A DNA stretch of 64,000 nt, taken from NCBI GenBank assembly GCA_025823825.1, contig GCA_025823825.1_4720.1; one strand, given 5' to 3'. Each line of letters begins with the position of its first letter. The stretch's first letter is position 1. Both the position numbers and the translations under genes were made by a program. The notes below the pieces were generated by a model, which was given only the letters and a program-made list of their open reading frames with translations, was not told the DNA's origin and did not search any database. This DNA comes from a phage. Below are positions 1 to 64,000 of the stretch, piece by piece.

Positions 1-480
1 AGGAAAGCCATGCGGGTATGGTAGTCCAGCGGCATGTTATCGATACCGCGATACAGATAACGGTTTGCGTTAAATGCCCCTTCGCTGTTATCTTTCCAGA
101 TCTTCAGAATATCAGCAAAGGCGGTGCGGAAAACCTCAGGATTATCCACATCCAGTAACGCACGGAAAGCAGACATTAAAGACCGCTGATGACGGATCAA
201 CGACTGCGGCGTTTGCGGCATGGTCGGACCCATTTCTTCCGCATATTTCTGGAACGGAGCAACCAGGGTTGCGGCACGAGAAGCCACGATAGAAACAGCA
301 GGCGATTCTTTCACCGCCGGTTTCGCAGGCTTTTCTTCAACAACGGTTTCCTTCTTCTCAACAGCGACCGTTTCCGGCTGTGCTACAACATCACTAACCG
401 GAGCATCTGCAACGGTGGTTTCTACCGCAGTAATCTCCTCGTCCATTTTTGCAGAACGTTGGTCTTTATTCTTGCTCATG
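1..480 (-). CDS. hypothetical protein, partial (3' end beyond window start)
   Basis: ATG at 478-480 on minus strand opens a frame (MSKNKDQRSAKMDEEITAVE...) that runs off position 1 without a stop; absent from ORF track because no stop lies in the window. Confidence 0.4.
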
Positions 481-504
481 TTTATTTCCTTTCATTTAAC
501 AAGG

Positions 505-1806
505 TTAACTAATATAAAGTTCAGGATCGTAAGGCGCTAACGATACACTGGCGTTATGCATTGCTTTCATCATAGTGTTCATGAAAACGTTGTTTACACC
601 GGTGATCTCTGCCCCGATCGCGTCTGGGGTTGGAGCCATCGCGTTACCGCAACAGGTAGCACAGTATTCCAATGGGCCTGCTTTACAACGTTGAGGATCA
701 CGTAACTTGATGGTCTGTCCTTCCAAGGAAGCAAGTAATTCAGCATCAATAAGTTTAAGCGCTGCGCCGTCGATCATGTAACGGCCGACAAGCAGCTTAT
801 CTTTGATATGATCGCGGTTTACCGTGAACAGAATATGTTCGTGGGTACCACAGTCGTCCATCGTGATTTTAAGGTTCTGTGTCGCACGTTGTGATTCTTT
901 CGCCGTCTGTCCCGCTAAAGCGGTCAGTGCGCCACGTGAGAACGAACCTGCACGTGCACTGTTGTTGTACTCCGCCCAATGGTCGACACGCATCCCTTCA
1001 GCCAGGCTGTGTGTGATAACGTTACGTTTACCAGGGTCAACGAAGTCGGCTTCAACCCCCATCATGATGTGTGTTTTCTTTCGAGTATTACCGAAACTCT
1101 TGCCTGGGTTAATATAGAACCCTTCCGATTCATCACCCTTAAAGGATTCCTTATCCATTTTGGTTAGCGTAGCTTCGAGTTTGATCAGTTCTTCAGGCGT
1201 GAACTTACCTTCCTCTTGTAAGCGTGCTAACTCTTTATCGCGATAGGCAATAATATCATCATCGACCGTTAACGCTTTATCGCTCATCGATGGGACAATT
1301 AAACGGTTGATAGCGGTTAACGCACTAATATTGTTGGTGAATTTCTTCACTTCGCTTGCGTACAGCGGGCCAATAGGACGTTCGTTAGGATCGGGTATCC
1401 CCTCTTCGGGATCGTCCGCTACGCGTGGCGCAATCAGTGATTCCAGTGTACCGCTGGTCAACCGTCCTGCCTGATATTCAATCTGAATACCGAAAGCATC
1501 ATAAAGGACGTACATATTGAACAACGCTTCACCGAAGGTTGTGGTGGTCGTATTCTTAACCGACGGTAGATCACCAGGTGCGAGCTCCAATGGCTCCCAG
1601 AAACTCAACAAGGGTTTTGTTGGCTCGGTTTCCCATTGATGTTCTTCACCGTCGATGGTAACCGTAACGACGTTACCTTGACGATGTAATTTGGGCTGAT
1701 ACTTCTCAGCACCACCTTCCGTAAAAGCAAACGCGTCGTTAATCCATTCAAGATAACGGTAGTGCCCTTCACGCATCGCGTAAAGGAAATATTCACGAGG
1801 TGTCAT
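505..1806 (-). CDS. hypothetical protein (433 aa)
   Basis: Long minus-strand ORF, co-directional with neighbours; no motif recognised. Confidence 0.65.
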   Translation of the reverse strand: MTPREYFLYAMREGHYRYLEWINDAFAFTEGGAEKYQPKLHRQGNVVTVTIDGEEHQWETEPTKPLLSFWEPLELAPGDLPSVKNTTTTTFGEALFNMYVLYDAFGIQIEYQAGRLTSGTLESLIAPRVADDPEEGIPDPNERPIGPLYASEVKKFTNNISALTAINRLIVPSMSDKALTVDDDIIAYRDKELARLQEEGKFTPEELIKLEATLTKMDKESFKGDESEGFYINPGKSFGNTRKKTHIMMGVEADFVDPGKRNVITHSLAEGMRVDHWAEYNNSARAGSFSRGALTALAGQTAKESQRATQNLKITMDDCGTHEHILFTVNRDHIKDKLLVGRYMIDGAALKLIDAELLASLEGQTIKLRDPQRCKAGPLEYCATCCGNAMAPTPDAIGAEITGVNNVFMNTMMKAMHNASVSLAPYDPELYIS

Positions 1807-1819
1807 GTAACAACTCCTT

Positions 1820-2698
1820 TTAAACCTGGGTCAGGTCGCCGCGACGTGAAACGAACTCTGATAACGCTCGGGTTGCTTCTTTGGATTCTTCAGCCATCGG
1901 GAAGTTTGCGGTAATAAGTTCTCGTAAGACGGGAATAATTTCATTATCTTCGAGATCAGAAGCTAAAGCGAATGCAATCAGTTCTTGGGTGTATGCATAC
2001 GGTTGCTGGCGTAATGTAGCCAACTGATTCCGACACTGCGCCATCAGCAAGTCTAGTGGAACCGCTATTGTACCCCCTTCATCAATATATTGGCTGAACA
2101 CCGGTGGGAACGCATCGCCGATTACACGAATTCGTCGACGAATATGATCCGGAATCAGGACGTTTTCTTCATCGACGACGTTTTCGCTATCTTTCTCCAG
2201 CTTCTTGGTCAGTACCTCTTGAATACGTGGAAGTAAGCTTGAATGTACGAAACTGATTAACGGTGTTACGTTAACAGCATCAACGCCGTAAATATGATGC
2301 GCGCATTCCGCCAGCGCTTCAGCTGTGGTGTAGTCTTCATCTTCAACGATAGCGAGTAGAAAAGCGGTATCGTCGTGTGTTTCCAGGTCTAATAACGTAG
2401 ACGCCAGTGCATGAAGATATTTCAGGCTATCCAGAGTTAGCTGTCCTTCGTTAATTCGGATCCCGAAGGCAAGCAATTGTTGTTTATAAAGTTCGATACA
2501 TCCGTTTGTTAAAATGATATCTAATTCGTTTAAATCGTATTGTTCCCCAGCACCTGATAACATCGTACTGCAGAACGTTTCCAGTTGTTCGCATTTAAAA
2601 TCTTGGTATAAACGATGCATGCAGTGCTGTAACAGCGTACGCCTTGTTTCAGGGATCTTACCTTCTAACAAAGCCAAGACGGAATCAATCATATCCAC
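1820..2698 (-). CDS. hypothetical protein (292 aa)
   Basis: Minus-strand ORF 14 nt upstream of 505..1806; no motif recognised. Confidence 0.6.
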   Translation of the reverse strand: MDMIDSVLALLEGKIPETRRTLLQHCMHRLYQDFKCEQLETFCSTMLSGAGEQYDLNELDIILTNGCIELYKQQLLAFGIRINEGQLTLDSLKYLHALASTLLDLETHDDTAFLLAIVEDEDYTTAEALAECAHHIYGVDAVNVTPLISFVHSSLLPRIQEVLTKKLEKDSENVVDEENVLIPDHIRRRIRVIGDAFPPVFSQYIDEGGTIAVPLDLLMAQCRNQLATLRQQPYAYTQELIAFALASDLEDNEIIPVLRELITANFPMAEESKEATRALSEFVSRRGDLTQV

Positions 2699-2788
2699 TC
2701 CGATGCGGTAAATGTCTACTAGCTCTCATAATCTATTGAAGAAACTACCGGCTTACGCCAACTTAGATTAATCAGGAGTAACCATCCC

Positions 2789-3262
2789 ATGCCAGTTTCA
2801 TCCAAACCAAGAAAAAAATCAGTAGGAAAACCGAAAGCTCAGGAAACAACAGCAATTCGTTGGGACGAGTTACGTGAACCTATCGAAAACTGCGAATTGT
2901 TATTGGGCACCCTGGGTGCGGCTATTTACCAAGCGACGCAGCCCTGTCGTTTACGATTAACCCAAAACAAACGTGATGAGTTCGTTGCGTTATCAACAAG
3001 CACGAATAAAGATCTGACCGAACTTCAAACCGAGTTGACGACGATCAAGAACTCCATTACGCCGATGTACGGTAAAGAAGTCGATGAACAAAGTATTCTG
3101 TTACAGTACAACTACGGGATGTCGTTAATGAACATCCTGGAACGCGCATCCGATATTCTGCGTCCTGACGTTGCACGCCTGAGCCAACTGCGTGTTGAAG
3201 GGATGGAGAACCAGATCCGATTCGCTAACAGTGTTAAATCTCAAGGAGCCACCGAAGCATGA
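2789..3262 (+). CDS. hypothetical protein (157 aa), basic N-terminus
   Basis: ATG preceded by AGGAGT; stop TGA overlaps the ATG of the next gene (ATGA). Confidence 0.6.
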   Translation: MPVSSKPRKKSVGKPKAQETTAIRWDELREPIENCELLLGTLGAAIYQATQPCRLRLTQNKRDEFVALSTSTNKDLTELQTELTTIKNSITPMYGKEVDEQSILLQYNYGMSLMNILERASDILRPDVARLSQLRVEGMENQIRFANSVKSQGATEA

Positions 3263-4944
3263 GCGAACAAGAAAAAGAAGTCGTGACGAATCAGGAAGCC
3301 ACCGAACGTTCAGAGTCGTCCGTTGAAACTACGATTCCGGCAAGTTCCGAGCCGGTTGGTTCCGCACAGCAGGAAAGTAAAGACGAAGTCAGCACGACTA
3401 AAGAAGATGTAGTGGCTCCAGAAGCAACCCGTGAAGAAGAACCATCACATCCACCGCTAATCGATTTCTCGAAGGCGACGATACGTTTCCAATGCGAAGA
3501 CATTCGTCCTAAGAGCCCGAAGAAAACAAAACGCCAGCCGTTGGTGTTACCGTTATATTCTCCGCGTGTACAGACAACGTATTACCGGGAATACATCAAC
3601 GAAGCAATGGATACCGTACAAGCCATTGTCGCTCAACGCGGTAAACCGACAGACGAACAGTTTGATAAATTCAGTAAAGCGGTGGTGCAATCGGTTGCTG
3701 ATGGACAATATCATCCGCGTGGTCCAGCTCACGATCGTGCGTTGGAACGTAAGGGCAGTCAGTGGACTAACGTGCCCGTAGACTCATCGGGTGTTGGTCG
3801 CGTTATTCCTGGCATCCCGCAACCGAACCATATTCCTGATGATGTCGAAGCGCCGCTGACAGGAACCGATGCGATCTATTTTGCCATCCGTAATACGAAA
3901 TCAGGTGCGCCTGCGGTAATGCCGTTATGGCATAGCGGTATTAAGCTGCAGTTTAATCCGCCGTCAAATGAACGTGTTGCAATTATGCACGAACGTATTG
4001 CTCGCGATAAAATCCTGGGTGGACGTGATAGTACCGGCTTCCTGTTTTCGGCAACCTCGATTATCACCATGAAGCACGCAATCGAATTAGCATTAGAATG
4101 CTGCTACATGGCCAACGTACCTAACCTGGATATACAGCGTTTGAAAGACATTATTCCGGTTACCGATGTTCCAGCGTTATTGTTGAACGTGTTGGTAACC
4201 ATGTATCCGTACGGATATCCTTACGTACAGACCTGCTATCAGAATCCAGAAACCTGCGACTATCGTGTCGAAGATACCGTAAGCTTTGCGAAACTCTATC
4301 AAGTTGACAACAGCGCAATAACCAAACGTATGCGACAGATCATGACCGAAGGTCCGGTCATGACAGATGAACTTTTGCGTGAGTATGCAAACGAACTGGG
4401 TGAAACAAACTCCCGTACGCTGGATCTGTCCGACAACGGTTCTGTTATCATTGAGCTTGAAGTACCGAAGATCTCACGACAAATCGCCATGGGCGAACGC
4501 TGGTTAAGCGATACCCTGGAAGATCTGCGTGATATTCTATCGCGTCCGTCAATGACCGAAGAAGAGCGTGATCGTGTTATTCGTGAACGTCAGTTCTATA
4601 GCTGGATGCGTCAGTATGATGCGTGGATCAAATCGATGCACGTGTCAGTAAACGGTACCATGCGTCGTGTAAGCGATGCGGATACAGCAACGGTATTAGC
4701 GCAGCTGTCTCGTGATAGCGATCTTCGTGAACGCTATATCGATGGGTTGATGCAATTCATCGGTGATTCGACGATTGCGCTTGCAGCAATGCCTGCCTGG
4801 AAATGTCCGAAATGTAATGCCGATATTGCTGACAATCTGCGTGACCAGAAATACTACGATCTGATTGCTTTGGATGTACCCCAGCTTTTTTTTACCCTAA
4901 ACTCCGTCCAATCTCTTCAGGAGGGGATGGACGCGGTATTCTAA
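3259..4944 (+). CDS. hypothetical protein (561 aa) with acidic, Ser/Thr/Glu-rich N-terminal ~70 aa
   Basis: ATG 3259 preceded by AAGGAG and coupled to upstream stop; T8 run near the 3' end, see findings. Confidence 0.7.
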   Translation: MSEQEKEVVTNQEATERSESSVETTIPASSEPVGSAQQESKDEVSTTKEDVVAPEATREEEPSHPPLIDFSKATIRFQCEDIRPKSPKKTKRQPLVLPLYSPRVQTTYYREYINEAMDTVQAIVAQRGKPTDEQFDKFSKAVVQSVADGQYHPRGPAHDRALERKGSQWTNVPVDSSGVGRVIPGIPQPNHIPDDVEAPLTGTDAIYFAIRNTKSGAPAVMPLWHSGIKLQFNPPSNERVAIMHERIARDKILGGRDSTGFLFSATSIITMKHAIELALECCYMANVPNLDIQRLKDIIPVTDVPALLLNVLVTMYPYGYPYVQTCYQNPETCDYRVEDTVSFAKLYQVDNSAITKRMRQIMTEGPVMTDELLREYANELGETNSRTLDLSDNGSVIIELEVPKISRQIAMGERWLSDTLEDLRDILSRPSMTEEERDRVIRERQFYSWMRQYDAWIKSMHVSVNGTMRRVSDADTATVLAQLSRDSDLRERYIDGLMQFIGDSTIALAAMPAWKCPKCNADIADNLRDQKYYDLIALDVPQLFFTLNSVQSLQEGMDAVF

Positions 4945-5366
4945 TCGATCCGCGATACGGGTTACATGACGGACAACTTGTTCGTAATGATGAAAAAATC
5001 TGGGAATTGCTGTTAGCGCGTAAAGGCGATGGTGGCATGAAACTGAACATCGAAATGGGTATTGCGTACGATACCATGTTTGGCTTGTACGATCGTGTTA
5101 ACGACTGGACGCCGTTGAAATGGGTTGCTCAGCACCCCGCTGAAGATCCCTGGGACAGATTAGGGATTAAGCCCTTAATCGAGGATTATGTTCGATTCGG
5201 TATTAAAGAGTTCATGACGTTGGATGCGTTTTTACAAGCACCGTATCCTTACGCGCAAACGGTACTCAAAATCGCACAAGACGAACTGCGGAAACGTAGT
5301 GCGGTACTGGACGACGATGAGGACAAGTTACGACGAGAAGAAGAACGTTTACGAAACGGAAAATAA
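4845..5366 (+). CDS. downstream frame reachable by -1 frameshift from 3259..4944 (or an independent ~110-aa ORF from ATG 5037)
   Basis: Frame is stop-free from 4845; ORF track starts it at a TTG (5007); first ATG is 5037. Confidence 0.35.
   Translation, partial: PEILRSDCFGCTPAFFYPKLRPISSGGDGRGILIDPRYGLHDGQLVRNDEKIWELLLARKGDGGMKLNIEMGIAYDTMFGLYDRVNDWTPLKWVAQHPAEDPWDRLGIKPLIEDYVRFGIKEFMTLDAFLQAPYPYAQTVLKIAQDELRKRSAVLDDDEDKLRREEERLRNGK
4886..4893 (+). other. T8 homopolymer / candidate -1 slippery site (T_TTT_TTT in the zero frame)
   Basis: Eight T at 4886-4893 inside the overlap between the 3259..4944 frame and the -1 frame open from 4845 to 5366. Confidence 0.5.
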
Positions 5367-5367
5367 A

Positions 5368-5877
5368 ATGGCGAGATTTACCAGTTTGATTGGGTTGGAT
5401 ATTTGGGAAACACCGGCTGACGTTCGGGTTATTCCTGTCAACACCGTCGGTGTGATGGGACGCGGTCTTGCCAAACAGGCAGCCGATCGCGTCCCCGGTC
5501 TTCTTGAAGCGTACCGTAAGCAATGTCAAGATGGGTTTAAGGTGGGCGAAGTCGTATCGTATCAACACGGCGATAACGATCAACTCACCTACGTGTTGTT
5601 TCCATCAAAATCGGATTGGCGTGAAAGAACACGACGCGAGTATATCGTTAACGGATTACTGGCGTTAAAAGCGTGGTTATTGGAGCTTCAGTTCGAAAGA
5701 GACGGCTTCTCATACCAGCGTCCGGCTGAACCGCTGATTGTCGCAATTCCTCCGGTTGGTTCTGGTTGCGGTAATATCGGTTATGGACAATCTGAAACAA
5801 TCCAGCCTCAATGGGTACGCGCACAAATCAAACAGTATCTTGCCACCGTACCGAACGTTCATTTCTACTTGTTCTAA
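5368..5877 (+). CDS. macro-like domain protein (putative ADP-ribose binding/processing)
   Basis: Real start ATG 5368 (MARFTSLIGLDIW...); motifs VIPVNTVGVMGRGLA and IVAIPPVGSGCGNIGY resemble macro-domain Gly-rich loops. Confidence 0.5.
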   Translation: MARFTSLIGLDIWETPADVRVIPVNTVGVMGRGLAKQAADRVPGLLEAYRKQCQDGFKVGEVVSYQHGDNDQLTYVLFPSKSDWRERTRREYIVNGLLALKAWLLELQFERDGFSYQRPAEPLIVAIPPVGSGCGNIGYGQSETIQPQWVRAQIKQYLATVPNVHFYLF

Positions 5878-5942
5878 CGCAAAGGTAACATAACCCTCCT
5901 CCTTCCCTCACGGGTTGGAGGAGGGCTTATGCTGTTATGCTA

Positions 5943-6317
5943 TTAATGTTCGTTCCAGATGGCATCTTCCGGTGGAACAATAGGATCTTTCTTCGGCATT
6001 GATGGCACTTCATGACGATGCTTACGGAACTGCCTATCAATAACCTCACGAAGCCGGTACGCGTCAACCCAGGTTGATTTATTGAACAGCTCCAACGTCA
6101 CAGTTAATCGTGTTCTTGACATTGAATAGCTTTTCTTCGCAATCAAATTGGGATAATTCAGTTGAGCGAACCACGCACGTATTTGTGCTTCGGTAAAAGC
6201 GATGCTGTAATAACTAAGTTTACCGTCATTAAAATCGTGCGCGTGGGTGTAACGTCCAGCGTAACGCCAGACAAGATGCACATTCAGATCGATCCATGGT
6301 GGGGTGGTATCAGCCAT
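5943..6317 (-). CDS. hypothetical protein (124 aa)
   Basis: Minus-strand ORF convergent with 5368..5877; no motif recognised. Confidence 0.5.
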   Translation of the reverse strand: MADTTPPWIDLNVHLVWRYAGRYTHAHDFNDGKLSYYSIAFTEAQIRAWFAQLNYPNLIAKKSYSMSRTRLTVTLELFNKSTWVDAYRLREVIDRQFRKHRHEVPSMPKKDPIVPPEDAIWNEH

Positions 6318-6326
6318 GTGTTACCC

Positions 6327-6896
6327 TCAACGATTCTTCATCACTTTACCCAGGCTTTCGATATTATCCCAAAAGCGATTTTTACTTGGCGCATCGCCGA
6401 CGATAACCGACATCAAATCGCGACGTTCACGACTGATGATGCCCTGTGATTTCCAGATCACCATCGTCCAGCAAGCAGCCAGAACGAACAGATGATTAAT
6501 ACTCGGTTTGGTTTGCGCGATGAACGCGAGCCATGCCCAGATACCGGTATATACTATCGTCACTAAAAAGAGCGAGATTGTTGCAACGACAACAACGAAG
6601 TTTTGGACAGCGGGTTGATTCGCGTTATCATGAATAGCGGTAAGATCAGGAAGGTTACCTTCAACTGAACTCGTTTCATCGATTTCCAATTCTTCGATTT
6701 CTTTTCGTGTGTCGGGAGCTAATCCGGCATCATCAAGATGCTTTTTTAACCGCTGTATACTTAATCGTTGACCGATAGGAATGTTGATGTTGTCGTAACT
6801 ATTAAGCGCATCAACCAGGGAGCGCCCGTCAACGAGAACCAAGCTCGCAGTACCCATTGTCTGCGGTTTTATTTTGTAAAGGTCTTTTACTTTCAT
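6327..6896 (-). CDS. membrane protein (C-terminal hydrophobic segments)
   Basis: Hydrophobic stretches VVVVATISLFLVTIVYTGIWAWLAFI and LFVLAACWTMVIW. Confidence 0.5.
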   Translation of the reverse strand: MKVKDLYKIKPQTMGTASLVLVDGRSLVDALNSYDNINIPIGQRLSIQRLKKHLDDAGLAPDTRKEIEELEIDETSSVEGNLPDLTAIHDNANQPAVQNFVVVVATISLFLVTIVYTGIWAWLAFIAQTKPSINHLFVLAACWTMVIWKSQGIISRERRDLMSVIVGDAPSKNRFWDNIESLGKVMKNR

Positions 6897-6917
6897 GTAG
6901 ACACCACCTCCAACGTG

Positions 6918-9530
6918 TTAAGCGTCTGGTGTAAAATCAAAAGGAATGTCCGTACGAATGATATCATAACGTTTTCCTAGGAAATAAAACTCTTCGGGAA
7001 CCTGGCCGGGAATAATGCTATCGCCGATGAACTGCGGATACGCCCAGATGTACTGAGTGAGTCCTTCGAACTTATCCAGGTTATTTGCGTGGTTACCCAT
7101 GATACGTTTCCAGAGTTCGCGTTTATACGGTGTTTTAACATCGAATCCATAAAGCGGTGCAAGATCTTCACCAGGAACAAATCCCAGGTAATAATGGATC
7201 TGACTAACCGGGAAACCAAGCGTATCTCGCGGAATGGTGATCGCTTGCTCAGCCTTGGTGACATGCGTTTCAATAATCCAGTCGTAGCACTCCGAATAGA
7301 ACCGATCGAATTTCTCTGGGTTATACCACGCTTTGGGAAGATTCAGTTTCTCCGTGAACGCGTTCGACATGATCGTCGGCAAGAACGGAAGAACGCCGGT
7401 TTTGATCTGCGTGTATTTCGATTTTACCCGGTTAACCAAATTCCAGCAACTGTATCCTAATTGGTCGTTACAAAACTCAACGTAGAGATCGTAGTCACCA
7501 CCGGATAACGGGTTGTTAATATCACCGATGTCTGCGGCGTATTTGTTGGGATATCGGTTATTGAAAGCCAGTTTGGTTTGGTAATCGTAGATACACGGTT
7601 TGTTGTTCGCTGTATTGATCCACCACCAGGGTTCACCTATTTGCACACAAATGTCCTGGACATGGGGGTAGATGATATCAGCAAACGCGGTTAACACGTC
7701 CCCTAACCACGCCATCGCCTGTTGGTTACATGGAGACAGCAACCAGGACGGTGGTGTATATCCGGTTGCGGCGATGTTTCCTTCCCAATCCTGCTGCGCC
7801 CACTCGAACGGGCATGCTGTACTCATCAATTCGTAACTTAAACTGATGGTGACAGAGAAATGGTGTTTTGCAGCATATGCGGCGAAAGCTTCATGCCACG
7901 CGATACAGGGTGGATTTAATACATCCGTGGTGTTCACCAGTAACTTACCCGCACTTGGCGTCCAGACAGTATCGTAGAAATGCGACATTCCAACATAATG
8001 CACTAATTCATCTTGATACCCCGCATAAACCAGGTTTTCAAATACGCGCTCCGGCGTGATGTTGTAATGGTCATCGTAAGCGGTTATCGCACGAAGTTCG
8101 TGTGGTGTACAATGATGGCGATTAACCGTCATTTCTTGATACACCCCATCGATAGGAAGAATCTCGAGGGTTAAACCGAGGTCGATTGGCGTTTCCAGAT
8201 AGGTCGTTTCAGTCGCATCTTCCTTATAATGTCGAGAACTCATGCTGAACATCAACGACGTTACCGATTCGAGTTCGATAGGCTCGTCAGCATAGAACCC
8301 CGCCATTGCGTCATTGAAATCGATCGTTACGATTGCGCTTCTACCGTCTTCAGAGACATCGGTGGCGTATCGGGTTAATGAGATATACTGACGGCTATCG
8401 TCTTTGTGTACGATGGTTAGAACCGGCGGGTTTTCGGTATCTGCAAAGTTACGCTGATCGCCAGTAAACGTGATCTTCGCTTTAAAGATCAAACCGAATA
8501 ACGACGTCATGGGATCATACGCAATACAACCGTGATCCAGCGTATCCGTTGTCCGCCATTCTATCCCGACCAACCCGTTAGCGGTATGGCATCGCATATA
8601 CGCATTAAGGACCATGTCTTCACTGACAACCGCGAAGTTCTCTGTTGACTGACCGTTGATAATCCAATACATCGGTTGCCAGAGGTTACGCGTACCTTTT
8701 GCGTAGCGGTAGGTTGGTGCGCCTTTAGGGTTGCCATTATTGAGATGGAATACGGCAGTACCTTGATAATGGTCGTTCGTATTAATCGGAACACTGTAAG
8801 CATCACCGAGATCCGTACGTTCGACCTTCGTGACTGTTGCGTTTTCAAATAACCCACGTAGCGCCGGTAAACCGATATCTTCAGGCGCGTTTTCTCGACG
8901 AATCGCATCCGCGATGCGGTGGGCTAAGGCAGGGTAAATGACCTCACCCTGCTGTAGGTTTGCAAGACCTACAAAGCGATCGGGGTCGATGCTAGCAATC
9001 AATAACTCGACATCACCCTTCGTTCTATCGTCGTTAAGATATTTCAGTCCGGTAAGGTCAAGATGCTGAATAAGCGACAACAGGTTGTATTTACGGTTTT
9101 CAACAGTTAGTACAAGATCGCCTGCCCAAACCAAACTTCCCTCATCCGCTGTTACTTTAACGGATTGTCGGCCTGTGGTAGACGTTGTTGTCGTTTTATT
9201 TAATTGTCCTTGTAGGAAGTCGGTTGCGAGGTCAAAGGCAATGCCGTAACGGTCAGCGACCGCTTGCATGATTTCACGTAACTGGGTATCTTCTTCAATG
9301 ATAATCTTGACAGGTATTCCCAAGAACGCTTTAGCGAGGTCTCGTTTAACCAACGAGACGAATACGGATTTGTAGTATCGACTTCCATCTTTCCCTTTAA
9401 AAAGAATGGAGGTTGTTTCGGGTGCCGATAGAACACGTGCAAATTCAACATCGTCGAAAGTAAGAGAAAGTCCGTTTTTCTCGTTGGTTAATCTTAGTAT
9501 TTCATTTTGCGCGGTTTCATGTAACTTCAT
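6918..9530 (-). CDS. tail fibre/tailspike-like protein (870 aa) with shared N-terminal module
   Basis: N-terminal ~170 aa paralogous to 15425..15952, 16108..17862 and 55648..57102; GAGG 8 nt upstream of ATG. Confidence 0.6.
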   Translation of the reverse strand: MKLHETAQNEILRLTNEKNGLSLTFDDVEFARVLSAPETTSILFKGKDGSRYYKSVFVSLVKRDLAKAFLGIPVKIIIEEDTQLREIMQAVADRYGIAFDLATDFLQGQLNKTTTTSTTGRQSVKVTADEGSLVWAGDLVLTVENRKYNLLSLIQHLDLTGLKYLNDDRTKGDVELLIASIDPDRFVGLANLQQGEVIYPALAHRIADAIRRENAPEDIGLPALRGLFENATVTKVERTDLGDAYSVPINTNDHYQGTAVFHLNNGNPKGAPTYRYAKGTRNLWQPMYWIINGQSTENFAVVSEDMVLNAYMRCHTANGLVGIEWRTTDTLDHGCIAYDPMTSLFGLIFKAKITFTGDQRNFADTENPPVLTIVHKDDSRQYISLTRYATDVSEDGRSAIVTIDFNDAMAGFYADEPIELESVTSLMFSMSSRHYKEDATETTYLETPIDLGLTLEILPIDGVYQEMTVNRHHCTPHELRAITAYDDHYNITPERVFENLVYAGYQDELVHYVGMSHFYDTVWTPSAGKLLVNTTDVLNPPCIAWHEAFAAYAAKHHFSVTISLSYELMSTACPFEWAQQDWEGNIAATGYTPPSWLLSPCNQQAMAWLGDVLTAFADIIYPHVQDICVQIGEPWWWINTANNKPCIYDYQTKLAFNNRYPNKYAADIGDINNPLSGGDYDLYVEFCNDQLGYSCWNLVNRVKSKYTQIKTGVLPFLPTIMSNAFTEKLNLPKAWYNPEKFDRFYSECYDWIIETHVTKAEQAITIPRDTLGFPVSQIHYYLGFVPGEDLAPLYGFDVKTPYKRELWKRIMGNHANNLDKFEGLTQYIWAYPQFIGDSIIPGQVPEEFYFLGKRYDIIRTDIPFDFTPDA

Positions 9531-9552
9531 TAAAAACCTCAGCCCTTTAGAA

Positions 9553-10194
9553 TTAGATGTACTGCTTACCGCCCACGAAGGAAGTTAACCAGTTCCCGCT
9601 GACGAGTTGTGATACCCAACCTGGAACGGCTCTACCATTCTGGCTCATGATGTTACCACACCAACCAGGGAATCCGGGACGGATGTAATAGAAAGTTAAA
9701 TTGTAGAGATGGCAATTCCATACCGCAACGTTATGTTTACCAGAAACCGCTTTAAAGATAAACGCGACAGGTAACGGAGACGATAACAATTCGGTCACAG
9801 GGACGGCTGACCAGTTCGCATTCGCGTTCCATGGTTGCCAGGTATGGCTACGCGAGTCACCGTTAACGTTACCGTTGCTACCGCGTCCGCCCGCGTTCCA
9901 CCAAAGCGATGGACTCATGTTCTTAAGTGAGGTAAATTGCTGTGGTGGAATATTCGGAATGATAACAGGGTTGGTACCTTGTCCGTGTTTCTTTTCTTTT
10001 GCGTTCACATAGCCGTTTATCGATTCCAGGTATTTGGTACCAGGATAATTGTTCTGGACTTGTGTCGCAATATCACGAACATCGAACGTCCAGCAGATCA
10101 TGGTGTTGTAGTAAGCATCGGTGTTGTCGTACCATGCGTTACCATCTTGTAAACGTGCGCCACTATTCGGTGTTTTATCTGTGTTTATAGCCAT
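9553..10194 (-). CDS. hypothetical protein, paralogue of 10306..10971 (possible fibre-associated adhesin)
   Basis: C-terminus RPGFPGWCGNIMSQNGRAVPGWVSQLVSGNWLTSFVGGKQYI nearly identical to that of 10306..10971. Confidence 0.55.
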   Translation of the reverse strand: MAINTDKTPNSGARLQDGNAWYDNTDAYYNTMICWTFDVRDIATQVQNNYPGTKYLESINGYVNAKEKKHGQGTNPVIIPNIPPQQFTSLKNMSPSLWWNAGGRGSNGNVNGDSRSHTWQPWNANANWSAVPVTELLSSPLPVAFIFKAVSGKHNVAVWNCHLYNLTFYYIRPGFPGWCGNIMSQNGRAVPGWVSQLVSGNWLTSFVGGKQYI

Positions 10195-10305
10195 AGTGTT
10201 GTCCTATACTGCGATGATTGAGATATCGGATGCCGGATGTGTGTTGCCATCAGGTGGTACGTACAGAAACACCCACAGATAAAACAGTAGCTTCTCTAAC
10301 TTCAA

Positions 10306-10971
10306 TTAAATTGAAGTTAGATATTGTTTACCTCCAACAAACGACGTTAACCAATTACCTGAAACAAGTTGCGATGCCCAGCCAGGCACTGCCCTACCGT
10401 TCTGGCTCATCACGTTACCTGCCCATCCCGGAAAACCCGGTCGGAAAATATATACTTGAATATGTGTTAAAGCGTTATCATTACCACTGCCAACAGCAAC
10501 GTTACGACTCCCAGATGACGGGAAATATTCTTTTAAGAACAGAGGATCGGTTGCTAATAAAGATGCGGGCCAAGGGTTCGCGGATGCATCAACATCGAAT
10601 TCGGTCCATCGCCATTTACGTCCCGTGTCGAACCATGTCGATGTACCACCACCCCTCACGGCAAGATTGCGCGCATCACGGACATTATAAATTGATTCGA
10701 TGTTACGCCATCCACCTTTTGCAGCGTTTGCTGCATAGCAAACCGCATTACCACCATTCTTCTTCTCGTAAACGGTTCGTTTGATATGAACACGGTCGAT
10801 GAACGCTTCACCGTATTTGTTGACGAGCGTTTGTGCGATATCACGAAGATCGTGCATGTGAAAAGCGATGTCTTCGTTATGGAACCATGTTGTCTGGTTC
10901 CAGACGGTACCGTTTGGTTCGGCACACATCGATCGGATATTGTTGCGTTGATTAATCGCGATAAAACCCAT
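10306..10971 (-). CDS. hypothetical protein, paralogue of 9553..10194
   Basis: Shared C-terminal block; start set at ATG 10971 (MGFIAINQ...) just after a terminator hairpin and T-rich tract. Confidence 0.55.
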   Translation of the reverse strand: MGFIAINQRNNIRSMCAEPNGTVWNQTTWFHNEDIAFHMHDLRDIAQTLVNKYGEAFIDRVHIKRTVYEKKNGGNAVCYAANAAKGGWRNIESIYNVRDARNLAVRGGGTSTWFDTGRKWRWTEFDVDASANPWPASLLATDPLFLKEYFPSSGSRNVAVGSGNDNALTHIQVYIFRPGFPGWAGNVMSQNGRAVPGWASQLVSGNWLTSFVGGKQYLTSI

Positions 10972-11026
10972 TGTATACCTCGTTCCTATTCTCAAAAAGG
11001 AAATTTCATACGATGACGCCATAGCA

Positions 11027-11056
11027 GCTCCTCCTTCCCTTACGGGTTGGAGGAGC
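11027..11056 (-). terminator. intrinsic terminator-like stem-loop (GCTCCTCC...GGAGGAGC)
   Basis: 8-bp GC-rich stem followed on the minus strand by a T-rich tract, downstream of 11065..11571. Confidence 0.5.
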
Positions 11057-11064
11057 ATACTTAA

Positions 11065-11571
11065 TTACTCGCTGATAACCTCAACGGAATTGGGATCAGC
11101 GATCATCGCACGGTCAGTAGAACAATTGAAGAAGACCATGCCGACACCATCGCCGTTCGAGTTCAGGGTTGAACTTACGTAAGACAGGGTTGGTTTATTC
11201 ATGCGGTAGAAGCGTTCGCTGGTAGCGGTATTGAACCCCAGATCAACGTAGTCTTTCACCGTGGTATACAACTGTGTGGATTCGAAAACGGTTACCGGAG
11301 AGTCGACGGTAAACTGACTACCTTCATCCACAACCAGAACTTTATCGTTCCAGATTTCAGTGGTTGAAAACTTCGGTTTCCAATGTTCGAATTCCTGGGT
11401 TGCTCCCCAGCAGGAATACACAGCGAGATTGCTGTTCTTCTCAACCGGTTTCAATCCCACCAGTTGTGTCAGGTCTTTATCCAGGTTCGGTAAGCCTTCC
11501 AGCGTAGCGCACCCACCCAGAGAAAGTACCATCAACATACCAAGAATAATCGCGCAGAGTTTCTTCATCAT
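11065..11571 (-). CDS. putative lipoprotein
   Basis: N-terminus MMKKLCAIILGMLMVLSLGGC has a signal peptide with lipobox-like LGGC. Confidence 0.6.
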   Translation of the reverse strand: MMKKLCAIILGMLMVLSLGGCATLEGLPNLDKDLTQLVGLKPVEKNSNLAVYSCWGATQEFEHWKPKFSTTEIWNDKVLVVDEGSQFTVDSPVTVFESTQLYTTVKDYVDLGFNTATSERFYRMNKPTLSYVSSTLNSNGDGVGMVFFNCSTDRAMIADPNSVEVISE

Positions 11572-11619
11572 TAGATTTCCTTATGTGTTAACGGAAGTGA
11601 CTTCCATAAGGATTGATGA

Positions 11620-12009
11620 TTACTTTTTGAGCGCTTTAAGTTCTTCTTCCAACGCTTCCACTTTTGCCGTAAGCTTCTGTACTTGTTTGATTAATGGAAC
11701 CACCAAACGTTCGTACATAACACCTTCAGCGACGAGTCCGTTAGAAGAAACGATAGCGGGGTCATCTTCTTCGGTTGCATCACGCCAGTGCACGTACTGC
11801 GGTGCGATCTCACCAACCTCTTCAGCAATCAACCCATACCAACCCCAATCCTTGTTGTCTGCTTCACATGTGGAACGATACCAAACAGGACGCATCTCCA
11901 ATACTTTATCCGCTTGTTCATCCGTGATATTCTCGATATCTTTCTTATAGCGACGCGACGACGTTGAACGAAACACATTGTTGATCCCAGAAACAGGACT
12001 GATATACAT
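11620..12009 (-). CDS. S74-type intramolecular chaperone domain protein (free-standing)
   Basis: SRRYKKDIENI...WYGLIAEEVGEIAPQYV...VMYERLVVPLIKQVQKLTAKVEALEEELKALKK matches the layout of the C-terminal chaperone domain of endosialidase-type fibres. Confidence 0.6.
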   Translation of the reverse strand: MYISPVSGINNVFRSTSSRRYKKDIENITDEQADKVLEMRPVWYRSTCEADNKDWGWYGLIAEEVGEIAPQYVHWRDATEEDDPAIVSSNGLVAEGVMYERLVVPLIKQVQKLTAKVEALEEELKALKK

Positions 12010-12058
12010 GTTAGCCCCGCTGGTTGTAGTGCTAATGTCCCATACCGCAAATCCGCCG

Positions 12059-15000
12059 TTACTCCCATTTTTTTACGATCAATGTGTTGGCAATAATGTC
12101 CAGGTTATTGTCGTAACCGGTTAATTGTCTTTCCGTTACATAACTGGATAGATTGACCGAGTAGTTCTTACTGTTATAACAACGACGCCATCCTGGGCTG
12201 TTGGTACTGCCATTATAGTTGTCGTAGCTATAAATGAACTCGGAGTTGGTTTTCGCACCACTGACGGAAGACGTGGTTGCGGTCGTAACACGGATGGTAT
12301 AGTTTGTCATCCCGAAGCTAACGACCTCGATAACAGCACCAGCCAGAGGGATAATACCGCACTTGGTTTCACTGTCTGGGATGTATGCGCTGTCGGCAGC
12401 TGCGAAGGAGCAACGTGCGACCCAGGCGCGGGTATTGAATGCACCTTGGTTTTGCAACAACGTGATAAACGATGAGGTCGTAATCGAGCTGTTATTATCA
12501 CCGGTGATCAACCAGCCGGTCGGGCATGCGGTTGCGCCAACGTTTTTCGCTGTTAACGTGATGTTCTGCGATCCGTCGAAGGCTACGCCACTGATAGTGC
12601 GCGCAGTCTGCAGTTTCGTCGCCGTTGCTGCGTTCCCTGATGTGTTCTGGTTCCCTGCGGCGTTAACACCCGGCAGATTGATATTCGCACTACCGTCGAA
12701 AGACACCCCACCAATGGTGCGGGCGGTTTTCAGTTTTGTCGCCGTGGCGGCATTACCGGTCGTGTCTTGGTTACCGGTGGTGTTTACCCCAGGTAGGTTG
12801 ATATTGGCCGTTCCGTTAAATGAAACACCACCAATCGTCCGTGCCGTTTGCAACTTCGTTGCGGATGCCGCATTCCCCGTGGTGTTTTGGTTACCTGTTG
12901 TATTCACACCTGGGATACTATCCTTAGATGTGTAGATCTGTGCCCATTCCGACCAGTTCGCATCTGATGCATCACGACGCGAACGTAGGTAAGCTGGAGC
13001 GTGTGCGCCTGAAGTACCTGACCATCCAATAAGGATCTCACCTTCACCTACTGCGGTTGCTCCTTTAAGATGAACAACGTTACCGTAGGCTGTAGGGTAT
13101 CCGTTATTGTACGCTTCATACATCTGGATGCCCGTATTGCTGCCCTGGGTCGCATTAGCTAAAGCGGTGACTCGTCCCATGGAAGCGAGCACGTTAATGC
13201 TAAAGCTAATATCAGTTGTACCATCAAAGGCGACCCCATTAATCTTCCGTGCTGTTTGGAGTTTCGTGGCAGTAGCCGCATTACCAGAGGTACTCTGATT
13301 ACCTGCTTTGTTCACGCCTGGTAAATCAATGTTGGCGGTTCCATCAAAGGACACACCCCCTATGGTTCTCGCCGTCTGAAGTTTTGTTGCTGAACCGGCG
13401 TTTCCGGAAGTGCTTTGATTACCCGCCGCGTTAACACCCGGTAGGTTAATGCTAGCAGAACCATCAAAAGAAACACCACCGATTGTGACAGCCGTTTTCA
13501 ATTTCGTGGCTGTCGCAGCGTTACCCGTTGTATTCTGATTGCCAGCTGCATTGACGCCAGGTAATGCGATATCAGCTGTGCCATCGAACGCGACACCGCC
13601 TATTTTACGGGCGGTTTGTAGCTTGGTTGCTGTAGCGGCATTACCGCTGGTATTTTGCGTACCGGCTTTATTTACACCGGGAAGATCGATGTTAGCAGAA
13701 CCGTCGAAGCTGACGCCACCTATTGTTCTTGCGGTAGCGAGTTTAGTTGCTGTGGTTGCAGCATTACCAGCCTTTAACCATTCGCCCCATGGGCCATCCA
13801 CGCCGTTCCATGAAGCTGTTAAACTACGTACGTAAATATTTCCTGTACGTACGGTGTAACGCTGTGTTCCACCGAATTGCCCAGCTGGGAGCACTTCGAT
13901 GTAACCTACTGCGTTTGCTTCAGGGAAATTGTGGGCAGCATCAGCATTCGTTGACGTTTGTTTGGACCAAATACCCACAGACGCTTCAACCGGACCGTAG
14001 GTATTTAGATTCGCATCGGTGGGAAGCTGTCCTCGGAAACGTCGGAATAATGAAGCTGTTAACCCCAACGTTGTTTGCATCCCTTCAATGCTTGACTGCG
14101 ATAAAAGCGCCCGAGCTGTCGACGTGATAGCCGCTAAAGCAACCTTATCCGTACCGGTAAAATACGGGAATTTGTTTGCTGAAGTTGCTAAACCTGAAAG
14201 GGCGGTCAGTAATGCGTTAAGGGGTTGTTTCCCAGCCAGCGCGTTAGTTACTGTTGTTGCGAAATTAGGGTCGTTGCCTAAAGCTTGAGCCAGCTCATTA
14301 AGCGTATTTAGCGCTTCTGGCGACGAGTCGATCAGTGATGCGATAGCACGCATCACAAATTCCGTGTTGGCGATCTGTTGACTGCTATCGTTATCTGCAG
14401 CCGTAGGTGCTGCTGGGATACCGGTGAACACAGGGTTATTAAGATCTGCCTTGAGAGCGATGAGACGTCTAAGCGCTTCGACATCGACTTTCAGGTTTTC
14501 CCATCCGACGAGATAACCATCACCGGTTGTATGATAACGGTTGTACCAAAAATCACCATTGACACCGAAATAGAATATTCCTTTCTCTTCGTATTGTGGG
14601 CCGGAACTGTTCCGTGATGAGCTAATGTATTTTATTTCGATAAGGCCGTCGAATACCACTCCTGGGATGATTTTATTATTTCCAGCTGGCTGTGATACTT
14701 GGTACATCCCCGGGGTTGCGGCTTTAACCCACGTTAAGAATTCTGTTACTCCGGCGCTACCACTGAAATTCTTAACGTCGGTAAGTATCGCCCCATAACC
14801 GAACATACCGGGTAGAGCAACTCGTCCGCTGGTACGGTCACGAATATTTGATGCGACGACAGGCAGCTGTTTACGAACATTGTTAACCGCCTTAGGTGTG
14901 GCCGATTTTGTCTCGTCATCGCTATCGATGGCGTTGCTCAGGATGGTCAGTCCTCGAGTATTTGTGGTCGCATCAGGAAGAAACGCGTTATCCAACACCT

Positions 15001-15418
15001 TAAGTTGTACAGCGCTCGTGTTACTAACAACGAGATACATCTGACAGTTAAGAACGCTGGATGCACCTTCAGTAGGCACCGGCTTATATCTTTCCGGTGC
15101 GCTGCAAACAGCGATCAGAACACCCTGATCGTCATACAGACCGATTTCACGTACCCAGAATCCACCTTGGTTTACAGGAATAATACCCTCAACAATAATC
15201 CTGGTTGTGTCATCCGTATCGACACGGATATTAGCAACTTCCCCACGATAAACTTCGTGTACGAGCGCTGTTTGACCAACAGCCGGTGTCGGTATCGACC
15301 CGTTACCATCGCCAACAGCAAAATGTGTGATTTTTAGTTTCTCGCCACCAGGAAGTAGTGCGGCGGCGATACGTTCAGCGCCTTTATCGGTAATGACCGT
15401 TTTATATGTTGTACTCAT
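12059..15418 (-). CDS. long tail fibre protein, P2 gpH-like N-terminus with tandem fibre repeats
   Basis: N-terminus TVITDKGAERIAAALLPGGEKLKITHFAVGDGNGSIPTPAVGQTALVHEVYRGEV and block IANTEFVMRAIASLIDSSPEALNTLNELAQALGNDPNFATT resemble P2 gpH; about ten repeats of ...GNAATATKLQTARTIGGVSFDGSANIDLPGVN... Confidence 0.85.
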   Translation of the reverse strand: MSTTYKTVITDKGAERIAAALLPGGEKLKITHFAVGDGNGSIPTPAVGQTALVHEVYRGEVANIRVDTDDTTRIIVEGIIPVNQGGFWVREIGLYDDQGVLIAVCSAPERYKPVPTEGASSVLNCQMYLVVSNTSAVQLKVLDNAFLPDATTNTRGLTILSNAIDSDDETKSATPKAVNNVRKQLPVVASNIRDRTSGRVALPGMFGYGAILTDVKNFSGSAGVTEFLTWVKAATPGMYQVSQPAGNNKIIPGVVFDGLIEIKYISSSRNSSGPQYEEKGIFYFGVNGDFWYNRYHTTGDGYLVGWENLKVDVEALRRLIALKADLNNPVFTGIPAAPTAADNDSSQQIANTEFVMRAIASLIDSSPEALNTLNELAQALGNDPNFATTVTNALAGKQPLNALLTALSGLATSANKFPYFTGTDKVALAAITSTARALLSQSSIEGMQTTLGLTASLFRRFRGQLPTDANLNTYGPVEASVGIWSKQTSTNADAAHNFPEANAVGYIEVLPAGQFGGTQRYTVRTGNIYVRSLTASWNGVDGPWGEWLKAGNAATTATKLATARTIGGVSFDGSANIDLPGVNKAGTQNTSGNAATATKLQTARKIGGVAFDGTADIALPGVNAAGNQNTTGNAATATKLKTAVTIGGVSFDGSASINLPGVNAAGNQSTSGNAGSATKLQTARTIGGVSFDGTANIDLPGVNKAGNQSTSGNAATATKLQTARKINGVAFDGTTDISFSINVLASMGRVTALANATQGSNTGIQMYEAYNNGYPTAYGNVVHLKGATAVGEGEILIGWSGTSGAHAPAYLRSRRDASDANWSEWAQIYTSKDSIPGVNTTGNQNTTGNAASATKLQTARTIGGVSFNGTANINLPGVNTTGNQDTTGNAATATKLKTARTIGGVSFDGSANINLPGVNAAGNQNTSGNAATATKLQTARTISGVAFDGSQNITLTAKNVGATACPTGWLITGDNNSSITTSSFITLLQNQGAFNTRAWVARCSFAAADSAYIPDSETKCGIIPLAGAVIEVVSFGMTNYTIRVTTATTSSVSGAKTNSEFIYSYDNYNGSTNSPGWRRCYNSKNYSVNLSSYVTERQLTGYDNNLDIIANTLIVKKWE
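12580..13790 (-). repeat. in-frame tandem repeats (~28-40 aa units) within the tail fibre gene, two blocks
   Basis: Repeated ATKLQTAR(T/K)IGGVxFDG motif in the translation; antisense shadow ORFs also repetitive; coordinates approximate. Confidence 0.6.
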
Positions 15419-15424
15419 GGCGTT

Positions 15425-15952
15425 TTATCCCGGGTAAATAGTGATGGTGTCACCAACGATAGTTGTAGCACCGGCGTAAAGATACGCTGGTGATGCCTCA
15501 CGTTGGTTTGTCACGATAAGATCCAGTCTCCCACGCCAAACCACGGAGGTATTCGCGATGGGAATCGAGATCTTCTTGGAAGTATCGTCACGAAAATTAA
15601 TGGCGGTAGCAAGGGTAACTGAATCAAAATCAACGTCGGGTTCAAAGTTGAATCCGTATTGATCTGAAATAGCTTGAATAACCGCTCTTATGGTTGTTGT
15701 TTCAACCGACTCCAAAACGATTTTTATCGGTATTCCTAGAAATGCTTTCGCGATATCACGTCGTGTGTAAGTGATAAAACTTTCACCACACCACCTTGTT
15801 CCTTCATTTGCTGTGACGATCACTTTTGCCCTGTTAGCACCAGAACTCCCATCCAGGGTTAAAGTGAGATCGGAGTTGCTGAATACACTACCGTTACGTT
15901 GGTTTATCAACGTAATAAGTTCGTCTTTCCATGGTGGGTAAAGTGAACGCAT
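15425..15952 (-). CDS. fibre adaptor module protein (shared N-terminal module only, ~175 aa)
   Basis: Start ATG 15952 (MRSLYPPWKDELITLINQRN) with GGAGGAGG 8 nt upstream; TAA is in frame with and 6 nt upstream of the fibre ATG. Confidence 0.55.
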   Translation of the reverse strand: MRSLYPPWKDELITLINQRNGSVFSNSDLTLTLDGSSGANRAKVIVTANEGTRWCGESFITYTRRDIAKAFLGIPIKIVLESVETTTIRAVIQAISDQYGFNFEPDVDFDSVTLATAINFRDDTSKKISIPIANTSVVWRGRLDLIVTNQREASPAYLYAGATTIVGDTITIYPG

Positions 15953-15992
15953 ATGCGCACCCTCCTCCAATAATCAAATTAAAATGCAAAAC

Positions 15993-16020
15993 GCCTCGAA
16001 ACCAGGGTGCGATTCGAGGC
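15993..16020 (-). terminator. intrinsic terminator (GCCTCGAA...TTCGAGGC plus T-rich tail)
   Basis: 8-bp stem, 12-nt loop, followed on the minus strand by GTTTTGCATTTTAATTT. Confidence 0.55.
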
Positions 16021-16063
16021 AAACGTAAACAGTCTTAACGACCGCATAAAATTCCGCGCATAT

Positions 16064-16084
16064 TACCCCCCCCCCTCGACGAAG
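16064..16084 (-). repeat. C10 homopolymer with flank TA-C10-TCGACGAAG (copy 1)
   Basis: Ten C at 16066-16075; same flanks as the C11 tract at 34212-34222. Confidence 0.7.
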
Positions 16085-16107
16085 CGAGGTAGAGGAGGAT
16101 AACACGA

Positions 16108-17862
16108 TTATGCTGCTACATACCCAGGCCAACGTTCTCTTGGCCAGTTTGTTGCGCCCTGTCCAACGTTGTCCTTACCAGAAGTTACATTACTTACATC
16201 CCAACCACTAAGATCCTGGTTAAATGCGGTGTTGTTACGCATCATGAGGTCGATATTACGTAATGATTGGGTATTCCAGCCGGAAATGTCTTGGTTGAAT
16301 GCCGTGTTGTAAGCAAACATGTTAACAACGTTTTGTAATTTTGAAGTGTTCCAGCCGCTAATATCGCCATTGAACTGCATGTTCGAGAACATACTGCTAG
16401 CATCGATAAGACTATCTGTTTTCCAGTTAACCAGCTTGTTCTCATCAAGTGCGTTGCAACTACTGAACATGTAACTCATGTTGTTAACTTTGGATACATC
16501 CCATTTATCTAACCCGTTACCAACGAACTCGTAACAAGCTTGGAACATCCAGCTCATGTCGGTAACCTGGCACACATTCCATTTGCTAAAGTCGAGGTTG
16601 AGTTTTGCGCATCCGGAGAAAGTTTTATACATACTGGTGATACGACTAACATCCCATTCTTGAATGTTAGGATCATTAAGTATAGATAAGAATTGGAACA
16701 ATCCGTCTAACGACGTCCATTTCTCTGGAATACGGTTTGGTACTGTACGGAGCGATGAAAGGTTATTGGTTGACGGAGAGCGGAACATACCGTTATCCCA
16801 ATTTACGATTTCCGTAATGTTGTACCCACGGATCGTTTGGCGTCCATTACCATTATACACAGACCCTGTTGCAGTTATTGTATATTCGTTTGTATCAGCA
16901 TACGTATATTCAGCCTGTGTAGGCCACTCACCTATTACATCCCTATTCCCATCACCCCAGTCAATGGAAATATCTATCCAACCATCAAGATCTAGGGTAA
17001 CGGTCCCGCCATTGGTCTTCAGGATGTATTTACCTGCATTGTCGGTATAATAACAAACAATCATCGCACCGTACAGGTTACCAATTTGCCAATCATCCTT
17101 TTGAGTTACCGCGATTTGTGCTGTACCACGCTGTAAGAAAAGTACCGTACGGTTCTCGTCAGTCTGTAGTGCGGTTAGTGCTTGAGTCTTATCATCGTCG
17201 GTAATTTCACCGGCTTCCATTAAAGCACTTAACATTCTTTCGAAGTACTCGATAGGCAACTGAGGTCCTACCGACATATCAACTGATGGAACAGTGAGAT
17301 CATCCAATGCTGCTGCCGTTGCGAGGACTAATGATCCCTTGGCGGTGTCTGTTTCTTGGAGGTAACGCAGTCCCGTAATCTGGTACGCTTGAATGATTGT
17401 AATCAGATCCAGTGTATCGTTAATGACCTGTACTTGTAAATGTCCAGACCAAACATAGCTGCTTTCAGCAATCGGTAATTCGACCGACTGAATACCCGAC
17501 GTTTCAAAACTGATCTTCTTATTAAGATCGGCTTCCAGGAAATCAACAGCTAGGTCGAAATTTATACCGTACTTCTCAGCGATGGAATCTACAATGTTCC
17601 TGAAAGCAACATCGGTACTTACGATGAAACGTAACGGGATCCCGGTGAACGCGTTGGCAATATCTCGACGAACATACGTGAGCGACTGCTCGAAGAAATA
17701 AGGACTGTTATCTCCAGGTTTGATGGTTACCTGGCATACTTCAGGATGTTCAGCTGGAATGAAAGATTCGAATTTAACGTCGGTTTCCTTCAACGATAGC
17801 ATGTTCTTCCGGTTTACCAACGCCAGAAGATCAGCTTTCCACCCAGGATAAACTGTAGACAT
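16108..17862 (-). CDS. tail fibre-like protein with shared N-terminal module and C-terminal BspA-like (DUF285-type) repeats
   Basis: Start ATG 17862 (MSTVYPGWKADLLALVNRKN) with GGAG upstream; C-terminal repeats WDVSxVxxMxxMFxxxxxFNQDISGWN. Confidence 0.65.
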   Translation of the reverse strand: MSTVYPGWKADLLALVNRKNMLSLKETDVKFESFIPAEHPEVCQVTIKPGDNSPYFFEQSLTYVRRDIANAFTGIPLRFIVSTDVAFRNIVDSIAEKYGINFDLAVDFLEADLNKKISFETSGIQSVELPIAESSYVWSGHLQVQVINDTLDLITIIQAYQITGLRYLQETDTAKGSLVLATAAALDDLTVPSVDMSVGPQLPIEYFERMLSALMEAGEITDDDKTQALTALQTDENRTVLFLQRGTAQIAVTQKDDWQIGNLYGAMIVCYYTDNAGKYILKTNGGTVTLDLDGWIDISIDWGDGNRDVIGEWPTQAEYTYADTNEYTITATGSVYNGNGRQTIRGYNITEIVNWDNGMFRSPSTNNLSSLRTVPNRIPEKWTSLDGLFQFLSILNDPNIQEWDVSRITSMYKTFSGCAKLNLDFSKWNVCQVTDMSWMFQACYEFVGNGLDKWDVSKVNNMSYMFSSCNALDENKLVNWKTDSLIDASSMFSNMQFNGDISGWNTSKLQNVVNMFAYNTAFNQDISGWNTQSLRNIDLMMRNNTAFNQDLSGWDVSNVTSGKDNVGQGATNWPRERWPGYVAA

Positions 17863-18088
17863 AAGCACTCCAATCATGGGGGCGAACGCCCCCCATCAGT
17901 TAAATGATCGTTTACGTCGCGTAAGGGTAATATAATTGCTGTGAGCCATATCAGAAGTTCACAACATTCTGAATCATAAGGTTACGTCGTTGGAAACAAA
18001 CCGATACAGATTCTTCATAGAACATTGAGATGATGGAAACCTAATTCGTACCATGAAAGCCGCAATAAAAAAAAGAAAAATAGGAAAA

Positions 18089-18118
18089 CGGTGTTCATCC
18101 TTTTAGGGATGAACACCG
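18089..18118 (-). terminator. intrinsic terminator (12-bp stem CGGTGTTCATCC / GGATGAACACCG)
   Basis: Perfect hairpin followed on the minus strand by a T-rich run (plus-strand A8 at 18067-18074), downstream of 18139..18717. Confidence 0.6.
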
Positions 18119-18138
18119 CGTACCGTTATGTTGAATGC

Positions 18139-18717
18139 TTAGTAAGGAATCAGATCGTTAAGCTTCTCTTCTTCGATAACAAAGAAGTTGTTCTGGTCGT
18201 CTAAATCTGTTAACAAGACTTGCCCGACAGTAAAGCATGTACCACCTTTCTTAGGTGTCCATACCGGCTCGTTCGTTACCTTATCAGGATACCATTTGAA
18301 ACGATTGGTATCCAAGAAGAACGCCGCTTTGTTCTCTTTATCGGTTGAACGATAACTAACCAATGCGGGCCACTCAATCCAGGTATTCGTACACGGTACA
18401 TGTAAAGGGTACCACGCACGCCAACATTTACCTGGTCTGTTAGGATCTATCCAATATTTAGCAAACAATACAGCATCTTTATACTGTTTCTGCATCAGCA
18501 TTTCGAGGACAAGTTCGTTAATTGGTAAACCCGCCTTTTCTTTCGTCACACTAGGAAAACCGACGTACACGTTATTCTTCGACACGGATGATGTAACAAC
18601 ACCGGTAACTAACGGTCTGCTCGGTTTACGTTTCTGTTCTTTCCGACGTGTGTAAAAGAATAGTCCGACAGATACAGCAACAAGTATAATAAACAACACT
18701 ACCTTAATCCAGCTCAT
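18139..18717 (-). CDS. membrane-anchored protein (N-terminal TM segment)
   Basis: MSWIKVVLFIILVAVSVGLFFYTRRKEQKRK signal-anchor-like N-terminus. Confidence 0.5.
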   Translation of the reverse strand: MSWIKVVLFIILVAVSVGLFFYTRRKEQKRKPSRPLVTGVVTSSVSKNNVYVGFPSVTKEKAGLPINELVLEMLMQKQYKDAVLFAKYWIDPNRPGKCWRAWYPLHVPCTNTWIEWPALVSYRSTDKENKAAFFLDTNRFKWYPDKVTNEPVWTPKKGGTCFTVGQVLLTDLDDQNNFFVIEEEKLNDLIPY

Positions 18718-19481
18718 TCGTCAATTTCTCCTTCTACAAACAGAGTCAATTTGATTTCAGGGTCATAGAACATGGTAATCACACCATCTTGCTCTACTGA
18801 ACGCTGCGCTGTCCATATTAACTGTTCATCCCGAATATCAAATTTATGCCGCTCATCACTCACCACAGCTTCTGCGTCGACGTAATGGTAAACATCGCCG
18901 AGAGGATTCTCAATCCAGCCGCGTACCATCAAACGTTCTTTTTGTTTACGTGTAAAGAAGCGATAAGGATCTTCGCACGTGCGCCACACATCCCCGTTCT
19001 CGTTAACCAGTTCATCATAAACTTTAGAGAGTTCGTCAGGTACCGGAATCAAAATGTTATCCTGATAGTTCGACCAGAAACGACGTACATCTTGGATCAA
19101 CTCATCGTCCTGCAGTTTAATTACCGCGTCACTATAATCGATTTCAACAGTATCGATATCAAGACGGGTAAACGGAAGAGCGTCTAGGTTTATCACAGCG
19201 ACATCGATCCGATCATGATGAATATAAACCCACCCATCAAACCACCTGTAACCATCAGCTTGATATAGCGTTGTGTGGTATCTGACGACGTTGATGTCTT
19301 CGAACGATTCTAATAAGGCTTTAGCTGCTAAAAGCGGCGAAAAGTTCTTTGATTGTCCTGGTTTACGTATTTCTTCTTTGATGAACAATTTACCAAGAGC
19401 TGGATGTTCGATAACAAAACCGCAGGAGAGCATGATGCTTCCTTGATAACGTGCTTCTTGCATTTTCCATTCCTCAAACAA
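18714..19481 (-). CDS. hypothetical protein (255 aa)
   Basis: Minus-strand ORF overlapping the next gene start by 4 nt; no motif recognised. Confidence 0.5.
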   Translation of the reverse strand: MFEEWKMQEARYQGSIMLSCGFVIEHPALGKLFIKEEIRKPGQSKNFSPLLAAKALLESFEDINVVRYHTTLYQADGYRWFDGWVYIHHDRIDVAVINLDALPFTRLDIDTVEIDYSDAVIKLQDDELIQDVRRFWSNYQDNILIPVPDELSKVYDELVNENGDVWRTCEDPYRFFTRKQKERLMVRGWIENPLGDVYHYVDAEAVVSDERHKFDIRDEQLIWTAQRSVEQDGVITMFYDPEIKLTLFVEGEIDE

Positions 19482-19638
19482 ATGTGTGTCTTTTACGCGA
19501 CATGATTACTAGTACACAGGTTACTGGATTTCTGTAAAAGTTAATTTTCGTAAACTAAAAGAAAATGTATCCGTGTTTCCTGGTTCTTCCCCTCCACAGC
19601 CTCAGGAAGAGAAGAACCGTTTACTAAGTTGTTATGTA

Positions 19639-19896
19639 TTAAAATGCATTGATTGGATTGTTCAGCGCTTTATCGCGAATTTGAATCGCTGCCAGCATTG
19701 CTTTCTGATACGAATCGTAAGCATCAACAGAAACCGTCATATCAACCAATTTCTCTAATACGGATTCAGCCGCTTTTACGCGGATGCGGAACTTGGTGAT
19801 GACGTTATCTTTGTTACGGTAAACCGTGATGTGGTGCAGCGGCTGGACATTGGTTTTATTCGTTTTAACGGATTTAGTTGCTTTGATCGTTTTCAT
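19639..19896 (-). CDS. hypothetical protein (85 aa)
   Basis: Small minus-strand ORF; no motif recognised. Confidence 0.4.
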   Translation of the reverse strand: MKTIKATKSVKTNKTNVQPLHHITVYRNKDNVITKFRIRVKAAESVLEKLVDMTVSVDAYDSYQKAMLAAIQIRDKALNNPINAF

Positions 19897-19989
19897 GATG
19901 ATTTCCTTCTTTATTAGGATGATTACGTTTAGTCAGTTTAACGGCATAAACCCTTCCTGCCTTACGCAGGAAGGGCATACGGATTTGTT

Positions 19990-20487
19990 TTACGTGTGTC
20001 GTCGTTTACCAAAGAAAATGTGGCTGTCTACCACGGTGATATTGGTAGCATGTTTTCTGAAATGCTTAGGGCGAAGATGTTTCGCGTTAAAGAATACGGC
20101 TCCTCGTGTTGGGTCGGCTTTATGGTAAGCCGCAATGTCAGTATAACGTAATGTTGCGACCTCTCGTGCTATTGCTCTTGCTCGCTCAAAAGCAGCATGA
20201 TCGCGTATGACAATACGCCTTTGTTTTGTCCAGGGGAATTGACCTCTCTGCAGTACGACGTCTTTGACGTTCGTAGGGAATCGGTAGTCCATAGATCGAT
20301 TATGTATTAAAAACGCAACGGAGTATTGCCCTTTTACAGATTCGCCTCTGGCTTCCATATACACAGCGCATGCGACGATCTCTTTCCGGCAATCGATTCT
20401 AGGTCCTGCGTTCACCGATGCTTGACTGAACGGTGTGATAAGCAACATAACAAGCCCTAAAATCAACGTGTGTAAAATACCTTGCAT
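19990..20487 (-). CDS. SleB/CwlJ-like cell-wall hydrolase with N-terminal signal sequence (candidate endolysin)
   Basis: Hydrophobic N-terminus MQGILHTLILGLVMLLITPFSQA and motif CAVYMEARGES typical of the SleB-like hydrolase family. Confidence 0.6.
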   Translation of the reverse strand: MQGILHTLILGLVMLLITPFSQASVNAGPRIDCRKEIVACAVYMEARGESVKGQYSVAFLIHNRSMDYRFPTNVKDVVLQRGQFPWTKQRRIVIRDHAAFERARAIAREVATLRYTDIAAYHKADPTRGAVFFNAKHLRPKHFRKHATNITVVDSHIFFGKRRHT

Positions 20488-21029
20488 CTTAATAACCTCA
20501 CGATAAGGTGCTGTCCACTGGCGTCTTGATAACGCATCCCGTCTATCGGGTTGTTCTATTCAGCGGGCAGCAGGTTAGCGTCAGATGTTTGCCCGACATC
20601 CACGACAGAAATAAACGGTACTGAAAATACGGTCTCCTCTGGTTTGGCAATAAACATAACGTTGGATAACAGAACCCATTTCCCGCATCCAACGCGGTAA
20701 AGGTGTACATCGTTTGAATTCATATAGTTTCTCAAAGATGTTAACCTCTACCGTCAAGCCATAGGTTGTATTTATCCCGAAGGTATGGATCACGATAAAT
20801 ACGTCGATAGACTTGATACGGTATAAACTTGCAATGTACGAGTTCGTCGCTTAATTTATGACGTCGCTCCATACCGTTGTGAATACGACGTATCTCCCGG
20901 ATATTAAAGGTTGTTTTATTCAAGAGAATAGACATAATGACGGATCGATGATCCAGATTAAAGATCGCCATTACGCCTCGTATCTCGCGTAAAACAACTT
21001 CTCTATCGACAAGGATGCGATTATTTAAC

Positions 21030-21401
21030 TTAAGATTCTCCGTGATACCCATAACCTTCATCCTCGACACGTCGACACATCGGTAAAAATAAACACCAGC
21101 TTGTTGCACTGAGGATCGCCGTTACGATGATATTTGCGATATCACTCAATCGAGCATCGGCTTGCCACATAACAAGCATAAAAAGAACGTACGCGAACCC
21201 ATACACGACAAACCGTCTGATGTTACGCGTCGACCACGTACAAATATACAAAAGGGGAAGTTGTCCTATAACACAAACGATGGTTCGGATAACGTAATAA
21301 ACGCGTTCCGTCGTTGTTTCAAAATCGATATTCGCTGCAGAAATCCCGATCATTATAAAAGTGAAAATGAAATAGATTTTTGCGTATGTCTTTAAACTCA
21401 T
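21030..21401 (-). CDS. membrane protein (multiple TM segments), holin-like candidate
   Basis: Several hydrophobic stretches (IYFIFTFIMIGISAA, FAYVLFMLVMW, IIVTAILSATSWCLFL). Confidence 0.4.
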   Translation of the reverse strand: MSLKTYAKIYFIFTFIMIGISAANIDFETTTERVYYVIRTIVCVIGQLPLLYICTWSTRNIRRFVVYGFAYVLFMLVMWQADARLSDIANIIVTAILSATSWCLFLPMCRRVEDEGYGYHGES

Positions 21402-21417
21402 GGCTTTTCTCGTTCGT

Positions 21418-21651
21418 TTATTTGCGTTTTCCTACATTCCTCAACAAGGTAACGATAACGAATACCGCTATCATCAAGAAGACGAACCATAACCCTACGT
21501 TAATTCGGGCGGCTGGTACATCCACCATAAGGAACATCGTCCCACAAAAACCAATTACCATCCATGCTAAGACCATCCCTGTTAATCCCCGTAGTAGCAT
21601 ATGTCCCATCATGAACTCCTTCTTACTTTTTCTGATAGAGCGATGATTCAA
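21418..21651 (-). CDS. small membrane protein (2 TM), holin-like candidate
   Basis: LTGMVLAWMVIGFCGTMFLMV and LWFVFLMIAVFVIVTLL followed by basic tail. Confidence 0.4.
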   Translation of the reverse strand: MNHRSIRKSKKEFMMGHMLLRGLTGMVLAWMVIGFCGTMFLMVDVPAARINVGLWFVFLMIAVFVIVTLLRNVGKRK

Positions 21652-22013
21652 ATTTTAGAAACACCGCTAACGCGAGTGCGATTAATAACGCACGTACCCA
21701 CATACCTCCTTGACAACTGTTGTACAACATAAAGACCAGAGCGATGCCGCCCATATGCAGGCGGCACTTATCGAACAGTGTTGGTTTATACATAAGAGAT
21801 CAATCGTTGAGTGATTTTTACTTTGCCTTTACCTGGGCCTTTCTTACAGCGATTCAACAGACGGATACGAGTTCGGGTTACGACGTCGCCATCATAATCA
21901 GCCTGGAACTGTGATAAGAAAGCAGGTTGTATCGGATCGACACCAGGATTGCTATAGAAAGGATTGAGACTTAAAAGAGGGTTAGCTGGAATCATCGTAT
22001 TGTCCTTACTCAG

Positions 22014-22364
22014 TTATTTACCCAGATAGAGGTATTCACCACCCTGAACAACACCGGTTGCTGGATCAACAAGTATACGAACCCGCGCGTAGGTCTTGAA
22101 AGAGGGGTTGAAAACTTCGAAGTCCGCCACTTTCAATTTCACGCTGGGGTTGATTGGGTTCTTAACACCAGGAAGTTCTTTCGGGGTACCGAAGTCAACA
22201 CCGCATTCTTCAAGGTCTGCTGGCGTCATGCTCTCCATGGCCATGTAGATTGTTTTTGCTTTATCGTAAACTTCCGGGCTATCCAGCAATCCCGCCTGCG
22301 CCGAACCGATAACACTACCGAACAGAATAGCAACAGCAACAAACAATTTAGTTAACGTTTTCAT
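22014..22364 (-). CDS. secreted protein (signal peptide)
   Basis: MKTLTKLFVAVAILFGSVIGSAQA signal-peptide-like N-terminus. Confidence 0.5.
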   Translation of the reverse strand: MKTLTKLFVAVAILFGSVIGSAQAGLLDSPEVYDKAKTIYMAMESMTPADLEECGVDFGTPKELPGVKNPINPSVKLKVADFEVFNPSFKTYARVRILVDPATGVVQGGEYLYLGK

Positions 22365-22402
22365 GATCGTTTCCTTAATAACTTAAATAAACCAATTTAG
22401 TA

Positions 22403-22825
22403 TTAACGTACAGCCGCTACGCTGCGAGCGCATGCCTGAATATCATCGGTGTTTACGATGATGGTTTCGTTAAACGCACGAATACGTGCGCGACGTGCTT
22501 CTTTAAGGCTGGCGATTGCGCTAGCAGCTTGATCTGTATTCGCAAGGCTAATAACCGGGATCAAACGCATGTCAGGACTGCAGATATTCAATGCTTGGTA
22601 CACACGTCCATTGATTCCCACGGTATCAGACATCGGATAGTGCGCACGGCATTGAAATTGACCCATGACAACAAGCGAACGATCGGAGATACCAATCTGA
22701 TAACGGCCGTCTTCGCTGTAGGCGTAGCAGTTATTCCCACGAGCCATCCAGTTAGCCTGTGCTTGTGTGCTAACAAAAGCCAGGGTGGTGACGATAGCGA
22801 ATACGATATTTTTGAACAGTTTCAT
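22403..22825 (-). CDS. secreted protein (signal peptide)
   Basis: Start set at internal ATG 22825: MKLFKNIVFAIVTTLAFVSTQAQA. Confidence 0.5.
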   Translation of the reverse strand: MKLFKNIVFAIVTTLAFVSTQAQANWMARGNNCYAYSEDGRYQIGISDRSLVVMGQFQCRAHYPMSDTVGINGRVYQALNICSPDMRLIPVISLANTDQAASAIASLKEARRARIRAFNETIIVNTDDIQACARSVAAVR

Positions 22826-22883
22826 GATAAAGATCCTTATTGAAATAAAATCGGTATAAAGGCCCCCATTTAGGGGGACCTGA

Positions 22884-23201
22884 TTAGTTTGCACGTAAGA
22901 AATGACCCAGAACCGTTACGATTGGAAACAGCCCTGTAACAGTATTATCACCCGAAAACATCATCATTGTTCCGTTAACGGTGATGAAACGGATGTCGGT
23001 TGCGGACCCATCGATAGCGACAAAACGCATCGAGTTCGGTGGAAGGTCCTCAACCACTTCCACGAGGTACTCGCGATTATCAAAGGCTTCTTTAACACGA
23101 CGCATGAAACGAATCAAGGTTCCTTCCGCGTCAGCTTCCAAATGACCTAAGATATCGCGATTATTACGAATAGCAAATACAGCCATTTTAAACATACTCA
23201 T
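22884..23201 (-). CDS. hypothetical protein (105 aa)
   Basis: Minus-strand ORF; no motif recognised. Confidence 0.4.
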   Translation of the reverse strand: MSMFKMAVFAIRNNRDILGHLEADAEGTLIRFMRRVKEAFDNREYLVEVVEDLPPNSMRFVAIDGSATDIRFITVNGTMMMFSGDNTVTGLFPIVTVLGHFLRAN

Positions 23202-23309
23202 CTTGACATCCTTTTATATTGGATTGGTTGCTAATAATTCAAGGTGAAGCTGATTACTGCATTGCTTCACCTAAGTAATATAGCCGTGAAAATTAATGTA
23301 TTAACCCAT

Positions 23310-24320
23310 TCACGCTTTTGCTAAGTAGGGTTGGATCTCATTAATCCGTTTAACCACAACCTCAGGGAAAAGTTTGAGTATTTCATCAGGTGGTATCGTA
23401 CCTTCTGTCCAACGATAGCGTTCGACCATCTCGATGCGTGGACTCCCTCCGACATCAGCGATACGAAAGATACAGGCGATGCCTAAATCGAAGCATACGC
23501 TGTAAATATCTTCCGTACCTCCTTTATCAGCAAGTATTTTCGCAAAATGCTCGTTGTCAGGAAGAATGGCTAAATTACGGATACACCAAACATTACTACC
23601 CATTTCTTCAAGTTTTGGGTAAGTTAAAGTGTGTCCGTATTGTGTTAACCATCGATGACTTTCGAGGTAGAAGTCCTTATCCCCTGGTCGATAACCCAAT
23701 ATCACTCCCGTGTAGAAGAGATTGGGCATATCGAGCAGTTCTCGAATCGTTGGGCCGGTATGCTCCCAGAGACAGATTTGTTTACGGTCTATATCGTAAT
23801 CTGTGACGTTACTCACCTCCCAACTTATCGTAAGTTCATCGGCAACACGCCAACCTAAAGCATGTTCGCCACCAAGCAGATTAACAATGGCCGATATTTC
23901 ATACTTGTCAAATACACCCAAATTACACGGCGGCTGCATCGTACGTAATGGCTCCCACAGCACATTGTAATCATAGAGCAAATGGCGACATAAACTTTTT
24001 GTTAGGGGTGTCTGTTCAGTGAAAAGTGGAAGAATCACCGTATCCAATAACGGGCGTAACGGATGATCGTTCGGTGGTAACGGGGCAGCCAGCCGACCTC
24101 CTTCTTTGGGGTAATCGAGACCAAACCCGTAGCGCTCCGAAATAAGCGCAACCAGCACTTTTGCTACGCGGTTACGTAGCATGCGATGGATATCATCACT
24201 GTAACTGAATTTCGGTTTATTTCCGCAAACGAAGGTGAAGTATCTAGGCGATAGCTTAACCATAGTCTTTTCCTTAATCCAGATAGTACGTGATGGATAG
24301 GTCTTTTCCATCGAATACAA
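23310..24320 (-). CDS. hypothetical protein (336 aa)
   Basis: Minus-strand ORF; no motif recognised. Confidence 0.5.
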   Translation of the reverse strand: MYSMEKTYPSRTIWIKEKTMVKLSPRYFTFVCGNKPKFSYSDDIHRMLRNRVAKVLVALISERYGFGLDYPKEGGRLAAPLPPNDHPLRPLLDTVILPLFTEQTPLTKSLCRHLLYDYNVLWEPLRTMQPPCNLGVFDKYEISAIVNLLGGEHALGWRVADELTISWEVSNVTDYDIDRKQICLWEHTGPTIRELLDMPNLFYTGVILGYRPGDKDFYLESHRWLTQYGHTLTYPKLEEMGSNVWCIRNLAILPDNEHFAKILADKGGTEDIYSVCFDLGIACIFRIADVGGSPRIEMVERYRWTEGTIPPDEILKLFPEVVVKRINEIQPYLAKA

Positions 24321-24720
24321 TATCCGTGCAGTCGTGGATGGTCGGTAATACCATTTTTGCTGCTATTGGGACGTATGCTTGCAACTCCATGAAGTTATTC
24401 ATACGGAACGCACGACGTACCATCAGCGGCGTTAGCGTAAACGTTACGCTGACGTTACCGCTTGGGAGCAGGTGCATTATCGCATGTCCATGATCGCACC
24501 AGCAATGGTTTTCGATCCATCCGGTGTAAATCAGAATGTCTTTATCTTCGTCGTAATAAGCAATGCCGGGCTGCTTTAGATGACTAGTGAATCGAGAGGC
24601 TTGCTCGTAGCCTGCACGCAACATTCGAGCAACCAGTCGAGTATTGTTAGCGATTCGATTCTGTTCGTTGGTTTTTGTGGTTTTGAAAATTTCGATACGT
24701 TCTGCTTTTGTAATTTGCAT
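24274..24720 (-). CDS. hypothetical protein (148 aa)
   Basis: Minus-strand ORF; no motif recognised. Confidence 0.45.
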   Translation of the reverse strand: MQITKAERIEIFKTTKTNEQNRIANNTRLVARMLRAGYEQASRFTSHLKQPGIAYYDEDKDILIYTGWIENHCWCDHGHAIMHLLPSGNVSVTFTLTPLMVRRAFRMNNFMELQAYVPIAAKMVLPTIHDCTDIVFDGKDLSITYYLD

Positions 24721-24798
24721 GATTACTGTCCTTTTGAAATATGTTTAGATAAGGAGGATTTACCGGGTATTAAAAAGTTATTTGGTGTGTAATGTTTT

Positions 24799-25398
24799 TT
24801 ACTTAGGTTCCAGTATTGGTCCGAACAACCAGAATGTCAGACGCTGGTAAACCTGTTCGATGACTGCAGCTTCTGTTTGCTCTTCTAGTGCTTTCCCTTT
24901 CTTATGTTGTATTTCTGGCGGGATGTCGCCGTTGTAAACATACTCTGTTGAGAAGTCCCACGCCAGCCGTTTACCGAAAGTGGGTAAGAACACCTCTTCG
25001 AATCGGAACGCTTTCGAATTCCAATGCAACAGCTGATCGGATTCAACACGTAAAGCTTTATTACGTTTGCTTGGCATGTTTCCGAAGTACTGAACGATAG
25101 CTGATTTCATAACCCGATCTGCGAAGTCTTTGGCTTCGGCCTCATCGAGGGGAGGCAGACGATGTGATAGATTCAGCTTGCGTTGTTCAACATCGATCTT
25201 ACGCATCGCTTTAATCAAATCACTAGGAACGATTTTACCCTTATGGCCTTCCTGTCGGTGTATGAAACACCCCTGGAATAACACGCAAAGTTCTTGAGGC
25301 GCGCTACTTTCCATTCGTCCGTAAGCAACGATCACCGAACGACGACGATCAATAACTTCGCGGATAAACCGCGGCTCAGTAATACTCACCACTGTCAT
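24799..25398 (-). CDS. hypothetical protein (199 aa)
   Basis: Minus-strand ORF; no motif recognised. Confidence 0.5.
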   Translation of the reverse strand: MTVVSITEPRFIREVIDRRRSVIVAYGRMESSAPQELCVLFQGCFIHRQEGHKGKIVPSDLIKAMRKIDVEQRKLNLSHRLPPLDEAEAKDFADRVMKSAIVQYFGNMPSKRNKALRVESDQLLHWNSKAFRFEEVFLPTFGKRLAWDFSTEYVYNGDIPPEIQHKKGKALEEQTEAAVIEQVYQRLTFWLFGPILEPK

Positions 25399-25442
25399 TT
25401 AAAGCCCTCTTTATCTTTTTCCATTTCTCTTTACATAACCAC

Positions 25443-26168
25443 TTAAGACGTTGCCATCTTATCTTCCAGAGACTTCTTCGGTAAACCATGGATAACTCCT
25501 TCCGGGGTTAAGAACACACAGTCTGGATTCTGCGTTCGTGAACGGTCGTCTGGACTGTTCAACGAAAACAGCAATGCAGAAATACCTTTTGTCCGATTTA
25601 ACGTTGCGACGATCACATCAAGCTGTCGTAGCGCATCCGATACCGTTCGATGAGGAACGATTCGCGACTGTTTGAAGCTGGCTAACCGCCAAGTCTCGAA
25701 CAAACAACGCAGTTTAAACACGTCGGACGGAATAGCTGTAGATCCCTGTTCGATAACCTCAACCCGATCAGCTTCAGGATAACCTACAGCAACCGCACTA
25801 AAGTGTCTTACCCCATTATGAAAATCATCGATAGACGCTTCAGCGTATTTACATACCGTACCAGAAACGACCATCACTTTTGCTAAACCGCGATAATTGA
25901 TCGTTAACGGAATACGAAATACGCGTAAAGCATGTTCCGGATTTAATGAGACGTCATTCACTTTCGCAGATACCAGCGCACCTCGTTCATATCGAGCTTT
26001 GAACGGCAGCCCATTATAAACGGGATTGATCACAACGCCCCCTGGGGAGGCGTTAGCGTTAAGATGAGTGTTAAGCCAATCGGATACTTCCTGTCTGCTG
26101 GTTACGATTAACATAAAACGGTCCTCCATTTCTTTTCCTTCATTCATGACGCATATCTTCCAAATCAT
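25443..26168 (-). CDS. hypothetical protein (241 aa)
   Basis: Minus-strand ORF; no motif recognised. Confidence 0.5.
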   Translation of the reverse strand: MIWKICVMNEGKEMEDRFMLIVTSRQEVSDWLNTHLNANASPGGVVINPVYNGLPFKARYERGALVSAKVNDVSLNPEHALRVFRIPLTINYRGLAKVMVVSGTVCKYAEASIDDFHNGVRHFSAVAVGYPEADRVEVIEQGSTAIPSDVFKLRCLFETWRLASFKQSRIVPHRTVSDALRQLDVIVATLNRTKGISALLFSLNSPDDRSRTQNPDCVFLTPEGVIHGLPKKSLEDKMATS

Positions 26169-26790
26169 CCTTTTGTTTTGTAAATTCTGATTGCTTGCGA
26201 TAAACCGCCCATGCGTCGTATATACCGTTAAAAGTCAAATGACGCGCATTTAAGTTCACGGTGAATTCTTCCACAGAGGCAAAATCCGAACGAAGCATCG
26301 AATGGAAGGTGTCATCTCCAGTGCAGCCTCCGTACCCTTCGCCCTGATAAACCAAAAGCTGGTGGGGTTGGATACGTGCGGCAACCAACGCCGCTTGTGA
26401 TTCGTGGTAAGGTGGCCACGACAGTAGAATAACGTCGTACTGTGAAAGATCGATGTTTGTGTAGTCCGCTTGCTGGATATCATCAATAAACGGATGGGGG
26501 TGTATTGCGATGTCGTACGCGGTAATATCCTCAACACCAAGTTTACGTAACACGTAAGTCAGGTAACCTGTCCCACAACCCAAGTCAGCGATGCGTCGCC
26601 CGTAACAGATGTTCGCTAACTGGAGCGCGGTATCCATGGTTAACAACGACCATCCAACATGCTGGGTATATTCTTCACGGACAATCCATTGTTGATGGTG
26701 CGTCATCGGTTCTAAGATAGCAGCAAGCTGCTGGTACGGCAACGGCATTTTGGTTTCGCCTTGCGTGAGTAATGCAATAACATCGTTCAT
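26140..26790 (-). CDS. class I SAM-dependent methyltransferase (substrate unknown, possibly DNA)
   Basis: Motif I ADLGCGTGYLT and downstream LLSWPPY; start set at ATG 26790 with AAGGA upstream. Confidence 0.5.
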   Translation of the reverse strand: MNDVIALLTQGETKMPLPYQQLAAILEPMTHHQQWIVREEYTQHVGWSLLTMDTALQLANICYGRRIADLGCGTGYLTYVLRKLGVEDITAYDIAIHPHPFIDDIQQADYTNIDLSQYDVILLSWPPYHESQAALVAARIQPHQLLVYQGEGYGGCTGDDTFHSMLRSDFASVEEFTVNLNARHLTFNGIYDAWAVYRKQSEFTKQKDDLEDMRHE

Positions 26791-26838
26791 TCTGTTTCCT
26801 TTTATCGGCATAAGCCCTCCCATGCCGGGAGGGTACAA

Positions 26839-27267
26839 TTATTCATTTTCAATAACTTTAAGATTCGGTGTACCAAGCGTTTTCTTCACCAACGCTTCGG
26901 CAACACGTTTCTCGATGAAATCGGTCGCATTGCTTCCGTCTATCGTACGCATGTCGCCACGGAAGTTATTGAAGACCATAAACAAGTCACAACCGTCGAT
27001 AGGTATCGCAAGATCATAACTGACTTGTGATGCCGTGAAATGGACACCCACGACAACGGCGGGAACGAATTTAACCGCTGTGTTATCTCCTTCTTCTCCG
27101 GTTCCGAACGGAAGCTCAACACGATCACCGATAGAGAACTGTGAGACATCATTAATCGCGTGAGTTAGTGCGATTCGTTGCATGTCGGCGATCTTTTCCT
27201 TATTCGCGTCGCAAGGTAGGTCCAAGACTTCTTCCAACGTGAAGAATTTACGATCGAACCAGCTCAT
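26839..27267 (-). CDS. hypothetical protein (142 aa)
   Basis: Minus-strand ORF; no motif recognised. Confidence 0.45.
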   Translation of the reverse strand: MSWFDRKFFTLEEVLDLPCDANKEKIADMQRIALTHAINDVSQFSIGDRVELPFGTGEEGDNTAVKFVPAVVVGVHFTASQVSYDLAIPIDGCDLFMVFNNFRGDMRTIDGSNATDFIEKRVAEALVKKTLGTPNLKVIENE

Positions 27268-27268
27268 G

Positions 27269-27802
27269 TTAAGCTCCTTTGTGTTTTACGGACGATGTTA
27301 ACCAGGACGATCTTACCGTGAAACCCTCAGACTCGTAGAACGCCTGGGCTTCATCATTGTCGGCGCGAACATCCAGACCGATAGAATGGCCACCGCACTG
27401 GTAAGCGATGTTGCGCGCCTCATTCATCAAGGCATGGCCGATCCCGCGTCCGCGATATTCGGGTTTTACAATAATCGATGTAACGTCATGAATGCCCATA
27501 TGGCTCTCTGTATTCACTTCCAAGAGGCCTACCGGCATCGAAGCGATAGCATCGATCATAACGACCAACATTGCAGTATCTGGTAAACGCTTTTCTAATT
27601 CTAAAGCATCGTACTCGCGTTTTAAATCGGGGATATTCTCAAACATAAACGTGGTAGCCCATGCCTCTGATTCTACATCGTCGAGAATACGGTACAGCTC
27701 ACGAATCTGTCGTTTATGTGGGTAAAGGTGTGGATCGGCAGCCGTTGAGGCGATAACGCAATAGAACGGTCGTTCATTAATAACTACTGTTTTGATGCTC
27801 AT
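27269..27802 (-). CDS. GNAT family N-acetyltransferase
   Basis: Acetyl-CoA binding motif IVKPEYRGRGIGHALMNEA and C-terminal AQAFYESEGF. Confidence 0.7.
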   Translation of the reverse strand: MSIKTVVINERPFYCVIASTAADPHLYPHKRQIRELYRILDDVESEAWATTFMFENIPDLKREYDALELEKRLPDTAMLVVMIDAIASMPVGLLEVNTESHMGIHDVTSIIVKPEYRGRGIGHALMNEARNIAYQCGGHSIGLDVRADNDEAQAFYESEGFTVRSSWLTSSVKHKGA

Positions 27803-28305
27803 GCTAAAATTCCCTCATTACCTAACAGTCGATTACGATGACGTCGGTACATTTGACAAAGTGTTGTGATTTGATAATGTTTGTTATAACGTAATTCGAT
27901 ACGTTTTTGCACCTCTTTCCATGAAAGTTTATCGTATTGCCGATAACGATGGATTTCATTTAACATACGAAGACGAGTAGGATCGGTGTTCTTTATCGTC
28001 GTGAGCTTCACACGTTGATATCCACGCTGTAGTCCCGATTCGGAATACGTGACGTCAAACTCATCTTGAATGATGGTAATGATCTCCCGCCACCGACGGT
28101 TCTCGCCGTCACGTAAATGGACAACCCGCGATAAGATATCGTTCCGATTACGATGACTCAGTTTAATGTTAAGCATTGAAGCAATCGCGCTAATTGCTCT
28201 CTGACTCCGTCCTAACGCTTCACCTATTTCTTTCGATGTCATGACGCCCGCGTTTCGGCGTATGAATGCGATTTCGGTTGTTGTGTATTCTTTACCTGCT
28301 GCCAT
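27799..28305 (-). CDS. double Myb/SANT-like HTH protein, array member 1
   Basis: Two repeats of ...EIGEALGRSQRAISAIASMLNIK... type; overlaps neighbour starts. Confidence 0.6.
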   Translation of the reverse strand: MAAGKEYTTTEIAFIRRNAGVMTSKEIGEALGRSQRAISAIASMLNIKLSHRNRNDILSRVVHLRDGENRRWREIITIIQDEFDVTYSESGLQRGYQRVKLTTIKNTDPTRLRMLNEIHRYRQYDKLSWKEVQKRIELRYNKHYQITTLCQMYRRHRNRLLGNEGILA

Positions 28306-28769
28306 TTCTTACCACGTGTGTTATAATAGTAACGCTGACAAAGATGTGTGTGATGATACTCCCGTTTGAACTCGACGCTGATAATGCGAGCAACTTCTCT
28401 CCAGTTAACTCCTTCATGCCGAAGTGCTGTAATACGGTCTGAAATTTTGCACCATTCATCTGGATCGTATCGTCGTAGTTTGAGTCGTCGTATTACGGAG
28501 GCGACACTCGCTCTCGATCGACCAAGATGATTTGACAGTTGTTTAACCGAGTATCTGTGGATATTGTCACGAATATAGGAAATCTCGTTGTCCGTATATG
28601 CCTCATTGGTTCTCGACGAAGGGAACAGCATATACAACTTATTCTTAATCGCGCTTTCTGTGCGTTGAAATACAGAAGCCAGCTCACTAACCGGTGGTCT
28701 GGGTATCTGGTCCGCGTAATACTCGAGGCGCGAGAGTTCCTCATCTGTCCAGCGACGACACTTGCGCAT
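28239..28769 (-). CDS. double Myb/SANT-like HTH protein, array member 2
   Basis: WTDEELSRLEYY... and QLSNHLGRSRASVASVIRRLKLRRY; start set at ATG 28769. Confidence 0.6.
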   Translation of the reverse strand: MRKCRRWTDEELSRLEYYADQIPRPPVSELASVFQRTESAIKNKLYMLFPSSRTNEAYTDNEISYIRDNIHRYSVKQLSNHLGRSRASVASVIRRLKLRRYDPDEWCKISDRITALRHEGVNWREVARIISVEFKREYHHTHLCQRYYYNTRGKKWQQVKNTQQPKSHSYAETRAS

Positions 28770-29244
28770 GGGCAACTCCTTTGTTTTTCGTGTAGTAACA
28801 CCAACGTTGATACAACGCATGTTTATTCGTTGTAATCCCAAATTTAACAACAACGTCGTATGTGATAACATTCCAATTTTGGGTAACGTTAAGTCGTTCC
28901 GCGATAAACGCGATAATCGCTTCCCGTTCTTGCTTGGTTAGCGCACGACGAATTCTATTAAGCCGTATAAACTGACGAACCGAGTCATACGAACGGTTTA
29001 AATCGTACGCAATCTCCCTCAGCGATTTTTGTTTGATTACCGACTTGATGTACGCGCGTTCTTCTTCCGTATACGGTCGATGCTTTTGACGTTGACGTAT
29101 TCCCAAACGTCCCAGACGCGCGTCGATGCTGGCGCGTGTTCGTCCTGTCCGTTGTGCGATTTCATCAATCGTCAGCGACGTGTTCAAATACAGGTGTGTA
29201 ACATCTTTTAACTCATCGTCACACCACGGCCGAGGTCGTCCCAT
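28741..29244 (-). CDS. double Myb/SANT-like HTH protein, array member 3
   Basis: WCDDELKDV...EIAQRTGRTRASIDARLGRLGIRQR and SLREIAYDLNRSYDSVRQFIRLNRIRR. Confidence 0.6.
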   Translation of the reverse strand: MGRPRPWCDDELKDVTHLYLNTSLTIDEIAQRTGRTRASIDARLGRLGIRQRQKHRPYTEEERAYIKSVIKQKSLREIAYDLNRSYDSVRQFIRLNRIRRALTKQEREAIIAFIAERLNVTQNWNVITYDVVVKFGITTNKHALYQRWCYYTKNKGVAHAQVSSLDR

Positions 29245-29722
29245 CTTGTATCCCTCTTTTCTTTCTATGATGCCACCAACGCTGATAGACAGCTTGCTTC
29301 GTACGTGTTATGCCAAAATGCGCATTAACCCGTTCAGCAATGTGGTGCCAATCCTGTGTTTCTTCCAACAATGTATCAACGAAGGCTATGAAGATCTTAG
29401 TATCATCCTCACTTAACCGCTTGAAACCATGACGGTGTGCTATCGTTCTAATACTGTTTGGATCTCTGTTTAAATCGCGTGCGAGTTGTTTGTAACTTTT
29501 GTGTTTGCAGTGCACTCTGATGTATTCCAACTCATCGACACTGAAACGTTTATGCGGTTTACGACGTTCAACATTTAAGTACCTCAACCTAGATTCGATT
29601 GCCCCATACGTCGTTTCCATGATTTCCGCGATTTCACGGATTTTTAATTTCGGATGGCGGTGGTACAATTTCAGCAACTGTTCATCGTCCTTACGATTCC
29701 ATCGTCGTACTGGAGGTTTCAC
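29219..29722 (-). CDS. double Myb/SANT-like HTH protein, array member 4
   Basis: WNRKDDEQLLKLY...IREIAEIMETTYGAIESRLRYL and YKQLARDLNRDPNSIRTIAHRHGFKR. Confidence 0.6.
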   Translation of the reverse strand: MKPPVRRWNRKDDEQLLKLYHRHPKLKIREIAEIMETTYGAIESRLRYLNVERRKPHKRFSVDELEYIRVHCKHKSYKQLARDLNRDPNSIRTIAHRHGFKRLSEDDTKIFIAFVDTLLEETQDWHHIAERVNAHFGITRTKQAVYQRWWHHRKKRGIQDGTTSAVV

Positions 29723-29735
29723 AACGAGATTTCTC

Positions 29736-30203
29736 CTATTCTACGCGTTTTAATGCTTGAGTGTAGTAGAGGGCATGAACACCGCTTAACGTGTAATGGG
29801 TGTTAAATTCGTTATTGATGATATTCTGTATTCTCTCCCAGGTTTTCTTCTCTTTTCTAAGAGTATGTATTCGGTGATAGATCATCTCTCGACGTTGCGC
29901 TTTGCACGCGATAATACCGTAGCGGTAGCAGAGTTTAGCGATCGCATCCACGCTACGATTGAACATTACCGCGGCTTCTTTCACGCTGTGCGTCTTGAGA
30001 TAATCGGCTAACATCACGCGTTCTTCGAAACAACAATAGCGGTGACGCGACGTGAGTTTCCAGCGCTTGCGATTACGGTTAATTCGACCTTGAACCGAAC
30101 CTTCCGTTCGGCCAAGTCGTACCGCAATCTCTTGCATCGGTATACCGTTTCGGTACAGGGTAATCAACATCGCATCTTCTTCGGGTGTCCAGTCCTTGAC
30201 CAT
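29736..30203 (-). CDS. double Myb/SANT-like HTH protein, array member 5
   Basis: WTPEEDAMLITLYRNGIPMQEIAVRLGRTEGSVQGRINRNRKRW and VKEAAVMFNRSVDAIAKL. Confidence 0.6.
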   Translation of the reverse strand: MVKDWTPEEDAMLITLYRNGIPMQEIAVRLGRTEGSVQGRINRNRKRWKLTSRHRYCCFEERVMLADYLKTHSVKEAAVMFNRSVDAIAKLCYRYGIIACKAQRREMIYHRIHTLRKEKKTWERIQNIINNEFNTHYTLSGVHALYYTQALKRVE

Positions 30204-30215
30204 AATGCCACCCCA

Positions 30216-32906
<2,691 letters not shown>

Positions 32907-32986
32907 AAAATTGTCAAAATGTACATCGGCATAACGCCCGTGCCCGCCCGTGATGGGAGGGACACAGGCAATACGCTTTTATTTCA

Positions 32987-33619
32987 TCAAGACTTCACAA
33001 CGCATTCGACTTCGTCGTTCATATAGGCTTCGTATAAAGACAGTACTTCCTTCATTTTAATTTCAGGTAACGCAACAGAACGAATCGCTTTCAGGATATT
33101 CCGTGTCTGATGATGTTTAACCTTCGCTTCACGTAGTTTACAGAATTGACGGATGCAGGTATTAACTTTACCACCTTCCGCACGTTCGAGGGCGACGTGC
33201 AGTTTCAGATCCAGTAATACTTCCGTGAGTTCCTGGGTGGCAGGATCGTTACGAATAAGTCGCACCGTCCGTTCATCCGGATTCAACATCGTGAGGAACT
33301 GAAGCTTGATCTGTTCAGGTACGGGTTTCGTGTTCATCATGATGGCGTCAAACTGTTCCTTAACATCCAACTCATTGAACACATAACGTTCGATGTGTAC
33401 GACGTGTGCTTTTCCCGACTCACCGTAAATCGCCATCGCACGATAGTCATCGAACAACACAGCATACAACAAATCCTGTTCCGGTCCGATGGTACCATCG
33501 ATGAGCTTCGGGGCGTGTTTCCTAAAGAAGCCGTAGCGAACCGCTTCATCCGGCATGAGCGTCCACGCATTAACGGGCTGTTTTACGAGTTCCATGTAAC
33601 ACCTCATCAAGATTATCAC
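32987..33619 (-). CDS. hypothetical protein (210 aa)
   Basis: Minus-strand ORF; no motif recognised. Confidence 0.5.
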   Translation of the reverse strand: MIILMRCYMELVKQPVNAWTLMPDEAVRYGFFRKHAPKLIDGTIGPEQDLLYAVLFDDYRAMAIYGESGKAHVVHIERYVFNELDVKEQFDAIMMNTKPVPEQIKLQFLTMLNPDERTVRLIRNDPATQELTEVLLDLKLHVALERAEGGKVNTCIRQFCKLREAKVKHHQTRNILKAIRSVALPEIKMKEVLSLYEAYMNDEVECVVKS

Positions 33620-33878
33620 TTACGCCAGGCGGTACCACAATACCGGTACGAATCACAGCAGCAACTTCCTGCATGCCCTTACCCTTCAACGCATAGGTTT
33701 CATGTACCACATTACGTCGAGTCGTTAATCCAACAAATTTACATACAACCATGTTGTTTTCTGAAAGATAAGCGGTGTCGAGTTCACCGTGCAACAATTC
33801 TTTTTCTTTGGTATCAATACCTAATAACGCAATTTGATAAGCAGAAAGTTTCCAATAACGCATAATCGTCCTATTCAT
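33570..33878 (-). CDS. hypothetical protein (102 aa)
   Basis: Minus-strand ORF overlapping both neighbours; start uncertain. Confidence 0.35.
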   Translation of the reverse strand: MNRTIMRYWKLSAYQIALLGIDTKEKELLHGELDTAYLSENNMVVCKFVGLTTRRNVVHETYALKGKGMQEVAAVIRTGIVVPPGVSDNLDEVLHGTRKTAR

Positions 33879-34698
33879 AAACTATCAAATATTCTGAAAC
33901 CAAGTTTCTTGTTTCTACTTTTGCCGAAATCGTTCTTCGTACAGTTACAGGGTACAATTTTGTCGCCGAACTATAAATCTCTTCAGTCAACGCACAAGCA
34001 CTGTTGCTAATGATTGTAGGAATTCCCCGCGAGCGCAAGTTGTCAGCCTTTTCTGCAAGATAACGATGATCGTCTAATGTAAACCCCTCTTGAGTATAGC
34101 CCGTAAACGATGCGGTGGGGGAAATGGGAATATAAGGAGGGTCGCAATAAACGACGTCACCCGGAACCACCTTTTCAAGATGCTTCTGGAACCCACCACT
34201 TACAATTTCTACCCCCCCCCCCTCGACGAAGGCAGCCTGAAGATGGTTCGCTGCCAGACGCAATTCCTGTTTCGGGAAATAGACGGTCTTATACCGCCCA
34301 TGCGCAACATTAAATAAACCATCACGATTATAACGACATAAGCCATTGAAACCGTAACGGTTTAAATACATGAAGCAAACTGCGCGTTCCCACGGATCTT
34401 CAGCGCGGTTAAAACGTTCACGTATCTCGTAGTAGCTTCTGACGTCGGTAGGATCCGTTTGAAAAAGACGTTCCACTTCTTCGATGAAAGATTCTGGACG
34501 CGCTAGCAACGCAGACCATACTGAGAGAATATCCTCATTCGCATCACCTATCGAATACGCTGGGTACTTAAGAGCAAGCGTAACAGCGCCGGAACCAACG
34601 AATGGTTCAACAAGACGCTTTCCTTTAGGTAACACTTTTTCAATCTCAGGGATAAGCCTGGTTTTGTTCCCAAGCCATTTAAGAAATGTTCTGCTCAT
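33871..34698 (-). CDS. dam: Dam-type DNA N6-adenine methyltransferase
   Basis: N-terminal FLKWLGNKTRL and EPFVGSGAV, catalytic motif VVYCDPPY, NRYGFNGLCRYN block; contains a G11 run encoding EGGGV. Confidence 0.85.
   Translation of the reverse strand: MSRTFLKWLGNKTRLIPEIEKVLPKGKRLVEPFVGSGAVTLALKYPAYSIGDANEDILSVWSALLARPESFIEEVERLFQTDPTDVRSYYEIRERFNRAEDPWERAVCFMYLNRYGFNGLCRYNRDGLFNVAHGRYKTVYFPKQELRLAANHLQAAFVEGGGVEIVSGGFQKHLEKVVPGDVVYCDPPYIPISPTASFTGYTQEGFTLDDHRYLAEKADNLRSRGIPTIISNSACALTEEIYSSATKLYPVTVRRTISAKVETRNLVSEYLIVYE
34210..34231 (-). repeat. C11 homopolymer with flank TA-C11-TCGACGAAG (copy 2), inside dam
   Basis: Eleven C at 34212-34222 on plus strand, G11 on the dam coding strand. 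Confidence 0.7.
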
Positions 34699-35113
34699 CG
34701 ATTGGCGTTCCGATAATGTTGATGACTATTTCCGTTCGAACCGGATTGGTCAGTACGGCCTGCATGCGTTCAAGCATTGTTGGGTTATCCGTAACCACCA
34801 CATCGGCGTAACACAACGGATGACTTTCGAATGCTTCGGTGTCACTTACTAACAGAACACCCATCACATTTACGTATTGCGGTATGCGTCCACGGATGCG
34901 TTGCCACATGTCTTGAGTAAGGTCTTCGTTTTCTAATGCCACCACGATGACAGGGCTGATATTTACCGGGAAACGCGGATGCACCGTGCGGCGAAAGGTC
35001 ACCCAGCTTTCGACGTGGGATAATGCAAGTTCGAGAGAACAGCACTTTGGAGAAATCTGTATGTTTATTTGCTGAATCAATGAAAGGGGGTTTTGTACAG
35101 TCGCTTCAGCCAT
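34679..35113 (-). CDS. hypothetical protein (144 aa)
   Basis: Minus-strand ORF; no motif recognised. Confidence 0.45.
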   Translation of the reverse strand: MAEATVQNPLSLIQQINIQISPKCCSLELALSHVESWVTFRRTVHPRFPVNISPVIVVALENEDLTQDMWQRIRGRIPQYVNVMGVLLVSDTEAFESHPLCYADVVVTDNPTMLERMQAVLTNPVRTEIVINIIGTPIDEQNIS

Positions 35114-36091
35114 TTACTTTTTCCTGAAAATTAATGTTGGTAAGCCGTTTCTTACAGCATAATACAACACTAAGAGGTTAATCTTACCTGCGGATACCGT
35201 AAGCATTTTACGACGACGTGGTAAACTAACCGGTACGGTAGACGCCATCGTTGCGCTGTTCTTGAACGTTTGGGAATAACGTCGCAGCGATGCTTCACCT
35301 AACAATGGAAGGAACAGATCCTCGGTAAGAATATCATCGCAGATATACGTAATCGCAAGTAACGGCGGATTCCACTCGTTCAGGAACTCGAAAATCTCGT
35401 TTGTGATACCCAACGCATTATTAGGAAGCGGAACCTCACGAACGTATTTCTGATTGCCTTTATCCAGCAGGATTCTTGACATACAGTAATCGTGGATTAT
35501 ACCCGCAACATCATCCGCTGTTTCTGCGTTCTGCATCAACGCCTGTGCTTCTTCCCAGGTCAGCTGACGTTTTGTTTCGTAGTAGGTTGGTTTCAAAACC
35601 GCGTAAAAATCGTGGATTAAGCGACCAACATCCCCACGGGTTTTTGTTGCTAACGCGATCGCGTACGCTTTCTTCTCCGCATCCGTTAAGATCTGATTAC
35701 GCCACAGTTCGTATTCGTCTAACAGCTCGGTGTATTTGGCTGTCCATTCAGAGGAAAGATAATAACCAATACTATCAATCATTGCACGTGTTAAAACACC
35801 CAGACGTTCGCGTCTTGGATCGACCGACGGCTCATAAACGAAAGGTAGCTTCGGTTTTTCAAAACCACCGGCTACGACGGTATCTGAAAAAGCGTTAGCA
35901 AAAACACCCATTGGTTTCCATGACGTAAGAAGATCCTGATATAGCATTGGATGAATGTTATTAATCGCAGTGAGTTTGTCATCGAAAAGACTAATGCTTG
36001 GATGTTCAGCATTCGCAAGCTCAAAATAAATTCTTTCGAGCAACGCCTTTACGACATCGCGTGTCTTATCAATTGGGCCAACAGAAGCCAT
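35114..36091 (-). CDS. hypothetical protein (325 aa)
   Basis: Minus-strand ORF; no motif recognised. Confidence 0.55.
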   Translation of the reverse strand: MASVGPIDKTRDVVKALLERIYFELANAEHPSISLFDDKLTAINNIHPMLYQDLLTSWKPMGVFANAFSDTVVAGGFEKPKLPFVYEPSVDPRRERLGVLTRAMIDSIGYYLSSEWTAKYTELLDEYELWRNQILTDAEKKAYAIALATKTRGDVGRLIHDFYAVLKPTYYETKRQLTWEEAQALMQNAETADDVAGIIHDYCMSRILLDKGNQKYVREVPLPNNALGITNEIFEFLNEWNPPLLAITYICDDILTEDLFLPLLGEASLRRYSQTFKNSATMASTVPVSLPRRRKMLTVSAGKINLLVLYYAVRNGLPTLIFRKK

Positions 36092-36105
36092 GTAGATTAT
36101 CCTCG

Positions 36106-36372
36106 TTAAAAAGTACCCATGATAGATAGGGCGATATGGTCTTTGTTCGCACGCGCTTGTAACGACATATCGAGACCGCTTTTCTTAATATGCCAACGCG
36201 CCACCAGTTCTGGTTGGTCAACGGAATACAGCCCTTCTCGATGTTGATTCAACCATTTAGCAATCGGATGCAATTTATCAGGATTGACCACACCCAATTC
36301 CAAGCCGCCGGATGTTAGTGGTTTAGAATAAAAGTCAAGTGCGTTCCGTAAAAAGTCATCCTCGATACTCAT
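36106..36372 (-). CDS. hypothetical protein (88 aa)
   Basis: Small minus-strand ORF. Confidence 0.4.
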   Translation of the reverse strand: MSIEDDFLRNALDFYSKPLTSGGLELGVVNPDKLHPIAKWLNQHREGLYSVDQPELVARWHIKKSGLDMSLQARANKDHIALSIMGTF

Positions 36373-36561
36373 CGCAGCATACCAGCCATGCCAATTACGG
36401 CAAACAGTATACCAACAGCGCTATATGCGAGCAACGCCTTAGCAACCCAAGATTTTATTTCCGTATACTCTTCATTATTCACCACGTTTCACCTCGTTCG
36501 GTTGTTGTCCGATCTCATACCTTTACCTAAGCGTATCCCCGTCGTTAAGACGGGGTGCTTA

Positions 36562-36936
36562 TCACCAGAGACGATTACCTTCCTCGTCCCACCACGCAAT
36601 CGCTTGTGTCGACTCAAATGAGTTAGGACGTAATACCATGCCCTTGCGATCAACGATTAATCGCAATTCCGTACCGAACCATTCAATCGAGATAAACAAA
36701 CCCTTCCGAATGATTGCTTGATAACCTGATAGCCGCTCAAAGAGTCGTTGAAAGATCTCATCATGCGAGCATGATGTTAACGCTTCTGAATAACGCTGCA
36801 TCGATCTTGTATCAACGGGTAAACGTGTTTTACAGTTCCACCACAACACAGCGTACATCAGTGCAGCACTACGCAATCGTAACGATTGAACAGGCGTTAG
36901 TTGTCGTCCTTCAACATCATCGATAATAACATACAT
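36562..36936 (-). CDS. hypothetical protein (124 aa)
   Basis: Minus-strand ORF. Confidence 0.4.
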   Translation of the reverse strand: MYVIIDDVEGRQLTPVQSLRLRSAALMYAVLWWNCKTRLPVDTRSMQRYSEALTSCSHDEIFQRLFERLSGYQAIIRKGLFISIEWFGTELRLIVDRKGMVLRPNSFESTQAIAWWDEEGNRLW

Positions 36937-37171
36937 TGCGTCTTATTCCGCGTCTGTTTTCTTAACATGGACACATTCCGCATCGATAGTCACGCCAGTA
37001 GAACGATTGGTCTCGTTGGTAGAATCAAATCCGCTGTTGAACAACATTGCGAACGTATTATTATCCATACGAGCAAAGGTCTCCGCAATACGATCGGGAT
37101 GAAAATCGGTGCGGTTGATGGTCGATTTCACAAAAACTCCTATAAACAAAAATTAATTATTGATGTTAAAA

Positions 37172-37651
37172 TTAAAGCAGAATCTGCGGACAGCAGCACG
37201 ATTCGTATCCACCTTCGTGCGGTAGTGTATTGCTGGTGTCAGGCCAGACAAGCTGGATACCAGCGACATTACCATATCGAATAACGGCCAACGTCGCGTA
37301 TTCTTTATTAAAGGCTTCGATATCTTCGATTTCGCGCACATCGAGTCGCAAGGTTTCGCCTGTACCTTTCAGGATCATGTTACCATCGAATGCGCCCAAT
37401 GGGATGGTCTTTGTTTTCACCATGAAGTTACCCAGTTTGTTGATTGCTGAACCGAGCGCCGGACAGCAACCAGATACAAAGATTTCCGGCATTCCATGGG
37501 CGGTTAGGCCAACAGTATACATAAAGCCGGGCTCGTCGCTTCCCTCATCAGGAGCGACACTGATAATAGCCCATTGCTTTTTCTCGATATAATCTTCAAC
37601 AAAATCGTCCAGTTTTGAAAAATTGTTATTAAGTTTAACCACGTTACTCAT
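37172..37651 (-). CDS. hypothetical protein (159 aa), possibly DUF4262-like
   Basis: EPGFMYTVGLTAHGMPEIFVSG motif; weak recollection of a domain of unknown function. Confidence 0.4.
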   Translation of the reverse strand: MSNVVKLNNNFSKLDDFVEDYIEKKQWAIISVAPDEGSDEPGFMYTVGLTAHGMPEIFVSGCCPALGSAINKLGNFMVKTKTIPLGAFDGNMILKGTGETLRLDVREIEDIEAFNKEYATLAVIRYGNVAGIQLVWPDTSNTLPHEGGYESCCCPQILL

Positions 37652-37937
37652 GTTCTTTATCCTTTAATGCGTTTTCTAACCAATGGACATAACTTTCGCG
37701 ATAGACATGTATATGTCCTTTGCCGTCGCGGGAATTAGGGTCGATAAGATGAACTGCAACACACGTTGATGCTGCTGCATGTTGCAGGTGTTTCTGCGTT
37801 AGCCGTCCGAGTTTTGCCCAACGTTTGATAAAGCGCGCATCAGCCGCTAGACACGTTCTATCGTCAACAAAGGGTACCAGCACCTGAACGATACTACCGT
37901 AATACACCATCGAACTGTTGAACATCTGCGTCTCCAT
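37644..37937 (-). CDS. hypothetical protein (97 aa)
   Basis: Minus-strand ORF. Confidence 0.4.
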   Translation of the reverse strand: METQMFNSSMVYYGSIVQVLVPFVDDRTCLAADARFIKRWAKLGRLTQKHLQHAAASTCVAVHLIDPNSRDGKGHIHVYRESYVHWLENALKDKEHE

Positions 37938-37955
37938 GCAAATGGATGGGGCGGA

Positions 37956-38264
37956 TTAGTGAAGAATTACCGTTTGCGATCCGTTCTCGTATTCGGTAAG
38001 TAACTCGTCATACCGACGATCGACTACCTTGATTGCATTATCGATCTCTGTCGTGTCTGATACAACAGATCGTTTCGCTTCCAGTCGATATACTAACGCA
38101 TCACGCATACCCTCGGCTGCAGCGAGTTCACAGGTTGCTTGATGTTTATTATCCGAAAAGACGAAGAATGGTTTGTTCTCTTCATCGGCCAGGAAGTAGT
38201 TACGAATCTCAACCAACCTTTCATCTGGAACCAGTTCACATTTGTTTTCGTTCATTTTCATCAT
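37956..38264 (-). CDS. hypothetical protein (102 aa)
   Basis: Minus-strand ORF. Confidence 0.4.
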   Translation of the reverse strand: MMKMNENKCELVPDERLVEIRNYFLADEENKPFFVFSDNKHQATCELAAAEGMRDALVYRLEAKRSVVSDTTEIDNAIKVVDRRYDELLTEYENGSQTVILH

Positions 38265-38269
38265 CTCTC

Positions 38270-38602
38270 TTAAAGTTTTAACGTATTGACGCCGCTTATA
38301 AAGGCGTTGATTTCATTGTCAATATTACCAGTTTGCTCGATAATCTTCTCCACGGTCAATCTTGGTTTGTTGTAAGCGATACATACAGCATCGGGACCAT
38401 TTCCATACATGCTCGCGACGTAAATTCGAAGTTCTTTTAAACGATCAAGTAACAACTGTGTGATATCCAGAACTTCTTCTGTGGCGGTCTGTGTGTTGCA
38501 TTCGCGTAACTTGTGTTCTAACAGCGAAGTCGCAGCATCGAGCATGGATGTGTATTTACGGTAGTTATAAATATCAATTATAGCTGTCTGATTCATATAC
38601 AC
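38270..38602 (-). CDS. hypothetical protein (110 aa)
   Basis: Minus-strand ORF. Confidence 0.4.
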   Translation of the reverse strand: MYMNQTAIIDIYNYRKYTSMLDAATSLLEHKLRECNTQTATEEVLDITQLLLDRLKELRIYVASMYGNGPDAVCIAYNKPRLTVEKIIEQTGNIDNEINAFISGVNTLKL

Positions 38603-38607
38603 GTTAT

Positions 38608-38976
38608 TTATTTATCGGGGTCTGGAAAATAGTAAAATCGCCAATACAACATAGAAATCGCATTTCTTATTCGATTCGCACGAACACGGCGTCCGAGAAA
38701 GGACTTGTAGCAAGAATCGCAATCCATAAACAACTCATGGCTCGATTTCATCAGAACCACGATATCTCTTATATACGAATTGCAGTACTCGATAAACGGG
38801 TCTGTATCGTACGTATATTTCCTCGCACTACCTATCCCCAACTCTCTATTTAACTCACGACAATTTATCATGAGCTTCACATAACGGATAAGCCGAACGA
38901 AGTCACGTAAATTACGATTAAACCAATATCGATACCAAAATGACTGTATACTCCGAACAGTTCTATTTAACTTCAT
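38608..38976 (-). CDS. hypothetical protein (122 aa)
   Basis: Minus-strand ORF in AT-rich block. Confidence 0.4.
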   Translation of the reverse strand: MKLNRTVRSIQSFWYRYWFNRNLRDFVRLIRYVKLMINCRELNRELGIGSARKYTYDTDPFIEYCNSYIRDIVVLMKSSHELFMDCDSCYKSFLGRRVRANRIRNAISMLYWRFYYFPDPDK

Positions 38977-39604
38977 TGATACCTTCTATTAGTTGTACAG
39001 CAACTTCTTTTTCGGTGCTATAAAAGAACTTGCGGTGGAACTGAACAAGAAGCTTTTCGAATTTACATTGAACGATCTTTTTGCGTTCGATATGACCCAG
39101 GGAGAGCAAAGCACCCATGCAACGTACCGCTTGTTCGAGAACTTGTTTCGCGGTATCGTGATCGTCCGGTAACGGTAAATCTTCCTCATCGTCTTTAGCG
39201 ATAAGGCGTCTGATGATGTTATCGATACGTATCTCATCACCGTTAATAAAAGCCCCCTTCTCCCAGTCATCGAATCGTTGATGGATTCGACGTTGTAAGT
39301 TGGCTCTGTCTTCCATTAACTCTTTCAACTGGCTTTCTAAGTGGGATACGGTACGGCGGTCGGTTTCAGTGAAGTTTTCCGATTCTTTGTACCACCAATC
39401 ATTACGCGATAGTAAATCGTTAACGCGCGAAATCGTCCGACGACACTCACTAACAAGCCCATCACCATTCGGTAGCTCCGTGCCGAAATAGCATTTGTAT
39501 TTATAACGCATAACACGGATTAAACGTTTCGCTAGAAAACCTTGCCTTTCCAGTTTCTTCTTCAGTTGTGTGTATTTCTCTTCTTTTGTTTCCATTAATT
39601 CCAT
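38963..39604 (-). CDS. hypothetical protein (213 aa)
   Basis: Minus-strand ORF in AT-rich block. Confidence 0.45.
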   Translation of the reverse strand: MELMETKEEKYTQLKKKLERQGFLAKRLIRVMRYKYKCYFGTELPNGDGLVSECRRTISRVNDLLSRNDWWYKESENFTETDRRTVSHLESQLKELMEDRANLQRRIHQRFDDWEKGAFINGDEIRIDNIIRRLIAKDDEEDLPLPDDHDTAKQVLEQAVRCMGALLSLGHIERKKIVQCKFEKLLVQFHRKFFYSTEKEVAVQLIEGINEVK

Positions 39605-39993
39605 GATGTTGTACCTCGTTCAGCAATCAGGAGAGTCGTGGTTGTGCTTTTCACTAATCTATTAAAGTCTTGATATATCCGCCTGAGGGATGGTTTCAAA
39701 TCACAATAACGGCTGAAATAAACCTTCAAGTCATCTTTTGTCACAGTCTCCGTATTTATTTTCGTAGAAACACCGAGATCGATAAACTCTTTTCTTAATT
39801 GGGATAATTCATCAAGAAGTCGATGGTGGCTTAGATAAATAACAGATTTATCGGATAACAACTCGCCGGTTATCCGGCTCTGGCGTTCATCGAAATATTG
39901 GAGCCGCCATTCAATTCGCTTACGTAATTTATCAAGTAAATCAACAAAAGCGGTATAGCTGTTAACGGCTAGGTTAACTTGACTCGTTATCAT
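39595..39993 (-). CDS. hypothetical protein (132 aa)
   Basis: Minus-strand ORF in AT-rich block. Confidence 0.4.
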   Translation of the reverse strand: MITSQVNLAVNSYTAFVDLLDKLRKRIEWRLQYFDERQSRITGELLSDKSVIYLSHHRLLDELSQLRKEFIDLGVSTKINTETVTKDDLKVYFSRYCDLKPSLRRIYQDFNRLVKSTTTTLLIAERGTTSWN

Positions 39994-40340
39994 TCCACTT
40001 TCTCCGTTATATGCTTTAAACTGTTACGTATACTTTTCAATCGATGGTTAAATCCGGAACGATAACATTTCCGTACATCCCGTGCTGCTCGCGCTTTATT
40101 CGCCTGATGAAGCTGCTCATTCACCTGCGACGCTATACGTAAACGCTCTAATAAAGACCTCAACCGAACGACAACCAACGGCTGTTCTTTTACCTTCTCT
40201 AGTTTGAGTAAAGAGTCAATATGAAACTTTATTTCGATAATCTGATTCCTGTTTTTGCGGTACTGATGAATATACCAACATCGACGAAAATAGGCGATGT
40301 TTAGCATCGGGTAGATCCTTTTCAACGCTACCTCCAACAA
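39990..40340 (-). CDS. hypothetical protein (116 aa), basic
   Basis: Minus-strand ORF in AT-rich block. Confidence 0.4.
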   Translation of the reverse strand: MLEVALKRIYPMLNIAYFRRCWYIHQYRKNRNQIIEIKFHIDSLLKLEKVKEQPLVVVRLRSLLERLRIASQVNEQLHQANKARAARDVRKCYRSGFNHRLKSIRNSLKHITEKVE

Positions 40341-40525
40341 TACATCGGATTAGGCGCTTTATGGTATTTATAGATACCTACTTTCTTCTGTCTGCCTTTA
40401 CCCGGGCCTCGTTTAATACGTTTGTTATAAACACGATCCAAATATCGAGTGGTGATACATCGGGATAAATACACCGGATCGATATATTCTAGCGTACCTG
40501 CTTCTGTCACTTCGAGGCATTGCAT
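40328..40525 (-). CDS. small basic protein (65 aa) with KRGPGKGRQKK motif
   Basis: One of three tandem mini-ORFs sharing a Lys/Gly-rich motif. Confidence 0.3.
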   Translation of the reverse strand: MQCLEVTEAGTLEYIDPVYLSRCITTRYLDRVYNKRIKRGPGKGRQKKVGIYKYHKAPNPMYCWR

Positions 40526-40551
40526 GCGTAACCTCTCTTTTCTCTAAAAAG

Positions 40552-40755
40552 TCAGTCCAACATAAGCCACGGCATCGCTTTCGCGATAGAATCCACCGCA
40601 GCATTTGCGATCCTTCGTTCAGTCGTCGGTACCACATGTGCAACGAACCGTTTCCCTTTATTGCAACCTTTCTTGTGTTTTCCTTTGACTAAACGAACAC
40701 CGATCATGTCATTGATAACATGATTTAGTATGTAGCGCTGTAGAGAATTAATCAT
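40552..40755 (-). CDS. small basic protein (67 aa) with KGKHKKGCNKGKR motif
   Basis: Tandem mini-ORF, shared Lys/Gly-rich motif. Confidence 0.3.
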   Translation of the reverse strand: MINSLQRYILNHVINDMIGVRLVKGKHKKGCNKGKRFVAHVVPTTERRIANAAVDSIAKAMPWLMLD

Positions 40756-40894
40756 CGCTTTTACTCCAGGCAGAGAAGATTCTCGGTTTTAGTTCTATCT
40801 GTCCGCATATCCAGGTGTATCTCCATTTACCTTTACGAGGACCTTTCTTATTTTTAACACCTATCAGAATACGATAGGGGTATGACCAAGCCAT
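40748..40894 (-). CDS. small basic protein (~48 aa) with KNKKGPRKGKW motif
   Basis: Hand-translated from ATG 40894 (MAWSYPYRILIGVKNKKGPRKGKWRYTWICG...); below ORF-track size cut-off, stop position approximate. Confidence 0.25.
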   Translation of the reverse strand: MAWSYPYRILIGVKNKKGPRKGKWRYTWICGQIELKPRIFSAWSKSDD

Positions 40895-40924
40895 TCTAAA
40901 CTCCTAAAATAAATCTCAATGTTC

Positions 40925-41251
40925 TTAATGCAACCGCTTCTCGAAGTCGGTTTTAAGAAGCATCATTCTTTCATCGATAGTATCCAACGCTTTCAGTAAT
41001 GATTTACGTTGTTCTTTCGTAAGCATTTCAGCTCGAAGACGTTCGTTAATTCCCGCTTTAAGCTGTATAGGAAGGGCTTGTGTAAGCACGCTATCAGCTT
41101 CTATCTCGTAACTATTTTTCGGTGGGGGTAATGCTGCAATAACACCAACGAGATAACAACCGACAATAGTTATCCGTTTATCCATTGCTTCTAACAGTTC
41201 AGAACTTACTTCATCCACGATAGTCCTCCGTATTAGGGTGGGCGTACCCAC
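40925..41251 (-). CDS. hypothetical protein (108 aa)
   Basis: Minus-strand ORF. Confidence 0.45.
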   Translation of the reverse strand: MGTPTLIRRTIVDEVSSELLEAMDKRITIVGCYLVGVIAALPPPKNSYEIEADSVLTQALPIQLKAGINERLRAEMLTKEQRKSLLKALDTIDERMMLLKTDFEKRLH

Positions 41252-41265
41252 CCTCAGTTGTTACT

Positions 41266-42285
41266 TTACACCGCCACCTTGGCCTTGATAGCGGGGTGTG
41301 ATTGATATCCGACGAACACAAAGTCTTCGTAACGGTAATCCGTAATACTTTCTGGTTTACGTACGATTGTTAGCTTCGGTAATGGATACGGCTCACGACT
41401 AAGTTGTTCTTTAACCTGTTCGAAATGGTTGTGATAGATATGACAATCTCCACCTGTCCACACGAACTCACCAACGTCCATATTCAACTGCTGGGCAAGC
41501 ATGTGTGTTAACAACGAATATGAGGCGATGTTGAATGGTGTTCCAAGCAGTACGTCCTGCGATCTTGCTAGCAGCATACACGACAAGGCACGTGTTGGTA
41601 CGTTATGCGCATTCAACCAAAGTTCCGTTTCACTGTGTCGTACATCATCCGTAACCCACTGGGTTCTTAATACGTCGTTGCGTTGAACATAATCAACACG
41701 TTCATCGATCGTGAGCTCGTGGGTATAGAACTGATAGAAACTGTGGCATGCGGGAAGCGCCATATCGTCTAAATCACCTACGTTCCATGCGCTAACGATG
41801 ATTCGTCGAGAATCAGGATCTTCTTTAAGCTGGCGCATCACGTTTGCAATCTGATCGTGATGTTTAACATACACGAGGTGTTTTAGCGTACCGTCATTAA
41901 GAATGCCGCAATACTCGTAACCACGCTGCATCAACTCACGAGTACGCTCTGTATCGTGCGGAACAACCACTTTGTAGTCTATCCATTCCCGCCACTGTCT
42001 ACCGTAAATCGGTCCTAGATTCCCTTCTTCGTCAGCCCACTCATTCCAGATACGAACACCGTTATCTTGAAGATACGCAACATTTGTGTCGCCGTTAAGA
42101 AACCAGAGCAGTTCGTGGATAACGCTCTTAAGGTGAATCTTCTTGGTGGTTACCAGAGGGAATCCTTTCTTCAGGTCAAAACGCATTTGACGTCCAAATA
42201 CGGAACGGGTACCGGTACCTGTACGATCGGCTTTATCGCGACCGTTATCCATGATGTCTTGCAAAAGGTCCAAATACTGTTTCAT
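41266..42285 (-). CDS. thyA: thymidylate synthase
   Basis: Motifs [65 protein letters not shown]. Confidence 0.9.
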
Positions 42286-42485
42286 TTTAATCCTCTAAGT
42301 GTTTCAAGTAGTTCCTGAAATTTGTAACGATATTTAGGATCGCTTAACGTGCAGCAGCAACCATGTAACACGTTATACGCGTAATCGGCTTGTAAACCAC
42401 GAACCTTAGGATCCAATGATAGATTCAATGACGCGCCATCAAAAATCCACGCTTCAATGTTCTTCTTGGATTCCTTCGTTAACAT
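42282..42485 (-). CDS. hypothetical protein (67 aa)
   Basis: Small ORF whose stop overlaps the thyA start. Confidence 0.4.
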
Positions 42486-42558
42486 CGTTTCTCACCTCGT
42501 CGTAAAAGTAAATAGAGTTTTGTCGAGACGCCCTAATTACATACAACGTCGGTTATCC

Positions 42559-43539
42559 TCAGTAACAGTTATAATGGGTTCCAAGCCGCTCCGGTTTTCT
42601 CAGAAGACTATCTTTAAGCGGTACGACGTCGATATCAACGTTTTCTGAATAATAACCATTAGAACTACCATACCAACGAATAACAACACATCCTTTTGCT
42701 GTACGAATATGGTAAAATGTCCATCGCGTACGTTTGCAAAAGTCGTCATCCTCGTCTCTTTCCTCGGTTCTTTCTTCAGCGCTAAGTATCTTCTCACCAA
42801 TAATGTCGTTAAGATCGCCATCGATGTCTTCAAGGTACACTTTTTCACAGCAATCTTGCTTATGGCAGAATTCAACAACGTTCCCATCGCCCCGATAGAA
42901 AAGAAGGGCAATGCTGTATTGTAGCTGTTCGGCCGTTAAGTCTGTCGCGCAATACAAACTTTGATCTTCGGTTATCACCAAGACATTGTTGATTACGTGT
43001 CCGGCAAGCGCTCCGATCTTATTTACCGTGATAATCGGACGAACGGGTTCAGGTTGAACGATCGGAATACGAACACAACCAATTAAGGCCATCCGTCCTT
43101 TCTTTGGTCTAACCGCAAGGTAAGGTGATTTTCTTGGGTGGTTATGCAGACGTATTTCTAATTCGTCAAATTTAATCCCGTATATACCTAAGAAACGATC
43201 GAACAACCGATGAAACTCATCTGTTGCTTCTTTCAACGTTATGGTGTCTACCGTGAGTTTATGTCCCCTGAACACCCGGGTTATATCGATAACGTCGAGT
43301 GTTTTAAAATGTATTTCCGTAAGGGGGTGATTTGTATTTTCCAGGTATGTAATGGTTCTTTGAACCGCGATTTTAGGTGACGCACCTTTAAAACGTTTCA
43401 GGTATTTAACACGATAGCGTGTATGATCTGATGTTAACATTTTAATCTCCTCTCCCGACTTCAGAGAATTCTTAAAATCCGTTAGTTTTGATAGATGAGG
43501 TAAGACGGCATAAAAGCCTCCCGTAATGGGAGGCTTCAT
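42559..43539 (-). CDS. hypothetical protein (326 aa)
   Basis: Minus-strand ORF. Confidence 0.5.
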   Translation of the reverse strand: MKPPITGGFYAVLPHLSKLTDFKNSLKSGEEIKMLTSDHTRYRVKYLKRFKGASPKIAVQRTITYLENTNHPLTEIHFKTLDVIDITRVFRGHKLTVDTITLKEATDEFHRLFDRFLGIYGIKFDELEIRLHNHPRKSPYLAVRPKKGRMALIGCVRIPIVQPEPVRPIITVNKIGALAGHVINNVLVITEDQSLYCATDLTAEQLQYSIALLFYRGDGNVVEFCHKQDCCEKVYLEDIDGDLNDIIGEKILSAEERTEERDEDDDFCKRTRWTFYHIRTAKGCVVIRWYGSSNGYYSENVDIDVVPLKDSLLRKPERLGTHYNCY

Positions 43540-43547
43540 TAATCAGC

Positions 43548-44096
43548 TTATTTCACAAGAACAGCGAATTCGAGAACATGAATAGCTTCATCGTCCATCG
43601 GATTTGTCGTGGTATAACCAACGAAGCAATAGCCCATATCCGCGATAAACTCGCTAAGTTTATCGATGACTGATGCCCCGATACGATCGTTAACAGACAG
43701 GCGACATTTACGGGTTATGTTTTGCCCGCGAGGAACGCCAGCTAACACGGATAGGAAATGTACGATCCGGTTATTGGTTGCGAACTGCTTGAAATCATCG
43801 TAGTGCTTAAGGTCTTTCATCGCAGACTCTACCGTCATACGACGACCAGGCGACACATACTCAGAATAAGAATAAGCTGCAATCGTGCGGCGGTCTTCAG
43901 TGAGGTAAGTATTCCCTTCGGGATGATAACTCTCGACTGTTCCGTCTTCATAGGTGACGGTCACAACAGGTGCACCGTACTCGTCGCGACCGAAATCAAT
44001 TTTACATTTATCCGAAAGCGGTAGAACCGTGCAAGGTTTTGCGTTGTTCTCATCAGGGAGATCGTAACCACTCATCATTTTCAAGAACATAGACAT
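43548..44096 (-). CDS. hypothetical protein, paralogue family member A (NNAKP N-terminus)
   Basis: Shares DxNNAKPxT N-terminal block and C-terminal ...EFAVLVK-type block with 44183..44716 and 44793..45125. Confidence 0.5.
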   Translation of the reverse strand: MSMFLKMMSGYDLPDENNAKPCTVLPLSDKCKIDFGRDEYGAPVVTVTYEDGTVESYHPEGNTYLTEDRRTIAAYSYSEYVSPGRRMTVESAMKDLKHYDDFKQFATNNRIVHFLSVLAGVPRGQNITRKCRLSVNDRIGASVIDKLSEFIADMGYCFVGYTTTNPMDDEAIHVLEFAVLVK

Positions 44097-44182
44097 AATA
44101 GAACCTCATGATAATAGATAATAGAAATGATAGATAGTACAACAAATTGAGGGGGTATTATCCCACCCCCTCGCAGGGATTA

Positions 44183-44716
44183 CTACTTAACGACCACGAT
44201 GATTTTGCCACCCGCACCGGCGTAATATGCCGTTAATTCACCAGTAAACAACTCTTGTAAAAGACGATTTACGTTACTAACAAAGTTAGGATTGTCTGAT
44301 TTTACAAACTCGATATTGCGCGTTTGTTTTATATCACGATCGATTAAGCGTATTTCCAACAACGCACAAATAAGGCGATCGTCAAGTTTACCACTTGCAT
44401 CCAGCACTTCTCCATACTTCGTAGCACGGACGTCTGCATACATACGGTCAACATCATCCTTCCCAAAACCACAGGAATAGGCGTACGTTGCGATGGTATT
44501 ACCATTGTCCATCACATAAACGTTACCGCCTGGGTAATCGATGAATCGTTGATCCTTATCACCATGAGCGACGAACTCCAGTGTCGGTCTACCTAGTGAA
44601 TCGCGATTGAATTCGATTGTGGTCAAACGGTCAGGCACCACATGCAATGTAAACGGTTTCGCATTGTTACGATCGCTAGTATCGCAGTTAGCCATTACTT
44701 TTACAATAACACTCAT
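44183..44716 (-). CDS. hypothetical protein, paralogue family member B
   Basis: MSVIVKVMANCDTSDRNNAKPFTL... ending ...GKIIVVVK. Confidence 0.5.
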   Translation of the reverse strand: MSVIVKVMANCDTSDRNNAKPFTLHVVPDRLTTIEFNRDSLGRPTLEFVAHGDKDQRFIDYPGGNVYVMDNGNTIATYAYSCGFGKDDVDRMYADVRATKYGEVLDASGKLDDRLICALLEIRLIDRDIKQTRNIEFVKSDNPNFVSNVNRLLQELFTGELTAYYAGAGGKIIVVVK

Positions 44717-44792
44717 GTTTATTCCTTAGTAGTCCTAGTAGTAGTAGTATTGAGGAATTTCACCTCATTAGATAATCAACTTTGGTAATGTT

Positions 44793-45125
44793 TTACTGAA
44801 ACAAGACATTAAATTCGACGAGATACCCATCGGATCTATCACCACGATATCTGTTGCAGAAAACACCGAATTTCATCAAGAACTCACATAACTCTTCGGC
44901 TTTGTATAGCGGAATACGATTTTCGTCGAGCAGGGGGCACTTATGGCTAACCCGCTCCGACGAATCAACGCAACACAAATAAAGAAGGAATCGAACAATA
45001 GCTCGGTTCTTAGTGAAGCTCTCGAATTCACCTGCAGTTCTGAACTCATCGAGGAGCTTTGTCGTTTTCTTCAATCGTTCACGATCGAGCATGTTAACCC
45101 CAATACGAGCATAACCCTCCTCCAA
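44793..45125 (-). CDS. hypothetical protein, paralogue family member C (C-terminal module only)
   Basis: NRAIVRFLLYLCCVDSSERVSHKCPLLDENRI...GYLVEFNVLFQ aligns with the C-terminus of 43548..44096; start uncertain. Confidence 0.45.
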   Translation of the reverse strand: MEEGYARIGVNMLDRERLKKTTKLLDEFRTAGEFESFTKNRAIVRFLLYLCCVDSSERVSHKCPLLDENRIPLYKAEELCEFLMKFGVFCNRYRGDRSDGYLVEFNVLFQ

Positions 45126-45155
45126 CCCATCAGGGAAGGAGGAGGGAATATGCTG

Positions 45156-45470
45156 TTATTCTGTTTTCGGTGTTGAACCGTTCTTCTTGAAGTCGGATTC
45201 GTATTTCACGTTAGAATCGAGAACCTCACGAACGGTTTTATCCGTACAACCACGAGCGATGTATGCATTAAGATCATCACGTAATTTACGCATCGTTGTT
45301 TTATCCGCATCAGAAACATCTGACTTGGTAAGACGGAATGCGATTGCATCGCGAATTTTATTCAACGTTGCTGGGTTATTACGCTGTTCTGCAAATACCG
45401 CTTTGATGAATGTACCGCTATCTTTCGAAGCGACAGCTGCATCAAGAATCTCAATATGCTTTTCAGACAT
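45156..45470 (-). CDS. hypothetical protein (104 aa)
   Basis: Minus-strand ORF. Confidence 0.45.
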   Translation of the reverse strand: MSEKHIEILDAAVASKDSGTFIKAVFAEQRNNPATLNKIRDAIAFRLTKSDVSDADKTTMRKLRDDLNAYIARGCTDKTVREVLDSNVKYESDFKKNGSTPKTE

Positions 45471-45521
45471 CTTCTTTCCTTTAATAAACGATCATCGTCA
45501 TATTCATTGCGCAGGATGCTA

Positions 45522-46775
45522 TCACTTCAGAAGCTTAGACACCGCCATGCTTCGCGCCATCGCAACGTCATACGCATCCATGATCGCGTCACCGATAGCG
45601 GTATGACGGATCAACGGAATACCCATGTCTGGATACTCTTTGGTGCCTAAGATGGATACCGGTTTGTCTTGATACGCGGCAATCATCGAACGAATATCCT
45701 GAATCTGGTTATAACGGCAGATTGGTTTGAAGCCTGCCTTACGGAACCAATGTTCTAATTGAGGCCAATCTGTTTCACCACGAGCAAGATAATAGAAGGT
45801 ATCCTTACCGTAGTATTCGGTCATCTCATCACGGATATTGTTAACAAATGCATTTACTGTAGCAATGGCTTCTTTATAGTCCATCACTCCGTCATGCTGA
45901 AAACAATAGTCACGCGCTTCCTTCGGTGCTTTGGTTTGCCACCATTCTACCGTGGACTTACTAATATCACCGCCATCAGCGATTTGACCATAAACGTCGG
46001 GGAAGATATCAATACGTGGGCCGTTAATAACAGATTCTGGATTGACTAGATCGAAGAACAAGATACCGATTTCCAGCAGTACCCCGTTCTTTTCCAGACT
46101 GAGATTCTCCACATCCAGGCAAAACGCAGGTTTCTCTACCGTTGAAAAATCAAAATATTCTTCGAGACGCGGCGTTGGTTCAGCAGCGAGAAACGTCTCA
46201 TGAATGAACTGGGCGAATGTCTTATTCATTGCTACTAAGTCAATACCCAATTTACTTAGCAGAGGTATAATTGCGGGGTCATTCTGCTGTATTACCACAC
46301 ACTCTTGGTTTTTGATACAACGACCAAGTGAGTAAAAAAGATGAACGATGTCTAACGGTTTGTACGGGGCCTCAAATGTTGTTCCCTGGAACGACTGAGC
46401 TAGCACTTTATGTGTTTCTTCACGATGATCTATCAGTTGGAAAATAGCACAGCGCAGATAATGCCGTAATGTTATCTCGTGAAGGTGTGATGTATCTTCC
46501 TGAAATAACGTCATGAAACCGTGATACGTATAATACGCACCTCTTCGAATTTCTTCGAGGAGTTCTTTGTCCCCATTTGTTTCCTCCGATGTTATCGGTT
46601 CCATTTGATCGAGGATAGTGCTGAGAAGGTCACTGCCGTGTACCTTAAACAGTTTTTCAACGTCAAGATTAGGTAATGTCGCGATTGCTGCGTACATTAA
46701 TGTTTCTGCGGGATTAAGTTCTTTATTGTCAATTGTGATGGTTAAAGCCATTTTATTATACCTCATCGAAATCAA
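45522..46775 (-). CDS. protein with C-terminal DnaQ-like 3'-5' exonuclease domain
   Basis: Candidate exo motif I CLDVENLSL and motif III RHTAIGDAIMDAYDV; N-terminal ~200 aa unknown. Confidence 0.45.
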   Translation of the reverse strand: MISMRYNKMALTITIDNKELNPAETLMYAAIATLPNLDVEKLFKVHGSDLLSTILDQMEPITSEETNGDKELLEEIRRGAYYTYHGFMTLFQEDTSHLHEITLRHYLRCAIFQLIDHREETHKVLAQSFQGTTFEAPYKPLDIVHLFYSLGRCIKNQECVVIQQNDPAIIPLLSKLGIDLVAMNKTFAQFIHETFLAAEPTPRLEEYFDFSTVEKPAFCLDVENLSLEKNGVLLEIGILFFDLVNPESVINGPRIDIFPDVYGQIADGGDISKSTVEWWQTKAPKEARDYCFQHDGVMDYKEAIATVNAFVNNIRDEMTEYYGKDTFYYLARGETDWPQLEHWFRKAGFKPICRYNQIQDIRSMIAAYQDKPVSILGTKEYPDMGIPLIRHTAIGDAIMDAYDVAMARSMAVSKLLK

Positions 46776-46776
46776 A

Positions 46777-47118
46777 TTAGTTCAGTTCTGGTTTATCAGC
46801 AACCAGACCAAGTCCAGTCAATATCACGTAGTCGTACCAAGCTTTTACTTTTGCTTTCGCTTCACCTAAACTATCTGCGTTGATGTGCGAAAACTCATCG
46901 TTGACTGGGAAAGGTAAATCGCAGTCATAGCTGGTATAATCCTTCCAACCTTTCCATTCGATAGTTAGAGAACCAAAAACGGTCTCAGCGACAACATGGT
47001 TATAGCGACAGTTTTCACATGGCGCGCGCTCTTCCGACCAAACAAGCTCGTGTTGCGCTAAAAGTTGTTGTACGACCGATAACGGCTGCTCTTCATTAAG
47101 TTCGATACTGTCTATCAT
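46777..47118 (-). CDS. hypothetical protein (113 aa)
   Basis: Minus-strand ORF. Confidence 0.45.
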   Translation of the reverse strand: MIDSIELNEEQPLSVVQQLLAQHELVWSEERAPCENCRYNHVVAETVFGSLTIEWKGWKDYTSYDCDLPFPVNDEFSHINADSLGEAKAKVKAWYDYVILTGLGLVADKPELN

Positions 47119-47711
47119 CGAATACTCTCCTTTTCCTTATCGTAATCGCTGCAAATATTGACAAACGCCGTATTATCAGACAGCCTGCTGACCATCTGAC
47201 GGATTGCGTCCAACGGTTCAAGTTTAGGATTGATTGATTCACCGGTCAACGCGCTTATTGCTCGTGTGATCTCAACCAAATCAACGTTCGGGTCGTTGTC
47301 ATCAATAATGAGCAGACTCTTCGCCGGTTTCTGACGACGTTTGATAATTAACAAATACGTGATGAGGTTCTCACGCCAAGCATCAGAATCCAGATTGCGT
47401 ATCAGGGTTAACGCACGACGCTCTTCCGCCCATGATGGTTTCTCACGGATAACAGGCATGTAAGATAATTGCTCAGCAAGCCCTTTCAAGCTGACACGGT
47501 TGGTGCCGCCAGGATGCTCGCTAATCCGCAACATCTCGGTTAACAGACGGACATAGGCGGCTGTTGTAGAAACACCCCTCAGCGGCAGGAACACATTATG
47601 TCCTGGAACCCCATCGTGACTCAGCGGTGCGATATACGCCATGAATTGCCGAATATCATCGTCGCTCTGTTCTCCAGCAACGAACTTAAACGCTTCACGT
47701 AAAACGCTCAC
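47115..47711 (-). CDS. hypothetical protein (198 aa)
   Basis: Minus-strand ORF. Confidence 0.5.
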   Translation of the reverse strand: MSVLREAFKFVAGEQSDDDIRQFMAYIAPLSHDGVPGHNVFLPLRGVSTTAAYVRLLTEMLRISEHPGGTNRVSLKGLAEQLSYMPVIREKPSWAEERRALTLIRNLDSDAWRENLITYLLIIKRRQKPAKSLLIIDDNDPNVDLVEITRAISALTGESINPKLEPLDAIRQMVSRLSDNTAFVNICSDYDKEKESIR

Positions 47712-47997
47712 TATGACGTCTCCTTAATGTTTCTTGCATACGTAGTCTCTCCGGCAGGTACAGACGTTTGTATAGATCAATTAACAGATAACGCATAACG
47801 GAAGCAACCACCAGGTATTCACCTTCAGCTTCCGAATAACGTATCATGTTAATTGGGTAGTTCAAATAAGAATAAGAAAAGAGATCATCGTTGGTAAGGT
47901 GATGATCTTCAAGATACTGACGAAACAATTTTGCTAAGGCATCGTACTCCATTCCGTAGTAACACAACGACACCTGTCTTGCAGATAGTCGTTTCAT
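47695..47997 (-). CDS. hypothetical protein (100 aa)
   Basis: Minus-strand ORF. Confidence 0.4.
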   Translation of the reverse strand: MKRLSARQVSLCYYGMEYDALAKLFRQYLEDHHLTNDDLFSYSYLNYPINMIRYSEAEGEYLVVASVMRYLLIDLYKRLYLPERLRMQETLRRRHSERFT

Positions 47998-48836
47998 GCT
48001 GGGTTACCTTTTAGTTTTCCACGTATCATGTCGACAACGCGTGAGGGATCAGAAATAACATTGGCGATAAGATGATCGATAGGTAGGTCGAGAATGATAT
48101 TCTTCAGCTGGAAAGCCGTATCTTTACGACGCACGCCGTAGAACACGCCATCTTTAAACACAACCTCGTACGAAATGGGGAGCTGGCTAATAACCGTGTT
48201 AGCGTAATCACCCAACCACATCGACCCCGCCATCAGATGCGCACAAACCGCATGACTAATACGCACATCTTTGTTCTTCCGGCTAACGTCTTTGGTTTTC
48301 GACATGGTAACCAGAAGCTCACCGATCTTACTCAGCATATCGTCGTATACCCCAAAGAACTTAATCAGTTGTCGGGCACCTAACGATATATATGTTTCTC
48401 GTGGTAAGACACAACACACCTGCGGTAACGTTCCAACCCCATAGACACAACTGTGTGGTGATAATGGAAGCAAATCAGCAACCGCGTTCTTGATGTTGTT
48501 ATACTCAACGATATCGTTGAACGGTGAAAGACCTTTCGTAATCGGTTTATCAATCGCCACATCGAACTCCGCGAACGTCCATGCTGCTTTACGTGGTTCC
48601 CCTTTCTGGTACGGTGGAGCCAGTACCGCGACAACACGAAGTCGATGTTCATGGGTATCACGTAGCTTAAGTTGGATACCCTCACCATCACCCTCACGCA
48701 CAAGTGAGTAGCGGCTTGCGCAGTCATCACATACCACCGTTGGTTCGTGTTGACCGTATGCTGCAAGCATCGGTTTACTAAGATCTTTATCACAGTGTTT
48801 ACAGCGATGATCCTGTTCCTGATAACTGATTTTCAC
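47994..48836 (-). CDS. hypothetical protein with N-terminal Cys4 zinc-ribbon-like motif
   Basis: CKHCDK...(17 aa)...CDDC near N-terminus. Confidence 0.5.
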   Translation of the reverse strand: MKISYQEQDHRCKHCDKDLSKPMLAAYGQHEPTVVCDDCASRYSLVREGDGEGIQLKLRDTHEHRLRVVAVLAPPYQKGEPRKAAWTFAEFDVAIDKPITKGLSPFNDIVEYNNIKNAVADLLPLSPHSCVYGVGTLPQVCCVLPRETYISLGARQLIKFFGVYDDMLSKIGELLVTMSKTKDVSRKNKDVRISHAVCAHLMAGSMWLGDYANTVISQLPISYEVVFKDGVFYGVRRKDTAFQLKNIILDLPIDHLIANVISDPSRVVDMIRGKLKGNPA

Positions 48837-48851
48837 ACCGAGACCCCTTTG

Positions 48852-49808
48852 TTAATGCAAGACACGATCTGCTGGAATTATCGAGGCATTGCTGTCGGAC
48901 AGATCCGTCGCTTTACGATCAGGACTGAATCGACGCGCGTTCTCTTCATGGTGGTTGACGGGATTATCCTGTTTTAGCAGTTCCATTGCCTCATCAAACG
49001 TTAGTTCCCGAAATCCTCTTGGGTAGAGGAACAAGGGTTCATCAACATCCAACCCTTTAACAAACCCGTGCGACAACCAGACGCTGCCATCAGCACTGTA
49101 AAGAACCGGCTCAACGTCATAATCCAAGACGTATTGATACCAATAATTAAACAGTTGAGCAATCCACCGATTACGTAATAAGTAATCGATCATAACCGCA
49201 CTACGCACGCTGTGGCACCAGCCGATCTTACCATCAACTTTCTGCAACAACGTACCCTCATTTGCTTGATGAATAACCGCATTAAATAACCACGCAAGAT
49301 CGGTTGCGAAAAGTGCTGCTTCTTGAATATCGCTAATGTAACGCACGGGTATCGTCAGATGCGTGCGGTAATGCGACATCGCCTCTTCGTAGTTGTCTCC
49401 TTCGATACAGAGAGTCCCGTTTGGTGACAGATGCCCCTGATTCAACGACTGACCAATATAAAGATCAGCGATCGCGTTAATATGTTCGACGGTACCCAAG
49501 GTTAACTCAGACATAAAACAATCGACATCAACAGCCATCGATGTACTGGAAACAAACGGATTGGCTGGGCGAGTTGTATTAGAGAAAATAATCGACCAAA
49601 TCGCTTCGTGTTTTTCATCCGATGGCAAAAACGAAATATGGCGTTCTGCGCTATTATCGACAACAAATACCTTTACGGTTTTCAAACAGCTAGTACAAAC
49701 ATAGCAGGTGTTCGGCAGCGGCATATCCGAAAACATATCGTAACGAATCGATGCCAGCGAAATGTCATGTCCGCAATGAGGGCATGTCGTATCAATAAGC
49801 GTTTTCAT
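48852..49808 (-). CDS. hypothetical protein with N-terminal Cys4 zinc-ribbon-like motif
   Basis: CPHCGH...(24 aa)...CYVCTSC near N-terminus. Confidence 0.5.
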   Translation of the reverse strand: MKTLIDTTCPHCGHDISLASIRYDMFSDMPLPNTCYVCTSCLKTVKVFVVDNSAERHISFLPSDEKHEAIWSIIFSNTTRPANPFVSSTSMAVDVDCFMSELTLGTVEHINAIADLYIGQSLNQGHLSPNGTLCIEGDNYEEAMSHYRTHLTIPVRYISDIQEAALFATDLAWLFNAVIHQANEGTLLQKVDGKIGWCHSVRSAVMIDYLLRNRWIAQLFNYWYQYVLDYDVEPVLYSADGSVWLSHGFVKGLDVDEPLFLYPRGFRELTFDEAMELLKQDNPVNHHEENARRFSPDRKATDLSDSNASIIPADRVLH

Positions 49809-50071
49809 TATTGAATTCCTTTTGATAAGAATAACTGAATATCGGTAAACTGTTCTTCAGGAACATCGTCAGCGGCCGTTAGAACCTTAGGACCGTGTTC
49901 ATTGAGGTAAGCTTCCCGTAGACAATGATGACGTCGATTGGCTTCCTGGAACTCAGTGTCCGTCATGTAAACCAGCGTAAACTTCGAACGTTTATTCGGA
50001 TTATATCTCTTATTACGTTTCTTTGGTTTCTTCGCCATAATAGCCTCGTGAAGGTGGATGGATACACCCAT
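49808..50071 (-). CDS. hypothetical protein (87 aa), basic
   Basis: Minus-strand ORF. Confidence 0.4.
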   Translation of the reverse strand: MGVSIHLHEAIMAKKPKKRNKRYNPNKRSKFTLVYMTDTEFQEANRRHHCLREAYLNEHGPKVLTAADDVPEEQFTDIQLFLSKGIQ

Positions 50072-50086
50072 CCACCTTCCTCCATG

Positions 50087-50608
50087 TTAAAGTGTGTTCA
50101 ATTCTTCAGGCGTACGTACAGTACGCGTGTTGGGATCAACCATTGCTGGCACGCCCGCTGGGCATTTACGGACATCAATCCGCATCTCCGGTTCGATCGG
50201 ACGAACGCGATACGTTTTGCCATCGTCGGTTAACACCGAAATGGTCAACGCCTGATTCAATTCACTAACGAAGTTCACCAAACGCTGTTGTCCACCCTTC
50301 GACCAGAAGTTAAGATCGGTTTCTCCATTGAAATAACTGATTCCATCAGCGGTTCCAATCGTGATTTTAACGATACCCGGATAGTCACGAAGAAGAGGTG
50401 CCTGATAACCTTCATCTTCCGTATCCAGTTTTACCCACGCGCCTCCCGTAGACAAACAGTTAACTTCCAAGGCGGTTGGTGCGCTGACTTCCGCCGATGA
50501 CCAGGTATACATCGTGCCTAGTTTAGCGTGTCCGGTTTCCAGCTCGCTGTAATCCCAAGCATGTGCTGATGCCGTAATAAATAAAGCCGCAAGAAACAAC
50601 TTTTTCAT
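50087..50608 (-). CDS. secreted protein (signal peptide)
   Basis: MKKLFLAALFITASAHA signal-peptide-like N-terminus. Confidence 0.5.
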   Translation of the reverse strand: MKKLFLAALFITASAHAWDYSELETGHAKLGTMYTWSSAEVSAPTALEVNCLSTGGAWVKLDTEDEGYQAPLLRDYPGIVKITIGTADGISYFNGETDLNFWSKGGQQRLVNFVSELNQALTISVLTDDGKTYRVRPIEPEMRIDVRKCPAGVPAMVDPNTRTVRTPEELNTL

Positions 50609-50663
50609 TCTTTTCGATTCCTATTAAAAGTGACCGATTTCTGTGGTCGAGATTGCTAATAAA

Positions 50664-51125
50664 TTAATTCCGGTTTTGTTTCCGTATTGCACGGTTACGT
50701 TTACGTTCTTGGTCTTTGACTGCACCAAGAAACTTCTTTAATTCCGACGGTTCGAGCGTACCCTCACGTACCACACCGTTTTGTTCGATATGGTACGACC
50801 AATAACCAACTTCAGCCGTTAAGGATAACGTTGTCGGTTGCTCATCAGGTAACGATCGGGGTGAGAAAATAAAGAGTAATTCAAAAGGCGTTTCTCGGCT
50901 GATGGTGGGACGGATACTCACGTCAAGCCCCTCCCATCGCTGAGGTTTAAATATTCCTCCAGCGGCGACGATTGTCTCCGAGCGCTGGTCTACAAGCTCG
51001 GCTAATTCACGATCGTCATTGAAATAAATATCGTGAAGGATATCCGTATCGATAAAAAACCCGCGATCCGAATCGTGACGAACAATGGAATTCTTCATTC
51101 TAACGCCTTTGTTGTTTGTTTTCAT
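50664..51125 (-). CDS. hypothetical protein (153 aa)
   Basis: Minus-strand ORF. Confidence 0.45.
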   Translation of the reverse strand: MKTNNKGVRMKNSIVRHDSDRGFFIDTDILHDIYFNDDRELAELVDQRSETIVAAGGIFKPQRWEGLDVSIRPTISRETPFELLFIFSPRSLPDEQPTTLSLTAEVGYWSYHIEQNGVVREGTLEPSELKKFLGAVKDQERKRNRAIRKQNRN

Positions 51126-51174
51126 GTCCTATACGAACATGAAAAACCGTTAATTTTTACCATAGCCGCGTGCG

Positions 51175-51450
51175 TTAAAATTCCACACCGCGACCTGTCA
51201 TCGACGAAGGAACCGCGCGATAATAGAAGTAGATGTAATGGTCACGATGGCTAAAATAGTTTTTGCAAGCATAGAACTCTCCAGATCCAATGAATGATTT
51301 AATACGTGTAACTTGAGGGTGTCGTGCGATTAACGCCTGTATAACGATTTCCATTTGGTGTGCGCTCAAGCCTGGTCGAGCTGCAACATGATAATGAAGC
51401 TCCTTAAGAAATCGTTTCCAGGGGTCGTGGTGTGTCGATGATCGAGACAT
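51175..51450 (-). CDS. hypothetical protein (91 aa)
   Basis: Minus-strand ORF. Confidence 0.4.
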   Translation of the reverse strand: MSRSSTHHDPWKRFLKELHYHVAARPGLSAHQMEIVIQALIARHPQVTRIKSFIGSGEFYACKNYFSHRDHYIYFYYRAVPSSMTGRGVEF

Positions 51451-51516
51451 CTTTATCTCCTTAACGGGTGCTGGTAACGCAGCATAAACCCTCCCCGAAG
51501 GGAGGGCGGTTAACGT

Positions 51517-52074
51517 TCACTCCATCCATACTTCTTCGTCGTAATGATTTTCTATCGCATTACGCCAAAAACGTACGGTGTCCAAACTAATCGGTGCATA
51601 AAAATGCTGATCAACGCCTACATTAAGTCCGTTGGCTTTCGCTAACATACAGCGATGAATATGACCGAATAAATTAAAGTAGCCTGGGTTTCTTTCGCTG
51701 GGCTTATGGCATAGCCAGTAGGATTCGTCATTGCTAATCGGCAACACCAACGGATGTTCATAAACCGCAGCAAACCCCATACCGAGCAATTTATCACGCC
51801 ACGCTTCAAAGCTTAATCCTGTCGCTTTGTATGCGTCCTCGTCCCAATTCCCCAATACCAATTGAACCTGGATATCAGAACGAATGGCTTCCACGAACTC
51901 GAACTTACCCCAATCACCTAAATGCCACAACACACTGTTCTTTGGAAGCTTGTTGATGGCTTTCAGCATATGCTGGTTCATATCGGCGACGCTTGCGAAC
52001 GGACGGCGTGAATACGTCCACGTACGCTCGCTATCAAAATGGGTATCCGACATAAAGAAGATGGGTGGGGTCAT
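51517..52074 (-). CDS. calcineurin-like metallophosphoesterase
   Basis: Motifs MSDTHFD, HLGDWG, GNWD, GHIHR in canonical order. Confidence 0.7.
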   Translation of the reverse strand: MTPPIFFMSDTHFDSERTWTYSRRPFASVADMNQHMLKAINKLPKNSVLWHLGDWGKFEFVEAIRSDIQVQLVLGNWDEDAYKATGLSFEAWRDKLLGMGFAAVYEHPLVLPISNDESYWLCHKPSERNPGYFNLFGHIHRCMLAKANGLNVGVDQHFYAPISLDTVRFWRNAIENHYDEEVWME

Positions 52075-52553
52075 TGATTTAATTGCTCCAGAAATGCACG
52101 ACCTGATTTACTTGCTTTTAAATGCTGTTCTGCGGAAGTAAGCAGAAGATCGGTTGGTGTGAACGCAGCGCTACCTTTCCACTCTGTTTTCAGTTTACCC
52201 TCTTCGATACTGAACTGAATCAGTTGTTGGGTGCCGAAGTTAAGCGTGTTCGTCGCGGCGCTAAATACACCACCCATCATGCTGTAACCAAAGACTTTCA
52301 CGTTTTCCGTGTAGAAGTCATTGTCGATCAATTTGTTCTGGAGCTCGAGTTGGTCGGACGGTAGCAATCCCCCATCAAAGACGCTTAAAATACCAGCCAG
52401 GCGATACATACTCACCTTTCCTGAAACACCCACCACGTAATTGCCGTACAGGGTTTCTTCCAGTTTAGCAACAACGGTGCGATCGTCGGAGGTTTTCATC
52501 GAAACCTCAATACCATCACCAATTTCTGTTAACGTTAAATCAACGATGCTCAT
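52071..52553 (-). CDS. hypothetical protein (160 aa)
   Basis: Minus-strand ORF whose stop overlaps the phosphoesterase start. Confidence 0.45.
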   Translation of the reverse strand: MSIVDLTLTEIGDGIEVSMKTSDDRTVVAKLEETLYGNYVVGVSGKVSMYRLAGILSVFDGGLLPSDQLELQNKLIDNDFYTENVKVFGYSMMGGVFSAATNTLNFGTQQLIQFSIEEGKLKTEWKGSAAFTPTDLLLTSAEQHLKASKSGRAFLEQLNQ

Positions 52554-52575
52554 TCATTATTCTCCGCTTTCATGT

Positions 52576-53262
52576 TTAACACATGATTTCACCATGTTTC
52601 TTTTCGACATACGTATAAACATCATCCAAATAAGCAATGAGTTTATCACGATCCGCACAAAGCGATTTAATCGCCGCAATCTCTTTCATATAAAGCTGCT
52701 GACCTAACGCTGGATACGTAATCCAAGCGTAGCCGTCAGGCGCAAATTTAGAAATAAGATAATCGGCGGTTTCCTGTAATGCGAACTCTTTGCTCATCTG
52801 ACCGTAACGATGTTCGATTGCGCGGATACCAAAACGTTCGCTATCAAGACGACCCATATCCGCCAAACGAAGCACCTGAGAAGCAACCGAACTACGTGGA
52901 CCAGAGTACGAGGCACGATGTTCGGCAATAAGTACGCGTATCTCTTCGATGTCTTCCGGTGTGAAAATATGCTGCTCGTTACGAAGCAGGATAACCGACG
53001 CACGAATACCCCCGATAAGGTGGTGGTAGGTTCTGTTTTCATGGCAAGCGATATCATGCATAAAAGCAGCTGTTAATAGACGGCGGCGTTCGGTAGGTCT
53101 AATAATCCCGACCACATCAGCAAGTTCATTTGCCAGTTCAACAACAGCAAGCACATGTTCTTCTTGATGTGCAAGATCGTTCTTCCGAATATTTTCAATT
53201 ACTTCAGCGCGTGTTTCCTGAGATAAGAAATTTAAACAATCCAACGAATATAAAGATTTCAT
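52576..53262 (-). CDS. HD-domain phosphohydrolase
   Basis: HQEEHVLAV ... AAFMHDIACHE consistent with an HD motif. Confidence 0.6.
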   Translation of the reverse strand: MKSLYSLDCLNFLSQETRAEVIENIRKNDLAHQEEHVLAVVELANELADVVGIIRPTERRRLLTAAFMHDIACHENRTYHHLIGGIRASVILLRNEQHIFTPEDIEEIRVLIAEHRASYSGPRSSVASQVLRLADMGRLDSERFGIRAIEHRYGQMSKEFALQETADYLISKFAPDGYAWITYPALGQQLYMKEIAAIKSLCADRDKLIAYLDDVYTYVEKKHGEIMC

Positions 53263-53405
53263 CGCACGTACCTCTTTGAATCTATTAATAAATTTTCTTT
53301 ACTCACGTAAGTAATATAGCCGTGAAAGGATTTGTGTTGGCCCGTTTCGATGCCCATCGTATTTTATGGATTGTCGAATGACGTCATTTTAAGGGACATC
53401 CCCGG

Positions 53406-53442
53406 CCTCCTCCCCAGGAAAGGTGTGGGGAGGAGTTTTTAT
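53406..53442 (+). promoter_or_regulatory. GC-rich stem-loop plus T5 upstream of the helicase gene (terminator/attenuator-like)
   Basis: CCTCCTCCCC...GGGGAGGAG followed by TTTTTAT on the plus strand, at the divergent switch region. Confidence 0.4.
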
Positions 53443-53470
53443 CATACATTCTATTAAATCGAGCGCGATT

Positions 53471-55552
53471 ATGTTGGATAGAATCAATCGTCTAATGAAC
53501 CGAATAACGGTTAAAAATCAGAGTAACAATACCGTGCATATCGGGGGTATCGATGCCTGGCGTCTTTCAGATGACATTCAGCGAATATGGGGTACCTCCC
53601 GATTTATGAAACATATGTTTCGTAATTTCTCTTCTAGTGGACTCAGCCTCCACAACTTTTACCTCCCCGATTTCGTTTATATTCTCGAGACGATCATCGA
53701 AGCAAAGAATACCCGCAGTAACAAACGCATGCTGAAACACCTTATTGAGGTACTGCTACAGGAAACCTGGTTGCAAAATACCACAATCGAGCAACCTGCA
53801 ATCCTCGATAAAGCACGCATGAACAAAATGCTAACGCTCTCTTTGTTCGATTATCAAGATGAGTTTATCGACATCTATAACCGTAACGTACCTAAATACC
53901 GACTGAAAGGATACGTGTGTGCGATGGGTGCTGGTGCGGGTAAAACAATCACCGCACTGGCATTAAGCTCCGCAATGAACGTCGATGTATTTGTGGTCTG
54001 CTGTCCTAAGAACACCATGCGTTCAGCATGGCAATCCGATGTAAACAAAGCCATCGTTGACCCTGCAACAGAAACCGCGTTCTGGTCAGATACGATGCCA
54101 CCATCACAGCTGCAGAAAAGCGATAAGTACTATTTTCTGCATTATGAATCGATGGGTTTATTAAACGATGTAATGATCAAGCATAAACGCACAGCGAAGC
54201 GCGTGTTGATCGTGGTTGATGAAAGCCATAACTTCAACGACAAGAACAGTCAACGTTCCCAACGACTGGTTGATCTCGTACAGACGATGCGTCAGACCAT
54301 GAATGCGGATGTGCACGTCTTGTTTATGTCAGGTACACCTGTTAAACAAATGGGTTCTGAGATGATCCCATGTTTAGGTTGTATCGACCCGATGTTCCAA
54401 GGACAGGTGGTCGATAGCTTCAAAGCGATTTACGGTTTAACCAGCAGTCGCGCTAACGATATCCTCAGACATCGTCTTGGGTTCATGATGCATGTCGTAC
54501 CTAAAGAGGCTTACCGTAAAACCCGTCCGGAAGTTCAGGATGTTTACGTGAAGCTCCCTAACGGTAGCGATTATACCATCTCAAGTATCCGCGACGACAT
54601 GGCGATATTTGTACGCGATCGGGCGAAGTATTACAAGGATAACTGGGGACACTACAGAAAGATTTTTGATGACGCCTTGGACTACTATCGTAAGACTATT
54701 CGTACCGACGGAGAACGTAAAGAGCTATCTCGATACGAATCGATTGTTGCTCGTTTCCAGAAAGGTTACGACCCCGTCAGAGACAAAGAAGATGCGATGT
54801 TCTGCAACGCGTTTGAAAAACGTTCCATCATGCCGGTTCTTCCTTCTGATTTAAGGATTGCTTTCAAAGACGCTAAGAGTGTCATCAAGTACGTTGGGTT
54901 GAAAATTCAGGGTGAGGCGTTGGCCCGTGTTCTCGGTGCAGCCCGCATTCGGTGTCATGTCGATATGGTGGAGTACATCGACTTCGAAGGGTATATCAAC
55001 AACGCTGAAGCCAAGGTGTTGATCTTCACGTCGTACGTTCAGGTGGTTGAGCGTGTCGACAACATGCTTCGTGATGCGGGTTTCTTACCGGAACCCATTT
55101 ACGGGAAGACCAACAAAAACATCAACCAAATACTTGCTCGTTTACGCGACGATCCCGACAGCGGCCCCGCTATCGCAACATTTGATAGCTTAGCTGAAGG
55201 GGTTCCGATGTTGATGTGTAACGTGGGTCTCTTCTTGAACAACCCATGGCGTTCATCCGATGAAATCCAAGCCATCAGCCGTCTCGATCGTGTAGGGCAA
55301 ACGCAACCGGTTCGGATTTATCGTTTCATGTTAGATACGGGAAGCGAGGGTAACGTTTCTACACGTAGCCACGAAATCATGGAGTTAAGTCGGCAGCTTG
55401 TTGAAGAAATCACGGGTGTCAAATACGTGGTGAACAAGCAAGACGATGTTAACTTGCAAGAAACGTTGGCGATGGAAGGATACGATCAATACGTTACCGT
55501 AAACACCACGGAATACGATATTAAACCACGACCTGCGTTCTTGGAATGGTGA
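53471..55552 (+). CDS. SNF2-like (SF2) helicase
   Basis: Walker A-like GAGAGKT, DExH-like VVDESHNF, SGTP motif III, C-terminal QAISRLDRVGQ signature; start set at first ATG. Confidence 0.75.
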   Translation: MLDRINRLMNRITVKNQSNNTVHIGGIDAWRLSDDIQRIWGTSRFMKHMFRNFSSSGLSLHNFYLPDFVYILETIIEAKNTRSNKRMLKHLIEVLLQETWLQNTTIEQPAILDKARMNKMLTLSLFDYQDEFIDIYNRNVPKYRLKGYVCAMGAGAGKTITALALSSAMNVDVFVVCCPKNTMRSAWQSDVNKAIVDPATETAFWSDTMPPSQLQKSDKYYFLHYESMGLLNDVMIKHKRTAKRVLIVVDESHNFNDKNSQRSQRLVDLVQTMRQTMNADVHVLFMSGTPVKQMGSEMIPCLGCIDPMFQGQVVDSFKAIYGLTSSRANDILRHRLGFMMHVVPKEAYRKTRPEVQDVYVKLPNGSDYTISSIRDDMAIFVRDRAKYYKDNWGHYRKIFDDALDYYRKTIRTDGERKELSRYESIVARFQKGYDPVRDKEDAMFCNAFEKRSIMPVLPSDLRIAFKDAKSVIKYVGLKIQGEALARVLGAARIRCHVDMVEYIDFEGYINNAEAKVLIFTSYVQVVERVDNMLRDAGFLPEPIYGKTNKNINQILARLRDDPDSGPAIATFDSLAEGVPMLMCNVGLFLNNPWRSSDEIQAISRLDRVGQTQPVRIYRFMLDTGSEGNVSTRSHEIMELSRQLVEEITGVKYVVNKQDDVNLQETLAMEGYDQYVTVNTTEYDIKPRPAFLEW

Positions 55553-55647
55553 TTAAGAAGCCCTGCCGTCAAGCAGGGCTTTATGCTGCGTTTGTTGCAA
55601 GATCGTATGACGTATATGCGTTGTACTTATTTAAAAAGGCAGAATAA

Positions 55648-57102
55648 ATGAAACTCAAACAAAGCTGGAAAGACGAACTTCTCGCGTTAGTAAACAACAA
55701 AAACAGTTTACAGCTGACATTAGACGACGTAAAATTTGAACTAACTGAACCGGTAAGCGAAGTGCCCGGAACAGTCGTCGTTACGATCAAACCGAACGAT
55801 GATAGCCGTTACTTTAACGAGCAGTCTCTGACCTACATCCGTCGAGACATCGCTAAAAACTTCACCGGGATCCCGTTACGTGTTATCGTTAAAAATGATA
55901 CCGTCGTAAGGGATATCATCAATACGATTGCTGAACGTTACGGATTGGTATTTGACACAACCGTTGACTTCCTCGAATCAGAGCTGAATAAGCAGATTAC
56001 GTTCGAAGACACCGGTATTAAAGACATTACGGTTCCGGTTGCAAACACGTCTTATGTTTGGGCTGGTAATCTTCAGTTCAATATCGCTAACGATACGTTA
56101 AGCTTGATTACGATCATCAAGGAAACCAATCTTACGAATCTGGTTTATCTGGATGGCGTTGAAGCTGACACAACCGGATCGTTATTATTAGCAACGGCCT
56201 CGATTATCGACGATAACGGAAATACCGAAACAACTGAAGGTGTCCTTGATGCCGAGTACTTCCAGAATGTCCTGAATGTCATGGTTCGTTATGGTGATAT
56301 TACCAGCGAACAAATGCAACAAGCAATGCAGACAATTAACCAAAACGAAGACGTTCGTGAAGTGGAGGTTAAGTCATACGGCGACTCTGAGCTGTTGGTA
56401 ACCACAAAGAAAGATTGGGCTATCGGTAACCTTAAGGGCGCTATGGCAGTTGTTCGCAACGCTCAACCGAAACCAATTCAGTACATTCTCAAAACGAATG
56501 GCGGCTCCGTTACACTAGCATTGGACGGTTGGACAAATATTTCCATCGATTGGGGTGATGGGAATAAAGCAACATTACCAGGCGGACAAACTCGCGGATT
56601 CCACGAATACAGTGACGGTACAGAACGTACGATTGTAGCTACTGGTGTCCTCTCAAACCCTGAAGCACCAACACAGACACAAACCATCAGCGGCGATAAC
56701 ATCACTGAAATCGTTGACTGGAACAACGGATTACCGCAGGCTGTACAATTAACGGGATTAACCAGTTTGATTAAGGTTCCCGATTATATCCCGTCATACT
56801 GGACAACGTTGGAAAGTTTGTTCGAGAGCTGCTCATCGATAAACGACGTAAACATCACGAAATGGAATACCGGTAACGTCACATCAATGAAGAATTTGTT
56901 CTTTGGCTGTAACGTCTTCAACCAACCGATCATCGTATGGGATGTTACCCATGTAACAAATATCGACAATATGTTCTCGGGATGTTCGGCGTTCAACCAG
57001 GATCTAAGGATGTGGTCATTCCCAGCGGATACTTCCCGCAACAACTACGATAACGGTGCTACAGCCTGGCGGTCAGAGTATCGTCCAAGCTTCGATTTGT
57101 AA
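55648..57102 (+). CDS. tail fibre-like protein with shared N-terminal module and C-terminal BspA-like repeats (remote, opposite-strand paralogue)
   Basis: N-terminus MKLKQSWKDELLALVNNKNSLQLTLDDVKF... paralogous to 16108..17862; C-terminal ...VFNQPIIVWDVTHVTNIDNMFSGCSAFNQDL. Confidence 0.65.
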   Translation: MKLKQSWKDELLALVNNKNSLQLTLDDVKFELTEPVSEVPGTVVVTIKPNDDSRYFNEQSLTYIRRDIAKNFTGIPLRVIVKNDTVVRDIINTIAERYGLVFDTTVDFLESELNKQITFEDTGIKDITVPVANTSYVWAGNLQFNIANDTLSLITIIKETNLTNLVYLDGVEADTTGSLLLATASIIDDNGNTETTEGVLDAEYFQNVLNVMVRYGDITSEQMQQAMQTINQNEDVREVEVKSYGDSELLVTTKKDWAIGNLKGAMAVVRNAQPKPIQYILKTNGGSVTLALDGWTNISIDWGDGNKATLPGGQTRGFHEYSDGTERTIVATGVLSNPEAPTQTQTISGDNITEIVDWNNGLPQAVQLTGLTSLIKVPDYIPSYWTTLESLFESCSSINDVNITKWNTGNVTSMKNLFFGCNVFNQPIIVWDVTHVTNIDNMFSGCSAFNQDLRMWSFPADTSRNNYDNGATAWRSEYRPSFDL

Positions 57103-57117
57103 AAAAAAAAAAAAAAA
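57101..57117 (+). repeat. A17 homopolymer starting within the stop codon of 55648..57102
   Basis: Seventeen consecutive A; reads as T17 on the minus strand directly after the stem-loop. Confidence 0.8.
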
Positions 57118-57129
57118 TAGTTAGCATAT

Positions 57130-57162
57130 CTTCCTCCCTACCCATAACGGGCGGGGAGGAAG
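57130..57162. terminator. bidirectional intrinsic terminator between convergent genes
   Basis: Stem CTTCCTCCC / GGGAGGAAG flanked by A17 upstream and GTTTTAT downstream. Confidence 0.6.
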
Positions 57163-57180
57163 GTTTTATGGCGTTATAGC

Positions 57181-57519
57181 TTAGAACCAGAGTTCTTTCA
57201 TGAGGTAGGCTTCCATATCGTAGATAAGCCACGCATCGGGGATTTCTAAAGGATCGTCTTCGGTTAAGGTCAGCATGTGCAGGGCGAACGCACGCTTGAT
57301 ATCTTCCAACAGCTTATCATCACCGTAATCCTCGGGTAGTTTACGGTCAACCAGCTGGGTTTGTTTATAGACGTCGCGGAACGCTTCAGGGCTGTGTTTG
57401 TCCATCGGGAATTGTTCAGCAGCCTGAACCATCGTCAACGTCCAGCTTACAACATTGTAACGCTCACCGTTAATTTCACTGAACTGATCATCGATTAAAC
57501 AGATTTGTTGTACGTTCAT
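57181..57519 (-). CDS. hypothetical protein (112 aa)
   Basis: Last gene of a minus-strand operon, overlaps upstream gene by 4 nt. Confidence 0.45.
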   Translation of the reverse strand: MNVQQICLIDDQFSEINGERYNVVSWTLTMVQAAEQFPMDKHSPEAFRDVYKQTQLVDRKLPEDYGDDKLLEDIKRAFALHMLTLTEDDPLEIPDAWLIYDMEAYLMKELWF

Positions 57520-58409
57520 TCATTTTCTCCATTCTTATCTTGGTCGCAATCACACTCTTCGACGTCTTTCTTACTTAAACGTAAGACACCTAGTGCAGCA
57601 TGCTTGAGTTCTTGCAAAGCGCTTTTCAGCTGACCTTCTTCATCGAAATCAAAATACTTCTCGTTGTAGCTTAATGCCGGAATCATATTTACGAGAGGTT
57701 CGATGGCGGGCATCAGCATTTCAATGACGACCTTAGGATCGACAAAACGTTCAAACCCTTCAGGAAGTTTGCTCGCTACAACCTTATCGTTCTTGATGTA
57801 GAATTTGTTCTTGAATAGATCGTCAAGAATAGCATTCTCTTCATCCGTACGTTTTGCGTGAGGACGATCGATCATCTGCACAAACACACCACTCAACGCT
57901 TCAGGCAAAGTCGGATTTTCGCGAAGATAAGTTCCGGCCGGAATTTCAATGTCGATCTTCGTCCACTCAACAACCTGATGGTCTCGCGTATAGATGACGT
58001 CAACTTCCCATGCCAGACCATCAGCGCTTTCTACGGTGTAACGTGTTTTCGCCTGGCCTTCAGGAGCCATACGTTCGATCGCATCAAACATCTCGACTGG
58101 GATTTCGACTTCGCTTTCCGTTGCATCGCCTGGACCGCGATACACCTTCGTGGTCATGATGTATTTCGGTTCTTCGTTATCGATCTGTATAGCTCGTGCT
58201 CGTACTTGACCTTTCACACCACCAACGGCCGTGTTATCAAACAACCATTGATGTTGCACCATATGTTCGATTTTTGATGCGACTTGACGAAGACGTTCAA
58301 CACCGTCTTCGGCCAGTTTACCAAAGAAGACCAGCTCACGTTCCTGCTGTGTCTCACCACTTAACATCATTAAATTGGCGATTTGTTTCACGCCTCTTAC
58401 TTTTGACAT
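57516..58409 (-). CDS. hypothetical protein (297 aa)
   Basis: Minus-strand ORF. Confidence 0.5.
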   Translation of the reverse strand: MSKVRGVKQIANLMMLSGETQQERELVFFGKLAEDGVERLRQVASKIEHMVQHQWLFDNTAVGGVKGQVRARAIQIDNEEPKYIMTTKVYRGPGDATESEVEIPVEMFDAIERMAPEGQAKTRYTVESADGLAWEVDVIYTRDHQVVEWTKIDIEIPAGTYLRENPTLPEALSGVFVQMIDRPHAKRTDEENAILDDLFKNKFYIKNDKVVASKLPEGFERFVDPKVVIEMLMPAIEPLVNMIPALSYNEKYFDFDEEGQLKSALQELKHAALGVLRLSKKDVEECDCDQDKNGENE

Positions 58410-58477
58410 ACATGCTCCGGTTATAAGGGCCTGCTTCGAGGCCCTTCATTGATTTTTGATTCCACCAAACGCTATCG

Positions 58478-60052
58478 TTACAATTCAAAATCTTCATCGA
58501 TAACACGCTGGGTAAGCACTTTGTCGCTGAAGAACTCCACCTTGCGCTGATGGTATTTACGGTGCGCTTCGATAGAAGTACATACCAGATACCAGAACGT
58601 TGGCGTCATTCCTTCAAACTTTCCTTTCAGCTGACGCAGTCGTCCCAACACCTGAATGTTACCGGTTCGTGACCCCATCGCTAATGTCATGAACGTCATC
58701 ACCAAGTCAGGAAGGTCGATACCTGTACCTGCCGATTTCACCGTTGTAACGCTAATATCGTTATCCAGCAAGACCATGAAGTCTTCTTCAGCAGTATAAG
58801 GACCGATTTCTAACTCAGGGATACGTTCACTGAGATAATGCGACAACGACTTACACATATCGACGGTTGCACAATACACCAGCATCTTCATACCTTCCTG
58901 ATACTGGTTCATGAAACCCTTGATAATAACGGTATAGATGAAGTTAAAATACGCGAGTTTGAGTTGCTTGTTCTTCATGATAGACTGTTCGAATATCGTG
59001 TGCGAATAAGCTCCACCAAACCCTTTGTATCTGACTTTATCTGTACTGCGTAGTCGGTACGTTACCGCATTTACCGCAATGTATTTCTTGTATTCGCCTT
59101 TCGCATAACGGGCTTCTTTCGGATACATCAAATACAGCATCTGTTCGATAAACGGATCATCGGATACCGCTGTTGCCGACAGATAAATGATTTCCGGAAT
59201 ATTGGCGTAACACTTGACCTTAAACAAGAAATGCAATGCTTCGTGACACTCGTCATGAATCAGCAAACCTATGCCGGTCTTTTCCCAAAACTCAGCGGGA
59301 TGAAAGGCATATGGCGCAACGCAGTTATTCTTCTCGTAGTCCGCAATATAACGTTGGAACATGTTCAAGGAGAACAATGCGATTTTGAAGTCGAGTTCAC
59401 CTTGTTCAACCAAGGTTTGAAACTCCAACATACTGTAACGAGGAATGTCGGGATGCGGTGGATCCTCCTTAGCGTTCCCGCGTATCTCGATAACGTCCCC
59501 TGGTTCCATCCCGAAGAAGTTCAGCAGTGAGCTTCGCCAACCTGGCATGTATCTCGGCGACAGAATGATACCCGTCCGTACACCGCGTCGGAAGGTGATC
59601 TCCTGCGACATGGCCGTTTTTCCTGACCCCGTTTGAGCGGTGTTTAGGCTCATTCTGAAGGGGGTATCCTTACCCCCGTCCATGTACTCCAACCATTCTT
59701 GCTGATCTTGACGCCATGGAAACTTCCATTTCTTTACGAACTCCACTTCTTTACCTGGTACCGGATCGTGATAGACGATTTCCAACCACTCTTTTCGTAT
59801 CCCTCGGGAAAAGATAAAATCCAAAAACGATTTCAACTGTTCACGGAGTAAGTATACCTCGCTATAATCGCTTCTTGCCGCGGCATACGTGTTTATGGTA
59901 TCGGTAACCATTCTCCGTGTACGAGGGTCACGCCGTTTCCTCAGATGCAAACAACGGTCTCGAAGGTAATGGCCGATAAGATGGGCAAATCGAAGTCCGT
60001 ATCCGCTCAGCCTCATGCCGTGCGAGAAGACGTCGATACGAGCTAACTTCAT
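58478..60052 (-). CDS. SF2 (DEAD/DEAH-type) helicase
   Basis: Walker A AQTGSGKT, DExH box IHDECHE, motif VI-like QVLGRLRQ. Confidence 0.7.
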   Translation of the reverse strand: MKLARIDVFSHGMRLSGYGLRFAHLIGHYLRDRCLHLRKRRDPRTRRMVTDTINTYAAARSDYSEVYLLREQLKSFLDFIFSRGIRKEWLEIVYHDPVPGKEVEFVKKWKFPWRQDQQEWLEYMDGGKDTPFRMSLNTAQTGSGKTAMSQEITFRRGVRTGIILSPRYMPGWRSSLLNFFGMEPGDVIEIRGNAKEDPPHPDIPRYSMLEFQTLVEQGELDFKIALFSLNMFQRYIADYEKNNCVAPYAFHPAEFWEKTGIGLLIHDECHEALHFLFKVKCYANIPEIIYLSATAVSDDPFIEQMLYLMYPKEARYAKGEYKKYIAVNAVTYRLRSTDKVRYKGFGGAYSHTIFEQSIMKNKQLKLAYFNFIYTVIIKGFMNQYQEGMKMLVYCATVDMCKSLSHYLSERIPELEIGPYTAEEDFMVLLDNDISVTTVKSAGTGIDLPDLVMTFMTLAMGSRTGNIQVLGRLRQLKGKFEGMTPTFWYLVCTSIEAHRKYHQRKVEFFSDKVLTQRVIDEDFEL

Positions 60053-62055
60053 AACGTGATTACATCCTCCGGTTTAGGTTCTTTACGCGGTAACAGCATG
60101 TAGTCGATCGGATGATCCGGCTTCATGGTTGGGATATAACTGTTCGGGTTTTGGAACGCATCCAGCTGCTCTTGGTGAGCGAACTTCATACTCAAGGAGC
60201 GCATGTTCATGTTCTTCTTGAAGGTACTGAAGTATCGTGTTGTTCCCTGTTTCGGCATGCGATAATCTTTCGTGTGCGGTGAACGAATCATGCTGGCGTA
60301 GAGAATAACATCGAGATGCGAAAGGTTCATTCGCAGACGCTGGGCACACAGACGATGCCAATAGTACAGCACGTTTGCAACTTCTTCCGGTGTTGCTTCG
60401 TCTTCCGAAAGGAATCCGGCACTGAAAGAACCTTTCCCGAATTTGAATTCACGTTCGATTTCTTTTGCGTATTCCATCATGTTTTTGTGGATTAACGGCA
60501 TCTGGAATAACGTACGTGAATTGTCCCAATGTTTCAAGTCGAAAATCACAATCCCGTCAGACGTCACTTCCCAGCTATGGCGTTTAAGATAACGGATAAA
60601 CGCTTTACTCGGTACAACAGGACGTCCACAGAAATCGAAATTGACTTTGAGCTTACGATAGCTTTCATCTTTCCTGTCGTAAATCTCCATATCGCAAAGC
60701 GTCATGTTAAACAAGCGTTGCGGTATCAGCGAACTGATTTCTTCCGCTTCGGCTACGTCGTACAACATGTTCGCAAGACCTAACTTCATCTTAATCAGCA
60801 CGTGTTTACCTTTCAGCTCACGTGCGAGTTTGATGTCGTTCATGTTCTGGCTATAGCGAAGGATATGTTGATATTCCGGTGGGATTGGTGCTGTGGATAC
60901 CGTTGACGAACCATCGTGGTGTTTGGTAGAAAGAATGTTCTGCGTCACCTGTTGCGAACAGGTACGCGCTGCGCCATCGCCGACATTATCAGTCAATGCG
61001 AAGTTATGACTTAATTCACCGTAACACGTTGTACATACCCCAGCAGGATCGGGATGATGACAATAGTTAACGGAGCGCATGCGTACCGTCGTGCCGATCA
61101 ATTCTTTCATGTGTGGTTGTATCGCTACCAACGAACCGTCATCACGAATAATGAATCGACCATGGAAGCCACGCAGGTCGGTCTCGTCGCGGATTGGCAT
61201 CGGGATGGTCTCTTTACTACCACAATCACCAGGATGGAGTCGTTGTACAACCGCTGTCGCTATCTGAAGTTCACGACCGAAATATTCAGACTTTTTAATC
61301 TGCTCTTTGTTGAACAGCAACGATTTTGCCGCAGAACGACTTTCTTTCAAGCTGTCGGGAAGAGAGATCAAACCGGCTGCGTATGACCGCATTACTGGAT
61401 CACGGAATATCTCGGAGTTAATATCGGTCAAGAATCCACGCATCCCAATACACTGCAGCACCTGTCCAATCGAAACGTGTTCGGTTCTTACCGCACGTGC
61501 GATAGGGTTTGCATGTAACGTTTTATCGGTGCTCAGTACCTTTGTCAGTTTCTTGTATGCGCTTTCGATACCTTCACGGGTGGGTTCCGCTTCGGCGATG
61601 ATTTTCTTAACTTCGGGATGTACGGTAATCTGATAAAAATCGTCCGCGCAAATCGTTGTTACGTATTCCTCCAACGCATACGTAAAGAAGTTATATACGT
61701 TGTTGAACATATCGAACAGTGCTTTCCAGAGAACCTCACGATTCTCTTGTGGGTAAGCATACATGCATTGACGATACGCTGCGCTTTGCAACGCAACCGA
61801 CGAACCAGCAGTAAACTTGCGTTTATCGACCAGGTTCTCTTTTGTCAATGGTGTCTCAGGATACATGCGATGCACAGACCAGTGCATGTAACTAAAGAAA
61901 ATGCGTCGCGCACGCAATTCATGAACGCCATCGTCCATCTCGATATATACACGGTCATTAGGCTGTGCCCACTCGAACACCTCATCAACCGGCCAATGCA
62001 TAAGCTCGCGTGCCCTCACACGACGTTTCGTGGTGGTCGTCTGTGTTATAGTCAT
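60049..62055 (-). CDS. hypothetical protein (668 aa), translationally coupled to the helicase
   Basis: Stop overlaps helicase start (ATGA); Cys/His cluster CHHPDPAGVCTTCYG; no catalytic motif recognised. Confidence 0.6.
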   Translation of the reverse strand: MTITQTTTTKRRVRARELMHWPVDEVFEWAQPNDRVYIEMDDGVHELRARRIFFSYMHWSVHRMYPETPLTKENLVDKRKFTAGSSVALQSAAYRQCMYAYPQENREVLWKALFDMFNNVYNFFTYALEEYVTTICADDFYQITVHPEVKKIIAEAEPTREGIESAYKKLTKVLSTDKTLHANPIARAVRTEHVSIGQVLQCIGMRGFLTDINSEIFRDPVMRSYAAGLISLPDSLKESRSAAKSLLFNKEQIKKSEYFGRELQIATAVVQRLHPGDCGSKETIPMPIRDETDLRGFHGRFIIRDDGSLVAIQPHMKELIGTTVRMRSVNYCHHPDPAGVCTTCYGELSHNFALTDNVGDGAARTCSQQVTQNILSTKHHDGSSTVSTAPIPPEYQHILRYSQNMNDIKLARELKGKHVLIKMKLGLANMLYDVAEAEEISSLIPQRLFNMTLCDMEIYDRKDESYRKLKVNFDFCGRPVVPSKAFIRYLKRHSWEVTSDGIVIFDLKHWDNSRTLFQMPLIHKNMMEYAKEIEREFKFGKGSFSAGFLSEDEATPEEVANVLYYWHRLCAQRLRMNLSHLDVILYASMIRSPHTKDYRMPKQGTTRYFSTFKKNMNMRSLSMKFAHQEQLDAFQNPNSYIPTMKPDHPIDYMLLPRKEPKPEDVITL

Positions 62056-62200
62056 TATTGCTTTCCGATTTAAATGGTTTTATCATACGGTTTACCAAAT
62101 CCGTTGGACTTTACTATCGTTGTGATAGCATCGGGAATCCCTTCCCTTAGGTTATGTAGGTGTTAATATATCTCCACTGCTGACCTTTATGTCGGCAGCA

Positions 62201-62686
62201 TTATCCAGCTTTCTGTTGTAAAGCGTATGGATCCATAGCGTCTGACATATCCGCAAAAACGGTGAGAATAAACCCCTTTATCTGTCTCACCTCGGTTACA
62301 CGAAGCCCTTTATCATTGCGATATACGTTTTCTTCACCGACTAACTTTGGTCGAATAACATAAACTCCATCAACAAGCGGGAATGTCGGATACGGATAAA
62401 TACCAATACGAATGATGTTTGGGTGATCGCCTAGAAGGTCACGTCCAAACTTATCGACTCGACCATAAATCGCCCCATCCGCACCTTCCACTTCAATGAG
62501 ATCATTTCGAATATCCTGAAATAGTTGCTCTAACGTGTCGGCGGGATACGCATATGCGACGCCTAACGCCGGATCCTCGACGGTTTTGACACTGAATCCG
62601 TTAAGCCAAACAATCCGTTCATCCGCCCATGTTTCTTCATATACCGTTAATCCATCGCCGTATATGTTGGCGTGTGCTATCTCCAT
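62201..62686 (-). CDS. hypothetical protein (161 aa)
   Basis: ATG preceded by AAGAGGA. Confidence 0.45.
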   Translation of the reverse strand: MEIAHANIYGDGLTVYEETWADERIVWLNGFSVKTVEDPALGVAYAYPADTLEQLFQDIRNDLIEVEGADGAIYGRVDKFGRDLLGDHPNIIRIGIYPYPTFPLVDGVYVIRPKLVGEENVYRNDKGLRVTEVRQIKGFILTVFADMSDAMDPYALQQKAG

Positions 62687-62800
62687 AATCTCATTTCCTC
62701 TTATACGTTAGGATAGATGACATGTTGGATATACGTTGCCTTTGCATATATTGCTTTATTTCCGTCAGAAATAACGGAAAATAAAAACAACGACATAGTT

Positions 62801-62830
62801 CCCTCCCACCTCCACATGGGAGAGGGAGGG
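62801..62830 (-). terminator. intrinsic terminator-like stem-loop (CCCTCCC...GGGAGGG)
   Basis: GC-rich hairpin followed on the minus strand by a T-rich tract, downstream of 62844..63206. Confidence 0.5.
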
Positions 62831-62843
62831 CTATTCGTGTTTA

Positions 62844-63206
62844 TTACTCTATGCTGTCTTCTTCAGCACAATCCTCTTCTGAACCGTCGAACGTTTTCTG
62901 CACTGCAGTGGTATCCCAGTTGGCAGCGTAATCAGCCATCGCTTCGCGCAGTGCTTCTTCACCAGCATCACCGGCCAGGTCAAGCACAACCAAACCTTGC
63001 GCGACGTTTTGAGCGACAGTATCAATAACGGTCGCATCTTCTTCAAAACTACGTACCGGTTCAATGGTGCCTACATCAACAGCATAGTTCGTGGTCGCTG
63101 TAAGCACGGCGACTTGTAGCGCGTCGCTATCTTCATCATGCAATGCTGCTTCAATACCGATTGGACGGGCCAGTTCTTGCAGTGTTAATTTGCGAATTAA
63201 GTTCAT
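62844..63206 (-). CDS. small highly acidic protein (120 aa)
   Basis: Asp/Glu-rich throughout (...DEDSDALQ...GDAGEEALREAMAD...GSEEDCAEEDSIE); paralogue of 63697..63975. Confidence 0.45.
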   Translation of the reverse strand: MNLIRKLTLQELARPIGIEAALHDEDSDALQVAVLTATTNYAVDVGTIEPVRSFEEDATVIDTVAQNVAQGLVVLDLAGDAGEEALREAMADYAANWDTTAVQKTFDGSEEDCAEEDSIE

Positions 63207-63227
63207 TATATTTTCCTCAGGTGAATG

Positions 63228-63578
63228 TTAGCAATCGTTTAAAACTTTTTCGATACGATGGTTGACGAATTCATTGAACGACTCTTCGGCTTGTTCGATA
63301 ATTTCATCAACGTCGATATCTAATTGTTGGGGTTGGATAACATGCTCTTTCATGGTTTCTAGCCAGTATTCGGCTTTAACCATAACGTTAGCGACATGTT
63401 CGACCTGACTGCGTATGTCGACGATCTGGCAGTCAGGATTGTTAATATCGATGATGTGTCCGTGGTGGTTGATAAAACCTAGCTTATTTGATGCCCTTAC
63501 CGCATCGCGGGTAAGTTCTTGCAAGATTAAATTATTGACGTAGTTCACTGCTACGGAACGATTTTCGTTATCACTCAT
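63228..63578 (-). CDS. small acidic protein (~117 aa)
   Basis: Start set at ATG 63578 (MSDNENRSV...). Confidence 0.4.
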   Translation of the reverse strand: MSDNENRSVAVNYVNNLILQELTRDAVRASNKLGFINHHGHIIDINNPDCQIVDIRSQVEHVANVMVKAEYWLETMKEHVIQPQQLDIDVDEIIEQAEESFNEFVNHRIEKVLNDC

Positions 63579-63696
63579 ACCAGGGATCCTCTTTAAGTCT
63601 TCACATTCTAGTGTTAAGCAGTTAAAATAAACCGTTCCTTTAATCAGCATAAACATCCTCCTCCCACCACATGGGCAGGAGGAGGCGTAATATGCA

Positions 63697-63975
63697 TCAG
63701 AAAGGAGGACGATCTTTAAATTCTAACAACGTGTCTTCGAAGCAAGCGATGAGTTCAGACTGCAATTCGGTACGGCCTTGTTCACCGAAGAGTTCCAGCA
63801 ACATTAACCCCCGAGCGGTCTTCGTAGCAACCTCTTCGCAGATGCGGAGATCGTGAACTTCATCATCGTTGACATCTTTACGCAACTGTGCCGCAATGGG
63901 CTTAAGATTGCCGTTTTCATCGTGTTCGTCACGAAATGCATCATAAGCCGCATCGATGTTCGCGATCCGTGTCAA
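63697..63975 (-). CDS. small acidic protein (92 aa), paralogue of 62844..63206
   Basis: TARGLMLLELFGEQGRTELQSELIA aligns with VAQGLVVLDLAGDAGEEALREAMAD. Confidence 0.45.
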   Translation of the reverse strand: MTRIANIDAAYDAFRDEHDENGNLKPIAAQLRKDVNDDEVHDLRICEEVATKTARGLMLLELFGEQGRTELQSELIACFEDTLLEFKDRPPF

Positions 63976-64000
63976 TCCTTCAGAATCCCGCCAGTCTCGA

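Follow-up and report, generated by a model that had tools for sequence, protein, structure and literature searches.

An extra A in a homopolymer run separates tail fibre from S74 chaperone domain in an assembled Goslar-like jumbo phage

Phage K1F endosialidase and the T5 L-shaped tail fibre pb1 carry S74/ICA domains, whose Ser/Lys dyad has been defined through the equivalents of MYRF S578 and K583, and endosialidases without the ICA domain fail to fold or trimerise (PMC3742443). In the jumbo phage Goslar, gp90 is a virion protein, and the phage also bears a 'cloud' of DUF7941 fibres and collar filaments. In laboratory phage lambda (lambda PaPa), Hendrix and Duda (1992) reportedly described a one-base frameshift that, compared with Ur-lambda, breaks the side tail fibre gene stf into two ORFs; lambda PaPa is viable because its other receptor-binding proteins suffice. 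Here we consider a Goslar-like E. coli jumbo phage, taken from an NCBI third-party assembly of an E. coli isolate and analysed as a single stretch of 64,000 nucleotides (the window), in which a long tail fibre and an S74 domain of the same Pfam family as those of K1F and T5 pb1 lie next to each other in two different frames.

The fibre locus and its two frames

The features of the locus are as follows.

12059..15418, minus strand: truncated tail-fibre ORF of 1119 aa, ending in IVKKWE and a stop (ORF list; Pfam; identical to HCQ4163554.1)
12068..12074, minus strand: A7 run, site of a +1 insertion, A6 in relatives (comparison with 11 related loci)
11962..12072, minus strand: conserved pre-cleavage segment KNGSNGGFAVWDISTTTSGANMYISPVSGINNVFRST, in the chaperone frame (tblastn, alignment A1)
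11620..12009, minus strand: 129-aa ORF with the S74/ICA intramolecular chaperone domain and a C-terminal coiled-coil tail (Pfam PF13884)
11609..12558, minus strand: tip-plus-chaperone cassette without DNA similarity to Goslar (blastn against Goslar)

The fibre is of the P2 gpH / P1 gpS type, with an N-terminal tail-collar fibre domain (PF12571 Phage_tail_fib, E 1.5e-43, residues 1-141, plus PF03406), then repeats of ~45 aa in a long array, and at the distal end a tip domain; its exact sequence is deposited at NCBI as 'TPA: phage tail protein [Escherichia coli]'. Its last codons read GTA AAA AAA TGG GAG TAA, with the stop at 12059-12061; the minus-strand A7 run in these codons (a T7 on the plus strand) is one of seven homopolymers of at least 7 nt in the whole 64-kb window.

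The 129-aa ORF, identical to NCBI HCQ4163553.1, matches PF13884 Peptidase_S74 (E 1.6e-9, 38.3 bits against a cut-off of 22) with its residues 17-73 (nt 11791-11961), and the match spans profile positions 1-57 of 58, so that the domain is indeed complete, as a first-pass annotation had claimed. Two further 129-aa database records exist, P0123 and P0128. The motif S-S-R-R-Y-K holds a Ser and a Lys five residues apart, namely the predicted catalytic/cleavage Ser17 (codon 11959-11961) and Lys22 (codon 11944-11946), and this dyad is invariant, as S93 and K98, in the 11-sequence alignment A1. The ORF is also weakly similar to a chain of a solved T5-type L-shaped tail fibre (8hqz_d, E 1.3e-4). Upstream of its ATG at 12009, which is preceded by a weak GGGG Shine-Dalgarno-like element, its frame runs on through 21 further open codons to a TAA at 12073-12075 that overlaps the A7 run.

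That the fibre and the S74 ORF are split at this run, that the chaperone frame is open back to a stop within it and that one fewer A would fuse the two had all been proposed in the first-pass annotation, and all three points hold: in-silico deletion of one A yields a 1265-aa fibre–S74 product with the junction ...IVKNGSNGGFAVWDISTTTSGANMYISPVSG..., and peptides of the NGSNGGFAVWDISTTTSGANMYISPVSGINNVFRST region would exist only if the two frames were joined. One detail of that annotation needs correction; the run does not sit at the junction of fibre and chaperone but 33 codons upstream of the cleavage serine, within the conserved pre-cleavage segment.

The run in relatives, and readings in which the split has a function

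Is the split found in other phages? Comparison with related phages, which the first-pass annotation had suggested as a check, gives a uniform answer: the run is A6 in 11/11 related loci, which read GTA AAA AAT/C GGG (Val-Lys-Asn-Gly), and none is broken at the site, making the window the only A7 among 12 sequences. Across the related loci the ORF is continuous, and the number of repeats sets its length, between 838 and 1480 aa; three fragmentary metagenome contigs break elsewhere, in the repeat array. Two of the relatives, L015 and L017, are independent contigs from two different metagenome assemblies, and each is 99.9% identical to the window (over 12.5 kb with 8 substitutions and over 7.1 kb with 6 substitutions, respectively), each with two homopolymer indels, of which the A-run is one. 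In the ~2.7 kb that align to L013, L014 and L006, the A-run is the sole indel. At the protein level, the 1265-aa P0138 shares 1263/1265 residues with the hypothetical fusion, the junction being identical, and most members listed in the fibre's 90%-identity cluster are 1265 aa long. Distant homologues (P0003, P0004 and P0011, 48-61% identity) are likewise unbroken across the site, as are the 231-aa proteins of Warwickvirus; P0003 and P0004 are E. coli and E. albertii prophage fibres, each of which covers 99% of the tip-plus-S74 query as one protein. Loci L013 and L014 were considered as independent split alleles on account of a 129-aa product on record, and were rejected when their DNA proved to be A6 with a continuous 1480-aa ORF, which makes that record an annotation quirk. 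A search for the junction pattern with any run length gave no match in IMG/VR viral contigs or GTDB genome contigs and a single match in metagenome contigs, a duplicate of L008, and so no further alleles.

In relatives, the mature fibre ends with the segment between the run and the cleavage site; alignment A1 is conserved on both sides of the run, and tblastn homology to Warwickvirus proteins starts directly after the run, upstream of ATG 12009. In the window, 21 codons of this segment precede the first start codon and, going by the sequence, would be untranslated. In all relatives the fibre polypeptide ends in the S74 domain, which takes up the final ~115 residues, and the place of the domain in cis at the fibre C-terminus, which the first-pass annotation had described as usual and which is lost in the window, is found in all 11 related loci and in the distant homologues; the family assignment thus holds for the gene lineage, with the window copy as a disrupted member. 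The downstream frame is without decay. Relative to L007, the S74 ORF has 21 synonymous against 2 non-synonymous changes, and the stretch from run to ATG has 3 against 0; relative to L006, the counts are 1 and 0, and 0 and 0. The split is very recent in origin. As all relatives, near-identical ones included, have an intact single gene, the split looks like an ordinary one-off frameshift lesion.

Could the split nonetheless be of use, with the 129-aa ORF translated from ATG 12009 and chaperoning the truncated fibre in trans? The weak GGGG element before the ATG would suit such a role, in Goslar the fibre tip is served by an assembly protein that is encoded apart from it (gp089), and stand-alone S74 proteins of 227-231 aa, annotated as lateral tail fibre chaperones, occur in Warwickvirus. 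Those proteins, however, keep ~70 aa or more of their own passenger before the cleavage site, and 0/215 homologues found is a complete protein of ~130 aa. The putative ribosome-binding site is identical in fused relatives and is thus not selected, the fibre would be without 33 conserved residues that are normally templated by the ICA domain, and the split is unique to one sample. A literature search for an S74 domain acting in trans found nothing directly relevant. Phage Sharanji was set aside as an unrelated Asteriusvirus. Of all the readings considered here, a split that works in trans is the one to which we give the least credence.

A recoding site would be another way to rescue the fibre; here, a +1 (or -2) ribosomal frameshift or RNA-polymerase slippage on A7 would make some full-length fusion, as a designed feature or as useful leakiness. 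A7 is a slippery sequence, one fewer A gives exactly the conserved fusion, and chimalliviruses transcribe their late genes with an RNA polymerase that the phage itself encodes. Yet the out-of-frame arrangement is kept in 0/11 relatives, and more distant homologues lack the run at the protein level, with VVKSGG or other sequence in its place (alignment A1). Nor are stimulatory elements seen: RNA structure in the 109 nt downstream of the run does not go beyond chance (z = 0.57; 136/200 shuffles fold as well), the sequence upstream of the run holds no Shine-Dalgarno-like element, and the codon in the A site at the run is UGG, neither a stop nor rare. The sequence flanking the run is the same in the window and in the in-frame relatives. 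Additionally, the common -1 shift enters a meaningless 79-aa frame, and transcriptional slippage is known to become efficient at run lengths of about 9 and above. We therefore regard recoding as very unlikely. Of the three options that the first-pass annotation had offered, A6 in 11/11 relatives speaks against a +1 frameshift or slippage site and leaves a recent split or an error as the supported ones.

Alternatively, the tract might be hypermutable and toggle the fibre reversibly between ON and OFF in phage populations, as a contingency switch. Two poly-G tracts in the same genome, one inside a Dam-like methyltransferase gene and one upstream of the fibre gene cluster, vary in length between near-identical genomes or assemblies, and repeat-length variation thus does occur in this phage group. 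Against such a switch, an A-run of six or seven bases is short for a contingency locus, A7 occurs in one sequence of the 12, and the run is made by ordinary Val-Lys-Asn codons that more distant homologues have not kept. A toggling A-run is, in our estimate, hardly to be expected. We would place equally little trust in the broader proposal that the A6/A7 tract and the two poly-G tracts form a reversible switch set for tail fibre and DNA methyltransferase; such a set could serve a Goslar-like jumbo phage that persists in bacterial cultures, and occasional slippage on A7 might still yield small amounts of the full-length fibre.

Reliability of the run length and the favoured reading

The main rival to a mutation is an error: the true genome would be A6, with an intact 1265-aa gene, and the extra A would be a homopolymer miscall in both assemblies of one read set. 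How far can the run length be trusted? The change is a +1 within a homopolymer, and the downstream frame is perfectly preserved. The sole other indel relative to the 99.9%-identical relatives is also homopolymeric (G10 vs G11), and the two assemblies of the sample differ at a G11/G12 run; taken together, these observations mean that homopolymer lengths in these data are not fully reliable.

Several results weigh on the other side. The exact 1119-aa protein is listed from both NCBI and Logan: L022, a Logan assembly (SRR15970248), has 0 mismatches to the window over 20.6 kb and a fibre gene product of 1119 aa, the call from which its A7 is deduced. That a second assembler, on what is apparently the same sample, also calls the 1119-aa fibre makes an assembler error unlikely; the window and L022 almost certainly go back to one and the same read set, and their agreement is thus no control for a homopolymer error at the level of the reads. 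Over the ~55 kb of the window that can be aligned to Goslar, no other frame-breaking indel occurs in a conserved CDS, with one possible exception, a +2 early in the gp130 homologue, which is a small gene of hypothetical product, and the other A/T runs of 7-8 nt, those at 2812 and 4886, align to Goslar without a gap. As a rule, NCBI TPA isolate assemblies come from Illumina data, in which A7 is not normally error-prone. On balance, we consider an error to be a serious but improbable explanation.

The reading that we favour, and consider probable, is that the one-off change from A6 to A7 is a genuine mutation that split a single fibre–S74 gene, and not programmed recoding. The insertion is present in two separate assemblies and absent from every relative, and we infer that it is a real change in the DNA of the sample rather than a read error. 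In the intact gene, the C-terminal S74/ICA domain would drive trimer folding of the fibre and then cut itself off. The extra A would shift the frame 33 codons before the cleavage serine, such that the fibre stops two codons later (…KKWE), loses the last 33 residues of its mature form together with its covalently attached chaperone, and leaves the S74 domain behind as an orphan 129-aa ORF. By analogy with other S74 proteins, misfolding or a failure to trimerise is the most likely fate of the truncated fibre. The phage can probably do without it, since phages of the Goslar type have many further fibres for host recognition.

In annotation, the two ORFs should appear as a single tail-fibre gene that is disrupted (frameshifted); neither a recoding site nor a fibre plus a 'chaperone' of its own would be the right label. 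Should the mutation prove real, the phage of this isolate is probably without one receptor-binding fibre, and predictions of its host range could be affected.

Comparison with known systems

The closest counterpart in gene order is Goslar gp090, a P1 gpS-like protein annotated as 'similar to gpS [P1]', which is syntenic with the window fibre and shares its N-terminal collar domain and repeat array at 85-87% nucleotide identity. The two differ at the distal end. Nucleotide similarity ends at window position 11608 and restarts at 12559; over these ~950 bp, Goslar has another cassette, with the separate Caudo_TAP assembly protein gp089 at this position, whereas the window lineage has a tip with a built-in S74 chaperone. 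Goslar-like phages thus swap fibre-tip cassettes with different chaperone systems, and such swapping of tip cassettes is a known theme in fibre evolution.

Another counterpart comes from Warwickvirus (Drexlerviridae), where a 231-aa 'putative lateral tail fiber chaperone' (for example, phage PeterMerian bas05_0029) shows 60-65% identity in the pre-cleavage segment and the S74 domain; it differs in that it is short, stands alone and has a coiled-coil N-terminus of its own, instead of forming the end of a fibre of >1000 aa. This chaperone gene, too, lies in two ORFs in the deposited genomes of orkinos, ityhuna and JLBYU07. A conserved slippery site in these homologues was considered and rejected: the orkinos split, which lies at the equivalent position, is a C6 where PeterMerian has C5, without an A-run, and PeterMerian is in frame.

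With the S74 domains of K1F endosialidase and T5 pb1, the window domain shares the invariant Ser/Lys dyad, five residues apart, and the coiled-coil tail that follows it. Unlike in those proteins, the domain is parted from its fibre by a frameshift, and the passenger is a chimallivirus P2 gpH / P1 gpS-type repeat fibre rather than a podovirus tailspike or a siphovirus fibre. As for the lesion, the likeness is to lambda stf, where a single-base frameshift likewise sits in the accessory fibre gene of one strain while relatives are intact; the fibre family and the phage are others, and the loss, which in lambda was shown experimentally, is in the window inferred.

Fibre gene, chaperone domain and distal cassette

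The first-pass annotation had described a tail fibre gene separated from its S74 chaperone domain by a run of seven A residues, with one fewer A joining the two. Sequence, Pfam match and the single 1265-aa product predicted once one A is removed (...IVKNGSNGGFAVWDISTTT...) bear this out.

Features of the fibre locus
12059..15418, minus strand: fibre ORF, 1119 aa, ending GTA AAA AAA TGG GAG TAA
12068-12074, minus strand: A7 run (plus-strand T7), inside the 3' end of the fibre ORF
11620..12009, minus strand: S74 ORF, 129 aa, with a Pfam Peptidase_S74 match

From N- to C-terminus, the fibre comprises a P2 gpH/P1 gpS-type tail-collar fibre domain (PF12571, E 1.5e-43), a long array of repeats and the distal tip. 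The proposal that the next ORF encodes an S74 domain was well founded; its product covers nearly the entire Peptidase_S74 profile (E 1.6e-9, 38.3 bits; Pfam cut-off, 22 bits), and its frame is open for 21 codons 5' of the ATG, up to a TAA at 12073-12075 that overlaps the A-run. The placement of the run at the fibre/chaperone junction was mistaken. From the run there are 33 codons to catalytic Ser17 of the 129-aa ORF, with Lys22 five residues further, and thus the frameshift comes within the conserved pre-cleavage segment, which is kept on the mature fibre.

Over the opening 25 kb (the portion queried), the window shares 94.5% identity with Escherichia phage vB_EcoM_Goslar, a jumbo phage that forms a nucleus, and similarity continues over the remainder (blastn). 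Both products, the 1119-aa fibre and the 129-aa S74 protein, have identical entries side by side among the NCBI third-party-annotation records of an E. coli assembly (HCQ4163554.1, HCQ4163553.1), in which the fibre sits on a 238,021-bp contig. The syntenic fibre of Goslar, gp090, has another distal end, and a Caudo_TAP assembly protein, gp089, is encoded separately after it; the window has a tip and S74 domain there. Since DNA similarity to Goslar breaks off at 11608 and picks up again at 12559 (blastn), the tip and chaperone are a swapped cassette. The same cassette occurs as one protein in prophage or phage-plasmid fibres of E. coli and E. albertii (P0003, P0004; 59-61% identity, 99% coverage).

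In-frame relatives

How is the gene arranged in related phages? This comparison of fused and split forms, suggested in the first-pass annotation, gave A6 in 11 of 11 loci (GTA AAA AAT GGG or GTA AAA AAC GGG); the window alone is out of frame. The loci (L006-L010 and L013-L018, L010 duplicating the L008 record) were taken from metagenomes in ENA, assemblies of Salmonella/E. coli isolates and further assemblies. Continuous fibre–S74 ORFs among them span 838 aa (L016), 1265 aa (L015, L017) and 1480 aa (L013, L014), a spread that reflects repeat number. L015 and L017 originate in two different metagenome assemblies and share 99.9% identity with the window (12.5 kb with 8 substitutions and 7.1 kb with 6, respectively); each shows just two indels, both in homopolymer length, at the A-run and at an intergenic G10/G11 tract (16066-16075).

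Proteins agree. A database search with the hypothetical fused C-terminus found P0001 (99% identical over 100% of the query) and many further continuous proteins; P0138 (1265 aa) matches the fused translation at 1263/1265 residues, and 1265 aa is also the length of most proteins listed in the 90%-identity cluster of the fibre. Distant homologues are also continuous, and in an 11-sequence alignment (A1) conservation crosses the A-run site, for example in P0011 (...LTGYSGNLDIIAETLVVKSGGSGGFAIWDIGTTTSGANMYI...). The run consists of plain Val-Lys-Asn codons and is itself not conserved in more distant homologues.

Several observations concern the relatives themselves. L013 and L014 carry a recorded 129-aa S74 product (6001-6390; ECD4964060.1/ECN8988878.1), with no gene listed for the fibre part. 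We rejected these as split alleles, the DNA being A6 with a single continuous 1480-aa ORF; this annotation quirk could mislead counts of 'split' alleles taken from protein records. Repeats of ~45 aa (...GNAATATKLQTARTIGGVSFDG...NLPGVN...; window ~12560..14900, minus strand) differ widely in copy number, giving fibres of 838, 1265, 1294 and 1480 aa, and the array is the break point of several metagenome contigs. A third tip type without S74 occurs in 1107-aa members ending ...TAGATNQGY. Two paralogous minus-strand ORFs, 9553..10194 (213 aa) and 10306..11058 (250 aa), share their C-terminal ~45 residues (...RPGFPGW.GN.MSQNGRAVPGW.SQLVSGNWLTSFVGGKQY); neither has a Pfam match. The 250-aa paralogue is missing in Goslar, L013 and L014 and present in L007, L015 and L017, with a stop-codon change lengthening it to 255 aa in L015. 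Additionally, Goslar-like contigs (for example GCA_008106945.1, GCA_008102125.1, GCA_958331735.1, GCA_958330855.1 and GCA_020241865.1) occur in NCBI WGS assemblies, some labelled Salmonella or E. coli isolates (L013, L014, L016, L019, L024, L027 and the window's own source); they are mostly 238-241 kb, so near whole-genome, which points to persistence in a carrier state or by pseudolysogeny, or to contamination of cultures.

Origin of the extra A

Against the related locus L007, synonymous/non-synonymous counts are 27/5 in the tip, 3/0 from run to ATG and 21/2 in the S74 ORF. Because substitutions on either side of the run are nearly all synonymous, the downstream frame is undecayed; the lesion is either an artefact or of very recent origin. 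Assembler error is unlikely, as two assemblers agree on A7: L022, a Logan contig of SRR15970248 and apparently the same sample, has 0 mismatches to the window over 20.6 kb and also a 1119-aa fibre product, and NCBI and Logan are both listed as sources of this exact protein. The two assemblies presumably rest on one set of reads and would thus share any systematic read error. Such an error, to which the homopolymer nature of both indels against the 99.9% relatives and a G11/G12 disagreement between the two assemblies also point, ranks second but is improbable; the rest of the window is clean against Goslar: apart from one possible exception near 37148, its indels fall between genes, keep to multiples of three, or compensate each other in pairs within divergent stretches. 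Only 7 homopolymers of at least 7 nt occur in the 64 kb. We favour, with some reservation, a genuine +1 insertion in the sample's phage DNA as the likeliest explanation.

Could recoding at A7 instead yield the full-length fibre–chaperone? We consider this highly unlikely. Fusion would require a +1 or -2 shift, or an mRNA one A shorter, and the usual -1 shift enters a meaningless 79-aa frame. The 109 nt folded 3' of the run show no structure beyond that of shuffled sequence (z = 0.57), the window sequence has no Shine-Dalgarno-like element upstream of it, the A-site codon, UGG, is neither stop nor rare, and the flanks are identical to those of in-frame relatives. Thus, of the slippage site, recent split and homopolymer error first offered as options, the latter two stand; the uniform A6 of relatives and the lack of stimulatory signals speak against a programmed site. 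A contingency switch at the tract, which is A7 in 1 of the 12 sequences compared, is likewise very improbable.

Other tracts in the window do vary. A Dam-like D12 DNA methyltransferase ORF (33871..34725, minus strand), within an ~850-bp insert lacking a Goslar counterpart, has a G11 (34212-34222) at codon 167, upstream of its DPPY motif, and is intact in the window; L022, apparently of the same sample, and L023, from a different one, have G12, which shortens the product to 174 aa. A phase-variable methyltransferase or poly-G sequencing noise is possible. The G10 at 16066-16075 (minus strand) lies between ORFs 16108..17877 and 15425..15970, upstream of the DUF7941/fibre cluster; the window, L007, L019 and L022 have this length, against G11 in L015, L017 and L024. 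Both tracts share the exact flank CTTCGTCGA-G(n)-TA, a 17-nt motif with 2 exact copies in the window versus 0.08 expected by chance. The longest homopolymer, an intergenic A17 (57101-57117; A10 in Goslar), lies just downstream of a BspA-like/DUF285 gene. At 37148, close to the 5' end of the gp130 homologue, a small hypothetical gene (ORF 36943..37149; 68 aa, TTG start; 84 aa in Goslar), a +2 indel relative to Goslar is the sole other possibly frame-affecting difference seen.

Probable consequence for the fibre

ICA/S74 domains serve as a template for the trimeric fold directly upstream of them and are cleaved only after trimerisation, and endosialidases without the domain neither fold nor trimerise (PMC3742443). 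The extra A would shift the frame and cost the fibre its S74 domain and 33 conserved residues; lacking both, the truncated product is probably non-functional. Rescue in trans by the separate 129-aa S74 product is scarcely credible: stand-alone S74 proteins are known, such as the 231-aa proteins of Warwickvirus, but these retain ~70 aa of their own passenger sequence. Several deposited genomes, namely orkinos (L001, 2974-3002; C6 run, C5 in PeterMerian), ityhuna (L004, ~3177-3231) and JLBYU07 (L002, 2841-2917), have the Warwickvirus homologue itself as two ORFs, so broken S74 genes are no rarity in databases.

We read the locus as a common kind of frameshift lesion in a gene of known type, an error being the less likely reading, and its annotation should read as one disrupted fibre–S74 gene. 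Goslar gp90 is a virion protein, but Goslar has collar filaments and numerous 'fibre cloud' proteins (DUF7941) as well; in the window, the fibre is flanked by several DUF7941 genes. With so many other fibre-type proteins, loss of one fibre may be tolerated, as the stf frameshift is in laboratory lambda.

Follow-up and report, generated by a model that had tools for sequence, protein, structure and literature searches.

Organization of the module and fibre genes

In the window, that is, the whole stretch of 64,000 nucleotides of phage DNA analysed here (contig GCA_025823825.1_4720.1), the gene of a short module protein and that of a tail fibre follow each other in one reading frame, divided only by a TAA codon and 6 nt. 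This raises the question of whether the stop codon marks a recently split gene, a site of programmed readthrough, or simply the border between two proteins that associate non-covalently. Reading of the minus strand (...ACT ATT TAC CCG GGA TAA AAC GCC ATG AGT ACA ACA TAT AAA...) confirmed the arrangement described in the original prediction, with the TAA as the sole interruption of the frame common to both ORFs. The features of the junction are as follows.

15981..16020, minus strand: terminator-like hairpin, with the DUF285 paralogue upstream and the module gene downstream of it
15960..15968, minus strand: strong Shine-Dalgarno sequence GGAGGAGGG of the module gene (duplex energy with the 16S rRNA 3' tail)
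15952..15425, minus strand: module ORF, from ATG 15952 to TAA 15427-15425; 175 aa
15425..15427, minus strand: TAA stop codon of the module gene, counterpart of the gene I stop in P2-like phages
15419..15424, minus strand: spacer AACGCC, 6 nt, without a good Shine-Dalgarno sequence
15418-15416, minus strand: fibre ATG, with the fibre ORF running down to 12059; 1119 aa

The window comes from a Goslar-like chimallivirus. In DNA sequence the region matches that of Escherichia phage vB_EcoM_Goslar (NC_048170) at 87% identity, and the module and the fibre have their orthologues in Goslar gp91 and gp90 (gp091 and gp090; 88% and 86% amino-acid identity, respectively), between which the same succession of TAA, 6 nt and ATG is found. 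The block of similarity to Goslar begins at position 16120 of the window, so that the hairpin, the module gene and the fibre N-terminus were inherited together. On the minus strand the hairpin is made up of GCCTCGAA, a 12-nt loop and TTCGAGGC, followed by GTTTTGCATTTT; it was read directly, is kept in Goslar, and was absent from the automatic scan because its loop exceeds 8 nt. Complete E. coli genomes gave no match to the region, which is thus not a prophage.

The Shine-Dalgarno sequence of the module gene (-12.6 kcal/mol in the duplex with the 16S rRNA 3' tail) is the second strongest among the 51 genes of the window, and that of the fibre gene, with just -4.1 kcal/mol, ranks 40th of 51. Since a short spacer with a weak fibre ribosome binding site comes after the very strong site of the module, translation of the fibre is probably coupled to translation of the module. 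The scan for sigma-70 promoters, which gave fewer matches than shuffled sequences, is uninformative, because the phage has its own RNA polymerases.

The module joins a DUF7941 domain to a P2 gpI-type tail

The two parts of the module and its paralogues in the window are listed below.

15503..15952, minus strand: module residues 1-150, chimallivirus-specific DUF7941 N-terminal domain (Pfam PF25613, AlphaFold2, Foldseek)
15428..15502, minus strand: module residues 151-175, REASPAYLYAGATTIVGDTITIYPG, P2 gpI-type tail (hhalign, tblastn, gpI HMM)
6918-9530, minus strand: paralogue of 870 aa, N-terminal DUF7941 and a putative receptor-binding domain
16108-17862, minus strand: paralogue of 584 aa, N-terminal DUF7941 and a putative receptor-binding domain
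55648-57102, plus strand: paralogue of 484 aa, N-terminal DUF7941 and a putative receptor-binding domain

Residues 7-150 of the module matched Pfam PF25613 with 61.5 bits (cut-off 27; E = 1.1e-16), the match spanning only positions 7-154 of the 276 in the profile. The AlphaFold2 model of the module had a mean pLDDT of 81.6, with block means of 78-93 over residues 1-150. Its sole significant Foldseek match in the PDB was a 150-residue chain of 9xqd, the outer peripheral baseplate of phiKZ (E = 5.9e-7, TM 0.56/0.63), while a direct search of the PDB with the module sequence gave nothing significant. The modelled phiKZ chain is residues 1-150 of gp127 (10.64898/2026.04.21.720040).

All three paralogues mentioned in the original prediction are present and combine a DUF7941 domain at the N-terminus with a putative receptor-binding domain, and the N-terminus of the module aligns with theirs and with the N-termini of Goslar gp22, gp23, gp31, gp33, gp34 and gp93. 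Module residues after ~150 align neither with the linkers of gp22, gp23, gp31, gp33 and gp34 nor with those of the paralogues, and the linker typical of the DUF7941 family is absent from the module. Distant DUF7941 matches in pSal-SNUABM-04 and SPLA10 form arrays of virion-protein paralogues; no gpH-type fibre was found near them.

The module ORF had been described as encoding only the shared N-terminal module. This has to be amended, as its last ~25 residues are not DUF7941 but a tail whose homologue is the flexible tether at the C-terminus of P2 gpI, RDIPGYLFAGGVAYDGDVITVYPG. The tail is short (~25 aa) and its individual tblastn matches are weak (E 0.3-0.6), and the case for homology is built on the combination of hhalign, HMM, specificity of the matches, end-to-end register and synteny. 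Alignment of the module family with 186 gpI by hhalign gave a probability of 91% (E = 1.1e-6) and placed module residues 148-175 on gpI residues 149-176, both reaching the C-terminus. In a tblastn search of 2.3 Gb of phage records with the 34-aa tail, 61 records were matched; apart from Goslar, these were Peduoviridae-type phages in all but ~2 of the 61, and the annotated matches listed were all in the gpI (tail/baseplate protein I) gene. When the six-frame translation of the window was searched with a gpI HMM, the module ORF was matched with E = 1.7e-4 (the next best being 0.24), and only at HMM positions 145-176.

Over the last 21 residues the module is identical to P2 at 13 of 21, and G167, D168, T171, I172, Y173, P174 and G175 are invariant in 21 module homologues. 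The proteins of P2, 186 and ENT4 end in YPG-TAA in a register identical to that of the module; P2 reads ...GDVITVYPG-stop gtgaggaata MSIKFRTVITT..., and the window ...GDTITIYPG-stop aacgcc MSTTYKTVITD.... No PF09684 match was found in the module even at E <= 10, whereas 186 gpI scored 176 bits; judging by these profile searches, the module is not a member of the gpI family and carries the gpI tail alone. In a collection of 255 proteins, to which the best 150 of 2850 DUF7941 representatives belong, this tail is confined to those of the gp91 type. Module residues 155-175 were modelled with pLDDT < 50, and the tail is predicted to be disordered when alone.

In a 2026 preprint on the P2 structure, gpI is flexible from R153 on and is modelled between two gpH chains, as a tether that holds the gpH fibre; the gpI-gpH model was built from low-resolution density plus AlphaFold. 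The segment aligned with the module tail is exactly gpI R153-G176, and it is on the basis of homology to this P2 model that we propose a physical contact between the module tail and the fibre.

The fibre has a gpH-type N-terminal domain

The fibre gene and its surroundings comprise the following features.

14996..15418, minus strand: fibre residues 1-141, P2 gpH-type N-terminal (baseplate-attachment) domain (Pfam PF12571, tblastn)
12059..14995, minus strand: rest of the fibre ORF, repeats and distal part (ORF list, translation)
12068..12074, minus strand: A7 homopolymer in the fibre gene (alignment with L005 and other relatives)
11620..12072, minus strand: segment coding for Peptidase_S74, an intramolecular chaperone, in frame +1 with respect to the fibre (PF13884, E = 1.6e-9)

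PF12571 was found in the fibre with 148.8 bits, residues 1-141 corresponding to profile positions 1-140 of 150. In tblastn searches the fibre N-terminus was 44-48% identical, from residue 1, to gpH of P2, Wphi, 186 and others, and the match to 186 began exactly at the annotated start codon of K (gpH). As the fibre begins at the residue equivalent to gpH Met1, the TAA and ATG of the junction are, by this alignment, the codons at which gene I ended and gene H began in the ancestor. Goslar is the only jumbo phage among the ~118 of 432 listed phage records that have the gpH-type N-terminal domain.

Further along, PF03406 was matched at fibre residues 151-181. The fibres of relatives are of 967-1268 aa, with a variable number of repeats. 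The A7 run at 12068..12074 corresponds to A6 in seven close relatives (L020-L024, L026, L027), and to GAGAAA in L005 and L025. As the window reads, its extra base causes an apparent frameshift that severs the C-terminal Peptidase_S74 chaperone domain from the fibre ORF, so this segment is a separate 129-aa ORF in the window, starting from ATG 12009, whereas PF13884 lies inside the fibre ORF in 8 of 8 near-identical loci. The +1 frame reads on ...KNGSNGGFAVWDISTTTSGANMYISP..., collinear with the L005 and L002 fibres.

A putative chimeric adaptor for the fibre

We consider it probable that the module and the fibre are translated separately, as two proteins divided by the old gene I/gene H boundary of a P2-like phage, and that the module acts as a non-covalent, chimeric adaptor of the fibre. 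Non-covalent association of two proteins was one of the possibilities raised in the original prediction, and the gpI-type tether would now provide a mechanism for it. According to this proposal, a Goslar-like chimallivirus would have acquired a P2-type fibre cassette with the upstream crossover inside the baseplate gene I of the donor; because of this position of the crossover, the last ~25 codons of gene I, the TAA, the short spacer and the whole fibre gene would have arrived together. The gene I tail would have been fused to a resident DUF7941 N-terminal domain, to give the 175-aa chimeric adaptor, of which Goslar gp91 is the orthologue. The DUF7941 domain of the module may plug into the chimallivirus peripheral baseplate or the DUF7941 filament system, and the disordered gpI-type tail may enter the gpH-type N-terminal domain that the fibre (orthologous to gp90) forms as a trimer, in the manner reported for the C-terminus of gpI in P2.

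Both gp91 and gp90 were found in purified Goslar virions, gp91 being one of ten DUF7941 proteins of that phage, and the DUF7941 family was placed at the peripheral baseplate; the cryo-EM work (2026) left the tail fibres and most of the peripheral baseplate unplaced (10.64898/2026.04.21.720040). In a term search of that preprint, neither gpI nor phage P2 nor a tether came up. Mass spectrometry of the virions gave ~1.2 copies of gp091 (2 peptides, 17% coverage) and ~43 copies of gp090 (Table S4, 10.64898/2026.04.21.720040). A tether used once per fibre trimer predicts ~14 copies of gp91, which is the main caveat to our proposal. The low count may mean that gp91 was under-measured, that it was lost in purification, that it acts in assembly only, or that it anchors a minority of the fibres.

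Among the alternatives, the one that fares best, although we regard it as rather unlikely, is that the module is an ordinary subunit of the DUF7941 filament or baseplate, whose gpI tail merely hitchhiked and no longer binds the fibre, the latter being attached in some other way. Such a subunit would fit with gp091 being ~36 times rarer than gp090 in Goslar virions. Stand-alone DUF7941 proteins of ~160-196 aa are also common, and the most abundant one, gp23 (19.1 kDa, ~2140 copies), resembles the module in size and in consisting of the N-terminal domain plus a short tail. However, all gp91 homologues show little or no variation in their nine C-terminal residues, GDxITxYPG, despite saturated synonymous divergence, and it is difficult to account for this unless a function has been retained. 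The same motif occurs in gpI of P2, 186 and ENT4, and synteny of the module with the fibre N-terminus holds at every locus, the two forming one block of similarity.

We find it still less likely that the module is mainly an assembly factor, which would hold the fibre N-terminus transiently, or nucleate it, and be mostly gone from the finished virion. This could account for the low copy number in virions despite one of the strongest ribosome binding sites of the window, as well as for the tight adjacency of the module and fibre genes. Yet P2 offers no precedent for it, gpI of that phage being a stoichiometric subunit of the baseplate wedge (P2 preprint), and in phiKZ and Goslar virions the DUF7941 N-terminal domain has a structural role; recovery of the gp91 orthologue with purified virions also speaks against it.

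The common reading frame is probably a by-product of spacer length

That the module and the fibre lie in the same frame is not in excess of chance: a common frame was found for 22 of the 74 same-strand neighbouring ORF pairs in the window, and for 13 of the 39 pairs separated by -10 to 30 nt. Another pair (36943-37149 / 36562-36936) likewise combines a gap of exactly 6 nt with a common frame.

Full-length homologues of the module (61-99% identity) are all of 175-176 aa, a few truncated or partial entries excepted, and TAA is present at 25 of 25 related junctions, read directly or inferred from gene coordinates (L020-L027). Spacers of 6 nt occur at 17 loci in addition to the window, those of 7 nt at L006 and L013, and those of 8 nt at L002-L004 and L015. 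With 7 or 8 nt between the genes, readthrough would reach another in-frame stop within 4-8 codons. Comparison with related phages, proposed as a check in the original prediction, returned two separate genes and a TAA throughout, and the frames differ in the 7- and 8-nt loci. The dN/dS of the module (0.15-0.27), at a pS of 0.77 against the most distant relative (synonymous sites near saturation), indicates purifying selection.

Low-level readthrough of the TAA in the 6-nt lineages, which would provide a few covalent module-fibre fusions per virion, each with its own DUF7941 anchor, appears very improbable to us. The frames do match, with no second stop, in the window, in Goslar and in 16 other loci, and a ~3% gp091/gp090 signal in Goslar virions numerically fits readthrough of a few percent. 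On the other hand, the 7- and 8-nt lineages retain both genes and cannot make the fusion, the shared frame occurs at chance frequency, and the boundary is inherited from P2-like phages, in which the frames differ. The downstream frame is not conserved and open in relatives, being altered in L006, L013, L002-L004 and L015, and UAA, not a leaky UGA or UAG, was found at all 25 related junctions examined. TAA is recognised by both release factors and is the least leaky stop codon in E. coli. The RNA structure at the junction was not significant (fold z = -1.74; 9 of 200 shuffles fold as well), no Rfam families were found there, and the 64-kb window holds no tRNA genes. The programmed readthrough suggested previously is not supported by these results. 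Among the rows listed in the Goslar peptide table there were no junction-spanning peptides, nor any N-terminal ones.

A recent split, by nonsense mutation, of an ancestral DUF7941-fibre fusion is already contradicted and the least probable of all: the paralogues are indeed fusions of DUF7941 to receptor-binding domains, and a true one-codon split has occurred in the neighbouring DUF285 paralogue of the L024 assembly (a GAA to TAA nonsense change), but the stop and the length of the module are kept through deep divergence, down to 61% identity, the TAA and ATG are aligned with the codons that end gene I and begin gene H in P2-like phages, where the two genes encode separate proteins, and the local gpH-domain HMM found no gpH-type domain in the best 150 of 2850 DUF7941 representatives. 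Homologue searches with the fibre N-terminus and with the DUF7941 profile returned only short proteins, which are uninformative as to architecture. Nor would fusion reproduce the architecture of the paralogues, as had been supposed, since these keep the DUF7941 linker where the module has the gpI tail.

Goslar gp93 and gp92, considered as a second 'split', were dropped, as the DUF7941 module is located in gp92 in the preprint (10.64898/2026.04.21.720040). Pfam did not detect DUF7941 in gp92 in our hands.

The in-frame stop is a gene boundary of the ordinary kind that came from a P2-like phage, and the shared reading frame is in our reading a by-product of the 6-nt spacer, without function. It is the hybrid protein that makes the locus important.

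Comparison with known systems

The locus resembles the A1 readthrough of Qbeta in appearance only, namely in that a structural ORF is followed by an in-frame coding region. Qbeta reads through a leaky UGA into an extension that lacks its own start. Here, by contrast, the first ORF ends at UAA, the second gene begins at an ancestral ATG of its own, and the common frame is not maintained across relatives.

Divergence from Goslar is found in the distal half of the fibre, which has a Gly-rich C-terminus and a separate Caudo_TAP chaperone in that phage, in contrast to the C-terminal Peptidase_S74 chaperone of the window and most relatives. The upstream gene differs as well, with gp93 and gp92 in Goslar versus a DUF7941-DUF285 protein in the window.

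With the DUF7941 family (PF25613; Goslar gp22/gp23, phiKZ gp126/gp127) the module has its N-terminal domain in common, in both sequence and fold. The linker of the family (...DxLxxVLAxNVAxGF..., or GLxY in long forms), proposed to dock on the N-terminal domain belonging to the next protomer, is replaced in the module by the gpI tail; the module could still receive a DUF7941 partner, whereas it could not act as a donor itself. It is conceivable, though we put this forward only tentatively, that gp91-type proteins are chain-ending DUF7941 units, which accept the linker of another protein and, by means of the gpI tether, hold a gpH-type fibre hung from the DUF7941 network or the peripheral baseplate.

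The order of elements is the same as in P2 and 186: ...GDxITxYPG-TAA, a short spacer, and ATG-S-x-K-(F/Y)-K-T-(V/I)-I-T. The spacer has 6 nt in the window, compared with 10 in P2 and 186, 7 in BIS20 and 11 in ENT4, all four with a GAGG; the P2 Shine-Dalgarno sequence has been lost from the spacer of the window. P2 gpI is a baseplate wedge protein (Pfam Tail_P2_I, pyocin R2 PA0619, T4 gp7 class). Its body (the Tail_P2_I domain, residues 7-143), which builds the (gpJ)2-gpI wedge, is absent from the module, with the DUF7941 domain in its place, and, unlike in P2, no gpJ-like gene adjoins the module. A review on pyocins contained nothing on fibre attachment.

Identification of the gp91-type tail with the P2 gpI tether gives a concrete hypothesis of how the fibre may be held. 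It also offers a sequence-level view of fibre modules crossing between unrelated phage families, in which the docking peptide would travel with the fibre because the crossover fell inside the baseplate gene of the donor. For host-range engineering, a tag of ~25 residues might serve to attach P2-type fibres to other scaffolds. If the tentative reading of gp91-type proteins as chain-ending units is true, a foreign fibre could be transplanted onto an unrelated baseplate by taking the 25-residue tether of the donor along with the fibre gene, and Goslar-like phages would carry P2-type fibres without the attachment through the classical (gp6)2-gp7 wedge.

Two genes in one frame

Over the fibre region the window has 87% DNA identity to Goslar, a nucleus-forming Escherichia jumbo phage in the family Chimalliviridae. 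Goslar gp091 and gp090, annotated as two genes since 2019, are orthologous to the module and fibre ORFs. Direct reading of the minus strand (...ACT ATT TAC CCG GGA TAA AAC GCC ATG AGT ACA ACA...) confirmed that both ORFs lie in one frame with TAA and 6 nt between them; the Goslar equivalent is TAA AACACC ATG. The three fused paralogues of the module's N-terminal domain are likewise present in the window.

Features of the window
ATG 15952 to TAA 15427-15425, minus strand: module ORF, 175 aa
From ATG 15418, minus strand: fibre ORF, 1119 aa, in the module's frame, 6 bases (AACGCC) after the TAA
6918-9530, 16108-17862 and 55648-57102: three other proteins, each with a DUF7941-related N-terminal domain and a larger C-terminal part

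By Pfam, the module is a DUF7941 protein (profile positions 7-154 of 276), and the fibre starts with the P2 gpH-type 'tail-collar fibre N-terminal' domain. The shared frame is statistically unremarkable, since 22 of the 74 same-strand neighbouring ORF pairs in the window also have one, as do 13 of the 39 short-gap pairs; a gap of 6 nt occurs in one further pair.

An inherited gene boundary

The original prediction offered three readings of the junction: a recent split, low-level programmed readthrough, or two proteins associating non-covalently. Relatives of the module in a large protein database (n=35, 61-99% identity) have a length of 175 or 176 aa, except for a few truncated or partial entries, and TAA is the stop at 25/25 related junctions, read or inferred from isolate genomes and metagenomes. 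Such constancy over the whole identity range, with module length and stop unchanged even against the most distant relative (pS 0.77, synonymous sites near saturation), does not support a recent split. The module gene is under purifying selection (dN/dS 0.15-0.27). A genuine recent one-codon split has occurred, but in the gene neighbouring the module: at the related locus L024 (GCA_958305435.1, 3091-4845) codon 170 of the DUF7941-DUF285 paralogue, which lies in the linker, has mutated from GAA to the stop TAA, and the gene is called as ORFs of 169 and 412 aa in one frame with 6 nt between them.

The spacer is 6 nt at 17 loci (Goslar and its duplicate record, L005, L008, L010-L012, L014, L017 and L020-L027), 7 nt at L006 and L013, and 8 nt at L002-L004 and L015. 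With 7 or 8 nt the fibre lies in another frame, and readthrough of the TAA would be halted by a further stop 4 to 8 codons on. Because of these differing frames, the lack of any significant RNA fold around the junction (z = -1.74) and the lack of any tRNA gene found within the window, programmed readthrough found no support either; no Rfam family matched the junction. Related phages keep two genes, with frames that differ in several lineages, the outcome that the original prediction had named as its refutation, and the in-frame stop is an inherited, ordinary gene boundary. Two associating proteins are the reading that is supported, and a gpI-type tail on the module supplies its mechanism.

A P2-type tail on a DUF7941 domain

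Phage 186 encodes a 176-aa homologue of P2 gene I (gpI, the baseplate wedge protein) directly upstream of its homologue of the tail fibre gpH. The match between the module family and 186 gpI is limited to both C-termini, module residues 148-175 aligning to gpI 149-176 (probability 91%, E 1.1e-6). When the 34-residue module tail was compared by tblastn with 50,697 phage records, 61 records matched besides Goslar, all but about two of them from Peduoviridae-type phages, and every annotated match listed falls in a gene for gpI (tail/baseplate protein I). A gpI HMM, built from four proteins and run against the six-frame translation of the window, matched only the module ORF (E 1.7e-4; next best 0.24). 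The two gene boundaries are in register:

P2: ...RDIPGYLFAGGVAYDGDVITVYPG* gtgaggaata MSIKFRTVITTAGAAKLAAA
Window: ...REASPAYLYAGATTIVGDTITIYPG* aacgcc MSTTYKTVITDKGAERIAAA

The fibre matches gpH and 186 K, the gpH homologue of phage 186, at 44-48% identity from its first residue, the 186 match beginning exactly at the annotated start codon. Given this and the tail in register, the TAA is the ancestral gene I stop and the fibre ATG the ancestral gene H start.

The module lacks the gpI body (Pfam Tail_P2_I, residues 7-143), and the gpI tail stands in it in place of the DUF7941 linker. The module is a chimera of a DUF7941 N-terminal domain and a gpI tail, and is best described as a domain-swapped adaptor. 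The terminal motif of the tail, GDxITxYPG, is invariant across gp91 homologues and common to gpI, which argues for retained function. Among the 255 proteins collected, which take in the best 150 of the 2850 cluster representatives for DUF7941, only gp91-type proteins carry the gpI tail; a gpH-type domain was found in none of those 150. Goslar is the only jumbo phage among the approximately 118 of 432 phage records listed with a gpH-type N-terminal domain. This distribution is consistent with one acquisition event in the Goslar-like lineage.

Proposed attachment of the fibre

AlphaFold2 predicts a confident globular domain for module residues 1 to about 150 and disorder for 155-175 (pLDDT below 50). 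The sole significant PDB match is a 150-residue chain of 9xqd (E 5.9e-7), which covers the phiKZ baseplate's outer peripheral region. The Goslar cryo-EM preprint (10.64898/2026.04.21.720040) identifies the DUF7941 chain of that model as residues 1-150 of gp127 and proposes the peripheral baseplate as the location of DUF7941 proteins. The same preprint lists gp91 as a DUF7941 protein and leaves the fibres unplaced; in a term search of its text, gpI, phage P2 and a tether were all absent. In a September 2026 P2 virion preprint the wedge is (gpJ)2-gpI, and gpI is flexible from R153 onward, this segment being modelled as a strand between two gpH chains, within the fibre's N-terminal adaptor domain. 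P2 gpI R153-G176 aligns with module residues 151-175. Fibre attachment through the C-terminal part of a gp7/gpI-class wedge subunit is a general rule stated for Milano, diffocin and E217.

Because the gpI segment reported between gpH chains aligns with the module tail, the best-supported reading is that the module acts as a non-covalent adaptor between the chimallivirus baseplate side and the P2-type fibre: its DUF7941 part would be the chimallivirus docking domain, and its P2 tether would grip the fibre. The module ribosome-binding site is the second strongest of 51 window genes, that of the fibre is weak, and the GAGG of the P2 spacer has been lost, which suggests that fibre translation is coupled to that of the module.

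One observation does not fit one tether per fibre trimer, at which roughly 14 gp091 would be expected. Label-free mass spectrometry, run on virions of Goslar after purification, estimated gp090 at about 43 copies, the chaperone gp089 at about 52 and gp091 at only about 1.2 (2 peptides, 17% coverage). It is possible that gp091 was under-measured or lost during CsCl purification, that its role is limited to assembly, or that the module tail is no longer functional. Readthrough of a few percent would agree numerically with the gp091:gp090 ratio, but the comparative data argue against it.

The surrounding receptor-binding cluster

The backbone flanks (20500-19577 and 10246-5921) are 96-97.5% identical to Goslar DNA, the stretch with the module and fibre N-terminus (16120-14148) only 86%, and the gene upstream of the module (16108-17862) is replaced outright; the receptor-binding cluster is a mosaic hot spot. 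In two relatives, L005 5426-5956 and L006 2024-2554 (proteins P0032 and P0033; window 15763 / 17648), the module's first ~65 residues are those of the neighbouring DUF7941-DUF285 paralogue, and L005 lacks that paralogue. Together these indicate homologous recombination between paralogous N-terminal domains at the RRDIAKAF motif they share, with deletion of a receptor-binding gene. On the 3.2-kb L006 contig (2024-2978) only 7 nt separate the module from a downstream Caudo_TAP chaperone ORF of 138 aa, which opens with MSTSY as the fibre does and is chaperone from there on; the body of the fibre has apparently been lost by deletion.

Many copies of a ~40-residue repeat (...GNAATATKLQTARTIGGVSFDGSANI.LPGVN...) occur in the window (12500-14100, minus strand) and in the L020-L027 fibres. 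Among near-identical relatives the fibre is 967 to 1265 aa long, a variation that seems to come from repeat units being gained and lost. The window's fibre ORF closes with ...IVKKWE* (12059-12082, minus strand) just past an A7 run (12068-12074), which is A6 in seven close relatives and GAGAAA in two; in all nine the fibre continues into a C-terminal Peptidase_S74 chaperone domain, found in the window in the +1 frame as a separate 129-aa ORF (11620-12009). The run could reflect a sequencing error in the homopolymer, a genuine variant with a shifted frame, or slippage.

Just downstream of the fibre cassette, a 168-aa ORF (11065-11571, minus strand) opens with a signal peptide of lipoprotein type (MMKKLCAIILGMLMVLSLGGC); for gp088, the orthologue in Goslar, the estimate is ~737 copies per virion (10.64898/2026.04.21.720040, Table S4), unexpected for a lipoprotein-like sequence. 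Two adjacent minus-strand ORFs without a Pfam match, one of 213 aa (9553-10194) and one of 250 aa (10306-11058), have a nearly identical C-terminal stretch (...RPGFPGW.GN.MSQNGRAVPGW.SQLVSGNWLTSFVGGKQY) and correspond to a single Goslar gene, gp087; they are a local paralogue pair inside the receptor-binding cluster. The 870-aa DUF7941 paralogue at 6918-9530 (minus strand) carries N4 'non-contractile tail sheath' N-terminal and TIM-barrel domains (Pfam NCTSP_N, TIM-barrel_NCTSP) and matches 9lc0 Gp64 (E 2e-30) and a non-contractile tail sheath chain in the PDB; it looks like a podophage receptor-binding module on a jumbo-phage anchor. Tandem N-terminal domain copies occur in some DUF7941 proteins, many with 2 or 3 matched stretches and one, P0164 (3467 aa), with 20; in such proteins the head-to-tail filament proposed for the family would exist in covalent form.

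Comparison with known systems

The adaptor reading offers a testable account of how Goslar-like jumbo phages attach the fibre, and a clear example of a fibre and its docking peptide moving together between phage families. The module agrees with DUF7941 in sequence and fold, without the family linker; it falls outside the gpI family because it has only the gpI tail and no Tail_P2_I domain. In P2-like phages, gpI and gpH are two separate structural proteins, encoded with spacers of 7-11 nt and in various frames.

Follow-up and report, generated by a model that had tools for sequence, protein, structure and literature searches.

The stretch of phage DNA that was analyzed here in full, 64,000 nucleotides long and referred to as the window, is collinear from position 1 to 64000 with positions 87561-153478 of phage Goslar (MK327938) at 86-97% identity, with only a few module differences interrupting the alignment. 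Judged by this collinearity, it belongs to a relative of that nucleus-forming jumbo coliphage. For E. coli, the Goslar-like phages serve as the model of nucleus-forming jumbo phages, and in these chimalliviruses replication is thought to occur inside a protein shell that excludes host proteins. Two of the module differences are relevant to the features described below: a swapped fibre module (16120-18025), in which a 584-aa DUF7941/DUF285 gene takes the place of Goslar gp92-93, and an insertion carrying dam (33863-34714), which comprises 851 bp where Goslar has 34 bp. More insertions or replacements relative to Goslar were found at 10246-10968, 11608-12537, 39593-39990 and 42558-43451; among these are two inserts of ~0.7-0.9 kb and a replacement of the tail-fibre tip together with its assembly-protein region.

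Near-complete Goslar-like genomes (contigs of 199-240 kb) were recovered from NCBI isolate assemblies labelled as E. coli (including O157), Salmonella enterica and Shigella flexneri (loci L023-L025, L033, L039 and L041; proteins P0155 and P0169-P0176), which suggests that cultured isolates carry this lytic jumbo phage or are contaminated with it, and that its hosts are not limited to E. coli. In one relative (L031, 664-2790) the thymidylate synthase is split into parts of 249 and 99 aa by a gene for a GIY-YIG/NUMOD3/I-TevI-like homing endonuclease, an arrangement that resembles the T4 td intron, while the copy in the window is unbroken.

The feature that drew attention to this DNA is a pair of homopolymers. 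The runs C10 (16066-16075) and C11 (34212-34222), both on the plus strand, had been singled out in an earlier note as the only C/G runs of at least 10 nucleotides, and they are the only ones even when the threshold is lowered to 7. For this sequence, an iid model predicts 0.04 C/G runs of 10 or more, and a first-order Markov model 0.014. As the note had also observed, both runs are embedded in the same context, TA on the left and TCGACGAAG on the right, giving TA-C10-TCGACGAAG at 16064..16084 (copy 1) and TA-C11-TCGACGAAG at 34210..34231 (copy 2), direct repeats on the same strand that are 18 kb apart. The identity ends sharply, 2 nt to the left (TA) and 9 nt to the right (TCGACGAAG) of the run, and given the two runs, the chance of 11 identical flanking bases is ~2e-7. 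The 9-mer TCGACGAAG occurs at four sites in the window against 0.85 expected; the additional sites (28613 and 51201) were considered as members of a hairpin family and rejected, as they lack a G/C run and are unrelated. The longest homopolymer of the window is of another kind, an A17 at 57101-57117 that begins within the TAA stop codon of the ORF at 55648..57102 (plus strand), in a convergent intergenic region where it adjoins a hairpin, CTTCCTCCC...GGGGAGGAAG; read on the minus strand, the run is a T17 that follows this hairpin at ~14 nt. The two C/G runs themselves are functionally different elements that share a patch of 21-22 nt, and they are described in turn below.

Copy 2 is located within dam (33871..34698, minus strand), an intact ORF in which, as the earlier note correctly stated, the bases of the patch encode FVEGGGV. 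The 275-aa product is a D12-class N6-adenine DNA methyltransferase: it matches Pfam PF02086 over the full length of the profile (positions 1-253 of 253, E = 2.3e-60), aligns over its full length with E. coli Dam (2G1P/4GOL; 1e-68), and shares with the E. coli enzyme the AdoMet-binding motif FxGxG (residue 31) and the catalytic motif DPPY (residue 186), the latter downstream of the G11 tract. On the basis of the similarity to E. coli Dam and DpnM the protein is predicted to methylate GATC. It differs from E. coli Dam by a 7-aa Gly-rich insertion (the VEGGGVE region) at the tract, and E. coli dam is without a homopolymer. The idea that the shared motif represents a clade-specific Dam insertion, which came from a MAFFT alignment, was dropped, as an HMMER alignment sets the 7-aa gap elsewhere. 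Avoidance of GATC was likewise rejected as a mark of dam status, considering that the site is equally under-represented in the window (0.68, dam-plus) and in Goslar (0.65, dam-less).

All close homologues of this Dam occur in Goslar-like contigs and at the same position, and the gene is missing from Goslar and from IMG/VR UViG_3300011560. The DNA of the cassette is 100% identical in many genomes, whereas the 1.5-kb flanks are just 92-96% identical (loci L023-L041), and the 3' third of the window allele (~582-798) is set apart from every other allele by a common set of sites. In combination with the presence or absence of the gene, these data indicate recent recombinational spread and mosaicism of the cassette. 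The intervals that contain the mosaic breakpoints are 319-432, 440-512 and 415-582, with the tract at 477-487; a role of the tract as recombination hotspot was not retained, as these intervals are 70-170 nt wide and one of them excludes the tract.

Within dam, the G11 tract (34212..34222, minus strand) covers codons 159-163 (E-G-G-G-V). The homopolymer arose by synonymous GGA-to-GGG changes, and the VEGGGVE peptide is found in all dam alleles. When other tract lengths were simulated on the window allele, G11 was the only one in frame (275 aa), and the products were shortened to 173 aa (G9), 162 aa (G10), 174 aa (G12) or 163 aa (G13), so that DPPY was lost in every out-of-frame case. Exactly these lengths, G9 to G13, and a number of interrupted forms were observed among the relatives, as read from assemblies that are mostly based on short reads, in which poly-G is error-prone. 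In-frame tracts included G11 in L009, G6-A-G4 in L011 and L012, GGGAGGAGGGG in L007, L008 and L010, and a G9 within another codon context in L013 (77% identical), and a frameshifted G6-A-G5 was present in L005 and L006. To this set we added loci that were fetched via the neighbouring 97-aa protein and therefore carry no bias towards an intact dam. These contained G11 in frame (L034, L035 and L041), G12 with the 174-aa product (L033, L037 and L039), G10 with a 162-aa product plus a 99-aa fragment (L038), and the interrupted in-frame forms G5-A-G5 (L040) and G4-AA-G5 (L036); the contig of L042 starts 4 nt ahead of the tract.

The length differences stand out against otherwise identical sequence. 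The dam genes of L033 and L039 differ from that of the window by one extra G and 0 mismatches, and over 5294 bp these two G12 loci differ from the G11 loci L024, L025 and L027 by only 1-2 mismatches and the indel. Since L037 and L038 are found on clearly other backgrounds, at least three independent length events must be assumed. Among the contigs that encode exactly the N-terminus of the window protein, 5 had an intact gene, 7 had G12, 7 had G10 and 4 had G13; G9 occurs in another dam allele. Every truncated Dam within the 90%-identity protein clusters breaks at the tract, with tails that fit the simulated G9, G10, G12 and G13 products. Some additional cases relate to the assemblies: P0173-P0176, which are 'partial' proteins in NCBI assemblies of Salmonella and Shigella, have the tract as their beginning or end, which marks breaks in the contigs, and the contigs of P0166, P0167 and P0188 end in messy G-rich sequence at the same point. 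The breaks in L042 and P0173-P0176 are at most suggestive of an elevated mutation rate at the tract. Two Dam copies (P0186 and P0189) carry other lesions. Goslar-like contigs of ~238 kb were found in isolate assemblies of E. coli O157, Salmonella and Shigella as well as in numerous metagenomes, some of them with dam ON and others with dam OFF.

We are highly confident that the length of the dam tract is polymorphic between natural genomes, as far as this can be judged from assembled sequences. The repeat is located in the reading frame, its length toggles the product between intact and truncated, and it varies among near-identical genomes. The G11 run therefore appears to be a slipped-strand frameshift switch, i.e. 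a contingency locus with ON and OFF states, and we prefer this classification because there is a single variable site in genes that are otherwise identical, because changes of both +1 and -1 occur, and because some lineages are locked ON. In this respect the suggestion of a slipped-strand switch in the earlier note holds for copy 2, where natural lengths range from G9 to G13 and the frameshifts map exactly to the tract. That the switching is put to adaptive use is proposed with moderate confidence. In such a mechanism G11 would yield full-length Dam and the other lengths of the window allele products without DPPY, and polymerase slippage during phage replication would keep populations mixed for GATC methylation. 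Mixed methylation could then act as a hedge between defences that cut unmethylated DNA and those that cut methylated DNA. Slippage might be aided by the fact that nucleus-forming phages replicate away from host mismatch repair, and the interrupted in-frame tracts would lock the ON state in some lineages.

The polymorphism could also reflect the decay of a dispensable and recently acquired gene, with the homopolymer merely as its weakest point and no selection for bet-hedging, an explanation that we consider rather unlikely. It is consistent with the complete lack of dam in Goslar and UViG_3300011560, with the excess of OFF over ON contigs for the allele of the window, which would fit relaxed selection, with the frameshift of L005 and L006 in an interrupted and less reversible tract, and with the other lesions in P0186 and P0189. 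Decay is harder to reconcile with the 100% identity that frameshifted copies otherwise show to intact ones, meaning that the changes are recent and focused on one site, and with the 100% conservation of the intact protein across genomes with flanks that differ by 5-8%. In addition, several lineages fixed in-frame interruptions that stabilize the ON state, and the synonymous origin of the homopolymer also argues against decay. That the lengths are artefacts of poly-G sequencing or assembly, and dam is constitutively intact, seems very improbable. Short-read chemistry is indeed error-prone at G runs of 10 or more, and the messy G-rich contig ends at the tract (P0166, P0167, P0188 and L042) are a case in point. 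Nevertheless, the lengths other than G11 recur in independent assemblies and pipelines (NCBI isolates, ENA and Logan) with 4-7 contigs each, G12 is common to two near-clonal isolates whose relatives have G11, and the frameshift in L005 and L006 sits in an interrupted tract, which is much less prone to error.

Copy 1 has a different setting. It is located between two minus-strand genes, the upstream 584-aa gene of the swapped fibre module (16108..17862, stop codon at 16108-16110), which has DUF7941 and DUF285 domains and is fibre-like or receptor-binding-like, and the downstream 175-aa gene (15425..15952), which has a DUF7941 domain and is a homologue of Goslar gp91. The 584-aa gene is disrupted in L114 (591-2345), where it is called as two ORFs of 169 and 412 aa. 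The earlier description of copy 1 as intergenic is true in so far as it lies between genes, but the run is really part of a conserved RNA element. On the minus strand the G10 tract (16066..16075) forms most of the 3' arm of a hairpin (16059..16106, core 16066-16098) that consists of the 5' arm CCUCCUCUACCUCG, the loop CUUCGU and the 3' arm CGA-G10. A second hairpin (15993..16020, minus strand), GCCUCGAA...UUCGAGGC followed by GUUUUGCAUUUU, is terminator-like and located just upstream of the ribosome-binding site of the next gene.

The site was gathered from ~40 relatives, using as anchors a 25-mer that adjoins copy 1 and is identical between the window and Goslar, and homologues of the downstream 175-aa protein, for which an exact look-up of the window's own version gave no record. 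In all of these relatives an inverted repeat opens 2-5 nt past the upstream stop codon. L017 and L022 possess a perfect 12-bp stem, and where other alleles have mismatches, the minus (sense) strand forms G.U pairs. The stability is strand-specific: for the window a folding energy of -27.1 kcal/mol (z -3.6) was obtained for the minus strand versus -12.2 kcal/mol (z -1.2) for the plus strand, and the Goslar hairpin folds at -25.5 kcal/mol. When 17 distinct alleles were aligned with the loop as anchor, 93.7% of the cells were paired, compared to 57-68% in slid controls, and two stem pairs were altered on both sides (U-A/C-G and C-G/U-A, via U.G), giving a covariation score that was matched by 2 of 500 shuffles. 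Considering both the strand-specific stability and the base-pair covariation, we conclude with high confidence that copy 1 is the 3' arm of a conserved sense-strand RNA hairpin.

A search of the region 15850-16250 on both strands with the Rfam covariance models gave no match up to E = 10, and a scan for rho-independent terminators did not call the hairpin, which has no U-run and is followed by UAAUAUGCGCGG. Intrinsic terminators and 3' stabilizer hairpins are likewise GC-rich stem-loops directly past a stop codon on the sense strand, but the copy-1 stem differs from intrinsic terminators by the lack of a U-run, and a separate hairpin with a U-rich tail is located 45 nt further on. The hairpin would act as a 3'-end, stability or processing element ahead of the TATG-containing segment described below. 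A G-run can pair with both the C and the U of the pyrimidine arm and therefore the homopolymer keeps the stem, and the gain or loss of one G in the arm would have little effect. The peptide that the earlier note read in frame past the upstream stop codon (stop-SCYPPLPRFVEGGG-stop) is correct as a translation. Read-through of the stop into a 14-codon extension was nevertheless rejected, as the extension is unconserved and its frame and length shift between G10 and G11 and between hairpin alleles.

The 25-mer (16040..16064, minus strand; sense AATATGCGCGGAATTTTATGCGGTC) adjoins the hairpin on its 3' side, is unique in the window and contains two TATG motifs. With 24 of its 25 columns invariant in 32 distinct relatives, it is far more conserved than the neighbouring genes. 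TATG is the core of the phiKZ late promoters (PMC4666361), and by this analogy the motifs might be taken as a late-promoter-like element, which we mention as a lead only. When the whole intergenic region (15953-16106, minus strand) was folded, a stability of -62.6 kcal/mol (z -3.9) with a diffuse ensemble was obtained, in which the pyrimidine arm CCUCCUCU (anti-Shine-Dalgarno-like) pairs with the downstream Shine-Dalgarno sequence GGAGGAGGG and not with the G-run; this pairing could be a trivial purine/pyrimidine complementarity.

The homopolymer is the exception among the hairpins. At the site orthologous to copy 1 Goslar has GCCCCTCTACCCCGACAAAG, which is of equal length and without homopolymer. 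The allele with the run, here named W (CCUCCUCUACCUCG-CUUCGU-CGA-G10/11), was found in only five of the ~40 relatives when the window is counted, the others being L018, L020, L113 and L115 (contigs ERZ1026852 NODE_3, JACXXQ010000003.1, ERZ27280832 k141_421332 and ERZ27280798 k141_13782). Since all lineages, those of dam-less phages such as Goslar among them, have the ordinary hairpin, W must be the derived form. Its run measures G10 in the window and L018, and G11 in L020, L113 and L115. A comparison over 2.2 kb showed 5 differences between the window and the near-clonal L113, one of them being G10 versus G11; therefore the run in the hairpin slips as well. The switch that had been suggested for copy 1 is thereby reduced to slippage as such, as the sequence is non-coding and has no ON or OFF state. 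W is nearly invariant on backgrounds that have diverged by 9-13%, and L113 and L115 encode a downstream protein that is identical to that of loci with an ordinary hairpin. These observations together imply that W is an old allele which moves by homologous recombination. It is not tied to the fibre module of the window, since L021 combines that module with an ordinary hairpin.

The search for the motif in relatives that the earlier note had proposed thus had a divided outcome: the motif is present in dam and hairpin loci, but most relatives lack it at one site at least. Exact searches gave 0 matches in IMG/VR and 4 in the GTDB genomes, all unrelated bacterial sequences, which means that the motif is no widespread element, and a megablast search with the copy-1 region returned no match in complete E. 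coli genomes or plasmids.

The allele closest to W, type C, reads CUUUGU-CGGGGUAGAGGGG(G)U. W differs from it by five substitutions within 13 nt, namely U-to-C in the loop and G-to-A, U-to-G and twice A-to-G in the stem, and all five yield the sequence of dam. The last three weaken the stem, as they introduce an A.G mismatch that is found only in W and turn two U-A pairs into U.G. The stem G-to-A change arose independently in L017 and L022, and in L137 the same arm underwent an independent expansion to G11, without a dam-like flank and with a lengthening of the arm.

What could account for the identical flanks? The best reading, to which we assign roughly even chances, is a short ectopic gene conversion or templated patch from dam to the hairpin. 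In this reading ectopic gene conversion, or template switching at pre-existing microhomology, would have transferred a copy of the dam stretch CTTCGTCGA-G11-TA to the hairpin arm, with the derived W allele as the result. The identity has sharp borders, the changes are clustered and match the putative donor, and more than 30 relatives with the ancestral state provide the polarity. The bases within dam are explained by descent, given that VEGGGVE is encoded by all dam alleles and the changes there are synonymous. The ancestral hairpin arm differs from dam by 7-8 mismatches in 24, equal to the best random matches in 85 kb. A common origin of the two ancestral sites was rejected on this ground, as the similarity does not exceed the best-in-genome chance level, but a resemblance of this size is proposed to be the sort of microhomology that an ectopic event would use. 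The gene-conversion patch was one of the possibilities raised in the earlier note; it is plausible and preferred as an account of the identical flanks, though unproven. Such a conversion would lead one to expect a TTCGTCGA-Gn allele of dam alongside the W hairpin. The state of both sites is known only for the window, for ERZ1026903 NODE_5 and for two dam-less genomes; the window combines W with the G11 dam and ERZ1026903 NODE_5 combines a type-C hairpin with an interrupted dam.

Independent convergence, in which slippage expansion, along with selection on the stem, gave rise to the G-run of the hairpin and the match of its flanks to dam is a coincidence, we consider rather unlikely. L137 demonstrates that the same arm can grow a G11 independently, L017 and L022 have the stem G-to-A change as well, and 16-17 of 24 positions of the ancestral arm already agreed with dam, a chance-level resemblance. 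However, the arm became longer in L137, whereas in W it is of ancestral length and the changes of U, A and A to G weaken three pairs; moreover, all five clustered differences are towards dam, with sharp borders of identity. The probability of the coincidence ranges from 1.6e-7 to 0.03, dependent on the null that is chosen. The most generous null leaves a single coincident change (loop T-to-C) with p ~0.03, and the less generous ones give 6.5e-4 to 1.6e-7. The earlier note called chance convergence of the motif unlikely, and the identity of the flanks given the two runs indeed exceeds what chance would give (~2e-7).

In a more far-reaching scenario the two runs would be a coupled slippage pair, in which recurrent templated exchange keeps the dam switch and the hairpin upstream of the tail-fibre genes alike. 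The length of the G-run in the hairpin would then tune the expression of the downstream receptor-binding genes, either by competition with the Shine-Dalgarno sequence GGAGGAGGG for the CCUCC arm or by altering the context of the TATG 25-mer. We consider this highly improbable; if true, a single sequence module would generate diversity in DNA modification as well as in host recognition, and would do so in a nucleus-forming phage that replicates beyond the reach of host mismatch repair. Least probable of all is a function of the shared 21-mer itself, as a protein-binding site or as a recombination site for module exchange or an 18-kb deletion, the latter being another proposal of the earlier note: both copies are located in or near DNA that differs from Goslar (copy 1 at 45 bp from the edge of the swapped fibre module and copy 2 inside the dam insertion) and two of the three breakpoint intervals in dam include the tract, but in most relatives one site or both are without the motif, the fibre module of the window is combined with an ordinary hairpin in L021, native flanks are present on both sides at all motif loci (~30 dam and 5 hairpin loci) with no junction between the two contexts, the intervening 18 kb includes the ligase and many conserved genes, and the motif is not in IMG/VR and gave just four unrelated matches in the genome collection.

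The combination of a dam switch, an RNA hairpin arm and a short copy from dam to the hairpin is the joint explanation that we consider reasonably probable for the whole of the data. A switching Dam would offer a handle on two questions: whether DNA methylation matters for a phage genome that is shielded by a shell, and how unstable simple repeats are away from host mismatch repair. As dam is ON in some of the circulating genomes and OFF in others, the tract should be checked when Goslar-like phages are typed or engineered. The probable copy of 21 nt from a gene to a hairpin is a small and clean candidate for microhomology-guided templated mutation in a phage.

Repeat-driven switching has been described for phages before, and what is distinctive is the setting of the dam tract. 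The closest parallel is formed by the A-run repeats in agt of phage T2, which are contingency loci (Gomez, Barrick and Waters 2025 preprint, PMC12633550) that hedge between defences directed at modified and at unmodified DNA, TgvAB and McrBC (PMC12633550). As in the dam tract, a mononucleotide repeat is located in a phage DNA-modification gene and slippage by one unit in either direction reversibly abolishes modification. The T2 repeat is an A9 in a glucosyltransferase gene, whereas the repeat described here is a G11 in the gene of a Dam methyltransferase of a nucleus-forming jumbo phage, and the dam tract is known from natural polymorphism between genomes. In Campylobacter Fletchervirus, G tracts of 7-11 in coding genes give rise to ON and OFF subpopulations (Sorensen et al. 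2021, Cell Rep 35:109214, as cited in PMC12633550 and PMC10877375). According to these accounts the tracts are found in receptor-binding protein genes and the host also uses polyG phase variation; compared with what is described there, the tract here lies in dam and the copy on the fibre side is non-coding. A polyG tract in a methylase gene was mentioned for the Bordetella phage BPP-1 (Liu et al. 2004, as cited in PMC12633550), where, going by that citation, it was only noted and not studied, and in a phage that is unrelated to the Goslar-like phages. Among bacteria, phase-variable DNA methyltransferases are classical, an example being ModM of Moraxella, which controls a phasevarion (PMC6902483). 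Phasevarions share with the phage dam the repeat-driven ON/OFF switching of an N6-adenine methyltransferase, but they involve chromosomal Type III mod genes that steer sets of host genes, whereas the phage enzyme is an orphan Dam of a lytic phage. The setting is further distinguished by the fact that this orphan Dam is itself present in some and absent from other Goslar-like phages.

Follow-up and report, generated by a model that had tools for sequence, protein, structure and literature searches.

Leucine-rich-repeat proteins with DUF7941 N-termini in a Goslar-like jumbo phage, and a cassette replacement beside its tail-fibre gene

Genes at the locus

The DNA analysed here, referred to as the window, is a 64,000-nucleotide stretch from a Goslar-like chimallivirus, a giant phage of Escherichia coli. 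The window is collinear with the genome of phage Goslar, with 86–97% identity around the locus. Two of its genes encode proteins ending in DUF285 leucine-rich repeats (LRRs): p1 is the product of the gene at 16108..17862 (minus strand) and p2 that of the gene at 55648..57102 (plus strand). The features concerned are as follows.

6918..9530, minus strand: fourth DUF7941 paralogue, equivalent of Goslar gp086 (DUF7941, NCTSP_N and TIM barrel)
12059..15418, minus strand: classical tail-fibre gene (Pfam Phage_tail_fib, E 1.5e-43, and Phage_fiber_2; PHROG tail-fibre families)
15425..15970, minus strand: DUF7941-only paralogue, equivalent of Goslar gp091 (DUF7941 E 1.3e-16; phmmer; Goslar collinearity), probable start ATG 15952
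16108..17862, minus strand: p1 gene (DUF7941, beta-rich domain and DUF285 LRR; 584 aa)
16121..18024, no strand assigned: 1.9-kb cassette, p1 and flanks, with no collinear Goslar counterpart (blastn of the window against Goslar)
18088..18119, minus strand: terminator-like hairpin, with a T run after its 13-bp stem
55648..57102, plus strand: p2 gene (484 aa; orthologue of Goslar gp161; p1 architecture with a shorter LRR)

The p1 start at 17862, chosen in the first-pass annotation, is preferable to 17877: a GGAG ribosome-binding site lies 6 nt upstream of the ATG at 17862, and nearly all of the approximately 50 p1 homologues (62–95% identity, on 235–247 kb contigs) are 584 aa long. Residue numbers of p1 nevertheless follow the longest open reading frame, which starts at 17877 and encodes 589 aa. 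The hairpin lies upstream of p1 and closes the preceding gene. Sigma-70 promoter scans did not rise above the shuffled expectation; given that chimalliviruses rely on RNA polymerases of their own, the result is uninformative.

By their alignment, p1 and p2 are true paralogues, with 48% identity across 447 aligned residues that cover all domains; p1 has about four repeats more. Goslar gp161, the orthologue of p2, has 79% identity, the same length and the same DUF7941, beta-rich and DUF285 architecture, and both genes follow an SNF2 helicase gene. The relationship of p1 to gp161 is paralogous (45.5% identity over residues 13–451), and p1 differs in having about four more repeats and in lying at another locus, the tail-fibre module. 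The p2/gp161 gene is found among helicase and RNA-polymerase genes, outside the structural module, a position that speaks against a baseplate role. The classical tail-fibre gene near p1 carries no DUF285 and is followed by an S74 chaperone reading frame.

The DUF285 repeats

The repeats occupy the following segments.

16153..16722, minus strand: p1 DUF285/PARCEL LRR solenoid, residues 386–575
16111..16152, minus strand: p1 C-terminal tail, the rest of the capping unit, GATNWPRERWPGYVAA
56800..57048, plus strand: p2 DUF285 LRR, residues 385–467, two full repeats and a partial first one, pLDDT >90

The first-pass annotation had assigned the C-termini of two paralogues to BspA-like or Mycoplasma-type DUF285 repeats. 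Profile searches bear out the second half of this name. Pfam DUF285 (PF03382) matches p1 with 150.4 bits (E 2.3e-44) and p2 with 75.3 bits (E 4.3e-21; cut-off 25). The NCBIfam 'PARCEL repeat' profile TIGR02167 matches four stretches of p1 at 65.3 bits and stays slightly under its cut-off of 30 on p2, at 27.1 bits. The proposed consensus WDVSxVTxMxxMFxxCxxFNQDISGWN agrees with the repeats of both proteins, and their alignment places these repeats in the C-terminal domain. As p1 is encoded on the minus strand, the interval 16108..16710, corresponding to residues 390–589 and the stop codon, is its C-terminus. The BspA part of the name did not hold. Neither protein matches LRR_5 (PF13306) even at E<=1, which rejects a BspA-type LRR in the strict sense, and the repeat consensus of Tannerella forsythia BspA and other LRR_5 proteins differs from that of p1 and p2. 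'BspA family' is a RefSeq/NCBI product name given to DUF285 proteins.

With the register anchored on an invariant tryptophan, p1 has six full units, which begin at W408, W433, W459, W485, W509 and W534 and measure 25, 26, 26, 24, 25 and 25 residues; a partial first unit (386–407) precedes them and a capping unit (559–589) follows. The LRR as delimited above (386–575) thus takes in one partial and six full repeats of 24–26 residues and the capping unit up to its 17th residue. p2 has two full units (W406 and W431) with partial first and capping units, and its tail, GATAWRSEYRPSFDL, resembles that of p1. Within the repeats a scaffold is near-invariant: W0, a hydrophobic residue at position 5, M11, F12, and the N/D/I/S/G residues ahead of the next tryptophan. 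Per-position entropy identifies positions 3, 4, 6, 7, 9, 10, 14 and -10 to -8 as variable. Tandem units of about 25 residues in which a hydrophobic scaffold is conserved and hydrophilic positions vary are characteristic of PARCEL repeats. PARCEL/DUF285 surface lipoproteins of Mycoplasma, such as LppQ, and of other microbes belong to the same repeat family and have the same amphipathic scaffold and variable hydrophilic positions (PMC2996958). In cellular members, a signal or lipoprotein sequence usually directs the protein to the membrane (PMC2996958); the N-terminus of p1 and p2 is instead a phage filament module. The dyad symmetry described for PARCEL coding DNA (Roske et al. 2010, PMC2996958) is not evident here: 618 bases of repeat-coding DNA hold only two weak inverted repeats (12–14 nt, 79–83% complementary), as judged by a search other than that paper's statistical motif method. 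A tandem repeat at the DNA level was sought in the repeat-coding DNA and not found; the protein repeats are therefore old and diverged, not products of recent duplication.

Structure prediction, a check named in the first-pass annotation, gives an LRR solenoid for the repeats of p1 and p2. The predicted fold is curved, has one short beta-strand per repeat and is similar to solved LRR proteins. In the structure comparison, BACOVA_04585 (4fs7), a solved example of the BspA/LRR_5 proteins, ranks 43rd, behind LRR classes that include the Nogo receptor, XopL and variable lymphocyte receptors; there is thus no specific affinity to BspA.

Domains preceding the repeats

The remaining parts of the two proteins are listed below.

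17329..17829, minus strand: p1 DUF7941 N-terminal globular domain, residues 17–183
17281..17418, minus strand: p1 predicted flexible linker, residues 154–199, AlphaFold pLDDT <50
17023..17280, minus strand: p1 helical/beta connector, residues 200–285
16723..17022, minus strand: p1 beta-rich domain with IDWGDGN motif, residues 286–385, pLDDT >90
55657..56193, plus strand: p2 DUF7941 N-terminal domain, residues 4–182
56500..56799, plus strand: p2 beta-rich WGDGN domain, residues 285–384

p1 and p2 had been taken for tail fibres. Scans with Pfam and PHROG found in them no collar or N-terminal fibre domain, fibre repeats, trimerisation domain or S74 chaperone, and the same resources identify their N-termini as DUF7941; the fibre assignment was abandoned. 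DUF7941 (PF25613; cut-off 27) matches p1 at 76.9 bits (E 2.4e-21) and p2 at 84 bits (E 1.6e-23), over profile positions ~5–188 of 276. The N-terminal domain of p1 also matches PHROG 1037/2935, 'virion structural protein', and tblastn with this domain returned matches in jumbo phages only. DUF7941 is described as a chimallivirus-specific module (10.64898/2026.04.21.720040), and collinearity with Goslar places both genes in a chimallivirus. In both proteins AlphaFold predicts a folded N-terminal domain and then a disordered linker (residues 150–196 in p2, pLDDT <50 likewise), matching the 'disordered linker' of DUF7941 proteins in the Goslar preprint (10.64898/2026.04.21.720040). The N-terminal half of the p1 model is of low confidence. 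The connector of p1 comprises helices 208–220 and 226–238 and strands 244–277 (pLDDT 60–77); it is common to p1 and p2 and absent from cellular DUF285 proteins. The beta-rich domain directly precedes the LRR. It matched no Pfam family, and an identification as PKD was rejected, there being no PKD Pfam match at E<=1. Residues D305-W306-G307-D308-G309 are nearly invariant in phage and cellular homologues, and the latter align with p1 from about residue 290 onwards.

What DUF7941 does is the subject of a recent preprint, whose authors propose that it assembles head to tail into filaments at the periphery of the baseplate (10.64898/2026.04.21.720040). This 'fibre cloud' model is a proposal based on AlphaFold predictions, negative stain of gp22 only, which forms filaments, and mass spectrometry of samples in which non-virion assemblies were also present (10.64898/2026.04.21.720040). 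PhiKZ gp127 was placed in peripheral-baseplate density, and Goslar gp161, a DUF7941 and LRR protein detected by mass spectrometry, was estimated at ~110 copies per virion (10.64898/2026.04.21.720040). Searches of PDB sequences with p1 and with the DUF7941 N-terminal profile found no relative, so Pfam and the preprint are the basis of the link to gp127. The combination of DUF285 with DUF7941 is already annotated and was recently described for Goslar, and DUF285 in phage proteins is not new.

These N-termini bear on the improbable alternative that p1 and p2 are packaged and injected effectors, or intracellular factors, whose LRR would bind a protein of the host or the phage in the course of infection. 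In its favour, the p2 gene stands between helicase and RNA-polymerase genes, and many injected proteins are known from chimallivirus virions. Against it, DUF7941 is placed at the peripheral baseplate in the PhiKZ density and forms filaments of an extracellular type, PHROG lists its relatives under virion structural proteins, and sister DUF7941 proteins bear glycosidase, carbohydrate-binding or fibre domains.

Distribution and origin

The first-pass annotation had considered these repeats unusual for a phage and possibly captured from a host adhesin. Database searches supported neither suggestion. By tblastn, DUF285 occurs in 116 phage records, mostly of jumbo phages, cyanophages, and Prevotella and Listeria phages, and a structure search gave 76 viral matches. 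DUF285 proteins are also packaged in particles of the giant virus AaV (PMC7507832). In three further chimalliviruses, DUF285 arrays much longer than those of p1 and p2 adjoin baseplate or virion genes: Pseudomonas phage OBP gp145 (OBP_145; 1713 aa) and Erwinia phage AH04 gp170 (1698 aa), both beside baseplate genes, and the 'PARCEL' protein ORF200 of Vibrio phage pir03 (~19 kb). AH04 gp170 has seven DUF285 stretches (E 2e-142) and, unlike p1 and p2, no detectable DUF7941 N-terminus. A synteny of SNF2 helicase and DUF285 genes across chimalliviruses, considered from the pir03 gene table, was rejected, as the best-matching OBP and AH04 loci adjoin baseplate genes.

Recent capture of an adhesin module from E. 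coli is highly improbable. It would fit with the unit of about 290 residues, beta-rich domain plus DUF285, that the phage proteins share with cellular surface proteins, some of them with type IX secretion sorting domains. Yet blastn against 5,426 complete E. coli genomes gave no DNA match, and protein matches labelled 'E. coli' represent this same phage protein, encoded on contigs of ~235 kb. The cellular relatives come from non-enterobacterial phyla (Bacteroidota, Planctomycetota, Asgard, Lactobacillales), are 27–44% identical, and align over residues ~290–585 or less. p1 and p2 have the whole architecture in common. Because many other chimalliviruses also carry DUF285, the module must be old in the virus lineage. 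An ancient exchange with cellular surface proteins is plausible.

Cassette replacement and divergence

p1 has no Goslar orthologue. The blocks collinear with Goslar stop at 16120 (85.8% identity) and restart at 18025 (88.4%), and the slot, which adjoins the tail-fibre gene, holds in Goslar 4.5 kb with gp092 and gp093, which the p1 cassette replaces. Within the cassette, only two short non-collinear matches to Goslar were found, at 17519–17730 (N-terminal region of gp086) and 17928–17991. The Goslar proteins gp092/gp093 and gp086 belong to the N-terminal family of p1 and have carbohydrate-binding or glycoside-hydrolase-type domains; their C-terminal effectors are of enzymatic or beta-helix type, not LRR. 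No Pfam family matched gp092. Both gp092 and gp093 are low-copy, at ~5 per virion (10.64898/2026.04.21.720040), which counts against the role proposed below for p1.

Alleles of the slot were surveyed in Logan/ENA contigs, since only three IMG/VR loci have the flanking gene. Two putative chimeras, known from assembled contigs, occupy the same slot as p1. In P0054, the p1 N-terminal domain (96% over 219 aa) is fused to a T4-gp34-type fibre domain and an S74 chaperone; in P0060, a gp092-type domain is fused to a p1-type LRR (77–78% over ~200 aa). Entropy among 50 p1 orthologues shows a conserved anchor and a variable tip: the N-terminal domain is the most conserved part (mean 0.24 bits), the beta-rich domain the most variable (0.72) and the LRR intermediate (0.49).

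p2 and gp161 diverge in the same direction. Their first 150 residues are 96.7% identical (dN/dS 0.05), the beta-rich domains 60% and the LRRs 63% (dN/dS 0.12, dS 2.3). Purifying selection, with dN/dS of 0.05–0.43 throughout, indicates that the gene is functional. Towards the divergent C-terminus dS climbs from 0.29 to 2.3, and this parallel rise, with dN/dS below 1, argues for mosaic exchange of older alleles, with no demonstrable positive selection on the tip.

The variable tip might also be purely architectural and bind nothing external, the LRR capping, spacing or cross-linking DUF7941 filaments, or docking the tail fibre encoded next to it. This is unlikely. Solenoids are common structural spacers, p1 adjoins the genes of the fibre and the DUF7941-only protein, and dN/dS below 1 everywhere would suit such a part. 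A contact constrained by a partner would not, however, be expected to have variable exposed repeat positions or whole C-terminal modules swapped among close relatives, and the number of full repeats differs between the paralogues (six in p1, two in p2).

Proposed role

p1 and p2 are probably virion proteins of three functional parts. (i) The N-terminal DUF7941 domain and flexible linker would most likely incorporate or dock the proteins on head-to-tail filaments extending from the peripheral baseplate. (ii) The connector and the beta-rich 'WGDGN' domain would form the middle part. (iii) In the C-terminal LRR solenoid, a conserved hydrophobic scaffold would display variable surface residues, and the LRR together with the beta-rich domain may be the ligand-binding end. 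This end would probably make reversible, multivalent first contacts with an E. coli surface structure, or its surroundings, before the classical tail fibre engages. The p1 gene, whose slot next to the tail-fibre gene is prone to recombination, could then be an exchangeable host-recognition cassette, because this slot holds a glycosidase-type DUF7941 protein (Goslar gp092/gp093) in related phages. A ligand-binding tip on baseplate filaments is the most likely role, with p1 presumably in the virion and its LRR presumably binding a host-surface ligand. A literature search found no paper that characterizes a viral DUF285 domain as a receptor-binding protein, and no experiment showing that such a domain binds a ligand.

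The ligand may be other than a bacterial receptor. Ig-like capsid domains mediate adherence of phages to mucus, and the LRR might likewise bind gut mucus or glycoproteins, enriching the phage near its hosts and leaving host range unaffected. Cellular DUF285/BspA-family members are surface proteins of host-associated bacteria (PMC2996958), Goslar was isolated from duck dung, and ~110 copies of gp161 per virion are more in keeping with weak multivalent adhesion than with a specific receptor-binding protein. This reading is nonetheless quite unlikely: p1 lies in a host-range cassette beside the tail fibre, where it replaces a glycosidase-type protein, and DUF285 also occurs outside any mucosal setting, in marine cyanophages and algal viruses.

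In a bolder form of the ligand-binding tip model, first contact and host range would be set primarily by DUF285 LRR tips carried on micron-scale DUF7941 filaments, and cassette exchange in the slot beside the tail fibre would swap these tips with glycosidase and fibre modules. This is a doubtful, tentative extension. If true, LRR solenoids would be a previously unrecognized and experimentally tractable class of phage receptor-binding domain, common to many jumbo phages, cyanophages and giant viruses.

The locus bears on the question of how nucleus-forming jumbo phages locate their hosts; the DUF7941 'fibre cloud' was put forward only very recently. Its interest lies in the probable host-recognition cassette swap at the gp092/gp093 slot: a close relative of Goslar offers a natural experiment, having an LRR-tipped DUF7941 protein in the slot by the tail fibre. 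Related contigs with further anchor/tip chimeras support treating these proteins as exchangeable host-recognition cassettes.

Two paralogues with C-terminal DUF285 repeats

Two proteins of this Goslar-like phage, p1 and p2, share one domain order: a DUF7941 N-terminal domain (NTD), a linker, a connector, a beta-rich WGDGN domain (beta domain) and DUF285 leucine-rich repeats (LRR).

16108..17877, minus strand: longest open reading frame of p1, 589 aa
55648..57102, plus strand: p2, 484 aa

The ATG at 17862, chosen in the first-pass annotation, is the likely start of p1, because GGAG sits 6 nt upstream and nearly all database homologues are 584 aa long. As p1 lies on the minus strand, 16108..16710 encodes its C-terminus (residues 390–589). 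A perfect G/C-rich hairpin (GGGGGGCGTTCGCCCCC; 17875..17893, minus strand) ends directly before the more upstream of the two in-frame ATGs (17877), some 15 nt ahead of the probable start, and might influence translation initiation of p1. Directly after the SNF2 helicase stop, a GC-rich hairpin is followed by TTT (GCCCTGCCGTCAAGCAGGGCTTT; 55558..55585, plus strand), at a position matching an annotated terminator in Goslar; this makes p2, which is set between convergent genes, look monocistronic.

The C-terminal repeats reported in the first pass are real. Against Pfam DUF285 (PF03382), p1 scores 150 bits (cut-off 25; E 2.3e-44), and p2 has an E value of 4.3e-21. Four stretches of p1 are matched by NCBIfam TIGR02167, at present named 'PARCEL repeat-containing surface protein'. 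The strict BspA-type Pfam profile, LRR_5, matches neither protein. The assignment to the DUF285 family is correct, and the right label is 'DUF285/PARCEL-type LRR' rather than BspA-type. In the register of the invariant Trp, p1 comprises six full units of 24–26 residues, preceded by a partial one and closed by a capping unit; in p2 only two units are full, again with partial ends. The proteins are 48% identical across 447 residues spanning all domains and are true paralogues, p1 having about four more repeats. In the repeat-coding DNA, no tandem repeat was found and inverted repeats are weak; the units are old protein repeats.

The AlphaFold2 model of p1, built on an alignment of 33 sequences, has high confidence (pLDDT 85–98) from residue 280 onwards, with a short beta bridge once per 24–26 residues. 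The model of p2 agrees with it in layout. Foldseek gave no significant match in the PDB. In both models the folded NTD precedes a low-confidence linker (residues 154–199 in p1, 150–196 in p2), as expected for DUF7941.

DUF7941 carriers and their possible role

Around the locus, the window and Escherichia phage Goslar, a nucleus-forming chimallivirus, are collinear at 86–97% identity. Goslar gp161 is 79% identical to p2 and both follow the SNF2 helicase gene; p2 is its orthologue. DUF7941 (PF25613) is found at both N-termini (77 and 84 bits, cut-off 27), which also match PHROGs annotated 'virion structural protein', and tblastn matches to the NTD are confined to jumbo phages. Some database homologues are titled 'DUF285 domain-containing protein' or 'BspA family…' and mislabelled E. 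coli. The initial description of both carriers as fibres needs mending: p1 and p2 are not classical fibres, a part taken in this module by another gene.

12059..15418, minus strand: classical tail fibre, Phage_tail_fib E 1.5e-43
15425..15970: DUF7941 paralogue, equivalent of Goslar gp091
6918..9530: DUF7941 paralogue with NCTSP_N and a TIM barrel, equivalent of Goslar gp086

A 2026 preprint on the Goslar virion defines DUF7941 as chimallivirus-specific, with ten members including gp86, gp91, gp92, gp93 and gp161. It describes gp161 as DUF7941 plus LRR, estimates about 110 copies per virion by mass spectrometry, reports gp22 filaments in negative stain and a peripheral-baseplate density fitted with PhiKZ gp126/gp127, and puts forward a 'fibre cloud' as the means of host recognition (10.64898/2026.04.21.720040). 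The DUF7941 plus DUF285 architecture has been annotated before, and a description from Goslar appeared lately. Here p1 adds a new member, and only its cassette replacement is locally new.

In the best-supported reading, which we consider fairly probable, the LRR is a ligand-binding tip. Baseplate-anchored DUF7941 filaments would hold this tip with its beta domain, both would bind ligand in an early, multivalent contact, and the LRR-tipped protein would be exchangeable as a host-recognition cassette. No demonstrated ligand for any viral DUF285 domain was found in the literature. Adhesion of the LRR to non-bacterial material, such as mucus, is improbable; that p1 and p2 are injected or intracellular and bind proteins there is a little more doubtful still.

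Conservation also bears on the ligand-binding tip. Across 50 orthologues, variability is lowest in the NTD (mean 0.24 bits) and greater in the LRR (0.49) and the beta domain (0.72). Inside the repeats a near-invariant scaffold carries variation at a fixed set of positions; a purely architectural LRR is an unlikely reading. Identity between p2 and gp161 falls from 97% in the NTD to 60–63% in the beta domain and LRR. Since dN/dS is 0.05–0.43 while dS climbs from 0.29 to 2.3, the divergence indicates purifying selection together with mosaic exchange of older tip alleles. Positive selection on the p2 tip is unproven by these values.

Cassette replacement and origin of the module

The p1 gene and its flanks (16121..18024) stand where Goslar has 4.5 kb with gp092 and gp093, and collinearity returns on either side. 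Proteins on other Goslar-like contigs combine the same parts. In P0054 a p1-type NTD (96% over 219 residues) is fused to a trimerisation domain of the T4-gp34 type plus an S74 chaperone. In P0060, on a third contig, a p1-type LRR (77–78% over about 200 residues) is joined to a domain of the gp092 type (97% over 386 residues). The source in each case is a metagenome assembly, so the two chimeras are candidates until read-level confirmation.

The module is not, as first thought, unusual for a phage: tblastn places it in 116 phage records, and BFVD gives 76 significant structural matches, giant viruses included. Forty-three of the 116 are Synechococcus phage; many others are jumbo phages (OBP, PAU, N1M2, Yubaba, AH04 and Vibrio phages, the last with 36–40 copies), and Prevotella, Listeria and Campylobacter phages also occur. 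In OBP and AH04 the domain lies within proteins of about 1700 aa adjoining baseplate genes. DUF285 proteins are packaged in AaV particles (PMC7507832). The suggested capture from the host, if recent, is not supported: complete E. coli genomes contain no similar DNA, and cellular homologues are 27–44% identical over residues ~290–585 or less and belong to other phyla. Wide horizontal spread of the PARCEL repeat has already been argued (PMC2996958), and ancient exchange is therefore plausible.

Other variation in the tail-fibre module

In two Goslar-like contigs, L006 (Logan ERR11019281; 70..3150) and L007 (2224..3845), gp093 codons 1–81 run into gp092 from residue ~732, which looks like a fusion or a deletion of 3 kb. 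In L006, moreover, the gp091-like gene and Caudo_TAP have no tail-fibre gene between them. These arrangements could be genuine or could have arisen in assembly.

The tail fibre (12059..15418) has at least nine copies of a ~40–45-residue repeat (…GNQNTSGNAATATKLQTARTIGGVSFDGSANINLPGVN…), arranged as two blocks with a globular insert between them; many positions in Goslar gp090 are cross-matched by these repeats. At its distal end the module is unlike that of Goslar. Fifty nucleotides past the stop of the fibre gene lies a 129-aa reading frame (11620..12009, minus strand) with a Peptidase_S74 intramolecular-chaperone domain, where Goslar instead has the Caudo_TAP assembly protein gp089; over 11609..12536 the DNA is no longer homologous to Goslar. 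Two adjacent paralogous genes follow, without a Pfam family for either product.

9553..10194, minus strand: 213 aa
10306..11058, minus strand: 250 aa

Their C-termini of about 45 residues are near-identical (RPGFPGW.GN.MSQNGRAVPGW.SQLVSGNWLTSFVGGKQY), and the 250-aa gene lies in a stretch (10247..10967) that is inserted with respect to Goslar.
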